Shown: positions 1-64,000 of the stretch, piece after piece
Position numbering within the stretch: the stretch's first letter is position 1
How the letters are laid out: each line of letters starts with the position of its first letter
Assembly: GCF_018977255.1 (NCBI RefSeq)
Contig: NW_024704742.1
Span: 104,658,001 to 104,722,000 of the forward strand
DNA from: Callorhinchus milii
Lineage: Eukaryota
Direction: 5' to 3'
DNA: 64,000 nt
Translations under genes and position numbers: made by a program
Notes under the pieces: model-generated
What the model saw: the letters and a program-made list of their open reading frames with translations, nothing else
Told to the model about the DNA's origin: nothing
Database searches by the model: none

Positions 1-217
1 TCCATAACAATTTATATTAATTACAGTGCCTTTCACTTACAATATAACACCTGAATACACTTTAGAGGATAGCACTGATTAAAAATAAAGTGAATGTGTA
101 TAACAAAGCAGCAACTAATTGTACTGACAACAGTCCCTGAACATCAGTGTGATAATGGATCATTTTTTTGATCAAATTCGAAATTCATTTGAATGTGGCA
201 GAACATCTGGATGGGAA

Positions 218-594
218 TAATAATCCTTGCATTTGATATAATGCCTTATCAAGTCTTCAAGACATTTCAAAGCACTTCAAAAATTATACTGTAAGGTTAA
301 TTGACTATATATTTTGTGGGCAAAACGTGGCAGCCAATTGTGCACAGCCATGTCCCACAAACAGTCGGGAATTGAGTGAACAGATTATTATTATTTTTTG
401 AAAGGATTATTACCCCCGGAAAAGCGAGCCGCCAATCGACTAGCAATCGGGTTCCTACTTAGTGCTAGGTAAACAGAGACGTCTGGAGGAAGGAATTTTG
501 CCTAACATTTTGCCCTTCCCAGGAACCGAACGCAGATACTATCGCTTGCAAGGCGAGCGCTCTAAGCAACACGCTACATACATTGCAGGACTCC
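218..594 (-). mobile_element. tRNA-derived SINE, older long subfamily
   Basis: Reverse complement of the GGAGTCCTG head, a GTCTCTGTTTACCTAGCA body and an AAATGCAAGGATTATTAT tail. Confidence 0.8.
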
Positions 595-1319
595 ACTATG
601 AAGGAAATAATAAACCAGAATAAGTGGAAGGACAATCTCCGTACTTATTTGAAATTGGGAAAGTGGATTGAGTCTCCTTATACCCGAGGTAGACCAAATT
701 TAAATAAATAACACAATCAAAATAGAGTTTGTCATCTGGAAATAAATCAATTTGTATTTAATGTGGAATATTAATGTATAGTCAGACTGTCTGTGCCAAC
801 AACATCCCACAAACAAAGGTGAAAAAAATTGAGGGGGAGTGAATTTAGGACATTTAAATAAAAATCTTTCCCTGTGCCTAAGTTCATTTCCCTATCTGCC
901 TGCCTCGAAGTCAATCTCCCCTGTTGTTAAGTGCTCTGAGATGCTTCCCCTTGTGATGGATGCAAGTTGTTATTGTTGTTAAATTGACAGGGGCAATTCT
1001 AAAATTAAAACAGGAGAAAAAAACAAATGAAAAGTAGAAAAAGTAGAGTAAAAAATAAGTGCAAAATGGATATAGTGTTCGTTTATATTGTTTACATTGC
1101 ATTTATATTGGGAGGACATCCCAAGATGCTGGACTGTCGAGGGTTTGCACCTGAGCTGATGGTTGGATTCAAGATAGGTGGGCGATAAGGGAAAGATGGT
1201 GGCGGGCTTAGTGTTAGAACACAAGAATTTGCTGGGCGAAAGAAAACAAAGATCCATCTATCCTGGCAACATCCTGGCAGTAGCATGTCGTGTCCCAAAT
1301 TATACACTGTATCCTGAGA

Positions 1320-1552
1320 TAATAAGAACATAATTGTGTTTATCTGAGTTGTTCGGATCTAGAATGTATTGCCGGAAAGGTTGATGCAAGCCAATTCAAT
1401 AACAGCTTTCAAGAGAGAAGTAGGTAGCTATATGGGGAGGATAAATTTGCAGGGATATGGGGAGAGAGCAGGGGAGTGGGATTAACTTGGACAGCTCTTT
1501 CAAAGAGCCATGATGAATGGTTTCCTCCTGTGCTATACAGTTCTATGATTTT
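1320..1552 (+). mobile_element. CR1 LINE 3' end
   Basis: TTCAAGAGAGAAGTAG...GGGATATGGGGAGAGAGCAGGGGAGTGGGATT...TTCTATGATT, typical of a CR1 3'UTR. Confidence 0.7.
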
Positions 1553-1835
1553 ACGATAAGAATTTGCCATAATTACTCGACAGTCAATGTTTTAGTCATT
1601 AGAGATTCTCATGACTCATTTATGACAGATCTACCATTTGCAGAATATTTATTTTGATGCGTGATCCTACCATCCGCTGTCCTCATCATCCATTCTATAT
1701 TTCCTTGAATTGATCAACTTTATTTCATTGTAAGATTCAGATGACTTATGCCTTGAAGTCCTTTTAGTGACTGGTCAGACGCCAAGCAGCAGAGAGGGGG
1801 AGAGGAAAGAGAGCACGAGGTAGCTGAAAGCTTGT

Positions 1836-2165
1836 GGAGTCCTGTGGTCCAGTGGCTAACACACTTTCCTCACAGTGTAGTGGTTAGTGTTAGCTCTCCT
1901 TGGTTCAATTCCCAGATGGGCAGTTTAAACAAACGCAATCCTTTTGTAAATAGAAACCGGATTTTTAGTCGACTGGCAGATTGCTTTACGACCAAAATTT
2001 GGTCGCTCAATTCATGACAGTTAATGAAACTGCATGCAATTGACTACTGTATTTCAACCACAAATCACACAATTGATCCACTTTACAAAACATTCTGTAA
2101 AGCGCTTTGAGACATCTCAATAATGTGATGAGGCGTTATATAAATGTATGGATTATTATATTATT
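1836..2165 (+). mobile_element. tRNA-derived SINE (diverged)
   Basis: GGAGTCCTGTGGTCCAGTGG...GGTTCAATTCC head and ATT-repeat tail. Confidence 0.75.
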
Positions 2166-4099
2166 AAAGAGATCTCGGGGTATCAGTGGGCTTATCATTC
2201 ACCACGTCAAAATCATGTGAGGTAGCAATAAATAAGGAAAGTAGGATCCAGATAATCAAAATAATCTGTTACCTTAGTCAAAACTTCCGTGAGCAGCTTG
2301 CCTCCTAGCCCTTTATGAATTTGATAGATTTTTTTTAGCTTAGGAGTGATAAGTTTATCTTAAAGTTCCTACAGGCTGCTGCAGGCAGCACTCGATGCAG
2401 CCCCACCCATCTCGATTTTGCCGGTCGAGCATTAAAAAAATCGCTTCTCCCAGAAACCTGCAGCCATAGGAACCTGTCTAGCTAGAGCAGCCTGTGGATC
2501 ATGAGGTATAGGCACAAATGAATTCAGTTCATGCTCCTAAAAGATACACTCAAGCTGTATAATGTTCTTGTCAAGCTGCCAACATAAACTGTCTGCAGTT
2601 CTGGTCATAGAATAGAGGCCACCCAACTCTGGAAGAGGTGCAGAGGAGAGCAATGATCCCTAGAGGGGATGAACTAGAAGACAAAAATTAGAGGAATGAA
2701 CTATGAGCAATGGTTACATTTATATAGCGCCTTCCATGTCAGGAGGATGTCCCAAGGCGCTGGACATTTCAGACCCGAGCTGGGGTCAGGGGGGGAGAAG
2801 GGAGGGGAGAGGAAGTGCGGTTAGATGAGTTAGTGTTAGAGTTAGTTAGTGCTCTTCAATCTTGGAATCATTCTCAGTATATCTTAAAGGGGTATCCAAT
2901 ATTTTAAATGGGATTTTAAGTGCTCCAAGACATTGCCCCATGTGAAGTGCGCTATATAAATGCAAGTTGCTGTTATTGTTGTTGTTGAGTGAACACAGAA
3001 CATTACTTTTTGATGCATCAAGGCAACAGAAGAAGAGGAGAAAGAGTAATGGTTGCAATGGCCAATTTCAGGACAGACACCAAGCTTTTTTTATCCAGAG
3101 GATAGTTAATGATTGGCAGGGTCATTGATCCTGTACATATTTATAAACATCCTGTGTTGTGTTCAGATCTTATTATGATGAGTATTCTAGAAGGATAAGA
3201 TCAACTGGGAAACCCGGCTATCTTATCTTTGTGATTCATATCACATCATAAATATATGCGTCAGTCTTATTTGGGTGATACCACTCTCGATGAGTCATAA
3301 AGTTGTAGGTTCAATGAGTTTGAGCGAACATAGTCTAGGCTGACACCCCAGGTGAATGCTGCGGTACTCTGCAAAGTTAGAAGTGCCGTCCTTTGGATGA
3401 GATCCAACTGCATGTTCAGATCGCTGTTAAAAATTCCATGGCACTACTAAAAAAGAGTACTCTGGACAATGATCACCCAAATAAAATTTAGTCATTTACT
3501 TCATTGCTATTTGTGTTACATTGGTGTACATAAGTGTGCTGCTGTTTTCGGCTGCAAGATACACAGTCATCACCTTCACAGTAAATCCTGTGAAGCGCTT
3601 TGAGACATCCTCCTGACGTAAAAGGTGCTGTATTAAGTGGAAGGATTATCTCACTTACAATTGTGTCTCGTACCATTTTATTTCAAATGCTTTTAGCATT
3701 TATCTATGCACCTAATTTTACTTTTTATTCCTTACATTCCTCGTCCCCCTCCAAATCTATTTTAAATGAAACACAATTGCTGTGTTTATGTTTTGTGCCA
3801 GCAGTTTAGTTCCCCATTTATTGAAGTGTACAGCAGCCTTACTGGAACATTTCATCTATTTGAAAAAGTTTCCCAGTTGTCTACAAACTCAGTTCCGTCC
3901 TGTGCATACAATTTGTGACCTGTTGCCCCTTAGAAACAATAAACATGTTATATTTCTAGTCACTCACTTTATTAATTACTGCTGTGTATCCATCTTAATC
4001 ATTGTGACCCTCCCAACTTGTATCTCATCATCTCTCTCTCTTTTAAGGTTGGATCTCATAATTTGTTTCTCTAACCGTGTTCTGGGTCCTAATATTTAT

Positions 4100-4451
4100 T
4101 ATAGTAGTCATTGCATTTGATATAGCGCCTTATCACATCATTAAGATGTCTCAAAGTTCTTCACAGGGTATTGTAAAGTGGATTGACTGTTTATTTTGTG
4201 GGTGAAATGCGGCAAGTTGATGGCGCACAGGAGTGTCCCACAAACAGACGTCGATTCAGTGACCAAATTATATATTTTTTTAGGGATTATTACACCTGGA
4301 AAATGATACGCCAATCGAATAACAACCAGGTTCCTTCTTACTGCTATGAAAACAGGGGTGTGTGGAGGAATAAAAGTTGCCTAAGCCGGGGAACCAAACT
4401 CGGGTCCTCTCGTTTGCGAAGCGAGCGTGCTAACCACTACATTACGGGACT
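4100..4451 (-). mobile_element. tRNA-derived SINE, older subfamily
   Basis: Reverse-complement head, body and tail similar to 218-594. Confidence 0.75.
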
Positions 4452-7400
4452 TACCTCAACATCTTTGTAGGAATTCAATTCAATACCATGTACTTGTCTC
4501 TATTGTGCAGTCCTCTTGCAGTTGCTTTTGCAGTTGAAAGCAGCATTTGTTCCTCCAACAATTCTTGAAGGCTTTTTGTTTTCTCATTTGTGTCTTTGAG
4601 CAATAGTTGCAGCTTCTTCGATCTGTTGCTTTTTGAGCAGATATCTTCTGGCATTGCACTATTTTGTCACTTTCCTCTTCACATCATAAGGCAGAAACTT
4701 GCACACATCACATTTTACGCAGTGATAATAATAATCCTCATTATTTTCAAGTTTCTCTTTTATCCATTTCTCCATCTTTATGTCTGAATAGGTTTCTGCT
4801 AGGATTCTTCTAACTCCTCTTTTTTATTTAACTTAGGTGGCACTTTCATCTCTGAGTTAAAAGAATTGTGAGCTCAAGCCTCATGTTGGGACTTTGAACT
4901 CATATAAGCTAGAATGACACTTCAAATAAGCTCGGACATTAAACCAAACCTGCCTGTTCAGGGGGCATTAAAGATGGCAATACTCAAAAAGAAAAGGGAA
5001 TTTCTCCTCATGTTCTGGCCCACAATCCTCCAGATAAAATTAATCATTCAAACCTTGGCTGTTTGTTGGACATTGCTATGCACAAATTGGCTGCCATGTT
5101 TGCCTGCAAAATACCCTTTACAGTAAATCACTTGAAGTGCTATGAGAAGTCCTTCTGAAGTGAAAGTTAAAAATACATCAAATGCAAGGATTATTATTAA
5201 TTATTTCTTGTTGATATGTTAATTTCTTGAACTATGAGAAATCTATTTAGTTGCTTTTATCCCAGACTGTTACAAGAAAATTTATTTTTAAGATAAAATC
5301 TGAAAGAGCTTAGCCTTTTAATGTTATTTCCTTAATTGCTTCCCAACCAGCAATAGTATATCTATCTATAAGCCTTGTCCAAAACTCTCCAACAATACTG
5401 TACTATTGTGTTTTTCAATTACAGGTAATTCAAAATTCTTTATGCATATAAATTATTATTCGTTTTTCATATAAATAATAATAATAATCCTTGCATTTAT
5501 TATTGCCTTATCACGTCTTCCAGTGCTTCACAGAATATGCTGGAAAGTGAATTGACTGTACATTTTGTGGGCAGCCAATTATGCACAACCATGTACCACA
5601 AATAGTTGTGGATTGAGAGATCAAATTATTTTATTTTTTATTTCTTTATTCTGAAGGGATTATTCCCCCTGTAAAAGCAATCCACCAATCGATTTAAAAC
5701 CGGGCTCCTACTTACTGCTAGGTAAACAGAGACAAGTGGAGTAAGCATAAATAATTATTCTTTCTTCATTTCACCCAAAAAAATAGTAAATCCACTTTAC
5801 ACTGTATCCTGTGAAAGACTTTGAGATGTCTCAATGACGTGATAAGACACTATATTAAATGCAATGATTATTATTATATGTTACCTTCCTACACTCTAGG
5901 AAGTGTTCAAAAGTATACACTTTTTAAAAGTGTACAAGCACTTTTAATGTCAATATCTTTGTTTGCTAGTTTACTACCTATGGTTGATTTAAAGTTACCC
6001 TTCACTTTGGCTATAGACTAGGACATTTATTTACCCCAGATTATTTTGTGTTATTTACTACTTTACCCAAGTAAGTTTTGTAAAATTTCTCAGATCTTAG
6101 ATAACACTTCTTTCACTCACCTTCCACAACTCAATCCATAACTGTTTGTGGGACTCTGCTGCGCACAATTGGCTGCCGTGTTTCACCCACGAAATGTACA
6201 GTTAATTCACTTACAGTATATTCTGTGAAGCACTTTGAGACGTCTTGAATACATGATAAAGTGCTATATCAAATCGAGTGAAGTGAAGGAAGTGGATATC
6301 ACTGTTTGGATTAATTATTCCAATATAACACAGAAAAGTGCTCTTGTTCTATTGCAGGTTAGCAGTTGGAGCAAATTGCCATTGTGCCTTAATACAATTC
6401 ACAGTTTAGTGACATCGGATCATAGAGTTACATAACTACATAAAATTACATGGAGTGATGTGGCACGAAAATGGGACGTTCAGTTTAACAAGTCCATGCC
6501 GAAATTTATACACTTCATCAGCCTCCATCTCTCCCATTCCCCTCTCCTGTACCGCTTGATTCATTTCTCCCCTGTTTAAGTGCAGATCTACATATCTCAT
6601 TGCAATGTAACCACAATGTCATAATCTAAAGATCTGCTTCTGTTGGAATCACAGCATACTTTACAGTTTCTGTTCAATGCTTTAATGATAGTCCTAATAA
6701 TAATCATTCTATTTGAGAAAATGCCTTAAGATACCACCAAGAGTGCTTCACGGTGCTTTATACTGTAAAGTGATGTGACTGGGTATATTTTCTGGGGGAA
6801 GGTGGCAGCCAATTTGCACATTGCAATGTCGAGCAAACAGCCATGGAGTGAGTAACCAATTCTATTTAGGGGATTACTGACTTGGACATCACAAGAAACT
6901 CTATTTTCTTTTCAAATAGTGCCATGGGATCTTTAAAGCCCACTTGGACAGGCAGACAGGAACCTCGGGTTTATGTCTCATCAAAGAACATTATAGGACA
7001 ACCTCAGAAAAGGCAATATACGGGTCAAGTTCCAACATGGGATTTAAATGCACAACCTTTGACTCAGAGGTGATAGTTCTTTCAACTGAGCCAGACTGAC
7101 ATATGATATCATTGGTTGTCAGAACACTAAAACATTTGAATATCAGTTGAGCTTTCTAGTCCACAAGCAGTGAAAGATCTGCAGTAATCATTTACAATGA
7201 TGATTCACTTTGTGGCTGTTGGTAAGATATTGCTGTGCACACGGGGTGCCATGTACCACCCACAAACACAACAGTGACTACACTTCACAATAAAACCCTG
7301 TGAGGTGCCTTCATCATGTGATAAGGCGCTCAAATCCAACGAAAAGTCAATTGAGTGGAACACCCAGTGAAACACTGCCCTCTTCCATCAGGGTTGAGAT

Positions 7401-7632
7401 CAACGTGAACAATAACAAAAAGAAATTCACTGGGGGAGGGAATGACAGTGCTCTCTGCTTCAGGGGACTCTTTCGTGGAAAACGTGTAGTTACTCATACA
7501 GCATATTTAGTCTGTCCCCACTCTGCCCTTTAACTCGTCATAACTATCCTCCAATTGAGCTATTACTAATGTATTTTCACTGTAACGATGACATCACCCA
7601 CAGGGCAACCCCCCCCCCCAGCAAGAGGGGAC

Positions 7633-7762
7633 ATGGCATGGCATGGCATGGCATGGCAAGGCAGGGCAGGGCATGGCAGGGCAGGGCAAGGCATGGCATG
7701 GCAGGGCAGGGCAGGGCAGGGCAAGGCAAGGCATGGCATGGCAGGGCATGGCATGGCATGGC
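7633..7762. repeat. (GGCAT/GGCAG/GGCAA)n pentanucleotide microsatellite abutting assembly gap 7763-7787
   Basis: Direct reading; ends in a run of N. Confidence 0.97.
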
Positions 7763-7889
7763 NNNNNNNNNNNNNNNNNNNNNNNNNCTAGACTGCATTA
7801 GATTTTTTATCTAATTTATCTAATTTACCTAGATTTTTTATGGGATTAATGCAGGGGAAAACTAATTCTTTCAAAAATAATAAAACTAA

Positions 7890-8340
7890 TATAATAATCT
7901 TTGCATTTCATACAGCGCCTTATCACGTTATCGAGATGTCTCAAAGGGCTTCACAGAATATACTGTAAAGCGAATTAACTGCATATTTTGTGGGCGAAAT
8001 GCAGCAACCAATTTTGCACCACAAAGTCGTGGATTGAGTGACCAAATTATTATGATTATTTTTACAGGATTATTACCCCCAGAAAAGTGATTCGCCAATC
8101 GACAAACCACATTCAAAACTTTCTGGAATTAGGTAAGCAAGGGGTGTCTCTCCTAGTTCCAGAAAGTTTTGAATGTCGGTTGACAAGTCATAGCTTATTA
8201 TTATTATACTTGGGGAATTTAACCAACAGTAGCCACAAAGCATGCCACAGGTTCCTATTTACTGCTAGGTAAACAGAGGCGTGTGGAGTCAGGGAACCTC
8301 CCCAATGTTTCACCCTGCCTGGGAATCAAACCCAGGTCTG
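7890..8340 (-). mobile_element. tRNA-derived SINE interrupted by a ~150-bp fragment of another repeat
   Basis: Tail at 7890-8100, foreign segment ~8105-8245, head and body 8250-8340. Confidence 0.7.
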
Positions 8341-8449
8341 TCTAGGTTCAAATTCCGGATACCCGGAGGCTTACTGTACATGAGTAATATCTGTTTAGGG
8401 AATGGCACCATATTATCTAGCATATTTCAGGAAAAAGATAAATAAAACA

Positions 8450-9050
8450 ATCTTAATTCATGAAGTAAAGTAGGATGTCAAAGCGGAATTGCGAAGAGAA
8501 AATATCAAGTAACATTCAAAAAATAGTAAGGCATTCATTATACAGTCACGTTAGTTAGTAAAATAATTGTTGAAGTAGGGAAAGAACCACAAAGAATAAG
8601 ATCACAGGATATAATAAATAAATAGCTATGATCTAAATTTATACTTTACTTCAATTTTCACAAAGGAGACAGATAAAGAATATACAGATGGTGTTAGGAA
8701 TAAAATCACTATAGATACGTTAGGGAGGATGGAGGTACTAGATAAATTACACAACCTTAAAGAGGAAAACGCAGGTCGAGAAGGACTTGGTGTCAACCAA
8801 TGTTGAGGTTAAGTGTTCTGATACGCTACTAATATGAAGCGTGCTGTATAAATGCAAGTTGTTGTTATCGTAAACAAACTGGCGAGGACACTGTTGGGGA
8901 ACTGGTATATGTATTTATGAACTTTGTAGAGAAAGGAATTGTATTAGAGAGCTAAAAGGTGGTGAATATAATTCACATTTTTAAAACAGGAAATAGAGGC
9001 CAGAGAAATAATCCTGGAAACCACAGGCCAATGTGTTTAACATTTGTGGC
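8450..9050 (+). mobile_element. Decayed CR1 ORF2 fragment
   Basis: Remnant NIIHIFKTG...NPGNHRPMCLTFV (cf. NVxPIFKKG...PGNYRPVSLTSV). Confidence 0.65.
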
Positions 9051-9369
9051 ACGCTTTGTGGTTATCGTTGGTTAAATTCCCCAAGCTATCACTTGTCAAC
9101 CCACATTCAAAACTTTCTGATATTAGGTAAGCAAGAGGTGTTCTTCCCACGAAGAGAGTAAGTTTTGCATCCCAGCCTCGAGGGCATTTCCATGTGTATG
9201 TTACATACTGTCTGGCTCAGTTGTAGCAATCTCACCTCTGAATCAGAAAGCTGTGGGTTAAAGTCCTACGTCAAGACTTTGAGCCCATAATCTAGACTCC
9301 AATGCAGTGCTACAGGAACCATAGAAATTTACAGCACGGAAGAAAGCCATTTGGCTCATCACATCTTGT

Positions 9370-9768
9370 GGAGTCCTGTAGCTCAGTGGTTAGAGCGCTC
9401 ACCTCACAAGTTCTCACCTGGGTTCAATTCCCGGCAGGGCCAAACCTTGGGCAAGTTTCCTTATAACAATAATAATAATAATCCTTGCATTTGATATAGC
9501 ACTTTTCACGTCTTCTCGACGTCTCAAAGCGCTTCACAGAATAGACTGTAAAGTGAATTGACTGTATATTTGTGGGCGAAATGCGACAGCCAACTGCCCA
9601 AGATTTCACCCTGCCTGGAATTGAACCCAGGTGTCTCGCTTACAAGGCGAGTTTCGTGTTTCGCCCACCAATATACAGTCAATTCACTTTACAGTTTACT
9701 CTGTGAAGCGCTTTGAGACGTCTAGAAGACGTGAAAAGGGCTGTATCAAATGCAAGGATTATTATTAT
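9370..9768. mobile_element. Nested opposite-orientation SINE pair
   Basis: Order is head(+) 9370-9462, tail(-) 9468-9595, head(-) 9596-9651, tail(+) 9652-9768. Confidence 0.8.
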
Positions 9769-10599
9769 CTTTGCCAACTCTATTCAGTTCTACTTATCCG
9801 CCCTTTCCCCATACCGCTGTAGTTGACACTTTTTAAGATATTTATCTAATTTACACAGTTACTAATTTACCAATACTGGTGGCATGTGCCATGCATTCAT
9901 GTTGATGCTGTGTTGCTCACCAGCGAGCTCACAGGGAATTCCAGGTATCTGCATCCACCTAGTGAAGACTGAAACCTGTGCTTGTCTGATGTGAAACATA
10001 ATAATAATGATTCTTTCATTTGATATAACGCCTTATCACAAATTCGAGACGTCTCAAAGAGAGCCACAGAATATACTGTAAAATGAATTGACTATATATT
10101 TTGTGGGAAAAATGACTTTGTGACACCTAGCTGACTAAAAAAAAGGAAAGCAAGACTAAATCGCGTGAGTGGCACAATCAATATTACAATTAATACGGTA
10201 TTTTGTAGTCGACTGGAATTTCCATATTGTACATAGTGTATTATAAACCTTTCATCTAAATAATTTACTTTCCATATCAACACAGCCAGCTAATGTTTTG
10301 TATTGGGTTATTTTGCAAACCAGGATTTCCGATTGGTTGTCTATGAGGTTTCTTTACTGAAAATGTCTGGTAGCAAAGCAAACCTTCATTTAGAACTCCC
10401 TGTACTTTATATTTGTTTGTTGAGTTTATAGAATGACCAGGCTTTTTGTCATCAGTGTCTGTCATCAGTTTAGGGTTCAAGTTAGGGTTATAGGGGTAGG
10501 CCTGGGTCATGGGTAGAGAAAGGCTGTCAGAATAAATGCACATATTTAAACCTAGATCATTGTGCATTAAACGTTTTAGAATAGATTACCTGTTTTTGT

Positions 10600-11470
10600 A
10601 ATCTTTGATCCTATAAAGATTTCCTTTGATACCAAGGAACTGAGGACCTGGATTAAGCATTTGGTACTGAGTAAGCCTGGTACGTGGCATTGGTCTTGGA
10701 CCTCGAGAACATCAAGGTAGCTAGCACATCACAAGCTGTCCTGTAAAGGTCCACTCACCATGCTGAAGGCAGATGTCCAGCTGATGATCTCAGCTGACGA
10801 GAAGCTCTGAGGCTTGGGGCAACAGCTGCTGGAAGGCGTTACGTGGAGTCTGAGTTTGTAGCCATTGTGGACACATGTTCGTACGTCCAGTACCTGGAAC
10901 GCACCTTGATTGGCCTGCGGAGCCAAGCAGCTGCTGCTTAAACTCCGCACTTTCAATTGTTGGAACCATCGCTCAATGGGACATGTACCTGTCGCGGACG
11001 GGACAACAACACAGCCAATCTGGCTCATCAGCAAGACTTGGAAGGGCAGACCAGTTACTGGGACAGGGAATCATCCCACTCAGCTTCTGTAAGCCAAAGC
11101 CTAACGAGTTGGGTAGTCTTACCTGGACAAGCAGTGGGAAAGCTTGCCAGACAGCAATATCAATGGCAAGCTATGAGGTTTTAGCTGGTTAAACTCCAAC
11201 AGTACACCAACGCACACTCTGGGGTCCCCAAGTCTTGGCTCTTGCCAACCTGTGCCTAATACTTTCCTGAATTAGGTAAGCAGAATGCGTCCTTCCAGGG
11301 AGAGTGCATCCCATTCCAACAATTTCGCTCTGGAATTTCCACGTGTAGGTGGGATGCATAGAAATCTTGGCTTGGTTTGGATACTCTTAAGCATGGTGAT
11401 TGATACCAAGAAATGTAGATTGAGTAACCAACAACCCACATCTAAACTATTATCGCATACACCCGGCTGA
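10600..11470 (-). mobile_element. RTE-like LINE 5' region (5'UTR + decayed APE N-terminus)
   Basis: Minus-strand GGTACTGG-ACGTACGAAC-ATGTGTCC (GT-W-N-VRT-MCP-like) and QLDICLQ..EWT remnants; upstream part repeated at 40180-40575 and 20700-20910. Confidence 0.4.
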
Positions 11471-12329
11471 CCCACACAAAATTGATACCAAGAAATGTAG
11501 ATTGAGTAACCAACAACCCACATCTAAATTATTATCTAGATCGAGGAGATATTGCAGCACCAACATTTTGGTGCACTTAAGCAGGAATCATTCTGAACTC
11601 CTGGGTGTAGCCCTGCTCCCTACCCATCCCACACTCTATTCAAACACTAGGCTCTGGCAACCTTGTTACCAAAGAGGTCTGATAGACGCACCCCTTTGCA
11701 TGTCTTGAACATTCTGACTATGCTCTGCTCCTGTGGGCAAAAAATACCAGATCTGCATTGTAGGGTAGAACGTTTAATGTTAAAAAACATTCAAATTAAA
11801 ATGTTGCCATGGATCAGTGCTGCCATGCATAAGTGGAGCTCTGTTTGCTTTGGTACTCTTAACATGGTAATGGGTTTCCACGTGTGCCAGACACTCCGGC
11901 TGAACAAAAAAACAGGCACAATGAAAAACTCCCTTTTTTTTTTGAATAGTGCATTGGGATCGTTAAATGTTCACCTGAACAGACAGGACCATGATTTAAT
12001 ATCCAATCTGCAGGACACCCCCAGCAATGCATTGGAGTTTCATCTTAGACTATGAGCTCAAAGTCGCAATGCGGGGCATGAATCCATAACAATTTGTCCT
12101 TCAAGTTTCACATCTGGTTTTACTCAGCTTTCCCTCACCTCAGCAATGTTACCCATCTCCACCACTATCACTCCTCTTGGACTGCTGAGATCCTAATTGA
12201 AGTTTGTATCATATCCAGGTTTGCCTATTCCAACACACTGCTTGCCAGTCAAGAGGACTCATAATTTATACTTTTTCTGTCAGCCATGACACACATGGAA
12301 ACTAATATCCATACTTAAGAGGCACCAAA

Positions 12330-12483
12330 CCAAACAAAACGCAAATACTGCAGATGCTGGAAACCTGAAACAAAAACAGGAGTTCTGACGAAGGGTCGTG
12401 GACCCAAAACGTTGACTCACTTTCCTTTCTCCATAGATGCTGCCTGACCTGCTGAGTGTTCCCAGCGACTTGTTTTTGTTACA
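12330..12483 (+). mobile_element. Penelope-like (PLE) terminal repeat with an inverted 5' piece and a hammerhead motif
   Basis: 12380-12483 is the forward unit (CTGACGAAGGGTCGTGGACCC..AAACGTTGACTC...GATGCTGCCTGACCTGCTGAG). 12330-12378 is the reverse complement of the unit's 3' end. Same family as 38704-39190. Confidence 0.75.
12380..12418 (+). ncRNA. Minimal type-I hammerhead ribozyme motif (G12>A, likely inactive)
   Basis: GAGTT-CTGACGA-A-GGGTC-GTG-GACCC-AAAA-CG-TT-GACTC: helix I, CUGANGA core, helix II, and a GAAA core with one substitution. Confidence 0.65.
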
Positions 12484-12502
12484 AACTATTGAGTTTTGCA
12501 TA

Positions 12503-13838
12503 CGGTAGAACCCAATTATAATGTGCTCCCTCAGAACACTAGTTCACTTATATTGCAAGCGCCTTATGAACTTTGGTTTGACAATATTCCCCCACTACAC
12601 AAACAGCATATAAATGCAAATTGTATTGCTGCTGTACATTTACGCTATAATGATTATTCTTCTATTTGATTTTGAGCCTTATATCAGCAGGATGTCTCAA
12701 AGCACTTCACAGTATATACTCTAAATTCAGTGACTGTGTGCTGTAGATGAATGCAGCAGCCAATTTATGCAGAAACAGCCATGAAGGACATGACCAATTT
12801 TATTTTGGCCAGGAGACTGCACAAAGCCTTTTTTCAAAGAATATTTTGTGCGAAGGATGGAACCACCAACAATCCAGCAGATGTCCAGGACTATATTAGA
12901 GCATCAGCCTAAAATGTACAAGTTCAGAGCTCTGATGTGGGGCCCGAACCCTCAACCTTCTGACCCAGAAATGTGAAAGCTACCAGGCTATGCGCAGGAA
13001 GGGACATTGGCAGAAGTTGGTCCTTCGGATGAAACATTAAACCGGGGTCCCATCTCCCTGTTCAGGTGGACATTAAAGATTCCATGGCACTATTTCAAAA
13101 GAGAAGGGAGTTTTTTCTGGTCTCCTAGCCAATAATTCTTCAAATATAATTGGTCACTCGCTCCATGGCTGTTTGTGGGACATTGCTGTGTGCGACGGGC
13201 TGCAACATTTCATCCACAAAATAGTTTTACAATACATCCTGTGAAGCCCTTCAAGAAGTCTCAACAACGTGATAAAGTGTTAATTGAACTGTAAGGATTA
13301 TTATTTCTTAAGCATGAAAGAAACTAACCAACTTCCTGTGCATATTTGCATTATCACTAGCCATTTGATGAGTTATGTCATAATATGAAAGTACTGAACA
13401 GTTATCATGCTGTTATACAATAACAGCTTGCACTTATATACCGCCCTCCTCCACAGGGTAGCGTCTCAAGAGTGCTTAACAGTGGCGGAGTCTGACAGCG
13501 AGCCGGGTGGGGGGGGGGGGGTGGGTGGCTGTAAGCATGGTTGAAGAGGAAGGTTTTCAGGCGGGACTTGAAAAAGAAGGGGCAAGGCAGTGGGATTGAA
13601 TGAGAGTGTTCCAGAGTTTCGGGGCTTAGTGGCTGAAAGCGCGACCTCCGATGGTGGGCGGAGGGTGCGAGGGACGAACAGGAGGCCAGTGCCAGTCAAG
13701 CAGAGGCGACAGGTGGTGGATTGGGGAGTGAAGAGGTCGGAGAGGTAGGGAGGTGCCAGAGAGTGAAGGGATTTGAACTTGAAGGCTGGTTGGGATTTAT
13801 AGACCCCCCACCTATCACATTATAACAGGGGTCTATTA
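12503..13838. mobile_element. Tigger/pogo-like non-autonomous DNA element, expanded by nested SINE/L2
   Basis: TA-CGGTAGAACCCAATTATAATGTG at 12501 is an imperfect inverted repeat of CACATTATAACAGGGGTCTATTA-TA at 13816-13840. Confidence 0.5.
13420..13790 (-). mobile_element. L2 LINE 3' fragment
   Basis: Decayed ORF2 C-terminus (PTIGGRAFS-like) and a TGCAAG(C)TGTTATTG tail. Confidence 0.75.
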
Positions 13839-14125
13839 TATGTATGGTTTCCGTTTATCTGGTGTGGAGTGTACACTCTCCCCAAAGGGATGCTCTTTGC
13901 TTATCCATTTCCAGAGAATGTAAAGTGCAGGTTGACATAATTCTCAATTATACCCATCATTAATTTCCCTAGATATCAATCAATGTATATTCTGTAAAAG
14001 TACCAATTGGTACCATATTCGCTTCTGGAATAAAAACCGCAAAGTAAGACAATACCAATCTCCATCAATATATTTTATGAATTATATGGTAATGTTATTT
14101 AAAGCCAACACAATATTTTTACAGA

Positions 14126-14131
14126 TTTAAT
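14126..14131 (-). promoter_or_regulatory. Candidate SLC25A46 polyadenylation signal (ATTAAA)
   Basis: ATTAAA on the minus strand ~700 nt past the stop, followed by TGTGTTGGCTTT (GU-rich), near the end of an AT-rich repeat-free 3'UTR-like tract. Confidence 0.35.
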
Positions 14132-14832
14132 CCATACATATGATACCTTTTACCATAAACAGCCCGGTAATTGTTCACAAGAGAAACCACCTGCATGACA
14201 ATAGTGTAGATAAGAGCACTGCAGCTCTAGAACCAAAATTGGGCTAGTTAAGACTATCCTATTCTTGTTTCTTTTAAAATCAAATATTCTTTATGTGAAT
14301 AGGCCATTTGAGATCTAAAGACGATTCAATTCACATTGATGAGGACCACACCATATCATGACTAATGAAAAAACAAATTTATAATGTGAAAAGCTATAAT
14401 CAACCTGGAAAAAAAAAGGTACAGTTACACTTTTTACATAGGTATCAAAACAATAATGGTGAAACATCTCTAATTATGCTGATTAGTGCATTTGATTTGG
14501 AGAATGATTGAAAAATTCAATTACTCATCACTCTCAGTACTTGCTTTTATACAAGTTGAAATTGTTGCTAGATTGCATTTGATACAATATGCTAAAAGAT
14601 TAGAAGCATACACAGAAATAGACATAGGTCATAACAGCTATAGGTTATTTTACATATTAAAAACAAATTGTGGACATCATCAATTCAGCAATGTGTGAAA
14701 CAAGATTTTCTCCAGCTCAGTATTTTAAATATAGCAATCAAGTGCTCATTACATTTACAACATAGATTCATCTTTTTTACGTTTCATCACTGAGGGTTAT
14801 TCAATTTACTCTGTACCTTATATACTCCGTAC

Positions 14833-15411
14833 TTAAGTTACATTTTGCAACAAAGTGGAATATATAATTCTGGTGATCTGTAGAACAGCAACGTGCAATG
14901 TGTACTGTACTATAACTGCTCCAAAGCCTTTATAGAAGCCAAATATTCCTTCTTCACGTTTGATTATGTTAATGCAGTCTCTCATTCCCTCATACTGAGT
15001 GTTAATTGGAAGTACTTCAAACCCAAGGTCTGTGTTGTCAATTATGGTACGAGTTCCTTGAATGTGAAGACGGTGAAGCACGGTTTCCAGTGGGTAAACT
15101 AAAACATCTGCAAAGAGGTTTGCAACAAAACTAGCTATAAGTTCTGGGAAATAAGCATCCAGCACAGTTTGCACAGAACTAGAACCCTCAGCGGGGTCAT
15201 GAAGTGGCGATTTTCTCCGTAGAATAAACAAAACAATCTTCTGGATGACAGCACTGATGACATAATGAAGTATTCCGTGTAAGACAGTAGGAAAGACCAA
15301 GACTCCAAGAGGAAGCAGACGTTTGCTGTGAGGCACACCCATTCCCAAAACTTTGCAAATACCTTCCTTTACACAATCTAGTATCCCTGGATTATCTCTT
15401 ATGATTTCACT
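14833..15411 (-). CDS. SLC25A46: SLC25A46 terminal coding exon 8 (SEIIRDNPG...[25 protein letters not shown]...LLQNVT*)
   Basis: 579 nt from a TTTTCAG acceptor to TAA; includes ORF 14833-15348; mitochondrial-carrier PxETxxxR signature. Confidence 0.98.
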
Positions 15412-16023
15412 CTGAAAATAGAAACAATAATTAAGTCAGTGATTTATTACTATTAGTACATAAGGAATCACAATCTACTGCAATTGAATTACACTTTAGC
15501 ACAGCTGTTTGAAGTTTAAAAAGCACTTCTACAATAATCAGAAAATGAACTAAAAGGTGATTAAAACATTTTGTGATTTTCTCAGTGTCTTGTTTGGCAA
15601 AACATTTATACAGAACTAAGTAGAAGAAATAATCAATAACACACTCTACCATGTTATCTGCATTTCAACAGATATCTTTGTTGCTCACTGCAGAAGATTG
15701 TACAATATTGTTAAAATACAATTTTGCTCAATATATTGCTCATGTATATGTAACTTCTGCTGAGCCAGGCAAACATTTGATAATATAAACTAATTCCATT
15801 GTATTTTTTATTCAGTTCTTGTAGCAATAGCTTTTAAACGTTCATATGCAGTTTTTGTAGCAAAGGATTTAAGAGTGTGGGCATCATAATCATTGAAGTG
15901 TTATTTTGCAAATCAGAAGCTGACCGCTGGAAAATTTACTCAGTATGTAATGCAGCAATTATTCCTACTTCATATGATCCATTAGAAATAGGTAGTAAAT
16001 TCGGCAGATATGTAAAATCTTAC

Positions 16024-16081
16024 CTGCACAGTCTCGATTAAGCTAGCCGAGTAAAAGGGCATTGCCACAGCGCAGGTCAAT
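16024..16081 (-). CDS. SLC25A46: SLC25A46 exon 7 LTCAVAMPFYSASLIETVQ
   Basis: 58-nt exon with CAG acceptor and GTAAG donor; MPFYSASLIETVQ is diagnostic. Confidence 0.97.
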
Positions 16082-16708
16082 CTGAAGAAAACAATGAGAA
16101 CCTTTTTAAAAAATACATATTTTCTTACAATATTAATGCAGCCAAATCAGTGGTGAGATGAGCTAATCTTTAATTAATGAATATATCAAGAAAAAGGGAT
16201 ACAACAGGTCATTTTACTTATGCACTGCAACCAGTCGAAGCTTTTAATTTTAGTTTCCCTTAACCTCTGTAACTGACAGTCTTAATCAACTATTTTTAAA
16301 TAACATGGTACAAGTTTGATTAAAGGAAGAAATAGAGTTTGTTCAAAATTAGCAAGATTAATGGGCACAATGAACAACAAATCATACATATTTATATAAC
16401 ATTATAAATGCTAATTCACTATTTAGATGCTTTAAGAATGGTTTTAACAATGTAACTGATAAACACAACTATTCCAACAGAAAACAGTTTCCTCAAAGCA
16501 ATGTACCGAGAGTGGATTTTTAAAAACACCAAAGTTGGATGTTTGATACTTTCAGTAACTATATGCATAAACAGTCTACAAACAGCTGTACAATGGACAA
16601 ATGCTAAGCTCGCCAACAGTCAGCAAAAGGAATTCGCTGAGAATTTGAGAATAGTGACCGATTGTCAGGAACTTGACAAGGAAACATAACCTATTCAAGA
16701 TACCTTAC

Positions 16709-16765
16709 CCTTTTAGTACAACATGTCCAAGGATCTGCTTTGGACTCCATTTGTGGGAAACCTCC
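16709..16765 (-). CDS. SLC25A46: SLC25A46 exon 6 EVSHKWSPKQILGHVVLK(G)
   Basis: 57-nt exon with AG acceptor and GTAAG donor; frame consistent. Confidence 0.96.
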
Positions 16766-17691
16766 CTATAAACGAAAACAAAATTTCAGTTTCCTCAGAA
16801 AATTATGCATAAATTATATCAAAATTTAAGATGAACAATATGCAGAAGTAGCCTGTCATGTAGATAGTATTAAGTAGCACATTGCACAAGTCCTAGGCAC
16901 TCCTACAAAAGATCAAATCAAACCAAACTCTTGTTCCAGTATATATTATAAATGTATACACACACATACACAGAGACAGAAATAGATATATAATATACAT
17001 TTTATCATTTTATACTTTTTGTTCTGAATTCTAAAAGCTAAATCCTATATATGAAATAAATTGTCTGGGTTGACTAATAGAGGACTTAAAATGGAATTAA
17101 GACAAGAGGCATTTAAAAGGGAATTAGATAGGCACGTGTGGAAAAGGGTTATTAGAAGGCAAGGGAAGGAGCAGAAAATTGGGATTAAGGTACATAAATG
17201 GTTTTGCTGGAGGAGCAAACACTGACGCTAATATAAGTATTGGACAGCCTGCAATGTTGCAAAATTCTCTGACTTAAGCAAAGTACATAATATGAAAACA
17301 ATATGAATTCAATTATGCAAATCAAAACTAAGCTGGTAACATATTGAAACCCAAGTAGATTCTCTGTGCCAGAAAGCAATATAATTTCTTGGTCAAACAT
17401 TGATTGAAATCATAATTTCAATATTTTGCATTAATATACACACTGCTTTAATACTAATCAATTAGTAACGAATGTGAAGCGTTATTCAAAACATACTATG
17501 CAATGTATGGACTCTTACAGCATTTACTGCTAATATGGAGGTCTATTTATCATTTATTAAATATATTTTTGTTATGATTTTTTGTTGCTAACATTTATGC
17601 AATGTAATTTTATGGACCAGTATAAATCTTGAATATTATTTAAAAAACAATAGTGTCTAGAAAAATGGAAATATGTAAAAATGTGATCTAC

Positions 17692-17792
17692 CTGGGAAGT
17701 GGTGTGAATTCGCTGATAATGCCTTCGGTACCCAGGGCTATTCCTTGCACAATAAATGTGCTTCCCATTCCTTTCCAAAGGCCTTTAGGACC
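17692..17792 (-). CDS. SLC25A46: SLC25A46 exon 5 [33 protein letters not shown](R)
   Basis: 101-nt exon with canonical splice sites; contains the carrier-like LWKGMGS motif. Confidence 0.97.
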
Positions 17793-18658
17793 CTAATGAA
17801 CATAAAATAGGAAAGCATTGATCCTATTGTTAAAATACAGTAAAACTTGCATAAGTTCTTTTTTCTAAATCGTATAATCACCCTGTCATACACGCACCTG
17901 AGTTCCGTTCAGTTACCTATCAAAACGACATAGATTTCTTTGCACTAGTTGTATTAATCATCGCGCAACTCGTAATACAGATCCCCTACATTAGTCACTC
18001 TTACCGGCTGCTTTGAATCGCAATAAATTAATTTCTTGACCCGTTGACGTATGCATGCGAATGTCTGTATTGAATCGCGGAAAAAGCAGTGACAGACTGC
18101 TACGTACACTACTTAGCCGGCTGCATTGAATTACACATGCACAGTGCAGATTATTGATTAAATCTAATTTTATACAATTTGCCTGCAATTTGGACTTCGG
18201 ATTCAATGTTATGGTCCCGACTGATATGACTTGTGAATTTTACTATATACACAACTGGAAACAACAAGAATTTTACATTTATATAGTGTATTTCACATTG
18301 GGATTACGTCTCAAAGCATTTCGGACCTCACTGGGAGTATGACCTGGGGTGGGGGGTAGCTGAGGAAATGCTGTTGGGTGATGCTGTTCCAGACATGGTA
18401 GAACGGTTGAGTTCACTGAGCAGAGGATGTAGCTGTGTTGGTAAGGTTGCAAAAGGTCTCAGAGGTAGGGTGAGCAATGCCATGGAGGAATTTAAATAAT
18501 AAGCAAGGAACAAGCATTTAAAGTCTCCCAAAATACAAGCTGATGAATGGTACAAATCATTTAAAGATTAGGGAAACTACAATTATAGGCCAGTTAGCTC
18601 AACATCTGTAGGGCTAAGCTTTTTGTTGTTATAATACGAGACAAAATTATGATTTTGT

Positions 18659-18976
18659 GGAGTCCTGTAGCTCAGTGGTTAGAGCACTTACTTTGCAAGC
18701 GAGAGACCTGAGTTCAATTCCAGGCAGAGGGCAAAACCTTGGGCAAGTTTCCTTACTCCACACAGAGCCTAATAATAATCCCTCCAAAAGCCAAAACAAT
18801 AATAAATTGGTCATTTTCAATCTACGACTGTTTGTGGGACATTGCTGTGTGCAATTGGCTGCCGCATTCGCCCACAAATACACAGTCAATTCAGTTTACA
18901 GTGTGTTCTGTGAAGCGCTTTGGGTCGTCCTCCCGACGTGAAAAGCGCTATATCAAATGCAAGGATTATTATTATT
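18659..18976 (+). mobile_element. Young tRNA-derived SINE (full length, short subfamily)
   Basis: Pol III A box TAGCTCAGTGG, B box GAGTTCAATTCC, L2-type tail and (ATT)n; near-identical to the 24039, 42376 and 59619 copies. Confidence 0.92.
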
Positions 18977-19329
18977 TAGAGGCATGGGTTTCTTAAAAGC
19001 CAGCGTAGATTTGTAAAAGCAAATTAAGTTTGGTTAATTTAATAAATTATGGNAAAAATATATTGATAAAGCGGTAAATGCTATTTATATGGATTTTCTT
19101 AACATGGCTGAAAAAAATGCAGGATGGTATTAAAGGGAATGTTGGCAGCATGGATACAAAGTTGTTCATTTATGGCCCACAGTATCAAAATTTGCAGATG
19201 ACACACAATGGGAAGAAGGGTTAACTGTGAAGACTTTAGGAAGGCTGAAATATTGGGCAGATAGATGGCATGCAAAATTAATGCAGGTACAAGTGTGCGG
19301 TGATGTATTTTGGGAAAGAGAATAAGGAG

Positions 19330-19832
19330 AACAACAACACCAAGATTCCATTTATAGAGCGCCTTTCACGTCGGGAGGACGTCCCAAGGCGGGTCAGGAT
19401 CCGAGCAAGGGGGGAAATGGTCAGGGTGAGGGAAGGGAGGGAGCGAGGAGGGGGGAAATGGTCAGGGGAGGGAAGGGAGGGGGCGAGGAGGGGGGAAATG
19501 GTCAGGGTGAGGGGAGGGAAGGGAGGGGGGGGGGTAGAGTTGAGAGGGGAGCTGAAGGCTCGGTCAAAGAGAAAGGTCTTGAGACCGGCCTTGAAGGAGG
19601 AAAGGGAGGAGGCGGCGAAGGCACTGGGGGATAGAGTTCCAGAGCCTGGGGGCTGAGAGGCTGAAGGCCCGGCCACCGATGGTAGGGCGGTTGGGGCGGG
19701 GGATGTGGAGCAGACCAGAGCCAGAGGAACGGAGGGTACAGGCAGGTAGGTAGGGGGATAGTAGGTTGGAGAGGTAGGAGGGAGCAAGGCCGTGAATGGC
19801 CTTGTAGGTGAGGATGAGGATCTTGAATTCGA
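19330..19832 (-). mobile_element. Young 5'-truncated L2 LINE
   Basis: IEFKILILTYKAIHGLAPSYLS...PTIGGRAFSLSAPRLWNS...FKAGLKTFLFDRAF; nearly identical to 22890-23387. Confidence 0.9.
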
Positions 19833-22260
19833 GAAGAAACGTTAAACTTTGAAAAGGACTGGAAGAACAGTGACACTGAAGAATTAACATACACAAAGCT
19901 TTAAAAGTGGGAGGGCAAGTTGACAAAGCTGTGTAACAAATAAGCTAATGGAACCTTAGATTTTATAAATAGTGGTATAAAATACAACAGCAAACAAGTG
20001 TTGCTAAACCTGTAAGAATCAATGTATAGGCCACAGTTTGAGTATTGTGCCCGGTTCTTAGTGTCCCACTCTGGGAAGAATGTCAAAACCATGGAGAGAG
20101 TATTGAGGATATGCACAAGGATTATAAAAGGGATGAGAGGCTCTCCTTATCAAAACAATGGGAGTTAAAAGAGCTTTGTTTCCTAGATAGTGGGTTATCA
20201 GGACTTGGATGTCCTCCAGAATGAAGCACAGTTTCTAACAGTTTTAAAAGTGAATTAACAACAATAAATTGCACTTATATAGCACCCTGCATATAGGGTA
20301 GGGTCTCAGAGCGCTTAACAGTGGCGGAGCCTGACTCCAAGCCAGGGGGAGATGACCATATACAGGAACGAAGAGGAAGGTTTTCAGGCGGGACTTGAAA
20401 AAGGGGAGAGGGAGCAAGGCGGAGGGATTGAGAGAGAGTGTTCCAGAGTTTCAGGTCGGAGTGACTGAAAGCACGACCTCTGCTGGTGGGGGGTAAGGTG
20501 CGAGACGAGGAACAAAATCAAAGAAATATTTGACACATCTAAAAATACAAAACAGTATAGGGGAAAAGGCCAGGGGGTGAGAGTAAATGGATAGTTTTTC
20601 CAGTCAGTTTGGTATCTGAGAAGTACTAAAACCCAACAGCATGCTAAAGAATCGCCAAACTAAATTACTGAGAGTTCTGTTTTTTGTTTATCTGTGGCAC
20701 TGTCCCCGCAAAGGAACCCACCCTGCTTAGCTAATCGTGGAGACTTTAGGCGCAGTTTGGCAAGAACCCAGGGTTGTAGTCCCCTGAGTGTATATTCGGG
20801 TTCTGCTGAAATTTAGCCAGCTAAAACTGCACAGCTTCTATTCTAATCTTTCTCAGGTATGTCCAGGTAGGGCCATCCTATGCATTAGGGCTTTGGCATG
20901 CAGAGTTATCTGAAGCTGATTGGAAAGAATACCAGCCTCAGGTGATATTGCTGGAGTTCATGCAAATATTATAAATTTAAAAATTCCAACATTTCTTACA
21001 ATTTTTGATTATCTTTAACACACCAATAATCTTCTTAAAAACAAAGTTTTGGTCTTTGCTGTCAATTTAGTTACTAAAATAATTTTTTTTCTTTTAATTT
21101 TCTTCAATTGAATCGTTTAAGCTAGGACTGTGACAATTTATTGCTTTAAAAAGGCAGGCATCATATGACTGACTCCCTCAAAGCTTCTGAAAACAGCACG
21201 GTCAGAACCGACAGGGTAAAGCAATACTCAAATTATAGCGCAGTGTATTAAATGAGGCAGAATTTCAGAAATATTTGAAATGAGGCCGTTTTTCTTGCCA
21301 ATTAATAAAAGAAATTCTGGCAATGGAAAAGGAAAAGGAACAGAGTTCAAATTGTGGGGTTGGTAGGATCAGATTAACAACAATAACTACATTACATTTG
21401 TAAGGTGCCTTTCATGTTGATTAAAAAACTGACAAGGATAATACTCCTGGTCACACATTGAAAGAAATAGCTCTAAATGGTAGCATGTGGATATGGTACG
21501 GACTACAGCAGTTTTCTGCATACATGAAGGAGAAAATAGAAAGGAATAGGAGAGGGGCAATAGCCTGTTTCTGTGCCATTTCATCCCATGTAAGTTGTGG
21601 ACCATATTCCACTTTACAGTTAATCGCTGGCAATTTTCTGGTTATATCAAGACTCTCAAGGTATAAATATCAGTGTTGTGGAATGAAACTTCATCAGCTA
21701 TTCTTCTTGCCTCTCTAAAGTCCTTGTTCAACAAAAAGTTTTGTATCTGTAGAGAAGCAAGACAGTGTGCCTCACAAGGAGAGTTGCTCAACAGATCAGC
21801 ACTGAAAAGCCTAACTGAATTTCACTTCCTCTCTAGGGTCCTGAAGCAAATTTTCTATTGATGCCCTGGATGAGATCAGATAACTCAGTACAGAACAACG
21901 AAACTCAGAATGTTCAACAAACCTTTGAAGTTCAGTTATTCATTGCACAAGTTTGTTTAACCACCAGAACTGTGGAATTTTCTTCTAGCCAGTATAAGAC
22001 ACACACATATGTGGATATTTTGACAAAATATATTCAAAGCCAAACATTTCTGAAACAATGTGTCTGATGCCAGACATCTCTGGCAATGCCAGACATCTCC
22101 TTTGTCAGCACTTAACGTTAAGTCAGCATACATTCACCAACAAACAGCAGAACATACTGCATATCTCAATGTTTTGGGGCGGAAAAGAGGGATGTAAAGA
22201 TAATTAAATCAACTTACACCAACATTTTCAACTAACATATGACAACTTTAAAGACCCTAC

Positions 22261-22338
22261 CTGTGTTTTGCTGAAGTGATACATAATGTTAACAACAGTG
22301 AAAGGAGTAAGATGATAATTCTTTGCATGAAAATTGAC
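22261..22338 (-). CDS. SLC25A46: SLC25A46 exon 4 [26 protein letters not shown]
   Basis: 78-nt phase-0 exon with canonical AG/GT; matches VNYHAQHYHLTPF. Confidence 0.97.
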
Positions 22339-22889
22339 CTGAAAACAGAAAAATAAAAGAATGTTAGTAGCTAGTGTCTTTTATGCCTGTCCAACTCACA
22401 ATAATGTAGCAGGTTTGGACGAAAAGGAAAATAAAGGTGGCTCGCGATGTAACAAAAAGATCAAAGTGGGGAAGTCAGTCTTCAACATGTGCACACTTCT
22501 CAAACTCCTAACCTGACTCAGATTATGGGAATGGTTCTTTATATTTTCTGACTCCTTGATGAAGCATACAAAATTAGTCCTCTCACTGGATCATATAGCC
22601 TAAATCAGCCATTTTAACATCTTGGGGTAAAAAAGTCAATATCCGGGTTATGAGATCACCACCAACATCTCCAGGTCTGGGAAACGCCATATTCCCAAAC
22701 CTCTGCCAATGTTAGTTTATTAGCTGAGTGCTAGAAGATGTCACCATGGACTGATTCTAATTTTTTTCCTATGTTTTGCCAATTCTTTTCAGACCTAGAA
22801 TCTAGAGGAAAAGGACCAAAAAGGATTTCAAACGTAAAATAGTGCCAACACAATAAATCAAATTTTAAAACAAATAATTTCAAGTGGAT

Positions 22890-23387
22890 ACAACAACAAC
22901 AAGATTCCACTTATAGAACGCCTTTCATGTCGGGAGGGCATCCCAAGGCGCTGGACAATTGGGTCGGGACCCGAGCAGAGGGGAAATGGTCAGGGTGAGG
23001 GGAGGGAAGGGAGGGAGCGAGGAGTGGGTAGAGAGTTGAGAGAGGAGCTGAAGGCACGGTCAAAGAGAAAGGTCTTGAGACCGGCCTTGAAGGAGGAAAG
23101 GGAGGAGGCGGCGAAGGCACTGGGGGATGGAGTTCCAGAGCCTGGGGGCTGAGAGGCTGAAGTCCCGGCCACCGATGGTAGGGCGGTTGGGGCGGGGGAT
23201 GTGGAGCAGACCGGAACCAGAGGAACGGAGGGTACGGGCAGGTAGGTAGGGGGATAGTAGGTCGGAGAGGTAGGAGGGAGCAAGGCCGTGAATGGCCTTG
23301 TAGGTGAGGATGAGGATCTTGAATTCGATCCTCTGGGGGATGGGAAGCCAGTGGAGGCGAGCGAGGGTGGGAGTGATGTGGTCGCGA
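22890..23387 (-). mobile_element. Young 5'-truncated L2 LINE
   Basis: Same ORF2 C-terminus and (GTT)n tail as the 19330 copy. Confidence 0.9.
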
Positions 23388-23774
23388 AGCTAGCTATTCA
23401 ATAGCTAGCTGTGAATAGCTATTCAAAGAGATGTTGGAGGCGAATTCATGATCCATTTGAATCAGTAAGCCAATTTCCTGCACTGAACATGTACAACATT
23501 TATTCTCATGGTTTCTGACCAAATCCCTTGTGGGAAATAAAACACTGCATTAATCACAGGGTAACCTTTAAAAAATAAATCTACAATCTAAATTAAATTT
23601 TTCATGTTTGACCAGTGGAATCCAAAGGTGACTCATTCATCCAATGTCCATGCAACATGAATCATTTTATAACTTTTTTTACAAGATTACCGTCAACTCT
23701 CTTACAACATTTACTTCTGGTAAATATATTTTAAGCTTTTTTAAAAAAAGTTATTGCTGAATATTTCCTACTTA

Positions 23775-24590
23775 GAATACATTAGAATATACAGCAGAGG
23801 CAGACCATTCGGTCCAATTGGTCTGTGCTCCACATGAGCCTCAACTAAGCCTCCCAGCATAACCTTCTATTCCTTTCTCCCTCATGTGCCTATCTAGCTT
23901 TCCCTTAAATACATCTATGCTATTCACCTCAAATAATCCCTATAGTAGCAAATTCCATATTCTCACCACTCTCTGTGTAAAGACAATTCTTCTGACTTCC
24001 CTATTTGATCTATTTTATATTTAAAATCGGACCCTATCGGAGTCCTGTAGCTCAGTGGTTAGAGCACTCGCTTTGCAAGCGGGAGACCTGAGTTCAATTC
24101 CAGGCAGGGCGAAACCTTGGGCAAATTTCCTTACTCCACACACCTAATAATAATCCCTCCAAAACCAAAACAATAATAAATTGGTCATTTTCAATCTACG
24201 ACTGTTTGTGGGACATTGCTGTGTGCAATTGGCTGCCGCGTTCGCCCACAAATATACAGTCAATTCACTTTACAGTGTGTTCTGTGAAGCGCTTTGGGAC
24301 GTCCTCCCGACGTGAAAAGCGCTATATCAAATGCAAAGATTATTATTATTATATTATTATTTATGGCCCCTGGTTTTGGTCTCCCCCACAAGTGGAAACA
24401 TCTTCTCTATGTCTACCCTATCAAAACCTTTCATCATTTTAAAGACCTCTATAAGGACACCCTTTACCCTTCTTTTTTCAAGAGTCCAAGCATGTTCAGC
24501 CTTTCATGATAGGTATAACCTCACAGTTCCGGGATCATCCTTGTAATTCTCCTTTGCACCTTTTCCAGTGCCTCTACATCCTTGTAAGAC
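23775..24590 (-). mobile_element. CR1 3' fragment
   Basis: Close match to 51715-52230; interrupted by a SINE. Confidence 0.85.
24039..24360 (+). mobile_element. Young tRNA-derived SINE inserted in a CR1 3' fragment
   Basis: Full head-to-tail match to the 18659 copy. Confidence 0.92.
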
Positions 24591-24881
24591 TATTAATCAT
24601 GCTTACTTTAATATTCCAAACAAATCATTTATCTCTTAAGGACATATTTGCAAGCTTTTTCTGAATTCTTTCAATATGTTTAGGCTGGCAAAACTGCATA
24701 CAATGTTCTAAATATGGGTTTACATATTCTGGTTTACAGATTATCCTTTACTGCATATGTCAGTGTATCCAATAATATACAGCATTAACACTGTTCTTCT
24801 CGATCTCCTCACAACATAACAGTGATTCTATGTATAAAAGTTGTGTCTTCTCTCCACCCCCACGCACACATACACACTTAC

Positions 24882-24939
24882 CTGGCATTGCCGACGGAAA
24901 ACAATACAGGGATGAGCCAGTACGTTCTCTGTGAAAATA
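24882..24939 (-). CDS. SLC25A46: SLC25A46 exon 3 [19 protein letters not shown]
   Basis: 58-nt exon with AG acceptor and GTAAGT donor; frame consistent; strong peptide match. Confidence 0.97.
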
Positions 24940-26229
24940 CTTAAAAAAGGAAAATTACATTTAAAATAAAGTAGTGTAGAATGTCAACATCAACAACTTA
25001 CATTTATATAACGCCTTTCACATCAGGAGGATATCTCAAAAGCGGTGAGAAGGCACTGATGGGAGCTGTGGAGAAGATCTTGTTGATATTGAACTGAAAA
25101 AACTTAATCGAGCTCATTCAGGTCTTAATGACAACTGGTCAAAACAACACTGGTCCTAGAACTAAGGGAAGAGGCAGAGAGATAGAGTAGGATGTCATCC
25201 TAGTATATGTGTTAATGGACTCCATCCCTGCGAATTACATCACCAAGCGAGAGCATATAGATGGTGAAAAGGAAAAGAACAAAGATAGAGCCCTGAGAAC
25301 AACTGCAAATTACTGTGAGTGGCAGGAAGAAACGCCCTTGGAAGAGACCAAGGGAAACAACATCAGTCATTGGACCTAGAAGCACGATTTGAATAATTGA
25401 ATAAGATAACCAGCCTGGTTACCTTTGCCCTCAGCCAGCCACATCGTGGTTCTTTTAACTGTTGTAGCCTTGCCTTTTGTGAGGTTCTGCTTGATTGTTA
25501 AAGTCTTGAGTGATTCAGGTTGTTAAAATGAGCAAAATGAACAATAAGTTTTTGTTATAGTCATTTTGTTATATGCCTATACCAGTGGTAGCCAATCTTT
25601 AGGTTTGGTCAACAAAATAAATTTCCTTGATTGAATATTTCTTGATTGATGGCATGAATCAAGAAATATTCAATCAAGAAAAAACTGAAAACACACCACC
25701 GATCAAACACAAGTTTATCTAAACTCGTGCAAATGTTCAGGCGGACGTTTTGATGGCGCCTTGGGTCCCTCCAGCCCGCAGACCACAGGTTGCCAAACAT
25801 ATTCTGTAATTAACTTAAATTAGTTTTAATAAATAAATTGATAGCTGTGGGGGACAAGGCTGCTCTGTCACACTGACAACTAATCACTCTACACAAGCGC
25901 AGTGTTTATTGGTGCAGGTTCTCCTGGACAGAGAACCCATAGTGGATCCGCAGGACTCATGCCTTCATAGTCACTCTGAATAGTCACTGAACTCTTTTCC
26001 TTTGAAGTGCCGATACATCAGGAGTTTACTGTACTTCTACTTTTTTGCACAAAAGACTGGTCATTTGCCATGTCGATCAAGTGATGAACAGTAACTCTTT
26101 AGTAAAATAATCCTTGGATTTAGTCATCTATTCATTTGAAATCACACACTACTTTTAAGATTATGATTCTTCAAAACAAGCTTTAGATTATGTGAGTATA
26201 AACCTTTAAAAACATAAGAGGCACTGTAC

Positions 26230-26272
26230 CTTGCAAGACCAATACCAAAACCAGCAAACCTATTTATTTGAT
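26230..26272 (-). CDS. SLC25A46: SLC25A46 exon 2 (D)QINRFAGFGIGLA(S)
   Basis: 43-nt exon with CAG acceptor and GT donor; peptide matches QLNRFAGFGIGLAS. Confidence 0.96.
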
Positions 26273-26451
26273 CTGCAAAGAAACAAAAAACAAGAGAAAA
26301 TATTAACATACTACAATTTACATCGAATTACATAGAATATACTGCAAAGAAACAGGCCATTTGGGCCAACTGGTCTATGCCAGCGTTTATGCTCCACATG
26401 AGCCTCCTCCTGCCCTTCCTCAACTAAGCCTATCAGCATAACCTTCTATTC

Positions 26452-27265
26452 ACACTAGTGTGGATGCACACTCCACCTCACCAAGCCATTCAGGGATCTA
26501 GGCGTCTTGTTCGCCCTCAACTGTCCTTTCTCTCCCACATTTTTGCCATGACCCACTCTGCCTTCCCCCAACTCCACAACATTGCCTGACTCCGCCACTG
26601 CCTCATCCCTCAGGCTGCCGAAACCCTCATACATGCCTTAATCACAACCAAGCTCGACTATGCCAACGCCCTACTTGTAGGCCTTCCCAACTCTTTCCTC
26701 TATAAGCTGCAGATCATCCAGAACTCTGTAGTTTGTGCCCTCTCCCGCACCAGGCTCCATGACCCCATCACACCCACCACTGCCCGGGTTCACTGGTTCC
26801 CCTACCTCCACATCCTTCAGAGGATCGAGTTCAAAATTCTCGTCCTCACCTTCAAGCCCTCCATGGCTTTGCCCCCCCACCTCTCCGACATGCTAATCCC
26901 TTATCAACGTGTCCGCTCCCTCTGCTCAGCAGGCTCCAGCCTGATCCGTGTCCCCCATTTAGCCCGCCCCACCATTGGTGGTCAGGCCTTCAGCCTCGCT
27001 GCCCAACCCTCTGGATCTTCATCCCACATTCCCTTCACCTCGCTTCCTCCCTTGCCTCCTTCAAGACACACTTCAAGACCCTCCTCTTCGACTGTGCCTT
27101 TAGCTACCCTCCTACCCTCTCTACCCTCCACCCTTCTTGCCCTCCACCATCCCTGATCCCAGCTCCCATCCCCGCTCGAGTCCTAATTCCTGACTATTCA
27201 GCTCCTTGGGAGGTCCTCCCGACGTGAAAGGCAATTTACAAATGTAATTTTGTATTTTTGTATTC
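26452..27265 (+). mobile_element. L2 LINE 3' portion inserted in a CR1 tail
   Basis: LDYANALL...HWFP...IEFKILVLTFK motifs; CR1 tail pieces 26320-26451 and 27261-27330 are contiguous across it. Confidence 0.88.
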
Positions 27266-27496
27266 CTTTCTCCCTCATGTACTTCTCTATCTTCCCCTTA
27301 ACTGCATCTATGCTATTTGCCTCAACTACACTTAAATTTCTTTAGCTAAGTGCATATTTTAACAATTTTGGTAGTGCTCAACTCATAACAGTAACCTTTA
27401 TTGGGGGCAAGGAGGAGCAACTTTTTTGAAGTTAAAATGGCAACTTTATTCAAGCATAAAGGTAAAGGAAGATAAGATGAAAACCCACCCAGTGAT

Positions 27497-30400
27497 CTGG
27501 GCCAATATAAAAGTGCAGCTGCAATTTTTCTGCAGAATCCGCTACAACCAGTGCCCTCCACTACAAAAACCACGAAAAATTTCTGGCGCCCAGGCCTCTC
27601 CATATTGCTGCCAGCTATTTACCTGGCGTTACTGTGGGCAGAGTGGCTACGGATCCGCGTGTGCAGTGCGGCATAAGAGGTAAATGGGCTTCACTACATT
27701 CACTACTGAAATTGTCTGTGTCTCTCTCTCTATGTGTTTGTTAGTGTGTGTCTCTGCTCATTATGGGCGATTTTCAACCTTCATTTCAACTCCTCCTGCC
27801 CCACTTCCTCTGATTTCACTGCACTCCTCTCCACCCTAAATCTCACCCTCCATATAAACTCCCCGTCCCACAACCGTGACCATCCCCTAGATCTCATTAT
27901 CATCCATGGCTTAGATATCAGAGAAGGCCACCCCTAGACCACTTCCTCGTCTCCCTCTCCTCTCACATCTCTCTTCCCTCCATCAAGACCTCCACCATCT
28001 TTTTCCACCCATGAAAAGGCTCCCCCACCCAGCCCAAGACCCTCACAAATGCTCTTGCATCCTCAGACCTCCTCTCCCTCTGGCCTTCCACCCACTCGAG
28101 CGCAGCCAGCAGAAAACCAGCCTCACAGTTCACCACCAGCTGTGGCTCAAGCACCTTCACATCTACCACCGCTCTCTCTCGCAAGCAAAAACTACGTAAG
28201 CTATACTACTCAGATCATTCTGGAGGCCAAAATTAACTCAAAATCCTATTCTCCACCATCTCCTCCGTGCGTCCCGACCCCTCAATCATTACACCAAACA
28301 CCAAGCATGAAGAGATCATGTAGAAAACATCCAACTGGTAGCCTCATCCTCCTGCCCCATGTCCTCATATCACTCCCCCCATTCCATCTCCTTCACCCAC
28401 CAAACCCCCAACCCCAGTTCCTACTACGGCCCCCAACCTACATTCCTTTGCCCCCAGCTCTCCTTCCTCCCTCTCATCCTCCATTACCCTGATGAAACCC
28501 ACCATCTGCTGCCTCGAACCCCTCCCCACCCAGCTGCTGATCACCCAGCTCCCCTTCCTCTGCCCACATCTTTAATCAGTCCCTCTCCTCAGGATCAGTC
28601 CCATTCCCCCTCAAAATCTCCATCATCACTCCCCTCCTTNAAAAACCTACCCTCAACCTCTTCAACCTTGGGCACTACTGCCCTATCTCAAACCTGTCCT
28701 TCCTGGCCAAAGCTTTGCAATGAGTTGTTGCCAACCAAATTTGCGCACACCTCTTCCTCCACATTCTATTCAAACCCCTCCAGTCCAGTTTCTGCTCTGC
28801 CCCAGTAGTCAACGTTCGTGAAAGTCACAATGTCTTCTCTATCTGTGACCAGGGCTCCCTGTGCCTCCTCGTCCTCCTGGACCTCTCCACCACGTTCGAC
28901 AGTTGATCACATCATCCTCCTCCACTGCCTCTCCTCCATCATCCACCTCAGTTGTACTACACTCGCTTGATTCGATTCCTACCTTACAAACTGCCAGCTC
29001 TACATTCACGCAAATGGTTTCTCTTACCGCCCCGCCCGGTCACCTGCAGGGTACCCCAAGGCTCCGTCCTTGGCCCCCTCCCTTCTCTTCCTCAGCTATA
29101 TGCTCCCTCTCAGTGATGTCAACCGCAGACACGGGGTTAACTTCCACATGTATGCAGATAACATTCTACTGCTCCTCCTCCTCCAGCTGAGACCCTCAGT
29201 CCCCTGATGTTCTGTCAGCTTGTCTGACAGACATCAAGGCCTGGATGAGCGCAAATTTCTGCAGTTAAAAGCCATACTCTTTGGCTCCCGTCAACATATT
29301 TTGCCCTACGATTCCGATCTCCTCAACCTACCCTATCTGTCCTTAAAACTCTGAACACGTGTGCAAATTAGGTGTAAGGTTCGATCCCCAGTTATCCTTC
29401 CTCTCACACATCCGGTCCCTGACTGTCAAGACTGAGATAGATATATTTCTTATTGCAAAAGGGATTAAGGGATATGGGGATAAGGCAGGGTCAGGTTATT
29501 AGCTGGAGTTAGATTAGAAGATCAGCCATGATTGAATGGCGGGGCAGGCTCGAAGGGCCGAATGGCCTACCCCTGCTCGTACATGTTATGCTCTGACCAG
29601 TACAGCTTTCCTCCACCTCTGCCACATTGCCCATCTCCGACAATACGTCACTCCACAAGCTGCCGAAACGCTTGTCCATGCCTTCTTCAACTCTCGGCTG
29701 AACTACTCTCACGCCCTCCTCGCCTGTCTCCCCTCCTCCACTACTCACAAAATTCAACTCATCCAATACTCCGCCGCCCACATTCTCACTTGCGCTAAAC
29801 TCTGCACCCCAATTACCCCAGTCCTTGCCAAACTCCACTGCCACCATATCACAGAGTGGATCAACTTCAGCATCCTTACTCAAGTTTTAAATCCCTCCAC
29901 GCCTTGGCACCCCTCTATCTCTCCAACCTCCTCTCTCCTCATAGCACTACCCGCGGCCTCCTCGTCTCTCGAATATCCTCCACTCCACCATCGGCGGCCA
30001 TGCCTTCAGCTACTGCACCCCAAACCTATGGAACTTCCTCCCTCAATCCCTTTGCGTTGCCCCCTTTTTCCCCATTTACAGGTTGCGCCTGAAGAGCTTG
30101 CCTATGGTCACCTTCCCCCCACCCAGCCTCGGCATTGGGCTCCATCACTGATTAGTGCTCTGGGACGCCACCCGGCGTGGATGGCACTATATAAATACAA
30201 GTTGTTGTTGTTTCTGCGTGCGGCTCTCTCCCCTGTATGCGTTTGTGAGTGTCTCTATGTGAGTGCGTCTTTGTGTCTTTCCCCTGTCTGGGTGTGTTTC
30301 TTTGTGTATGAGAGCGTGTGTCTTTTTCTCTCTCTCTCTGAGAACATGTGTCTCTGTGTCTGTGAGTGGAGTTTCTCTCTCTGGGTCTCTGTCTCTGTGT

Positions 30401-30747
30401 GCGCTGCAGGGCCCTGAGAGGCAGGAGATGGTGAGCTCCTGTAGACCGACTGGTCCTGAGTATCTGTATTGTGGCAGATCTCCAGGCCCTTTGGGACTGA
30501 GTTGGTGTTCTCCCGGCCGCAAACAGGCCACCCACTTTTTGTTAAAGAAATTCATTTTTAAAATTGCAACAGTCTAATATTTGTTATATGTGTCCTGTTT
30601 AGTTTTTAATCAATAAAGTGAAAAAATGTAGGTTGGCAGTAAAATGTACCTCAATAAACTCCCTGCAAATTTCCACAAAATGTCAAATTTCACAGCAATT
30701 ACCCACAAATTGTTGGCAAATATTGCCACACTTTTCTATTGACCCAG
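27497..30747. mobile_element. TIR-bounded non-autonomous DNA element split by L2 (second copy 32865-34245)
   Basis: Left end CTGGGCCAATATAAAAGTG and right end CACTTTTCTATTGACCCAG are inverted; internal segments are shared with 32865-32955 and 33860-34245. Confidence 0.55.
27760..30210 (+). mobile_element. Decayed long L2 LINE (endonuclease to RT to 3' tail)
   Basis: GDFNLH (~27767) and HPLDLII APE motifs, YxxISNL, PQGSVLGP-like, HMYAD, C-terminal domain and tail; many frameshifts; CR1 tail inserted at ~29420-29592. Confidence 0.85.
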
Positions 30748-30867
30748 CCAATGACAATGGTATGAAGTTAATTTATAATTAACTTCATGCTCTGCTGAAT
30801 GTGCCATTTTCAGAAAAAAGTCAAATGTTACTAGTTAGACACTCATACTGTCAACATAATGTTTTAC

Positions 30868-32420
30868 AATAACAACAACAAAATTACATTTGTATAGCGC
30901 CTTTCACGTCGGGAGGACATCCCAAGGCGCTGGACAAGCAGGGTTTCTGAGCTGGGGTTAGGATCAGGGAGGGTGGAGTGGGGGGGAAGCAGGGTGATCG
31001 AAAGCACGGTCAAAGAGAAGGGTCTTAAAGGAGGAAAGGAATGGGGTGAGCCGGAGGGACTGTGGGATGGAGTTCCAGAGGGTGGGAGTAGAACGGCAGA
31101 AGACCTGCACCCAATGGTGGGGTGAGCGAGGCAGGGGACGTGAAGCAGGCCGGAGCCCGCTGAGCGGAGGGAATGAGCAGGATGGTAGGGGGTTCAGGAG
31201 GTCACAGAGGTTGGGGGAGCAAGGCCATGGAGAGCTTTGAAAGTGAGGACCAGGATCTTGAACTGTATCCTCTGTGTGATGGGAAACCAGTGGAGTCGGG
31301 CGAGGATGGGGCTGATAGGCTCACGGGAGAGGACACGAGCTGCAGAGTTCTGGATGATCTGAAGCCTATGGAGGCAGGAGTTGGAGAGGCCAACAAGCAG
31401 AGAGTTTGCATAGTCAAGCCTCGATGTAATGAAAGCATGTATGAGGTTTTCGGTGGCCTGCGGTGTGAGACAGTGGTGGAGCCGGGCGATTTTGCGGAGA
31501 TGGAGGAAGGCAGAGCGGGTCATGGCGCAAATGTGGGAAAGAAAGAATAGCTGAGAGTCAAAGAAGAGCCAGGTTTCCGGACTGGCTTAATAAAGTAGAG
31601 TGTGCAGCAAATGGATGGTGATGCTGTCAGTGCCTGAGGTGTGGAGCCAATCAGGAGAGCCTCGATCTTGTTGACATCAACTGAAGAAAGTTAACTCTCA
31701 TTCAGGACTTGATGTCTGACAGACATTCTGTCAGGACAGCAGTGGTCCTGGAGTCCAGGCTGGAGGCAGAGAGGTACAGTTGGGTGTCATCCGCATACAC
31801 ATGGAAGTTGATCCCATGTCTGCGGATGATGTCACCACGAGGGAGCATATAGATATTAAAGAGGAGGGGACCACGGACAGAGCCCTGAGGAACACCGCAC
31901 GAGAGGATGTGGGGACTAGAGGAGAAACCGTTTGTGGAGATGAAGTGGAGGCGGTGTGACAGGTATGATCTGAACCAGTCAAGGACAGAGCCGGGAAGGT
32001 TGAGATAAGAGGAGAGGCGGTGGATGAGGATAGAGTGGTCGACGGTGTCGAAGACAGCAAAAAGGTAAGGAGGACAAGGAGGCAGAGGACGCCCTGGTCG
32101 CAGATGGACAGAATGTCATTTGTCACTTTGACCAGGGCTGTTTCTGTGCTGTTAGTGGCACGGAAACCCAATTGGAGGGGTTTGTGAAGGGAGTGGCGGG
32201 AGAGGAAGGAACAAAGCTGGGAAGCAACAACATGTTCCAGGGCCTTGGAGAGGAAAGGGAGGTTGGAGATGTGGCAGTAGTTTGGGAGTAGAGATGGGTC
32301 CAGGGAGGGTTTTTTTAAGGATAGGAGCGATAACGGCAGTTTTTAGTGGGGTCGGAGCAGTACCAGTGGACAGGCTTATGATGTCTGTGAGTAAAGGGGC
32401 AAGGAGTTGGAGCTAGGAGG
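30868..32420 (-). mobile_element. L2 LINE (RT + 3' end), frameshifted
   Basis: GFRATNSTETALVKVTNDIL, PQGSVRGP, YADDTQLY, RLDYANSLLVGL. Confidence 0.92.
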
Positions 32421-32954
32421 TGGAGCTTTACTTAATGAATGGTTTCCCATAAATTTGAGTCACGATGACTACACACATTTCATAGTTCTATGCATGTGAT
32501 CTGATTAATGCAGGCAGTTACTGTAGTTAACAGTAATAAAACAAAGAATACTGTAACAGCTGTATTCTGCAAAAGCAGGCTAAAAATAGCTAACATGCGA
32601 AGAAAGCAGATGTAAACACTTCTCTTCCAGAACAAACCTGGCAGTTTTTCCTCTCGTGCATTCATATTATACAGTGCAGTGTACATGTAACAGTTTATTG
32701 TGAACATGCAGTTGCATGTTTTTGAAGTAAACAACAAAAAGTTATTTTACTTAGACTTTTCGTAAATGAAAAAGCAAAGTATATATGTTTATTTTATTGC
32801 TGTCTGACCCACAAGGGAGCCCCTTGCAATGCTCAAAGAGTCTCCGGCTTCAGCTACACATAACCTGGGCCAATACAAAAGTGTGTGTGCAACTTTTCTG
32901 CAGAATCCGCTACAAACACCCACTCCACTCCCTCCGCTACAAATCCCCTCCGCT

Positions 32955-33720
32955 ACAACATTACATTTATAGAGCGCCTTTCACGTCGGGAGGACGTCCC
33001 AAGGCGCTGAACAGTCAGGTGTCGGGGCCCGAGCATGGGGTAGGGGCGGTGTAGGGGCGAGGGAAGGCAGAGAGGTGGGAGGGAAACCAAGGGCACAGTC
33101 AACGAGAAGGGTCTTGAGACCGGCCTTGAAGGAGTCAAGGGAGGAAGCGAGGAGAAGGGACCGTGGGACGAGTTCCAGAGTGTGGGGGCAGAGAGGCTGA
33201 AAGCCCGGCCACCGATGGTAGGGCGGGTCGGGCGGGAGACATGGAGCAGGCTGGAGCCCGATGAACGGAGGGAGAGGACAGGTTGGTAGGGGGTCAGCAG
33301 GTCAGAGAGGTAGGAGGGGGCAAGGCCATGGATGGCCTTAAAGGTGAGGACGAGGATCTTGAACTCGATCCTCGGGGGGATGGGGAGCCAGTGCAGTCGG
33401 GCGAGGGTGGGAGTGATGGGGTCACGGAGCCTGGTGTGTGAGAGTCTGGCAATTTTGCGGAGGTGGTGGTAGGCAGTGCCAGTTTTGGCGCGGATATGGG
33501 GGAGAAAGGACAGATCAGGGTCAAACAAGATACCCAGGTTCCTGACTGGCTTAGTGAGGTTGAGTGTGCAGCCGTGGAGGCTGATGCTGCCAGCACCTGG
33601 GGTACAGAGGCACTGGCGCGAGCCAATCAGGAGGGCCTCGATCTTGCTGATGTTGACTTGGAGAAAGTTGGCCCTCGTCCAGGACTTGCTGTCGGACAGG
33701 CACTTGGTCAGGACGCCAGT
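32955..33720 (-). mobile_element. L2 LINE 3' portion
   Basis: ORF 32953-33528 FDPDLSFLPHI...LHWLPIPPRIEFKIL. Confidence 0.9.
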
Positions 33721-34964
33721 AAGTACAGTGTGCTTGGCCCTAGGCCGAGACCGGCCTTGAAGGAGGCAAGGGAGGAAGCGAGGCGAGTGGCTCTAGACAC
33801 ATATGCACGATGAGGCTCGTGCGGGAGATGGGCTTCGCTCACCCTGAGACCCCACTGTTGAGACTCTCTGTGCGTCTCTCTCTCTCCTGTATGTGGGGTG
33901 TCTGTGTTGTCAGTCTCTGTGAGTGTGTCTTCCTCCTGTTTGTATGTGTGTTTGTTTGTGTGTGCCTCGCTCAGTGTCTGTGAGTGTGTCTCTCTCTTTG
34001 GGTCTCTGTGCCTGTATGCAGTGGCAGCCCCGAGAGGCAGGAGGCAGTGACCTCCTGGAGCCCCGCAGTCAGGACACCGGTAGCTTGGCGAGTAATGCTG
34101 GTGTCTGGTGGATATCCAGGCCTTCAAATGTAGTGCAGGGTGGAAACGGACCATTCGATGCTTTGGACCTGCGCATTAATAATTTGTTTTTGCAACAATC
34201 TAATAGGTTGTATTTCTTCATGTTCAATTTTTATCAATAAAGTGAACAATAATCCTCCGGATTAATTGGTCATTCACTTCATGGCTGTTTGTGAAACTTG
34301 CTGGTATAAACAACTTCAGCACTTGATTAAAAAGTGTCATTACAGTTGACAGATCAATTTCAAGAAACTCACACTTGGTGCACTGGCATCTCCCTACTTT
34401 CCAACTTCACACCCCACTCCTCTACCAACCCCCTTCGCTAACCTGAGTCCAGACTCCTGCATGTCCCTCACCCCTCCATCATCAGCAACTATGCCTTCAG
34501 CCACTTACACCCTGAGACTCTGAAATTGTCTGCCTCAAACCCTCTGCTTGCCCCCTCCTTGTCCATAATCAGATCACCTAAAGATCTTCCTCTTCAATGA
34601 TGCCTATGGTCATATTCCTCTCTCTTGTTTGGCATCAAGGTCCACCACTGTTGAGCACTCCCGAGACACTATCCCACATGAAGAGGCTGTACAATTCCAA
34701 GTTGTTAACAGTGCTATAAAAATGCAAATTCATTCTTGCTTCTATTCCAACCCCCATTGCCAATGTTCACCTCACTCCAGAATTCTTCTCTGTCCCTGAC
34801 AATCCTGTCCCTTTCTCTCCTTTATCCCATCTCACACAATGATAGTATTTTTTAACTTTCCAAGGAATCAAGAAACACATTTTTTAAGGTTGTAATTATT
34901 CGCAATTGAGGCTTTCACATGGATTAGTAATAATCTTTCATAAAAATAAGATTGTGAACAGTCA

Positions 34965-36990
34965 CAACAACATCAACAAAATTACATTTATAAAGTGCCT
35001 TTCACGTCGGGAGGACATCCCAAGTCGCTGAACAGTCGGGGATCAGGACCCAAACGTGGGGTGACAGAGTTGGGATGAGGGAGGGCAGATAGACTGAAGG
35101 CCTGGTCGAAAAGGAGGGTATTGAGTCATGCCTTCAAAGATGCAAGGGAGGGAGCAAGGCAAAGGAATTGAGGGATGGAGTTTCAAAGGGTGAGAGCAGA
35201 AATGCTGAAAGCCCAGCCGCCAATGGCAGGGTGGGAGTCGTGAAGCAGGCCGGAACCTGCTGAACGGAGGGAGCGGACAGGGGCTCAGCAGGTCAGAGAG
35301 GTAGGAGGGGGAAAGCCAAAGAGGGCTTGAAAGTGAGGACAAGGATTTTGAATTGTATCCTTGGTGTAATGGGAAGCCAGTGGAGCCGGGTGCGGGTAGA
35401 GATGATTGCGTCACGGAGCCTAGTGCGGAAGAGGATACGAGCTGCAGAGTTCTGGATGATGGAGTCCTGTAGCTCAGTGGTTAGAGCACTTGCTTTGCAA
35501 GTGAGACACCTGGCTTCAATTCCAGGCAGGGCGAAACCTTGGGCAAGTTTCCTGAAAAGCGCTATATCAAATGCAAGGATTATTATTATTATTATCTGCA
35601 GCTTGTGGAGGGAAGAACTGGGGAGACAAGAAGGGAGTTTCTGGAGTCGAGCCTTGAGGTGACGAATGCATGTGTATGACGGTTTTGGCGGCCTGAGGGG
35701 TGAGGCAGTGGCGGAGTCAGGTAATGTTGCGGAGATGGGGGAAGGCGGGAGAAGGTGGGGTTATGGTACTGATATGGGGGAGGAAGGACAGTTGAGGGTC
35801 GAACAAGATGCTCAGGTTCCTAACTAGCTTGGTGTGGTGTGGTGGAGTGTGCATCCGTGGATGCAGGCCCTGGCGTGAGCCAATCAGGAGTGTCTTGCTG
35901 ACACTCAGCTGTAGAAAGTTATCTCTCATCCAGGACTTGACGTCTGATAGACAGTCTGTCAGGACATCAGCTGTCCAGGAATCGAGGGTGGAGGCAGAGA
36001 GATAAGAGTTGGGTATCCTCCCCGTACATTTGGAAGTTGCCCCCATGTCTGCGGATGACTTCACCAAGGAGAAGCATGTAGAGGTTGAAGAGGAGGGGAC
36101 CGAGGACAGAATCCTGAGGAACACTGCACAATACTGTGTGGGGGCTGGAGGAGAAACCGTTGACAGAGACAAATTGGAGACAGTGTAAGAGGTAAGACCT
36201 GAACCATTCAAGAACAAATCCTTGAAGGTTGAGGCGAGAGGAGAGGCGGTGGAGGAGGATGGAGTGGTCCACGGTATCAAAGGCAGCAGAGAGGTCGAGG
36301 AGGACGAGGGAGCCCCGGTCACAGATGGAGAGAATGTCATTTGTGACCTTGACCAGAGCAGTTTCCGTGCTGTAGGCAGCACAGAAATCTGATTGCAGGG
36401 GCTCATAAAGGGAGCGGTAGGAGAGGAAGGAATGAAGTTGGGAAGCAACAACTCTTTCAAGGACCTTGGAAAGAAAAAGGAGGTTGGAGATGGGCCGGTA
36501 GTTGGAAAGCAGGGATGGGTCCAGGGAAGAATTTTTCAGAATGGGGGTGATTATAGCTGTTTTTAGTGAGGTCGGAACAGTGCCAGATGATAGGGAGAGA
36601 TTGATGGTGTCGGAGAGTAGATGGACAAGGAGCTGGAGCTGGGAGGTAAGGAGAGAGGTGGGGATGGAGTCGAGGGAGCGGGTGTTGTATTTCATGCTGG
36701 ATATGGTGGTGTTGAGAGAGGAGGGGGAGACAGATTTGAAAATGTGGAGGGAGGGATGGGTCGTGGTCAGAGTGAGAGGGGGGAGATGAGGAGGGTGTAT
36801 CGGTTGGGAGAGCGGAGGCAGCTGAACGGATCCCCTCGATTTTGGACTCAAGAAAATCCAGTGTCTCCTCAGTCAGAGCTTGAGAAGAGAATGGAATGGG
36901 CGAGGTGTGGGAGGGTGGATAGAGGAGCCGGTTGGAGGTGGAGAATAGGAACCTGGGGTTGTCCTTTACTTCCAAGATTATCTTGAAGTA
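34965..36990 (-). mobile_element. L2 LINE (RT domain + 3' end) with SINE insertion
   Basis: ORF 35967-36851: NYRPISNLLFLSKVLERVV, LLDLSAAFDTVDH, VPQDSVLGPLLF. Confidence 0.93.
35461..35594 (+). mobile_element. Internally deleted SINE inserted in L2
   Basis: Head through GCAAGTTTCCT joined directly to GAAAAGCGCTATATCAAATGCAAGG(ATT)n. Confidence 0.88.
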
Positions 36991-38804
36991 GAAGGACCAT
37001 TTAGGAAGAACTAAAGGTAAGACATTAAAAGCTGAATCAGGGCCATGCTATTGTTGTATGTGTCTGCTATTTTTAAGTGAGTCCTTCCCAAAAAAAGTAA
37101 TAAAATTGGTCACTTCAATCCACGATTGTTTGTGGGACACTGCTGCTGCGTTTCACCCACAAATATACAGTCAATTCACTTTACAGTACATTCAGTGAAG
37201 TGCTTGAGATGACAAGAAGACATGAAAAGTGCTATATCAAATGCAAGGATTATTGTTACAAAAAGAAAACCACTGTAATTAGCCTTTGATCTGTAATCAA
37301 GATACTTGCCAGCAATAATCTCATCTATATAGATTCATAGAATGTTACGGCACAGAAGGAGGCCGTTCGGCCCATCGAGTCTGTGCCGGCTCTTTGACAG
37401 AGCAAGTCACTTTCACTAACCCCAATCACCAGCTTTCTCCCCATAACCCTCCAAACCCGTCTTCCCCAGACACCTGGGGAATGACATGATATGAATGACA
37501 TTCTGAAGAAATACTAAAATAAGTTTGCCATCAACTGAGTCTACAATGAAGTTAGGATCAAATGTTAGCAAACAGATTAACCACACTTAACCTCAAGTAT
37601 CTGCATGTTTAAAATATATAACAGACCTCACCTCAAATGATCTTCTGCTTTTAAATATTTTTACTTTGAAGAACAAATATTACATTTGACCGCTTTTCAA
37701 TTACTTCAATGCAGGTCACATATAAACTTTCTCTATGCCTGACCACCTCCCTATATCAGTGATCTCCTACCTCACTCTTCTACTTGGCCCCTCTGCTTGC
37801 TAAGCTGAGGCCCACTGCATATCCACCACCTCGCCATCAGTAGCCAGCAACTTTAGAAACTACCCACCCAACCTCCAGATCATATACATCTCCTTCGCCA
37901 CGAATATTCACCACTAGTCCTTAAATCCTGCCTAAAAATCTACGTCCGACTAAATTGATGGTCACCTCCCCTTTTACCCTCCTCTCTTCTCAGCAACTGG
38001 CATCATCACTGTGAAGTGCTCTGAGAGGTTCAATGTGAAAGCTGCCATGATCTGCCATGCAGGAAGCCAAACCTGCAGTCCAATGACCTGCAACTGAAAC
38101 TGGGGAACAATTTTTTTCATGGACCAATTATACTTTATTTTAATGCACATAAAACATCACATTATAAAGGGGTGGAGTTACCCTGTATAAAATCTTTCAT
38201 TTACATCGAAACTTTCACTTTCTATGTATGTCTCAAAGCAATTTACAAAATATAATTGATTACAACAGCAGGAGTGATTAGAAATTAAAATGAATAGGCA
38301 AATCTTTGAATGCCTTTCCACTGTTTACTCTCCACCCCCCCTTGACTTCCACCCTTCTCTAATAATAATAATATAATAATCCTTGCATTTGATGCAAGGA
38401 TTATTATATTATGTTTTGTCAAAACAAAGCAGGGGCAGGATTGATGTTTGGGGTTCAAGATTTGATGTTTGTTGCTAATTAAAACTTTTATTCCACAGAA
38501 ATAAGTGGGGGAGAGGAAGAAACAGAAGGTCTCATTAGTTTCATATAGTAGCTTATCATGTCATCAAAACATGTCTAAGCATTTCACTGTAAAGTGAAGT
38601 AACCATGTATTTTGCAGACAGTAATTTCCCCACAAAACAACCAGGAAGTGAATAATAATTTTATCTACCAGACCTGGAGTGCCAGACCTGGAGTGCTCAG
38701 TTTAACAAAATGCAAAATACTACAGATGCTGGAAACCTGATACAAAAACATAAGTAGTTGGAAACACTCAGCAAGTCAGGCAGCATCTATGGAGTAGGGA
38801 AATT

Positions 38805-38843
38805 GAGTCACCGTTTCAGGTCCACGACCCTTCGTCAGCACTG
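38805..38843 (-). ncRNA. Minimal hammerhead ribozyme motif (degenerate)
   Basis: CAGTG-CTGACGA-A-GGGTC-GTG-GACCT-GAAA-CG-GT-GACTC: CUGANGA and GAAA intact, U16.1 changed. Confidence 0.6.
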
Positions 38844-39056
38844 GGGCACGTTGGGAGGGAGAGGGTTTTAACAGAGAGTGGGGCAGGCAGTCTGGTCTCC
38901 CTGTTTTGTTGCAATCCCCCCCCAACTTTGTTTTGCATCACTAACACCCATTTAACCCATCATTCCCTGTCCTCTACCCCATTTTCTCCTGTGTCTCCCC
39001 TGCCCCGCCTCCTCCCCCCCCCCCCCCTCCGTGAGCCTCTCCCTCCCAACATGGCC

Positions 39057-39096
39057 CAGTTCTGAGGGAAGGACCGTGGACCCGAAACGTTGACTC
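39057..39096 (+). ncRNA. Minimal hammerhead ribozyme motif (degenerate)
   Basis: CAGTT-CTGAGGGAA-GGACC-GTG-GACCC-GAAA-CG-TT-GACTC: GAAACGTT intact, 5' core and helix II altered. Confidence 0.55.
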
Positions 39097-39189
39097 ACAC
39101 TTTCGCTTCTCCAACAGATGACCGCCTGCCTGACCTGCTGAGCGCTCCCGGCGACTGCTGTGGTTTTGTTTCCTCAGTTTAACATCTCA

Positions 39190-40330
39190 TCCACAGGACG
39201 GCATCGCCGACATCGCAGCCCTCCCTCAGCACTGCACTGCACTGCACTGGCGCGTCAGTCTCGCCGACACATCCAGACGTGGGAGCCGGATCCCACTGCC
39301 CTCCGGCTCAAGAGGCAAGAGCCCTCCCAGCCAAGCCAGGCGGACACATGCCCGTAATAATAATAATAATCCTTGCATTATTATTATTATTATTATTATT
39401 CCTGTACTGCATAGTTTTAAAAAAAAACAGCTGCGCGCAGCCACTGCAAAAGTCAAACGCGAGCCCCGGGGATTTGTGTGGGCGGACTCCTCCCCATTTC
39501 AGGGTCAGGGCCTGATCAAGGCCCTCCAGCCGCTTTATCGACTCACAACCGAAAGGCCGGGCTGACGAACCCCTCGTGCTTCCCCCCCCCAAATACTCGC
39601 CGGTAGATCCTGTCGCCTTCTCGGGAAGGGCAGCGCCCGCCGCCCCTTCCGCCGCAGTATCTGTCGCCGCCGCCCCTGCACTGTAGGGCGGTCTCTCCCC
39701 CCAGGGCCCAGCCGCCTGTCCCCGGAACCGGCCCTCGGTTATCCAGTCGTCCGTGCAGTAGTCCGATGACCTTGCGGACGGCGGCGCGGGGGCCTGGCGC
39801 TGATAGCCGTCCGACGATGCATCCCCGTAGTCCCGGGAGCTCAGGCCGCCGGCGAAGGCGTGCGGGCGCCGCGAATGCATCCGACAAACGAGTCCGTCCA
39901 AAGGCAAACGTCACCAACCGACACCGCGCGAGCGCCACCAACGGTCATCAACCGACACCGCGTGAGCGCACCTGACGTCAGCGCTTCCGAGCGCGGACCC
40001 CTCCTTTCTGCGACGCAGCTGACGCAACAGTTGCCTCTCTGTGTCGTCACTACCAGAAGCCGCGCTCCACCGCGCAAAGCCCCTGTGGGCCAGTGGGGGC
40101 GGTGCTGGTGGAGCAGCACTCAGGGGCTGTTTGGAGATGACCTGGCACCAAGGTGACATGCCTGGCAATGAGTGTAGGGCTTGAGACAGCCCTCCGTGAC
40201 CGTCTCTAGTCTGGTTCCTGAGCCAAGCGGGTCCGCAGTATTCCAGGCTACTACTCCAGCCGGGCTCCTCTGACAGACCAGTCACTGGGGGCAGAGAGTC
40301 ATCCACTCAGCTCCCGTTAACCCTGCAAGC
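39190..40330. promoter_or_regulatory. CpG island / SLC25A46 promoter
   Basis: The only strongly CpG-rich stretch in the window; spans exon 1. Contains a full CRE TGACGTCA (39973-39980) and an adjacent ETS-like CTTCCG (39984-39989). Confidence 0.85.
39601..39880 (-). CDS. SLC25A46: SLC25A46 coding exon 1 (MHSRRPHAFAGGL...WGERPPY...KATGST)
   Basis: ATG at 39880. N-terminus resembles vertebrate MHPRRPDGFDGLGY and ...WGEKSPPY. Lies in a CpG island. Phase-1 end at a CCG|GCGAGT donor fits exon 2. The 3' boundary is less certain (alternative GT donor at 39547). Confidence 0.85.
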
Positions 40331-40789
40331 CGAAGCCCTCACGGGTTGGGTGGTCCCAGCCGGACAAGTAACGGGAAAGTTTGTCAGACAGCAATATCAA
40401 TGGCAAGCTATGCGGGTTTAGTTAGACTTGCCAACTGGCGCGTAATACTTTGTGGAATTAGGTAAGCAGGATGCGTCCCTCCAGGGAGAGAGTGCGCATT
40501 CCTTTCCAGTAACCTATCTCTGGGTTTTCCATGAGTAGCAGGGATGCATGAATTCTCAGCTTGGTTTGGTTTCTCAAAATACCCTTTGAGAAGTTTTCCT
40601 TTTAAAATTGAGGGCACTCTGAAAATGTAGTAGCTGACCTTCAAATGGATTTGTAGACTTTGGGGATGATAATTTGATGCACAGGGGGACCTCCAGTAGA
40701 CTTGTTTGCACCCAGTTGAGCGAAAGTTCACCCTGAAAATGATCGTCTTTGACACTGTTGAGTTAAAAGTTCTTGAATTTGATCTAGGG

Positions 40790-41150
40790 CTTTCACACTG
40801 GGAGGACATCTCTGAGCACTTCACAGGATTTACTGTAAAGTGTGCCTTTATTTCGTAGGCAAACACGGATTTGTCAGTGTCCCACAAACAGCCATGAAGT
40901 AAATGACCAATTTTATCCTAGGGATCTTTTTGGGCCAGGATACCAGGAGATACTTTTTGAATAGCGCCATGGGATTTTCTTTAGTGTCCGCATGAACAGG
41001 CAGAAGGGACCTCAGTTTAATGTCTCATCCGAAGGACAACATCTCCCAGCACTTTATTGGACTTTAGACTGTGATTTAAAATGCTGAAGTGGGGTTTGAA
41101 CTCACAATCTCAAAGGCAAGAATGCTACCAACTGAGCCAGGCTGACATAT
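40790..41150 (-). mobile_element. Deu-domain-like SINE (other copies ~3260-3650+, 4830-5200+, 6700-7100-, 13010-13305+, 42990-43230-, 49170-49570+)
   Basis: Reverse strand reads CCTTCGGATGAGACATTAAACTGAGGTCCC...ATCCCATGGCGCTATT...TCCTGGCC, resembling the DeuSINE central domain, plus the shared L2-type tail. Confidence 0.7.
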
Positions 41151-42185
41151 ACAACTGATCAAGTTGCAGCTAATGTCATTTCCTGCGCCTTGCACATAGT
41201 GTACCTGCACAGGTCACAGGAAGTAATATCAGGGTCAACCTGATGGTGCAGAAGCCATTTTCTTTATGGACCCAATGTAATGTGGTATTTTGCGGTGCTT
41301 AATATTTTTGATCCAAAACATATAACAGGATTGCCCTGTATTTCTCAGGTTGCTTTACCAGTGTACAAAATTTGAGGGTTGGGCTAGAAACATAGAAATT
41401 TGCAGTAAAGGAGAATACCATTTGGCCCATCATAAGCTGTTTACCATGTACTTTTTTAAAACAGCTCGAAAAAGTGTTTTGAAAACTTTTAATTTTTTTA
41501 GGGGAGAAATGTTATTTTATCATCGTAACATCACTGAAAAGTAATACGATGATATGTTACGTTGCAGCGTTCCATCATGTATTTGTAGACAATAGAAAAA
41601 AGTTATCAAAACCTTTCCAAAAGTAAGCTGTCTTTTTAACTCAGTTGGATAACGGCAGCCTAAATTTAAAGATAACTGAGAATACACAAGTTTGACCCTC
41701 CTGGTTTGGAGATCAATTGGATTGAGAGGGTCAGTAATCAAACCACAATTTCCATTGGTACCTATATAATCCAACAAGCAATGGTCAACTCTGCATTTGA
41801 ACTTCTGCAAACAAGGGATAGAAGCTGCAAAAATGACATTGGTGTCTATTTATGCTGATCGTGAAAAGTACCTGTAGAGATCTTTTTGTTGTGTCGTTAT
41901 AATAAGATTTCCAATTCCATTATAAATGTATAATGAAATGATTGCTGTTTTTAGCAATCAGCATCATATAATCTTCACTGACTAGTTACCAAATTACACA
42001 TGGAAAAACATTAGAAGTATACTGCACTGAAAGGTCTGATAAAGTATTAAAATGATAAATACTGGAAAATATGCTCCTAGACAAAGTTAATTTATTCTGA
42101 GGGTACCACATTGGCATTATGTGTTGTGTTATTTCATTCCAAGTGCTTATCTATTCATTCTGTTTTCCAGTTAATGTTGTTTGGC

Positions 42186-42988
42186 TCCGTGACCCCATCA
42201 CTTCCACCCTCGCCCGACTCCACTGGCTCCTCATCCCTCAGAGGATTGAATTCAAGATTCTCATCCTCATTTTCAAGGCCATCCATGGCCTTGCCCCCTC
42301 CTACCTCTCTGATCTGCTGACTCCCTACCAACCTGCCTGCTCCCTCCGTTCATCGGGCTCTGGCCTGCTCCATGTGGAGTCCTGTAGCTCAGTGGTTAGA
42401 GCACTCGCTTTGCAAGCGAGAGACCTGAGTTCAATTCCAGGCAGAGAGCGAAACCTTGGGCAAGTTTCCTTACTCCACACAGAGCCTAATAATAATCGCT
42501 CCAAAACCCAAAACAATAATAAATTGATCATTTTCAATCTACCACTGTTTGTGGGACATTGCTGTGCGCAATTGGCTGCCGCGTTCGCCCACAAATATAC
42601 AGTCAATTCACTTTACAGTGTGTTCTGTGAAGAGCTTTGGGACGTCCTCCCGATGTGAAAAGCGCTATATCAAATGCAAGGATTATTATTATTATTATGT
42701 CTCCCGCCCGACCCGCTCTACCATTGGTGGCCGGGCTTTCAGCCTCTCTGCCCCCAGACTCTGGAACTCCATCCCACAGTCCCTTTGCCTCGCTTCCTCC
42801 CTTGCCTCTTTCAAGGCCGGTCTCAAGCCTCTCCTCTTCTATCATGCCTTCAGTCACCCTCCCACCTCTCTGCCTTCCCTCACCCCTACCCCACTCCTCC
42901 CCCATGCTCAAATCCTGACTCCTGACAGTCCAGTGCCTTGGGACGTTCTCCCGACGTGAAAGGCTCTCTATAAAAGAATTTTTGTTGT
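42186..42988 (+). mobile_element. L2 LINE 3' portion split by a SINE
   Basis: LRDPITSTLARLHWL...; tail TTGGGACGTTCTCCCGACGTGAAAGGC. Confidence 0.9.
42376..42696 (+). mobile_element. Young tRNA-derived SINE inserted in L2
   Basis: Full length; flanked by an ATGT duplication; the L2 is contiguous across it. Confidence 0.92.
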
Positions 42989-43627
42989 AATAATAATAAT
43001 CTTTGCGTTTGATGTAGGGCCTTCCTTGTCAGGATGATGTCTCAAAGCTTTTCACAAGATTCACTGTGAAGTGGAGTGACTGTATTTTTGGAGGAAAATC
43101 TGCAGCCAATTTGAGCACAGCAGTGTTTATATGGGGGATTGTTGGTCAGGACACCAGGAGAAACTCCCTTCTCTTTTCAAATAGAGTCATGGGATCTTTA
43201 ATGTCCAACTGAACGGGTAAATGTTCCGGTTTGGCTTTGGGCATTGTCCTGTATATTTCCTGTATAAATCATCACGTCCAGACTAAACTACTCCAACTCT
43301 CTGCTCATGGGACTTCCCTCTCTTCCCTTCACCACCTGCAGACCGTCCAGAACTCTGCAGTTCATGTCCTCTCCTGCATTACCCTCCGTCAGCCTATCAC
43401 TCCCATCCTCTTTGGCCTAACTGTTCCCCATCCCCCAGAGGTTGAGTTCAAGATCTTCCTACACATTTTTAAAGCCCTCCGCAGTCTTGCCCCACTCTAT
43501 CTCTGCGGCCTTCTTAAACCTTAACAACCTGCTTCATATTCCCTTCCCTGCCTGCCCCAACATTAGCAGTTTGGTTTTCAGCCTAGTTGCCCCCATTTTC
43601 TGGAACTCCATCCTGGAGTCCCTAGTC

Positions 43628-44985
43628 ACAAGGCGCTGGACAGTCAGTGTTTCAGGCCTGAGCTGGGGGTTGGGATTGGGGAGGGTGGAGGACGGGGAAA
43701 GGAGGATGACTGAAGGCACAGTCAAAGAGGAGGGTCTTGAGACGGATATTGGAGGAGGCAAGGGAGGGGGGTGAGGTGAAGGGATGGCGGGATGGAGTTC
43801 CAGAGGCAGAGTGGGGTGGGCGAGGCAGGGGACATGAAGCAGGCAGAGCCCGTTGAGTGGAGGGAGTGGGTAGGTTGTTAGGGGGTTAGAAGGTCGCAGA
43901 AGTAGTGGGGAGCAAGACCATGGAGGGCTTTAAAGGTGAGGACCAGGGTCTTGAACTGTATCCTCTGTGTGATGGGAAGCCGGTGGAGTTGGGCAAGGAT
44001 GGGGGTGATAGGGTCACAGAGCATGGTGCGGGAGATGACACAGGATGCAGAGTTCTGGATGATCTGCAGCCTATGGAGGGAAGAGTTGGGGAGGCCAACA
44101 AGCAGGGAGTTTGCATAGTGAAGCCTGGATGTAATGAATGCTTGTACGAGGGTCTCAGTGGACTGCGGTGTGAAACAGTGGCGGAGCCGGGCGATGTTGC
44201 GGAGGTGGGGGAGGGCAGAGCAGATCATGGCACGGATGTAGGGTAGAAAGGATAGTTGCGGGTCAAATAAGATGGAGTAAGGTGGAGTGTGCACCATGGA
44301 TGGTGATACTGTCAGCGCCTGAGGTGTGGAGGTGGTGATGGGAACCAATCAGGAGAGCCTCGGTTGTTGAAGTACAACTGTAGAAAGTTAGCTCTCATCC
44401 AGGACTTGATGTCTGACAGACATTCTGTCAGGACAGCAGTGGTCCTGGAGTCGAGACTGGAGGCAGAGAGATTGAGTTGGGTGTCATCCCCATACATGTG
44501 GAAATTGACCCCGTGTCTACGGATGATGTCACCAAGAGGGAGCATATAGATATTGAAGAGGAGGGGACCAAGGACAGAGCCCTGAGTAATGCCACACAAG
44601 ACGGTGCGGGGGCTAGAGCAGAAGACGGTTGTGGAGATGAAGTGGAGGCGCTGTGAAAGGTAGGATCTGAACCATTCAAGGACAGAACCATGAAGGTTGA
44701 GGTGAGAGTAGAGGCAGTAGAGGAGGATAGTGGTTGACAGTGTCGAAGACAGCAGAAAGGTAAGGAGGACGAGGAGGCAGAGGAAGCCCTGGTTGCAGAT
44801 GGACAGAATGTCATTTGTCACTTTGAACAAGGCTGTTTCTGTGCTGTGGGAGGCACGGAAACCCGATTAGAGGGGATCGTGAAGTGAGTGGTGGAAGAGG
44901 AAGGAGTGAAGATGGGAAGCAACGACTTGTTCCAGGAACTTGGAAAGGAAAGGGAGCTTGGAGATGGGGCAGTAGTTTGAGAGCT
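43628..44985 (-). mobile_element. L2 LINE (RT + 3' end)
   Basis: KVTNDIL, QGSVLGPLLFNIYMLPLGDIIRRHGVNFHMYGDDTQL. Confidence 0.92.
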
Positions 44986-46039
44986 ACCTAATAAATAAGA
45001 AGCACAAACCATATAGATCACATATTGCAAGTTTGAATCCTACTCTATATTGAATAACCTGAACTCAGCATCACTGTATTGCTACACAGTCAAAACTCTG
45101 CCACCCGCATTCTCACCATCACTAAACTCCGTGCCTCCATTATCTCAGTCCTTGTCAAACTCCATTAGCTCCCTGTCACCGAGCGGATCGATTTCAAGAT
45201 CCTTACTCTTATATTTAAATCCCTTTGCGCACACTCTGGCACCTCCTCCCATCTCTCCAACCTGCTCTCTCCCTACACTACTGCCCGCTGCCTCCGCTTG
45301 ATTGGCTCCGGTCTCCTCCTTATCCCCTGGACCCTCTGCCCCACCATTGGCGGTTGTGCTACACCCCACTATACCCCAAAAGTGTGGAACTCTCTCCCTC
45401 AATCCCTTTGCCTTGTCCACTCTCTCCCATTTTTAGGTTGCACTTGAAGACATTCCTCTTCAATTGTGCGTATGGTCACCTTCCCCCTCCCCCTAGCTCA
45501 GCACTATTAAGCGCTCCCAGACGCCATCTGATGTAAAGGGCGCTATATAAATGCAAGTTGCTGTTGTCGGGGGGAGGGGAAATCTATGGTGTCTGATTTA
45601 ATGCAGCGAGTATATCTGTTTTACGCATACCAGAAAGTTAACAAAAAGTACCATTCTGCTATTCCTGTTCAATTCACAGTTCACACTTTGAACACCTAGA
45701 AGACGGAAGTGAGAGAAAAAACAATTTTGTTTTGAGGAACTAAGATAGTAAAGGGGAAGCATCTCCCCGAGGCAGTCCCAGAGATAGAGAATGTACCCCC
45801 AACTGCTGGCGATGTTAACATGTGCCAGTAGATTGGACAAATGTACTAGTTGGTGTGCTGCATTTCAATTAATTTAATTGAAGCCCTGCCTACTGTGGTC
45901 CTTGCAATTCCCTGACAAATGGGCTTCCACCTTAATGGGTTTGGTTTTGCTTCATGGTCTCAAAGCAGCATGAATAATTTTGGATTTTCCAAAGATAAAT
46001 TTGTCTAATTATGAACATGCTGTGCATTCCAACTGAGTT

Positions 46040-46265
46040 GCCATGCCTTCAGCTCCCCTCTCGACTCTCTACCCCCTCCTCGCTCCCTCCCTTCCCTCCC
46101 CTCACCCTGACCATTTCCCCCCTCCTCGCCCCCTCCCTTCCCTCCCCTCACCCTGACCATTTCCCCCTGCTCGGGTCATGACCCAACTGTGCAGCGCCTT
46201 GGGAAGTCCTCCTGACGTGAAAGGCGCTTTATAAATGGAATCTTGTTGTTGTTGTTGTTGTTGTT
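46040..46265 (+). mobile_element. Short young L2 3' end with (GTT)n tail
   Basis: Reverse complement of the 19330-19560 3'UTR, including the CCCTCACCCTGACCATTTCCCC repeat. Confidence 0.88.
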
Positions 46266-46499
46266 AAAACCTCCAGAAATGTTTAATTTATTTTTATTGC
46301 AACTGTCCTGCATTTTATACACTAAATGGAACAGTAAATAGCTAAAAAAAGGTTCTCTTTTCAAAAGAAAATATTGCATTTATCTTTCAAGTACTGAAGA
46401 CCTACTTTGAAGTATCATTTTTTAAACATACAACAACAACTTGCATTTATACTGTGCCTTTCATATGGGGTGGCATCTTGGAGTGCTTAACTCTGGGGA

Positions 46500-47365
46500 A
46501 GCTTGATGACACCCAAATCTACTTCTCTTCCTCCAGGTCTGCTGATGTTCTGTCAACTTGCTTGGAGCTTGGAGTTGGAGCATTAGTTTGAGAGCTTCAA
46601 GCGCAAACTTCTTGCAGTTAAATGTCGACAAGACTCTCGTCATCGTCTTCTCTCCTGCGGCTCTGACCTCCTTAACCTTCCCAGCCTATCCATAAGACTT
46701 ACCAAATGTGTGTGTAACCTAGGTGTCAGATTTGATCCTCAGCTGTCCTTTCCACCACATATCCAATCCCTAATCAGGCCTGTTTTCCTCCACGTCTATC
46801 CCACCGCACCCAACGCAGCCGAAACCCTCATCCACACTTTTGTCATTTCCCATCTTGATTATTATTATTATGTCCTCCTCACCAGTCTCCCCAGCTGCAC
46901 TATCCATATATCCCAACTAATTAAAAACTCCACCACCCGTTTACTCAAGCGTATCCCCATCACAACCGTCCTTGCCAGGCTCCACTGACTCTCTAATACA
47001 AAACGGATCGACTTCAAGATTTCTCACATTCGTCTACCAGTCCCTTCATTTCCTGGTACCTCCCTATGTCTCTAACCTGCTTACTCCCCACTCCATAACC
47101 TACCACCTCCACTTAGTTGGATCCAGCCTCTTGTTGTCCCTCACGCCCAACGCTCCACCATCGTCGGCCGTGGTTTTACTATGCCCTGAAATTTTGGAAC
47201 TCTAGCTCAATCCCTCTACCTTGCCTCCTCCTTCCCCATTTTCAGATCATGTCTGAAGACCTTCTATGACCATGCTTAGGGTCACCTCCCCCCAGCTCTG
47301 TGTCAGGCCCCGAGACTCTACCCTGCATGAAGGTTGCTATACAAATGCAAATTGTTGTTGTTGTA
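46500..47365 (+). mobile_element. Old L2 LINE fragment
   Basis: DDTQIY, NLGVRFDPQLSF, AAETLIHTFVISHLDY motifs and tail. Confidence 0.8.
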
Positions 47366-48409
47366 CCTCTCCACATTTATGTCAGTTACAAGCAAAAACA
47401 AGTGTGAACATAATAACTTTAACAGATAAACAGAGATATGAAAATTTAAAACTTAAATTGGCTCTAAAAATTTTCCACAAACATTTGAAGAATGGAAGTA
47501 ATTGTAGCCTTACAACAACACTCTCACCAACATTTACACATAATATACATGTCAACAGACATCAATTCCTGGAAGATTTTTGTTGCCATCTTCATCTAGA
47601 ACAACTGAGGGATAATCTTTTGGACACTATCTTTCCAAATTAGTCAAAAAGGTATGTTCAAGTGTCTCTGAAGTGTGAAGTCTGTGAACTGGGAAGGAGC
47701 TTGTAAAATCAAGTTGAGGCAGTAATCATGAACAGTTGAGTGAGTTAATTCTCTTGATCAACTTTAGCTTGCAGCCTGCAGCACTAGGTTGAGAAGAGAT
47801 GTTTCTGTGGACCTCTGCCAATTCCCAGCAATGTTTACCATAGTTGCCTCCATGCTGAGTTGGAGACATTTATCCATTCATAACCACAAAATACACTTTA
47901 CAGAGTAGTCCGTGAAGCACTTTGAAACGTCTCGAAGATGTGATTCGGTGCTATATCAAATGCAAAGATTATTATTATTGATCCCCTATAGACTTCTTCA
48001 GCAGCACGCTGGATTCAGAGCGTGTCAATTTTATCTATTTCAAGTGCTAAGTTGAGAGAACACTCCAATAAGAATCGCTGCTTCTAGCTATACAGACACT
48101 ATTAGAAACAGATATTTATGGCTGAAAGCAGCATTAGTTGACATTAAAGAATGTTTTCTTGAAGCAAAAAGTTCCCAATTCTACCTGCTGCATAATTTGC
48201 CGTGATGGGACCTTGGACAGTAATCCTTGCATTTTTTGATATAGCGCTTTTCACGTCGGGAGGACATCCCAAAGCAGCATGTAGCTTGTGAACCCCAAGC
48301 ACAGCTTGACATATACAGTATTAAAATTGGTGTTAAAAGCCTCATAAAAGATGGAAATAGAAAAATAACATAGCTCTGAACCCCACCAGTTAATGAGGAA
48401 CAACTTTTT

Positions 48410-48727
48410 GGAGTCCTGTAGCTCAGTGGTTAGAGCACTTGCCTTGCAAGCGAGTCACCTGGGTTCAATTCCAGGCAGGTCGAAACCTTGGGCAAGTTTC
48501 CTTACTCCAACGTGCCTAATAATAGTAATCTCTCCAAAACAAAACAACAATAAATTGGTCATTTTCAGTCCATGACTGTTTGTGGGACACTGCTGTGCGC
48601 AATTGGCTGCTACGTTTCGCCCACAAATATACGGTCAATTCACTTTAGAGTCTATTCTGTGAAGCGCTTTGAGACGTCGAGAAGACGTGAAAAGTGCTAT
48701 ATATCAAATGCAAGGATTATTATTATT
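48410..48727 (+). mobile_element. tRNA-derived SINE, intermediate subfamily
   Basis: Short body like the young copies, but tail hairpin GAGACGTC-GAGAA-GACGTG. Confidence 0.9.
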
Positions 48728-50450
48728 TTACTTCAATACCATGGAAAAGTTTACACAAAATCCTTCGGAATTTGGTATGATTTTTTTAGAAAATCTGTCT
48801 TAAATTTTCCCTCCAATTTTATTTATTTCAAATTATTACCTTTACAGAGAATTAATTTAATGGAAATCGATACCCTACTGAGCCACAGAGAATGGTGGAG
48901 ATTTCTGTTTGTGCACCTTCTAAAGTGTCCACGAGGTGTCAGCAGATATACATTTCACCATCTGAGTTATTTTTTAAAAAGAATAAGCCATTCACATATA
49001 CAGAAAGCAGGTGAATGTATCACAAAGAATATTACTTAAAATTTGAATTGGTATAATGTATGTGTGTGTATGTTGGGGGGAGGGTTCTTGGTGGCTGAAC
49101 TGGTTCTGATAAAAAAAAATTGAAAAAATGGTGTAGCTTCGAAGAAACCCAATGCAAATGTATAGGTATAATAGTCCCTCAGCTCAATCCCAAATAGCTG
49201 AGTCAGTCCTCATTGGGTAATATTATTCTTGTTAGTTAGCAATATTCTGTCGCATCAGTTTTTCTAATTTTTTTTGACGTTTGAACTCATATAGTTTCAG
49301 CTGTTATTCCAAAGCAGTGCCGGAGTGTGCTGTGTTGTCGGAGGCCCCATTCTTCGGATGAGACTTTAAACTGAGTCCCCGTCTACCTGTTCAGGTGAAT
49401 ATCAGGCATTATTTGAAAAGGGAAGTGAGTTTCATTGCGGTGTGCAAATTGTCTGCCACAATCACTTACAGTATACACAATGATTGCACTCTACAGTAAA
49501 TCCTCAGGAGCACTTTGATACATCCTCCCAATGTGAAAGGTGCTACATGAAATGCAAGGATTATTATTATTTACTATAAATAGACTAGACTGGTTTACAT
49601 TTCAGTTGTGAGAATGAATGCTACCAAAATCACAAACATTAATAAAGCACTGCTACTATTTTTGCCAAACTAGTTCCTTTGTCGAGTGAATTTGAATCAG
49701 ACCTCCCTAATGAGGTTTATCATTCTTAAAGAAACTGCACATTTGTAAACTGATAATGTCCAGTGTCTATCCTGATTAATAAGTAATTTGGATTGGATTT
49801 GAATTGGATCAGTAACACGAGAATGATGCAAATCAAAGTAGAGTAGAATAATCATTCACATTGGGAGGATATCTTAAAGTGCTTCACAGGATCTACTGTA
49901 ATGTACGGTGACTCTATTCTGCAGGTGACTATTGTACAAAGAGACACAAATTGGTTGATTTAGGGTTAACTTCCAAATAGAGTTATTTCTTATTAAAACA
50001 AAAAACACTGAATATTCACAGAATACCAAACATATTCCTCTGTGCATCAGTGCCATCAGAGAAGGGATTGCAAGGAAGTATTTGTTCATTTCCATTTGAA
50101 CCTATATCGATAGCCTGCAATACTATTCCCAAACAGACATTTTGCAGTTAATTTTTGAAGGTATAAATGAACGTAGCAATAACAGAGGAATACACGAGAC
50201 TGCAAAAGACATTTACATCCATTGGACAGGTCCCAAAGTAGACAAAAAATTCTAAATCACTCCACCTCTCATGCCCTCAATACATCTGTTTACCAAATCT
50301 TTCTAACCTTACACCTCACTTGAGGCTTGTTAATTTTCAACTTATATTTTCTACTTTTGTGCTAACAATCTAAGTTAAATAACTTACTTACATCTATACC
50401 ATCTTAGCATATGAGATCAATAAGAAATATTTTTGTGAGTAATGATGGGA

Positions 50451-51115
50451 AACTATATTTTACTGTATATTTTACCTTTTTCTAGATGTATTTAAAAAAA
50501 ACTGTAGACATATGGATTAAATAATGCAAATTAAATAAATAAATAAATAACTGGACCATATTGTAAATTAACCAAATATTACGTTATTTGCAACTGCAAG
50601 TGGAAGATATCAGTAATGCTGTTTAAACAATTTCCTTAAATACCAGCTTCAAAGACCAGAGCACAGAAGATGTATTGATTCCCTGTACAAGCAATGTGTA
50701 GAGAGCACCTGTAAAGGGAATTCGATCTTCCTTCTTGATTTAGAACTAAATGAAATTGCAAGAAAAAATAAAACCTTTAATAAGGTGGACAGAAAGATAT
50801 TCTTGAGACCTGTTTGCCTCTCGGAGCAATTGTAACCAGTGTTTTTTTTCTCATATAAATACACTCTTTTGAGAAAGCATCAATTTATAATTAAGAACAT
50901 TACAATTATGTGGTGAAGTTCAAAATGTAAGATGCCATTTCAGAGCCCCCACTGCTTCAAAAGATGCACAATAAATTTAAGATTTTGAACGTTATAGTTC
51001 TTGTGTTGAAATAGAATACTAATTTAAATTTGTTGATGCATTTATTTAATCCATATGTCTACAGTTTTTTTTAAATACATCTAGAAAGAGGTAAAATATA
51101 CAGTAAAATATAGTT
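50451..51115. repeat. ~78-bp near-perfect inverted repeats flanking an AT-rich spacer (MITE-like)
   Basis: 50451-50528 is the reverse complement of 51038-51115 with about two differences. Confidence 0.85.
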
Positions 51116-51599
51116 AATTGGATATCGGATAATTGAATAGTTTGGTTTATTGAATAGAAATTAGAAATCCCAAACCATTTTAAAGATCAGTTAATTGAAT
51201 ACTAGGTATATCAATGATTCAGTTTATTGTGTAATTTTCCCCATAACCATTCAGACAAAGATTCCGGAAAAATGCATAGTCCCAAATAATTATCTTTTAC
51301 AGTCAGCCCGAACATCATTGGTGTCTTCTTCTCTTTCTTTTCCCCTTCTTTCTGCACTTTCTTCCTTAATAATGTACTTTCATCTCATTCCCTGCCATGA
51401 ATTTTGCTGATACAATGTCATTTTCTCCCTTCGGCATGCAAAAAAATGGAAATATCATTTATTTCTTCCTGTACTGCTCCAAAAGATATAAATTTGGATA
51501 GGAAGTAATACGAGAGCATAGGAATCTCCAGGGCCATAAAAGACACAAATGTCAGTCCTCGCCTGTCATTTCAAAGCCTCTTCTACTGAATGTTGGAGG

Positions 51600-51669
51600 T
51601 CCACTTATTGATGGCCCCATGGGCTGGAATCATCCCGCAGGCCGTAGTTTGACCATCACTGGCCTAGAC
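51600..51669 (+). mobile_element. hAT-Charlie-like right end
   Basis: GGCCGTAGTTTGACCATCACTG followed by GCCTAGAC (resembles the NTCTAGAN target). Confidence 0.45.
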
Positions 51670-51714
51670 TATGTAAATTCAAAGTCAAAGAAAAAAATGA
51701 ATCTTAGAGAATAC

Positions 51715-52740
51715 ATTCAAATACATTAGAATATACAGCACAGAAACAGGCCATTCGGCCCAACTGGTCTATGCCGGTGTTCATGCTCCACATGAGCCTC
51801 CTCCTGCCCTTCCTCAACTAAGCCTTCAAGCATAACCTTCTATTCCTTTCTCCCTCATGTACCTATTTAGCTTTCCCTTAACTACATCTATGCTATTTGC
51901 CTCAACAACTCTTTGTGGTCGCATGTTCCACATTCCCACTACTCTCTGTGTGAAGCAATTTCTTCTAACTTCCCTATTTGATTTATTTGTGACAATTGTA
52001 CATTGATAGCCCCTGGTTTTGTTCTCCCCACAAGTGGAAACACCTTCCCTATGTCTACCTTATCAAAACCTTTCATCATTTTAAAGACCTCTATCAGGTC
52101 ACCCCTTATCCTCTTCTTTTCAAGAGAAAAGAGTCCAAGTATGTTCAGCCTTTCCTGATAGGTATAACCTCTCAGTTCTGGGATCATCCTTGTGAATCTC
52201 CTTTACACCCCCTCCAGTGTCTCTACATCCCTTCTATAATGTGGGGACCAGAACTGCACACAGTATTCTCCATGTGGTCTAACCAAGGTTCTCTAGAAGT
52301 TTACCATAACTTCCCTGCTTTTCATTTCTTTCCCTCTAGAAATGAACCCCAATGCCTGGTTTGCTTTTTCTATGGCTTTATTAACCTGCGTTGCAACTTT
52401 AGTGCTACTTTCACTAATTGTGTGTGTGTACCCTTAGATCTCTTTGCTCCTCTACCTCATTTAGGTTTTCATTTTCCAGGATATATGTGACTTCCTTATT
52501 CCTTCTACCAAAATGTACCACCTCACACTTTTCCACATTGAAATGCATCAGCCATTTAAATGTCCACTCAGCAAGTTTATTAATGTCCTGCTGTAATTTG
52601 TTGCAGTCCTCCCCTTATTAATGTCTTGGTGTAATTTGTTGCAGGACTGCAACAAACTACACCCCCCAATTTGGTATTGTCTGCAGATTTTGAAATTGTA
52701 CTGCTGATTCCCGAGTCCAAATCATTAATGTAGATTGTGT
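51715..52740 (-). mobile_element. CR1 LINE 3' ~1 kb
   Basis: MIPELRGYTYQERLNILGLFSLEKKRIRGDLIEVFKMMKG; upstream ADNTKLGG-like motif; CR1 3'UTR. Confidence 0.92.
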
Positions 52741-53409
52741 GGGCATTGAACAAGATATCCTTGGAGAATCCTAGAATTGCATACTATTAATTGTTCATGT
52801 GTGATTGATTGTATCTTATTTGCTTTTAGGGAATATACTATTTTGTGTTCTGAATATAAAAGGTAATATGTTAGATTTTATTGTTTTAACACTGATGTTG
52901 AACTGCATTTACGGAATGGCCCATGGTGTAGATAAAATAAAATATAATAAAGTATCATTTTGTAATCTACAATCCCCTGCTGGTGAACACGTTTGCAGTG
53001 GAGTGCTATGTAGGAATTGGGGCAGCAATAATGTGCAATAATGTCCATAGTGCCACCTGGGAGTTGTGTAAAATTGCCTGAACTCTTGTCAGATTTATCC
53101 CTTGGCTTTAATGGCACTTTTCACAGGGAAGAAAGGGGCATCTTTGTAATTCATTTGTTCATGTTCCAGCATGCCAATAGATAGAATATAATATATTAAC
53201 CCAGAACAGATGTTGGAAACACATTTAAATCAGAATCAGTAATATTTCAGAAGCACCAAGTCAAGGCACTGACGCGTAGCCTGTCCCCAGCCTGAATGGA
53301 AGAAAATGTTCTCATTTCTAAACTATGGCTTCATTGCAGTAACTAATTTCCACCTTTTAAAAAAAATGCCAATTTGCATGATGTTAAAATGGGGGGAAGG
53401 GGAGGGGGA

Positions 53410-54588
53410 GGTCAGTGATGGTGATGGGAGGAGTTTACTGATGGGGAGGCGTTTAGTGATGGTGATGGGAGGCGTTTAGTGATGGGGAGGAGTTTAGTGA
53501 CGGGGAGGAGTTTAGTGATGGGGAGGAGTTTAGTGATGGGGAGGAGTTTAGTGATGGGGAGGAGTTTAGTGATGGGGAGGAGTTTAGTGATGGGGAGGAG
53601 TTTAGTGATGGGAGGAGTTTAGTGATGGGGAGGAGTTTAGTGATGGGGAGGAGTTTAGTGATGGGGAGGAGTTAGTGATGGTGATGGTGATGAGTTAGTG
53701 ATGGTGATGGGGAGGAGTTAGTGATGGTGATGGGGAGGAGTTGGTGATGGTGATGGTGATGAGTTAGTGATGGTGATGGGGAGGAGTTAGTGATGGTGAT
53801 GGGGAGGAGTTAGTGATGGTGATGGGGAGGAGTTAGTGATGGTGATGGGGAGGAGTTAGTGATGGTGATGGGGAGGAGTTGGTGATGGTGATGGGGAGGA
53901 GTTGGTGATGGTGATGGGGAGGAGTTGGTGATGGTGATGGGGAGGAGTTGGTGATGGTGATGGGGAGGAGTTGGTGATGGTGATGGGGAGGAGTTAGTGA
54001 TGGTGATGGGGAGGAGTTGGTGATGGTGATGGGAGGAGTTGGTGATGGTGATGGGGAGGAGTTAGTGATGGTGATGGGGAGGAGTTAGTGATGGTGATGG
54101 GGAGGAGTTAGTGATGGTGATGGGAGGAGTTAGTGATGGTGATGGGGAGGAGTTGGTGATGGTGATGGGGAGGAGTTGGTGATGGTGATGGGGAGGAGTT
54201 AGTGATGGTGATGGGGAGGAGTTGGTGATGGTGATGGGGAGGAGTTGGTGATGGTGATGGGGAGGAGTTAGTGATGGTGATGGGGAGGAGTTAGTGATGG
54301 TGATGGGGAGGAGTTGGTGATGGTGATGAGTTAGTGATGGTGATGGGGAGGAGTTGGTGATGGTGATGGGGAGGAGTTAGTGATGGTGATGGGGAGGAGT
54401 TAGTGATAGTGATGGGGAGGAGTTAGTGATGGTGATGGGGAGGAGTTAGTGATGGTGATGGGGAGGAGTTAGTGATGGTGATGGGGAGGAGTTGGTGATG
54501 GTGATGGGGAGGAGTTAGTGATGGTGATGGGGAGGAGTTGGTGATGGTGATGGGGAGGAGTTAGTGATGGTGATGAGTTAGTGATGGA
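53410..54588. repeat. G-rich minisatellite (18-mer GGGGAGGAGTTTAGTGAT then 23-mer GGGGAGGAGTT[A/G]GTGATGGTGAT)
   Basis: Direct reading of a ~1.2-kb tandem array. Confidence 0.97.
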
Positions 54589-54599
54589 GGTGAGAGCTC

Positions 54600-54680
54600 A
54601 GGCAGTTCTCGTGCTGCGTGTCCATAGCAACCGTCGCCAACACAACAGCGGCGGTGGTGCAGACCTGAGGTTGGGAGCAG
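54600..54680 (+). other. TMEM232: Probable non-coding first exon of TMEM232 (start approximate)
   Basis: Unique CpG-containing island between two satellites, ending at donor CAG|GTAAGA (54680/54681), ~1.9 kb upstream of the first coding exon. Confidence 0.55.
54618..54631 (+). promoter_or_regulatory. RFX X-box, candidate TMEM232 promoter element
   Basis: GTGTCCATAGCAAC fits the 14-bp X-box pattern GTNNCC-AT-RGCAAC; lies 49 nt upstream of a strong CAG|GTAAGA donor. Confidence 0.65.
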
Positions 54681-54694
54681 GTAAGAGGGACACA

Positions 54695-55957
54695 AACACT
54701 CTCTCTCTCTCACACACTCACAGTCACACACTCTCACACACATACTCTCACTCACACTCAGTCACACACTCAGTCACAGTCACTCAGTCACACACACACT
54801 CACACTCAGTCACACACTCAGTCACACACACACTCACACTCAGTCAGTCACACACACTCAGTCACACACTCAGTCAGTCACACACTCAGTCACACACTCA
54901 GTCACAGTCACACACGCAGTCACACACTCACTCACACTCAGTCACACACTCAGTCACAGTCACACACACTCAGTCAGTCACACACACTCACACTCAGTCA
55001 GTCACACACACTCAGTCACACACTCAGTCAGTCACACACTCAGTCACACACTCAGTCACAGTCACACACGCAGTCACAGTCACACACTCACTCACACTCA
55101 GTCACACACTCAGTCACACACTCAGTCACACACACACTCACACTCAGTCAGTCACACACACTCACACTCAGTCAGTCACACACACTCAGTCACACACTCA
55201 GTCAGTCACACACACTCAGTCACACACTCAGTCACAGTCACACACTCAGTCACAGTCACACACTCAGTCACAGTCACACACTCACTCACACTCAGTCACA
55301 CACTCAATCACAGTCACACACACTCAGTCACACACACACTCACACTCAGTCACACACACACTCAGTCACACACTCAGTCAGTCACACACACTCAGTCACA
55401 CACTCAGTCACAGTCACACACTCAGTCACAGTCACACACTCACTCACAGTCACACACTCACTCACACTCAGTCACACACTCAGTCACAGTCACACACACT
55501 CAGTCACACACACACACACTCAGTCACACACTCAGTCAGTCACACACACTCAGTCACACACTCAGTCACAGTCACACACTCAGTCACAGTCACACACTCA
55601 GTCACACTCACAGTCTCACACACTGACACATACTCACACACAGTCACACACTCACTCACACACACTCACAGTCACACACTCACACATACTCTCACACACA
55701 CACACATTCAGTCACACTCAGTCACACACTCTCACTTACACCACTCTCACTTACACACACACACACAATCTCACTCTCAAGCACACACTCACACACTCAC
55801 ATACACTCACACACAATCACACACACACACACTCTCTCACCCTCACACTCTCTCACCCTCACACACACTTTCACACATACTTTCCCTCACTCTCACTCAC
55901 ACACTCACACATTCTCACACTCTCACACACATACTCTCACACTCTCACACAATCTCA
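54695..55957. repeat. CA-rich compound satellite (CAGTCA/CACACT variants)
   Basis: Direct reading; source of the spurious 491-aa SHT-rich ORF. Confidence 0.97.
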
Positions 55958-56587
55958 CAGGTGATGAAAGTGTGGCTAAGGGTCTCGGCGGTCTGTGGTG
56001 AGAGGCAGTGGCGGAGGCGTGCAATTTTTTGGGAAAATAGCTCGATGTGTGTGTAAAAAAAATAAACTCAGTCTGGAGAGCAGAAATCCTTACAGTAAAC
56101 CGGCGAGTATGAGTGGTATTCAGGATGTGCACCTGTGCCTTGAACAGCAAGGACAGGACACAGTAAGGACCTTCCAGTCTGCACAGAGTTACTGACTTGT
56201 TCAATGGGCCTGGAGGGTGGAGGGGTAGAGAGATCAATAGATCAAACTAGATGGAGAGGGAGAAATTCCACCTGGGTCTAGATTTATTCTATGTAGCATT
56301 TCAGAGTGGACTTCCACTTCTAGTACAATATGCCATGTGACATATTGACTGGTACCCAGGTATGATGGAGGCAGAAGCCCTCTCCTAACCCCCCGGCTCA
56401 CCTAACACACCAGAAGTTGACCCACCTTAGATTTCCAGCTTTCTGATACTCTGGATTTTTGTTTGATGTGGCCTCTAATCTCTGATCTCTCCTATTTATT
56501 AATCTGTTTACTATGTCTTTGCCTTTTATTGATTGTGATTGTAGGTATAGTTTGCTAAGAGGGACATACAGTCTACAGCCTGCAAAG

Positions 56588-56721
56588 ATGCCAATTATCA
56601 AGATCCCCATAGTGAAAAAGTTTGGAATAATTTCTCACACGTACCAACTGCAGCTCCAAGAAAAGCTTGCAAAAGAAGCCAGCGAAGCCCTGAAACGCAG
56701 CCGCAAAAAGGAAATGCGAAG
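56588..56721 (+). CDS. TMEM232: TMEM232 first coding exon (MPIIKIPIVKKFGIISHTYQLQLQEKL...KKEMR)
   Basis: ATG in AAGATG context; resembles the TMEM232 N-terminus (MP..K.P....FG.IS); phase-2 donor AAG|GTTAGA; head-to-head synteny with SLC25A46. Confidence 0.85.
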
Positions 56722-58475
56722 GTTAGAAAGTGTGTTATTGTCTAATAGTTAATTATTGCATAAATGGTTAATTTAACGTATTCTATCATTTTGATTACAT
56801 TTCATACTGCTCAGTTTGAAATATAATTTACGGATATTTTATTTTAAGGTGCAAACTGCAAGACAGTTTTTTTTTAAATTGCTTTTAGTCTATGTTTACA
56901 AGGTAACAATTCAAAGTATCAGCATAGAAATTAAGAGTATAGGAGGAGGAGGAGGCCATTCAATCTATTGAGGCCAGCTGGTGCTGGTTCACTCTAATCC
57001 CTGTTACCCTTTTATATTTTTCCTCTTTAAATCTACATTCAACTCTCTTTTAAAGGGGATGAGCTAAAAAGAAAGAACAAAAGAATGAAAACTAGAAATG
57101 ACGGGCAGAGCTAAGATCGATGTATTGGGGGAGAGGTTGCAGTTCAGATCTGGCCAACTTGGCCAAATTGAGGCGAGGGATCTGGAACACAATCTAGCAC
57201 TCTGTTTTTAATTGTCATCTGAATGTTTTTTCAGTAATACTTCAGAATCAGCCAAAATCCACAGTTGTTTGGCACAACCATCTTTGCAGTGTATAACAGC
57301 AGACTGACATTTAAATATTACTTGCAATGTTACTTCAGAGACAGCTTTAATCCTGATTTGTTCTCTGTAACCAACGGAAAAACTCAACGGGCAGTTTTAT
57401 AACCAAAAAGGCAGTTGATATGCAAACAGCATAATTACGCGATAGTCTGCTGTATTAGTCAGAAAAAATAGTTTACGTGTAATCACCACTTTTTTTTTTG
57501 AAAGTACTTAAAAACCTTAACATTCTGAAATCCGTTCATTCACAGTAAATTTAAATTTGGATATAAGTGAGGATATCCGTTTACGTAAAAGGTAATTGAA
57601 GGAAATTGCTTCCCTAGTTGTACTGAAAATATTGTACACTCACACAAGAAAAACTGAGCTACTTATTTTATAAGATAATGTGCAATATATCTCCAATGTC
57701 AGTTTTAACAACAAAAGTGCCATTCTCTGTGTAGTGGTGGATTCGTCTAATTACTTTTTTTAATGGCTACTTTAACCTACAGCACTACCACCAACAGTAA
57801 CCTTGCCTTTAGTTGCAGAGCTGCAGTATAAATAAAACCTCCTGAGGTAGTTCTTCACGTTGTATCGAGAGGCTGCAGCAACTGAAATAGCAAAACAAAC
57901 AGCTTCCCCAAGTGCATTGACAACAGTGTTTTACTTGTTGGCCATTAAGGCTGAGCTATTAGCAGTGTGGTTTTAGCATTGCTGACCTTTCTCAACCTTG
58001 TCTGGAGATTGGGAACAAGTGTGGCTCAGAAAAAGAAGGTGTGTCTGAGAAATAGCTACAAACGGCATGTTCATGTATGAGCTGTAGCTTCAAATTTGCA
58101 GCCAATAACCCTTCAGAGAAAATTGGGCTGATTCCAGGCACAGCAGCTTCAGGTCCGTTGAGAATCAGTTCTATTTCAACCAGTTCTCAATAGTCTACAA
58201 GCTAAACACAGCATAAAAGGCTCATCTCACATCAGTATTGGAATCAATCAATCAATCAATCAAACAATCAATCAAAGTTATCTACTTTTGCATCAGGATC
58301 ATAAGGCAAAATGGAAAATGCAAAGTATGGCTTCTTTTATGGATTAGAACGTTTTTGAAACCTGTTTTGAATCAATATTCTGATGGTGTGTTAGCTTGCA
58401 TTTGTTTTCTATTTCATCAAACCACCATAAGTAATTGATGTTACCTTTATGGAAAACGCGATTTGTGTTTAGTAT

Positions 58476-60530
58476 TAAAAATACCAAAACTTGCATTTAT
58501 ATAGCTGCCAGAGCGCTTGACAGTGGCGGAGCATGACACTGAGCCGGGGGGAAGGGGAAATGACCGTATGCATGGTTGAATAGGAAGATCTTCGGACGCG
58601 TCCTGAATATGGGGAAGGAAGGGGCAAGGCAGAGGGACAGAGGAAGAGTGTTCCAGAGTTTCGGGGCATAGTGGCTGAAAGCGCGTCCACCGATGGTGAA
58701 ACGGAGGGCATGAGGAGCATGCAGAAGGCTGGAGCTAGTCGAGAGGAGGCAGCGGGTAGTGGTTTGGGGGTAAGCAGTTTGGAGAGATAGGAAGGTACCA
58801 GAGCATGAAGGGATTTGAAAACGAATGTGAGGATCTTGAAATCGATCTGTTTGGCGATGGGGAGCCAGTGGAGCTTGGCTAGAACTGATGTGATGGGGGT
58901 ATGGAATTTAGTGCATGTGAGTATGTGGGCGGCGGAGTTTTGGATCAGCTGGATCTTGTGTATGGTAGAGCTGGGGAGACCGGCGAAGAGGGCATTTGAA
59001 AAGTTGGGAGGGACCAACGCATGGACGAGTGTTTTGGCTGCATCTTGGGTGAGGTACGGTCAGAGGTGGGCAATGTGGTGGATGTGGAGGAAGACGTTCT
59101 GGTCAGAGGTGGGCAATGTGGTGGATGTGGAGGAAGACGTTCTGGTCAGAGATCGGATGTGGGAAAGGAAGGACAGCTGTGGGTCGAACCTAACAGCTGG
59201 GCGGCAGACTGGTTCGGTAAATCCAATGGATAGGCCAGGGAGGTCAGAGCTGCAGGGCAGAAGACATTAACGTGAGCCAATGAATATGGCTTCCATCTTG
59301 TCAACATTTAGTTGTAAGAAGTCTTTGCTCATCCAAGCCCTACTGTCCGCCAGACAAGCTGAGAGAACATGGCGGACTTGGAGTCTTAGCTGCAGGAGGA
59401 GAAGTAGATTTGTGTGTCATCCGCATCCATGTGGAAATGTACCCCCTGTCTGCGGATGACATTGCCAAGAGGGAGCATATAGATGAGGAAGAGGAGGAGG
59501 CCAAAGATGGAGCCCTGGGGTACGCCACAGGTGAGAAGAAAGCATTTGAAGAGACAAAGTGAAGGCGATTTGTGAGGTAGGACTCGAACCAGGCTAGTTT
59601 GGTCCCACTAGGATGGTTGAGTCCTGTAGCTCAGTGGTTAGAGCACTCGCTTTGCAAGTGAGAGATCTGAGTTCAATTCCAGGCAGGTCAGGGCGAAACC
59701 TTGGGCAAGTTTCCTTACTCCACACTCCTAATAATAATCCCTCCACAAAAACAATAATAAATTGGTCATTTTCAATCTACGACTGTTTGTGGGACATTGC
59801 TGTGCGCAATTGGCTGCCGCGTTCGCCCACAAATATACAGTCAATTCACTTTACAGTGTGTTCTGTGAAGCGCTTTGGGACGTCCTCCTGACGTGAAAAG
59901 CGCTATATCAAATGCAAGGATTATTATTATTATATTATTATTATTGAGGAAGGAGAGGTGGTGGATGAGGATAGGGTGGTCGACTGTGTCGAACGCAGTG
60001 CAGAGGTCCAGGAGGACGAAGAGGCAGAGAAGCCCTGGTCAGAGAGAGAGAAAGGATGCCGTTTGTGACCTTGTCAAGTGCCGTCTCTGTGCTGTGGGCA
60101 GGGGTGGAAGTCCGACTGGAGGGGCTTGAGCAGGGAGTGGAGGGAGAGGAGAGAGCAAAGCTGGTTAGCAACAACGTGTTCCAGAGCTTTGGCAAGGAAG
60201 GCCAGGTTGGAAATGAGACAGTGGTTTGTGAGATTGGAGGGGTCAAGGGTGGATTTTCTGAGGAGGGGAGTGCTGCTAGCGGTTTTAAGGCGGAGAGGAA
60301 CAGAACCTGAAAAGAGCGACTGGTTGACTGTGGTGGCCAGCAGGGGGGAGAGGAGGGGGAGTTGGTGGACCAGCAGCTGGGTGGGGAGTGGCTCGAGGCA
60401 GGAGGTGGTGGGCTTCATCTGGGAGATGATGGTTGAGAGAGGAAGTAAACAGGGTAAAGGTGTTTGAAGTGAGAATGGAGGCAGCTGGCGGTGGTGTGAG
60501 CAGAGGATGTGATGGATGGTGGAGGATAGT
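58476..60530 (-). mobile_element. L2 LINE (RT + 3' end) with SINE insertion, in TMEM232 intron
   Basis: LDPSNLTNHCLISNLAFLAKALEHVV, STETALDKVTN, LHWLPIAKQIDFKIL. Confidence 0.9.
59619..59945 (+). mobile_element. Young tRNA-derived SINE inserted in L2
   Basis: Full-length match to the 24039 copy. Confidence 0.92.
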
Positions 60531-60689
60531 GCCTTTGGGTTGTTTTTGGGCTCCAAAATGGTTTGGGAGTAAAAGGCTCAAAATAATATTTGTAGCCATG
60601 CCATTCGTTCATCAAATAACTAACTTACAGATCAAAAATCTCAGACTTAAGTAATTTTTAAGATTGATTCTGCTTGCTATTTATTCCAG

Positions 60690-60801
60690 AAACCCAGTTC
60701 ATATCACTGAAGAATTTGTCAAGAAATTTAACTGCACACAAGAGCTAAAGGAAAAGGGACGGTTGATAACCATCGCTCAACAAATGCTGAGCTGGAATAA
60801 G
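60690..60801 (+). CDS. TMEM232: TMEM232 coding exon NPVHITEEFVKKFNCTQELKEKGRLITIAQQMLSWNK
   Basis: TTCCAG acceptor and AAG|GT donor; phase fits the previous exon; similar to ...[33 protein letters not shown]. Confidence 0.9.
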
Positions 60802-61671
60802 GTATTCTTCTTAAATATGTGAAAGAAATTATTTAGCTGTTTGGCAATAAATATATTAATGGCATCTTAGGAGACAGGGCGGAACAAAGTCACTTCTGTA
60901 TTTTTCTATAGCAAATGGTCTATCTCAGTTACTATGTGTGTGTTTTGGGGGGAAGAGTAGGTGACCTGACTAGGAGCTCAAGTCCTGAAATGGAGCTTGA
61001 AATTGCAACCTTTAAATGTTTCTTTAAATAAACAATGTTTTTCAGACAAACCAGATACACAATATATTTGAACAGCTACAGACATTTTGTAGCCAACCAT
61101 CAAACATGTTTTTAATCCTTTAAATCTTTTAAGTTGCAGTGATACTTAAAAGCTAGGTTATATTTTATCTTTTGGATCCTTATTTCCCAATTTTTTTAAG
61201 CTGTTTAATAGACACGGCTTTTTGATTTTTTAAATACAAATGATTACCGAAAGCAGTTCCCATTTGCAAATCAAAACTGTTGCTGAACAATCCTGTTACT
61301 AATTATTTAAATTTAGACCCTGATATCAGACAACAATACAGTTATCCCAGTACCAACTACATTGCATTGCAATGTCTTGAATTGAAGCACATAGTCAGAA
61401 ATGCTGTCTGGTACACAAACCAAAAGCTCACCTGTGGTAAATGATAGGAACAGCTCAGAGAATATCATCCGAAATTCATTATTATACATTATAATGTACA
61501 CGGAAACCTCATTGTACCCGCCTGCTATACAGTGCTGAGTTGCCTTTGGATAACTGGAACTGTACACCTAACTATCAATGCTGACGAGCTGACTTTCTTC
61601 CATAAAACATAGCCAATGTCTAGGTGATCAGATTGCCACTGATGTCACTTCACGTGTGCATTCATGTTATA

Positions 61672-62790
61672 CAAATACAATACAAAATTATATTTGTAAA
61701 GTGCCTTTCACGTCAGGTGGACATCCCAAGGTCCTGAACAGTCAGGAATTAGCACCCCAGCTGGGGTGGGTGATGTTGGGATCAGGGAAGGTGGAGGGCA
61801 GGGAAGGTGGGGGTAGGAGGGTGGGCGAAGGCACGGTCGAAGAGGAGGGTCTTGAGGCATGCCTTGTCAGGGGGCAAGGGAGGGAGCAAGGCAAAGGGAA
61901 TGTGAGATGGAGTTCCAGAGGGTGGGGGCCAAGAGCCTGAAGGCCCGACCACCGATGGTAGGTAGGAGGAGGCAAGGCCGTGCAGGGCCTTGAAGATGAG
62001 GATGAGAATTTTGAATTCGATCCTCTTGAGGAATGGGAAGCCAGTGGAGCCAATGAGAGTAGGTATGATGCGGTCATGGAGCCTGGTGAGGGAGAGGACA
62101 TGAGTTGCAGAGTTCTGGATGATCTGCAGCTTGTGGAGGGAAGAGTTGGGAAGGCCGACAAGTAGGGTGTTGGCATATTCAAGCCTTGTTGTAATGAAGG
62201 CATGTTTGAAGATTCCGGTGGCCTGAGGGGTGAGGCAATGGCGGAGTCGGGCGATGTTGCGGAGGTGGAGGAAAGCAGAACGGGTCATGGCATGGATGTG
62301 GGGGAGAAAGGACAGTTGAGGATTGAACAAGACATCTAGGTTTCTGACTGGCTTGGTGAGGTGGAGTGTGCATCCAAGGATGCTGATGCTGTCAGTGCCT
62401 GAGGTGCAGAGGCACTGGCGCGAGCCAATCAGGAGAGCCTGGAGGAGAAGCCATTTGTGGAGATGAAGTGGAGATTGTGTGAGATAAGATCTGAACTATT
62501 CAAGGACAGAAACTTAAAAGTTTAAGGTGAGAGGAGAGGCGGCAGAGGAGGATAGAGTGGTCCACAGTGTCAAAGGCAGCAGAGAGGTGGAGGAGGATGA
62601 GGAGACAGAGGGACCCCTGGTCACAGATGGGCAGCAATGAAACTCAATTGGAGGGTTCGTAAAGGGAGTGGAAGGAGTGAAGCTGGGAAGCAACAACTCT
62701 TTCAAGGAACTTGGAAAGGAAAGGGAGGCTGGAGATGGGGTAGTAGTTAGGGAGCAGGAATGGGTCCAAGGAAAGGCTTGGATCCAGGGA
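61672..62790 (-). mobile_element. L2 LINE with internal deletions
   Basis: FNPQLSFLPHIHAMTRSAFLHLRNIARL...; L2 tail at 61672-61740. Confidence 0.88.
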
Positions 62791-63080
62791 AGGGGTGGGG
62801 TAGGCCAGAGTGGGAGGAGTTCAGACGTGATGGGCAGGGAGTGCTGCCAACATCGTCTTCTAAGTTCTCCCTCCCTGTGCACTTTACGAACAGAAAGTGC
62901 TGCTGACATTACTTCATCTGAATGTACAAATAAATATTCTGCGAGGTAGTATCATAATAGAAAGGAATGGCTTTGTTTGGCTCACAATCTTAAGTTGATG
63001 TGTCATTTAGACCAATGCAGCTATTGTAGTCTTGCGAATGTTGTTGCAGGTAAATAAGAAGGATTTTTATTTTCCCACAG

Positions 63081-63186
63081 CGCAAAGTTGGTTTTAATAC
63101 AATGGGTTCAGGATCCAATGTGAATCTATCAGCAGGTTGGACAGATCTAGTTTTGCTGGCTCAATGTAAAGGGATAATACAAGACG
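63081..63186 (+). CDS. TMEM232: TMEM232 coding exon RKVGFNTMGSGSNVNLSAGWTDLVLLAQCKGIIQD
   Basis: Polypyrimidine-CAG acceptor and G|GTGAGT donor; matches [35 protein letters not shown]. The gene continues beyond the window. Confidence 0.93.
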
Positions 63187-63909
63187 GTGAGTTTTGAATT
63201 GCTATTTCCTAAAGCATTTTTACTTTACAAATAAATTGCAATGCCACAAAGCAGGTAGGATGAAGCTCCTGATAAGATTGCAGCCCAATTTCTCAGGAAA
63301 TTACAGGGAAATGCAAACCATTTGTTTCTGGAAAATTGTTTTGATTTGGAAGAATATTTTGGTCAAAGGGCTGCAAGTGAACCAAAAGTGAAAATTCTGA
63401 AACTTGCAATGAAGATTAAAAATAAATCTGTTATTGGCAATGACTAATTGGTTACCATGAGGGGGCGTGAGTGCTATGGTGCTTTTAAATTTAAAAGCTA
63501 TAATGAAAATCATATCGACATGGGATCTAATTAAAATTTAGATAAGAGATAAAAGCATGCCTTCTCCATCTGATACCATTTGATAAAAATGGCAAAAACA
63601 ATTAGCTCCCATCGTGTCTTGGAGCGCCGTATAGTGCAGGTTTGGATGCCGAGCTAGGTAGAAGGGGGGAGGAGGAGGTGACCATAGGGACAGTTGAAGA
63701 GGTAAGAGGAAAGTCTTCAGGTTGCTTTTAAAGATAGATAGAGGGGCAAGTCGAAGGGATTGAGACAGGAAGTTCCAGAGTTAGGGGTGTAGGTCACTGA
63801 AGGCACGGCCACCAATGGTCTAGGTATGTACAGTAGTCCTATGTCAGCTGAGTAAAGGGGGTGGGGGCAGAAGAGTGGGGTACAAGCAGCTACGAGAGAT
63901 AGGGAGGTG

Positions 63910-64000
63910 CTAGCTCAGTGGTTAGAGCATTCACTTTACAAGTGAGAGTCCTGAGTTCAATTCCAGGCAGGGCGAAACCTTGGGCAAGTTTCCTTACTCC
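63910..64000 (+). mobile_element. SINE head (truncated by window end)
   Basis: TAGCTCAGTGGTTAGAGC...GAGTTCAATTCCAGGCAGGGCGAAACC. Confidence 0.88.

Follow-up and report, generated by a model that had tools for sequence, protein, structure and literature searches.

An inverted pair of decayed minimal hammerheads in intron 1 of elephant shark SLC25A46 is probably one old Penelope-like insertion

INTRODUCTION

Penelope-like elements (PLEs) were reported in every species of one survey, the elephant shark Callorhinchus milii among them (PMC4350176). The minimal hammerhead ribozymes described in PLEs (Cervera and De la Pena 2014, PMC4209133) have a type I core with an extra nucleotide separating position 9 from 10.1 and a G10.1-C11.1 pair, a palindromic 15.2-16.2 segment, no helix III and a helix I of 4-5 bp, and in the Schistosoma families helix II has 7-8 bp. 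They occur as thousands of dispersed solo copies and as pairs 100-700 bp apart on opposite strands. Supplement file 2 of that work names no shark or skate, while its file 1 and the supplements of a recent retrozyme preprint may list chondrichthyan motifs. Cleavage of hammerheads as dimers has also been described (Lunse et al., as reviewed in PMC6765202).

Insertion units of EN+ PLEs comprise a pLTR, an adjacent inverted 5'-truncated copy and a one-sided tail of 30-40 bp (Craig et al. 2021, PMC8557442; Frangieh et al. 2024, PMC11167929), the last two being regarded as PLE hallmarks (PMC8557442). The protein of the lizard element Poseidon nicks and extends both strands in vitro, and its reverse transcription starts at two sites whose spacing corresponds to the tail; the Poseidon hammerhead cleaved only when the protein was present and was dispensable for insertion in vitro (PMC11167929). 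The definition of animal retrozymes, by contrast, calls for tandem repeats in head-to-tail order that carry type I hammerheads (PMC7229834; bioRxiv 10.64898/2026.07.22.740005). The non-LTR retrozymes are non-coding and related to PLE pLTRs, and they are arranged in tandem, with two or more complete motifs per array, for which the 2020 paper reports canonical motifs and circular RNAs (PMC7229834). Retrozymes and PLEs have been found together in one chondrichthyan genome (bioRxiv 10.64898/2026.07.22.740005).

Here we analyse an inverted, hammerhead-bearing repeat pair within a 64-kb stretch of C. milii DNA (the window), which an earlier note had attributed to a non-autonomous, retrozyme-like PLE family. 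Our searches of the literature on hammerhead ribozymes in Callorhinchus and on Penelope and Neptune elements in sharks found no description of an elephant-shark family.

RESULTS

The repeat pair lies in the first intron of SLC25A46

The last SLC25A46 exon in the window (14836-15435, minus strand) encodes a Mito_carr domain, and its product is 100% identical to the SLC25A46 protein of Callorhinchus milii, the next eight proteins listed being from sharks and rays at 83-88%; the chondrichthyan host supposed in the earlier note is thereby borne out. Exon 2 lies near 26270, and across the joint of exons 1 and 2 the annotated protein reads ...KATGST-DQINRF. Contigs from two studies (runs X5 and X7, classed as RNA by guess only; X1 and X2 are DNA-sized runs) cease matching at 39601. 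Because the protein joint and the end of these matches agree, we place a GC donor of intron 1 at 39600 (Table 1). An alternative GT donor near 39549 was ruled out by the annotated protein and the contig matches. With the identity of the gene and the end of exon 1 confirmed, the pair does lie in intron 1, as had been claimed, at 410-900 nt from the donor, and the motif of the copy nearer the acceptor is indeed sense to the pre-mRNA.

Table 1. Coordinates of the gene, repeat and flanking features in the window
Feature	Position	Strand	Basis and remarks
SLC25A46 exon 1, coding part	39601..39880	-	ATG at 39880; translation gives the N-terminus of C. milii SLC25A46 (P0029); X5/X7 contigs cease matching at 39601
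Intron 1 donor, non-canonical GC (G/GCGAGT)	39595..39600	-	exon 1 G plus exon 2 AT make an Asp codon
Host SINE, left part, decayed	38537..38695	.	nhmmer matches to other window copies; alignment
Target-site duplication (12 nt), left copy	38696..38707	+	8 nt without the 4 nt that are also part of the element end
Unit A, inverted copy, the shorter of the two; 5'-truncated, 3' tail, sense to pre-mRNA	38704..38889	-	BLAST, nhmmer, contig records reaching 38883
35-nt 3' tail of A	38704..38738	-	alignments; also inverted on copy C, absent from B; last 4 nt overlap the left duplication
Decayed minimal hammerhead of A	38805..38843	-	core CUGACGA-A and GAAA intact; G 2.1 (38839), U 11.1 (38818), G 16.1 (38811)
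Unit B, PLE 3'-end copy, the longer of the two; 5'-truncated, no tail, antisense to pre-mRNA	38891..39172	+	BLAST, nhmmer, high-copy contig cover from 38891
Decayed minimal hammerhead of B	39057..39096	+	CUGAGGG core, helix II 3/5 pairs, ACGU intact
Target-site duplication (12 nt), right copy; host SINE resumes	39173..39184	+	repeat search; X2/X5 loose-end consensus before 39172 is host-SINE sequence
Host SINE, right part	39185..39350	.	nhmmer and alignment; contig depth at 39196-39251
Copy C, third, younger	12333..12480	.	inverted tail 12333-12378 and forward unit 12380-12480; BLAST, alignments

Units A and B are joined 5' to 5' within one target-site duplication

BLAST aligned 38864-38739 (minus strand) with 39036-39172 (plus strand) at 75.9% identity over 137 nt (E 1e-19). 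The pair is therefore inverted as the earlier note described, but it does not consist of two ~140-bp elements: unit A measures 186 nt including its tail, unit B about 282 nt, and the two stand head to head with a 5'-to-5' junction at approximately 38884-38891. Their 5' reach beyond the motif is unequal, about 45 nt in A and about 165 nt in B. Among the loose-end rows listed, 54 contigs in each DNA run have loose ends with mixed flanks at 38704, the outer end of the tail. A one-sided tail within the 30-40 bp range was found on A and on the inverted arm of copy C, and is absent from B and from the forward unit of C; an inverted 5'-truncated copy adjoining a 5' end was found both at the A/B junction near 38890 and in copy C. 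The locus thus resembles EN+ PLE insertion units in its inverted truncated arm, its tail at one end and its variable 5' truncation, and differs from them in lacking any ORF and in showing a clear duplication.

The pair as a whole is bracketed by an exact 12-nt direct repeat; neither arm by itself showed one. The final 4 letters of this repeat coincide with the terminus of the element, so we give the duplication as 8-12 nt. Random pairs of sequences of the same size from the window had at least 12 letters in common in 23 of 20,000 cases and at least 8 in 289 of 20,000. The sequence on either side belongs to an older SINE, which we take to be of the SacSINE1 type: the left and right flanks match consecutive parts of other copies in the window (12679-12810 then 12841-12970; 40801-40924 then 41011-41150), and the duplicated motif occurs once in each of three uninterrupted copies. 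Beside the insert, some 55 nt of the left flank are missing or replaced, so the empty site has no clean reconstruction. No contig joint skipping the insert exactly was present among the 15 joints listed out of 51, and the contigs show presence only. With a shared flanking duplication that splits the SINE and a tail on A only, A and B look like one insertion. C. milii has 218,294 copies of SacSINE1-type elements (PMC5499810). Neither the 12-nt direct repeat nor copy C figured in the earlier note.

Both local hammerheads are decayed

Each unit had been said to hold CUGANGA...GAAA-CG-UH, which literally is true of neither. The motif of A reads GAAA-CG-GU, with G at 16.1, the ACGU palindrome gone and two of the four dimer pairs lost; its first helix I pair is a G-G, and the 10.1-11.1 pair is a G-U. 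In B the core reads CUGAGGG and two of the five helix II pairs are broken. Neither copy thus retains the full feature set of the PLE minimal hammerhead, and the core lesions that had been suspected in both are real; U16.1 and G12 are essential for the hammerhead. Since A and B are on opposite strands, they cannot form a dimer in cis. An Rfam search over the window at gathering thresholds returned no hammerhead family and only eight tRNA-like SINE heads, and at E up to 10 over 38500-39400 it returned no hammerhead and eight chance matches. Compared with shuffled sequences, the isolated motifs gave folding z scores of +0.56 (A), +1.31 (B) and -1.05 (C), so that folding energy lends no support to a ribozyme, and the hammerhead was established by manual anatomy and by the family majority in contigs.

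Within 38743-38842, counting substitutions only, both A and B depart from the family majority at 11 of 100 places, and C at 1 of 98. The three changes in the 39-nt motif of A represent no excess over the whole unit, and the earlier term "silenced", which implies selection, is not upheld, as neutral decay suffices. Three CpG dinucleotides fall within the motif (7-8, 11.1-12 and 15.2-16.2), because of which methylation decay alone would often kill it; U11.1 of A and A12 of C are the two outcomes of one CpG. A divergence of 11% would be on the order of 100 million years at about 1e-3 per site per million years, a rate shown as uncertain in its source (PMC5499810).

The family majority carries an intact minimal hammerhead

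Contigs of C. milii were placed on the locus at 80% likeness, yielding 4,273 records in X1 and 4,236 in X2, counts common to the hammerhead family and the SINE flanks; over the insert, paralogous copies dominate. At the three deviant motif sites of A, the majority in X1 was U2.1 (99.8% of depth), U16.1 (98.4%) and C11.1 (65.4%), with the same direction in all four runs (X1, X2, X5 and X7) among the 40 rows listed out of 50. B and C have the majority letter at all three of these sites. The family majority runs from the helix I 5' strand through CUGACGA, an extra A, GGGUC-GUG-GACCC, GAAA, CG and UU to the helix I 3' strand, keeping the CUGANGA/GAAA core on which the earlier reading depended. The PLE-type minimal type I hammerhead that this reading proposed, with an extra A after A9 and a palindromic ACGU, is accordingly found in the majority, and, among the 40 rows listed out of 50, the family majority and copy C have G10.1-C11.1, the palindromic ACGU, H17 and a short helix I. 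Unlike the 7-8 bp of the Schistosoma families, helix II here has 5 bp with a 3-nt loop. Across the three window copies and one metagenomic locus (L001, below), the sequences compared for covariation in helices I and II, none was seen: helix II stems are identical and loops differ. Within the family a single variant is common, a one-sided change of C11.1 to U (35%). These data point to a high-copy elephant-shark family whose minimal hammerhead is intact; the family may be undescribed in this species, although its kind is known.

Copy C repeats the two-arm plan

Copy C lies 2.4 kb beyond the SLC25A46 stop with its hammerhead antisense to the gene. It repeats the plan of A and B with shorter arms, and its end falls 2-3 nt from that of B. 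Helix I's first base is where the forward unit begins, and G12 has become A. In the flanks a candidate target duplication matches at only six of eight letters. From two copies of C a nested double hammerhead can be drawn in which all helix pairs are standard, with a predicted energy of -20.5 kcal/mol; it is predicted to be less stable than an alternative dimer (-32.1) or two monomers (-25.4).

Searches for a linked PLE

When 28 PLE proteins were compared with the 64-kb window by tblastn and profile, no RT or GIY-YIG remnant was found, the profile giving no match. The best tblastn match (P0003, at 36617-36384) was rejected: it lies in an L2-type LINE remnant, and the protein has an extra endonuclease domain. 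The motif scan of viral contigs gave no match, and the PLE profile gave six pattern matches there, none confirmed. Of two motif scans of prokaryote genomes, one was empty and the other gave a single locus (L002), which was not accepted as a family member, only a 22-nt pattern having matched, and was taken as chance.

The metagenome scan gave a single match, L001, which is a PLE 3' end encoding a cysteine-rich linker and a GIY-YIG domain (E 4.9e-5). Its protein is 43-45% identical to RT-bearing proteins; at E up to 1e-20 it has 28 relatives of greater length, and many of these include an RT domain. About 160 nt past its stop stands the same hammerhead core with a GGGUC/GACCC helix II. Only about 28 nt of motif are common to L001 and the local copies, so L001, which is another family, shows what the motif accompanies and not membership. 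Across the viral, prokaryote and metagenome scans, no locus joined the family's flanking sequence to an ORF. The clade is likely Neptune, judging by the cysteine-rich linker before the GIY-YIG domain of L001, an assignment that comes through a look-alike motif and not a linked ORF. The structural argument for a PLE is stronger than that from L001.

The arms are predicted to form a long intronic hairpin

The earlier expectation that the inverted arms form a long double-stranded structure in the intron agrees with folding: the 469-nt insert has a predicted energy of -217.3 kcal/mol (z -8.3), with none of 100 shuffles as good. Between the arms 130 pairs are predicted, 13 of them G-U, with runs of up to 24, 22 and 18 bp. 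Helix II of A has a probability below 1e-15 in the modelled pre-mRNA ensemble, a result that a 1.2-kb context gave as well, and its mean pairing with arm B is 0.90. The antisense of B, made first in the pre-mRNA, is predicted to capture A. Inverted-repeat hairpins are ADAR editing substrates, and hyper-editing is abundant in the elephant shark in general (PMC5625713). The locus would then yield a neutral hairpin and no ribozyme, and any role as an ADAR substrate would be incidental.

DISCUSSION

The pair is likely a single old 5'-truncated insertion by an EN+ Penelope-like retrotransposon, with both minimal hammerheads mutated and predicted to be inactive. We favour a PLE insertion because the inverted 5'-truncated arm and the one-sided 35-nt tail match the hallmarks of these elements (PMC8557442). 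By analogy with PLE biochemistry (PMC11167929), the GIY-YIG domain would have nicked both target strands 8-12 nt apart, and each 3' end would have primed reverse transcription on the element RNA. Priming at a distal start would give arm A with its tail, and priming at an internal start 35 nt upstream would give arm B without one; both cDNAs would have stopped early and been joined 5' to 5', after which the arms may have decayed independently and neutrally (11 substitutions per 100 each from the majority). The two-primer mechanism derives from the lizard Poseidon element, a different family from the local repeat.

The non-autonomous, retrozyme-like family of the earlier note does not fit the local copies, whose inverted arrangement, unequal 5' extent, one-sided tail and target duplication are those of 5'-truncated insertions of autonomous PLEs (PMC8557442). 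They share with retrozymes a non-coding nature and a type I hammerhead, but stand as an inverted pair, with one broken minimal motif on each strand; no head-to-tail tandem array was found in 37500-40500, and none of the three copies in the 64 kb is tandem. We therefore regard as unlikely a hammerhead mini-element of retrozyme-like or SINE-like character that arose from a PLE end and propagates itself, with short RNAs starting at the helix I edge as its templates. Such an element would suit the start of copy C on the first base of helix I, as well as the contigs that stop at 38838 and continue into mixed sequence with an agreement of about 0.4 (73 in X1 and 65 in X2, among the 24 loose-end rows listed out of 1,108), the fall in depth from 26,127 at 38839 to 14,045 at 38849, and the solo "monomer" retrozyme copies on record (bioRxiv 10.64898/2026.07.22.740005). 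However, A and B both extend upstream of the motif, to different points, there are no tandem units, and inverted geometry with a one-sided tail is a by-product of PLE insertion; moreover, A has a mismatch of its own at 38839, right beside the break at 38838, and clipping is the favoured reading there.

Were the arms two independent insertions, with B landing first and A arriving later, in reverse orientation, within or next to it, this would account for the arms being only 76% identical, for their having just one non-majority letter in common among 13 comparable sites, and for B being richer in G+C and indels; PLEs also tend to land beside earlier copies (PMC6765202). Nevertheless, a single duplication encloses both arms and neither arm showed one of its own, the substitution load of the two arms is equal, and copy C has the same two-arm plan, which makes two separate events unlikely. 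Co-option, in which the hairpin or the sense hammerhead would control how the GC-AG intron 1 of SLC25A46 is spliced or turned over, is the most improbable of these accounts: the extensive predicted pairing 430 nt from a weak GC donor and the general abundance of hyper-editing in this shark would be in keeping with it, but the arms have decayed at the rate of free copies and show no hint of compensatory changes, U16.1 is missing from the sense motif, which is also sequestered, and such hairpins arise automatically from the insertion geometry.

Read as a single PLE insertion, the locus is transposon debris of the type described in 2014 and matters little. Its damaged motifs set it apart from the minimal hammerheads of that description, and the elephant-shark genome should contain such stubs by the thousand. 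It has a modest value as a clean fossil of PLE integration, with priming sites 35 nt apart, nicks staggered by 8-12 nt and 5'-to-5' joining. The family, rather than the local copy, could help with the role of PLE hammerheads (PMC8557442; PMC11167929). One may speculate, tentatively and against our own expectation, that a sizeable fraction of genomic copies start at the 5' edge of helix I and not at the cleavage site, and that the hammerhead fold serves as a boundary rather than as scissors: the ribozyme structure would set the end of the RNA or cDNA and yield high-copy fold-back mini-elements of about 100-150 nt, maybe re-mobilised alone. If true, this would provide a genome-scale handle on what PLE hammerheads do.

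Surroundings of the insertion

Intron 1 of SLC25A46 is of the GC-AG type, and its donor, G|GCGAGT at 39595-39601 on the minus strand, is supported by contigs from two studies and by the annotated protein; a candidate GT-GAGT donor lies about 50 nt downstream of the GC donor. Two near-perfect AT-rich palindromes sharing a common core (38360-38412 and 39355-39400) flank the host SINE, the older SINE split by the insertion, one on each side, and the palindrome at 38368-38412 has 21-nt arms spaced by 3 nt. Both are probably the tail-to-tail ends of L2/SINE copies. A 24-nt inverted match (83%) between 38420-38443 and the upstream part of unit B (38912-38935) reflects either chance or a much older fragment.

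Rfam detected eight tRNA-like heads in the window, all on the same strand, consistent with the CmiSINEs, which PMC5499810 describes as tRNA-Ala-derived. The long stop-free frames at 54551-56053 arise because this tract of about 1.5 kb is a CA/CT-rich low-complexity repeat.

Positions of tRNA-like heads and of Penelope-like element (PLE) features
Feature	Position	Strand	Source
tRNA-like heads	9372, 18665, 24041, 35463, 42382, 48412, 59620, 63908	+	Rfam
PLE ORF 3' part (GIY-YIG) and minimal hammerhead	L001:117-145 and 306-1298	minus	metagenome contig

Hammerhead copies and variants

Copy C, the third family copy (12333-12480), is younger than the other family copies in the window. It differs from the family majority at 1 of 98 positions, the sole change being at catalytic G12, part of a CpG. 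Helix I forms the exact start of copy C, whose first G lengthens this helix to 5 bp. The minimal hammerhead of L001, with C17, lies in the 3' region of the ORF-bearing contig and appears intact in sequence. At 38794-38824, the consensus of 52 clipped contigs of X1 (one of two DNA-sized contig runs), taken from loose ends where contigs cease to match, carries a variant motif with decayed CpGs and a lost palindrome, which hints at either a subfamily of greater age or copies that have decayed.
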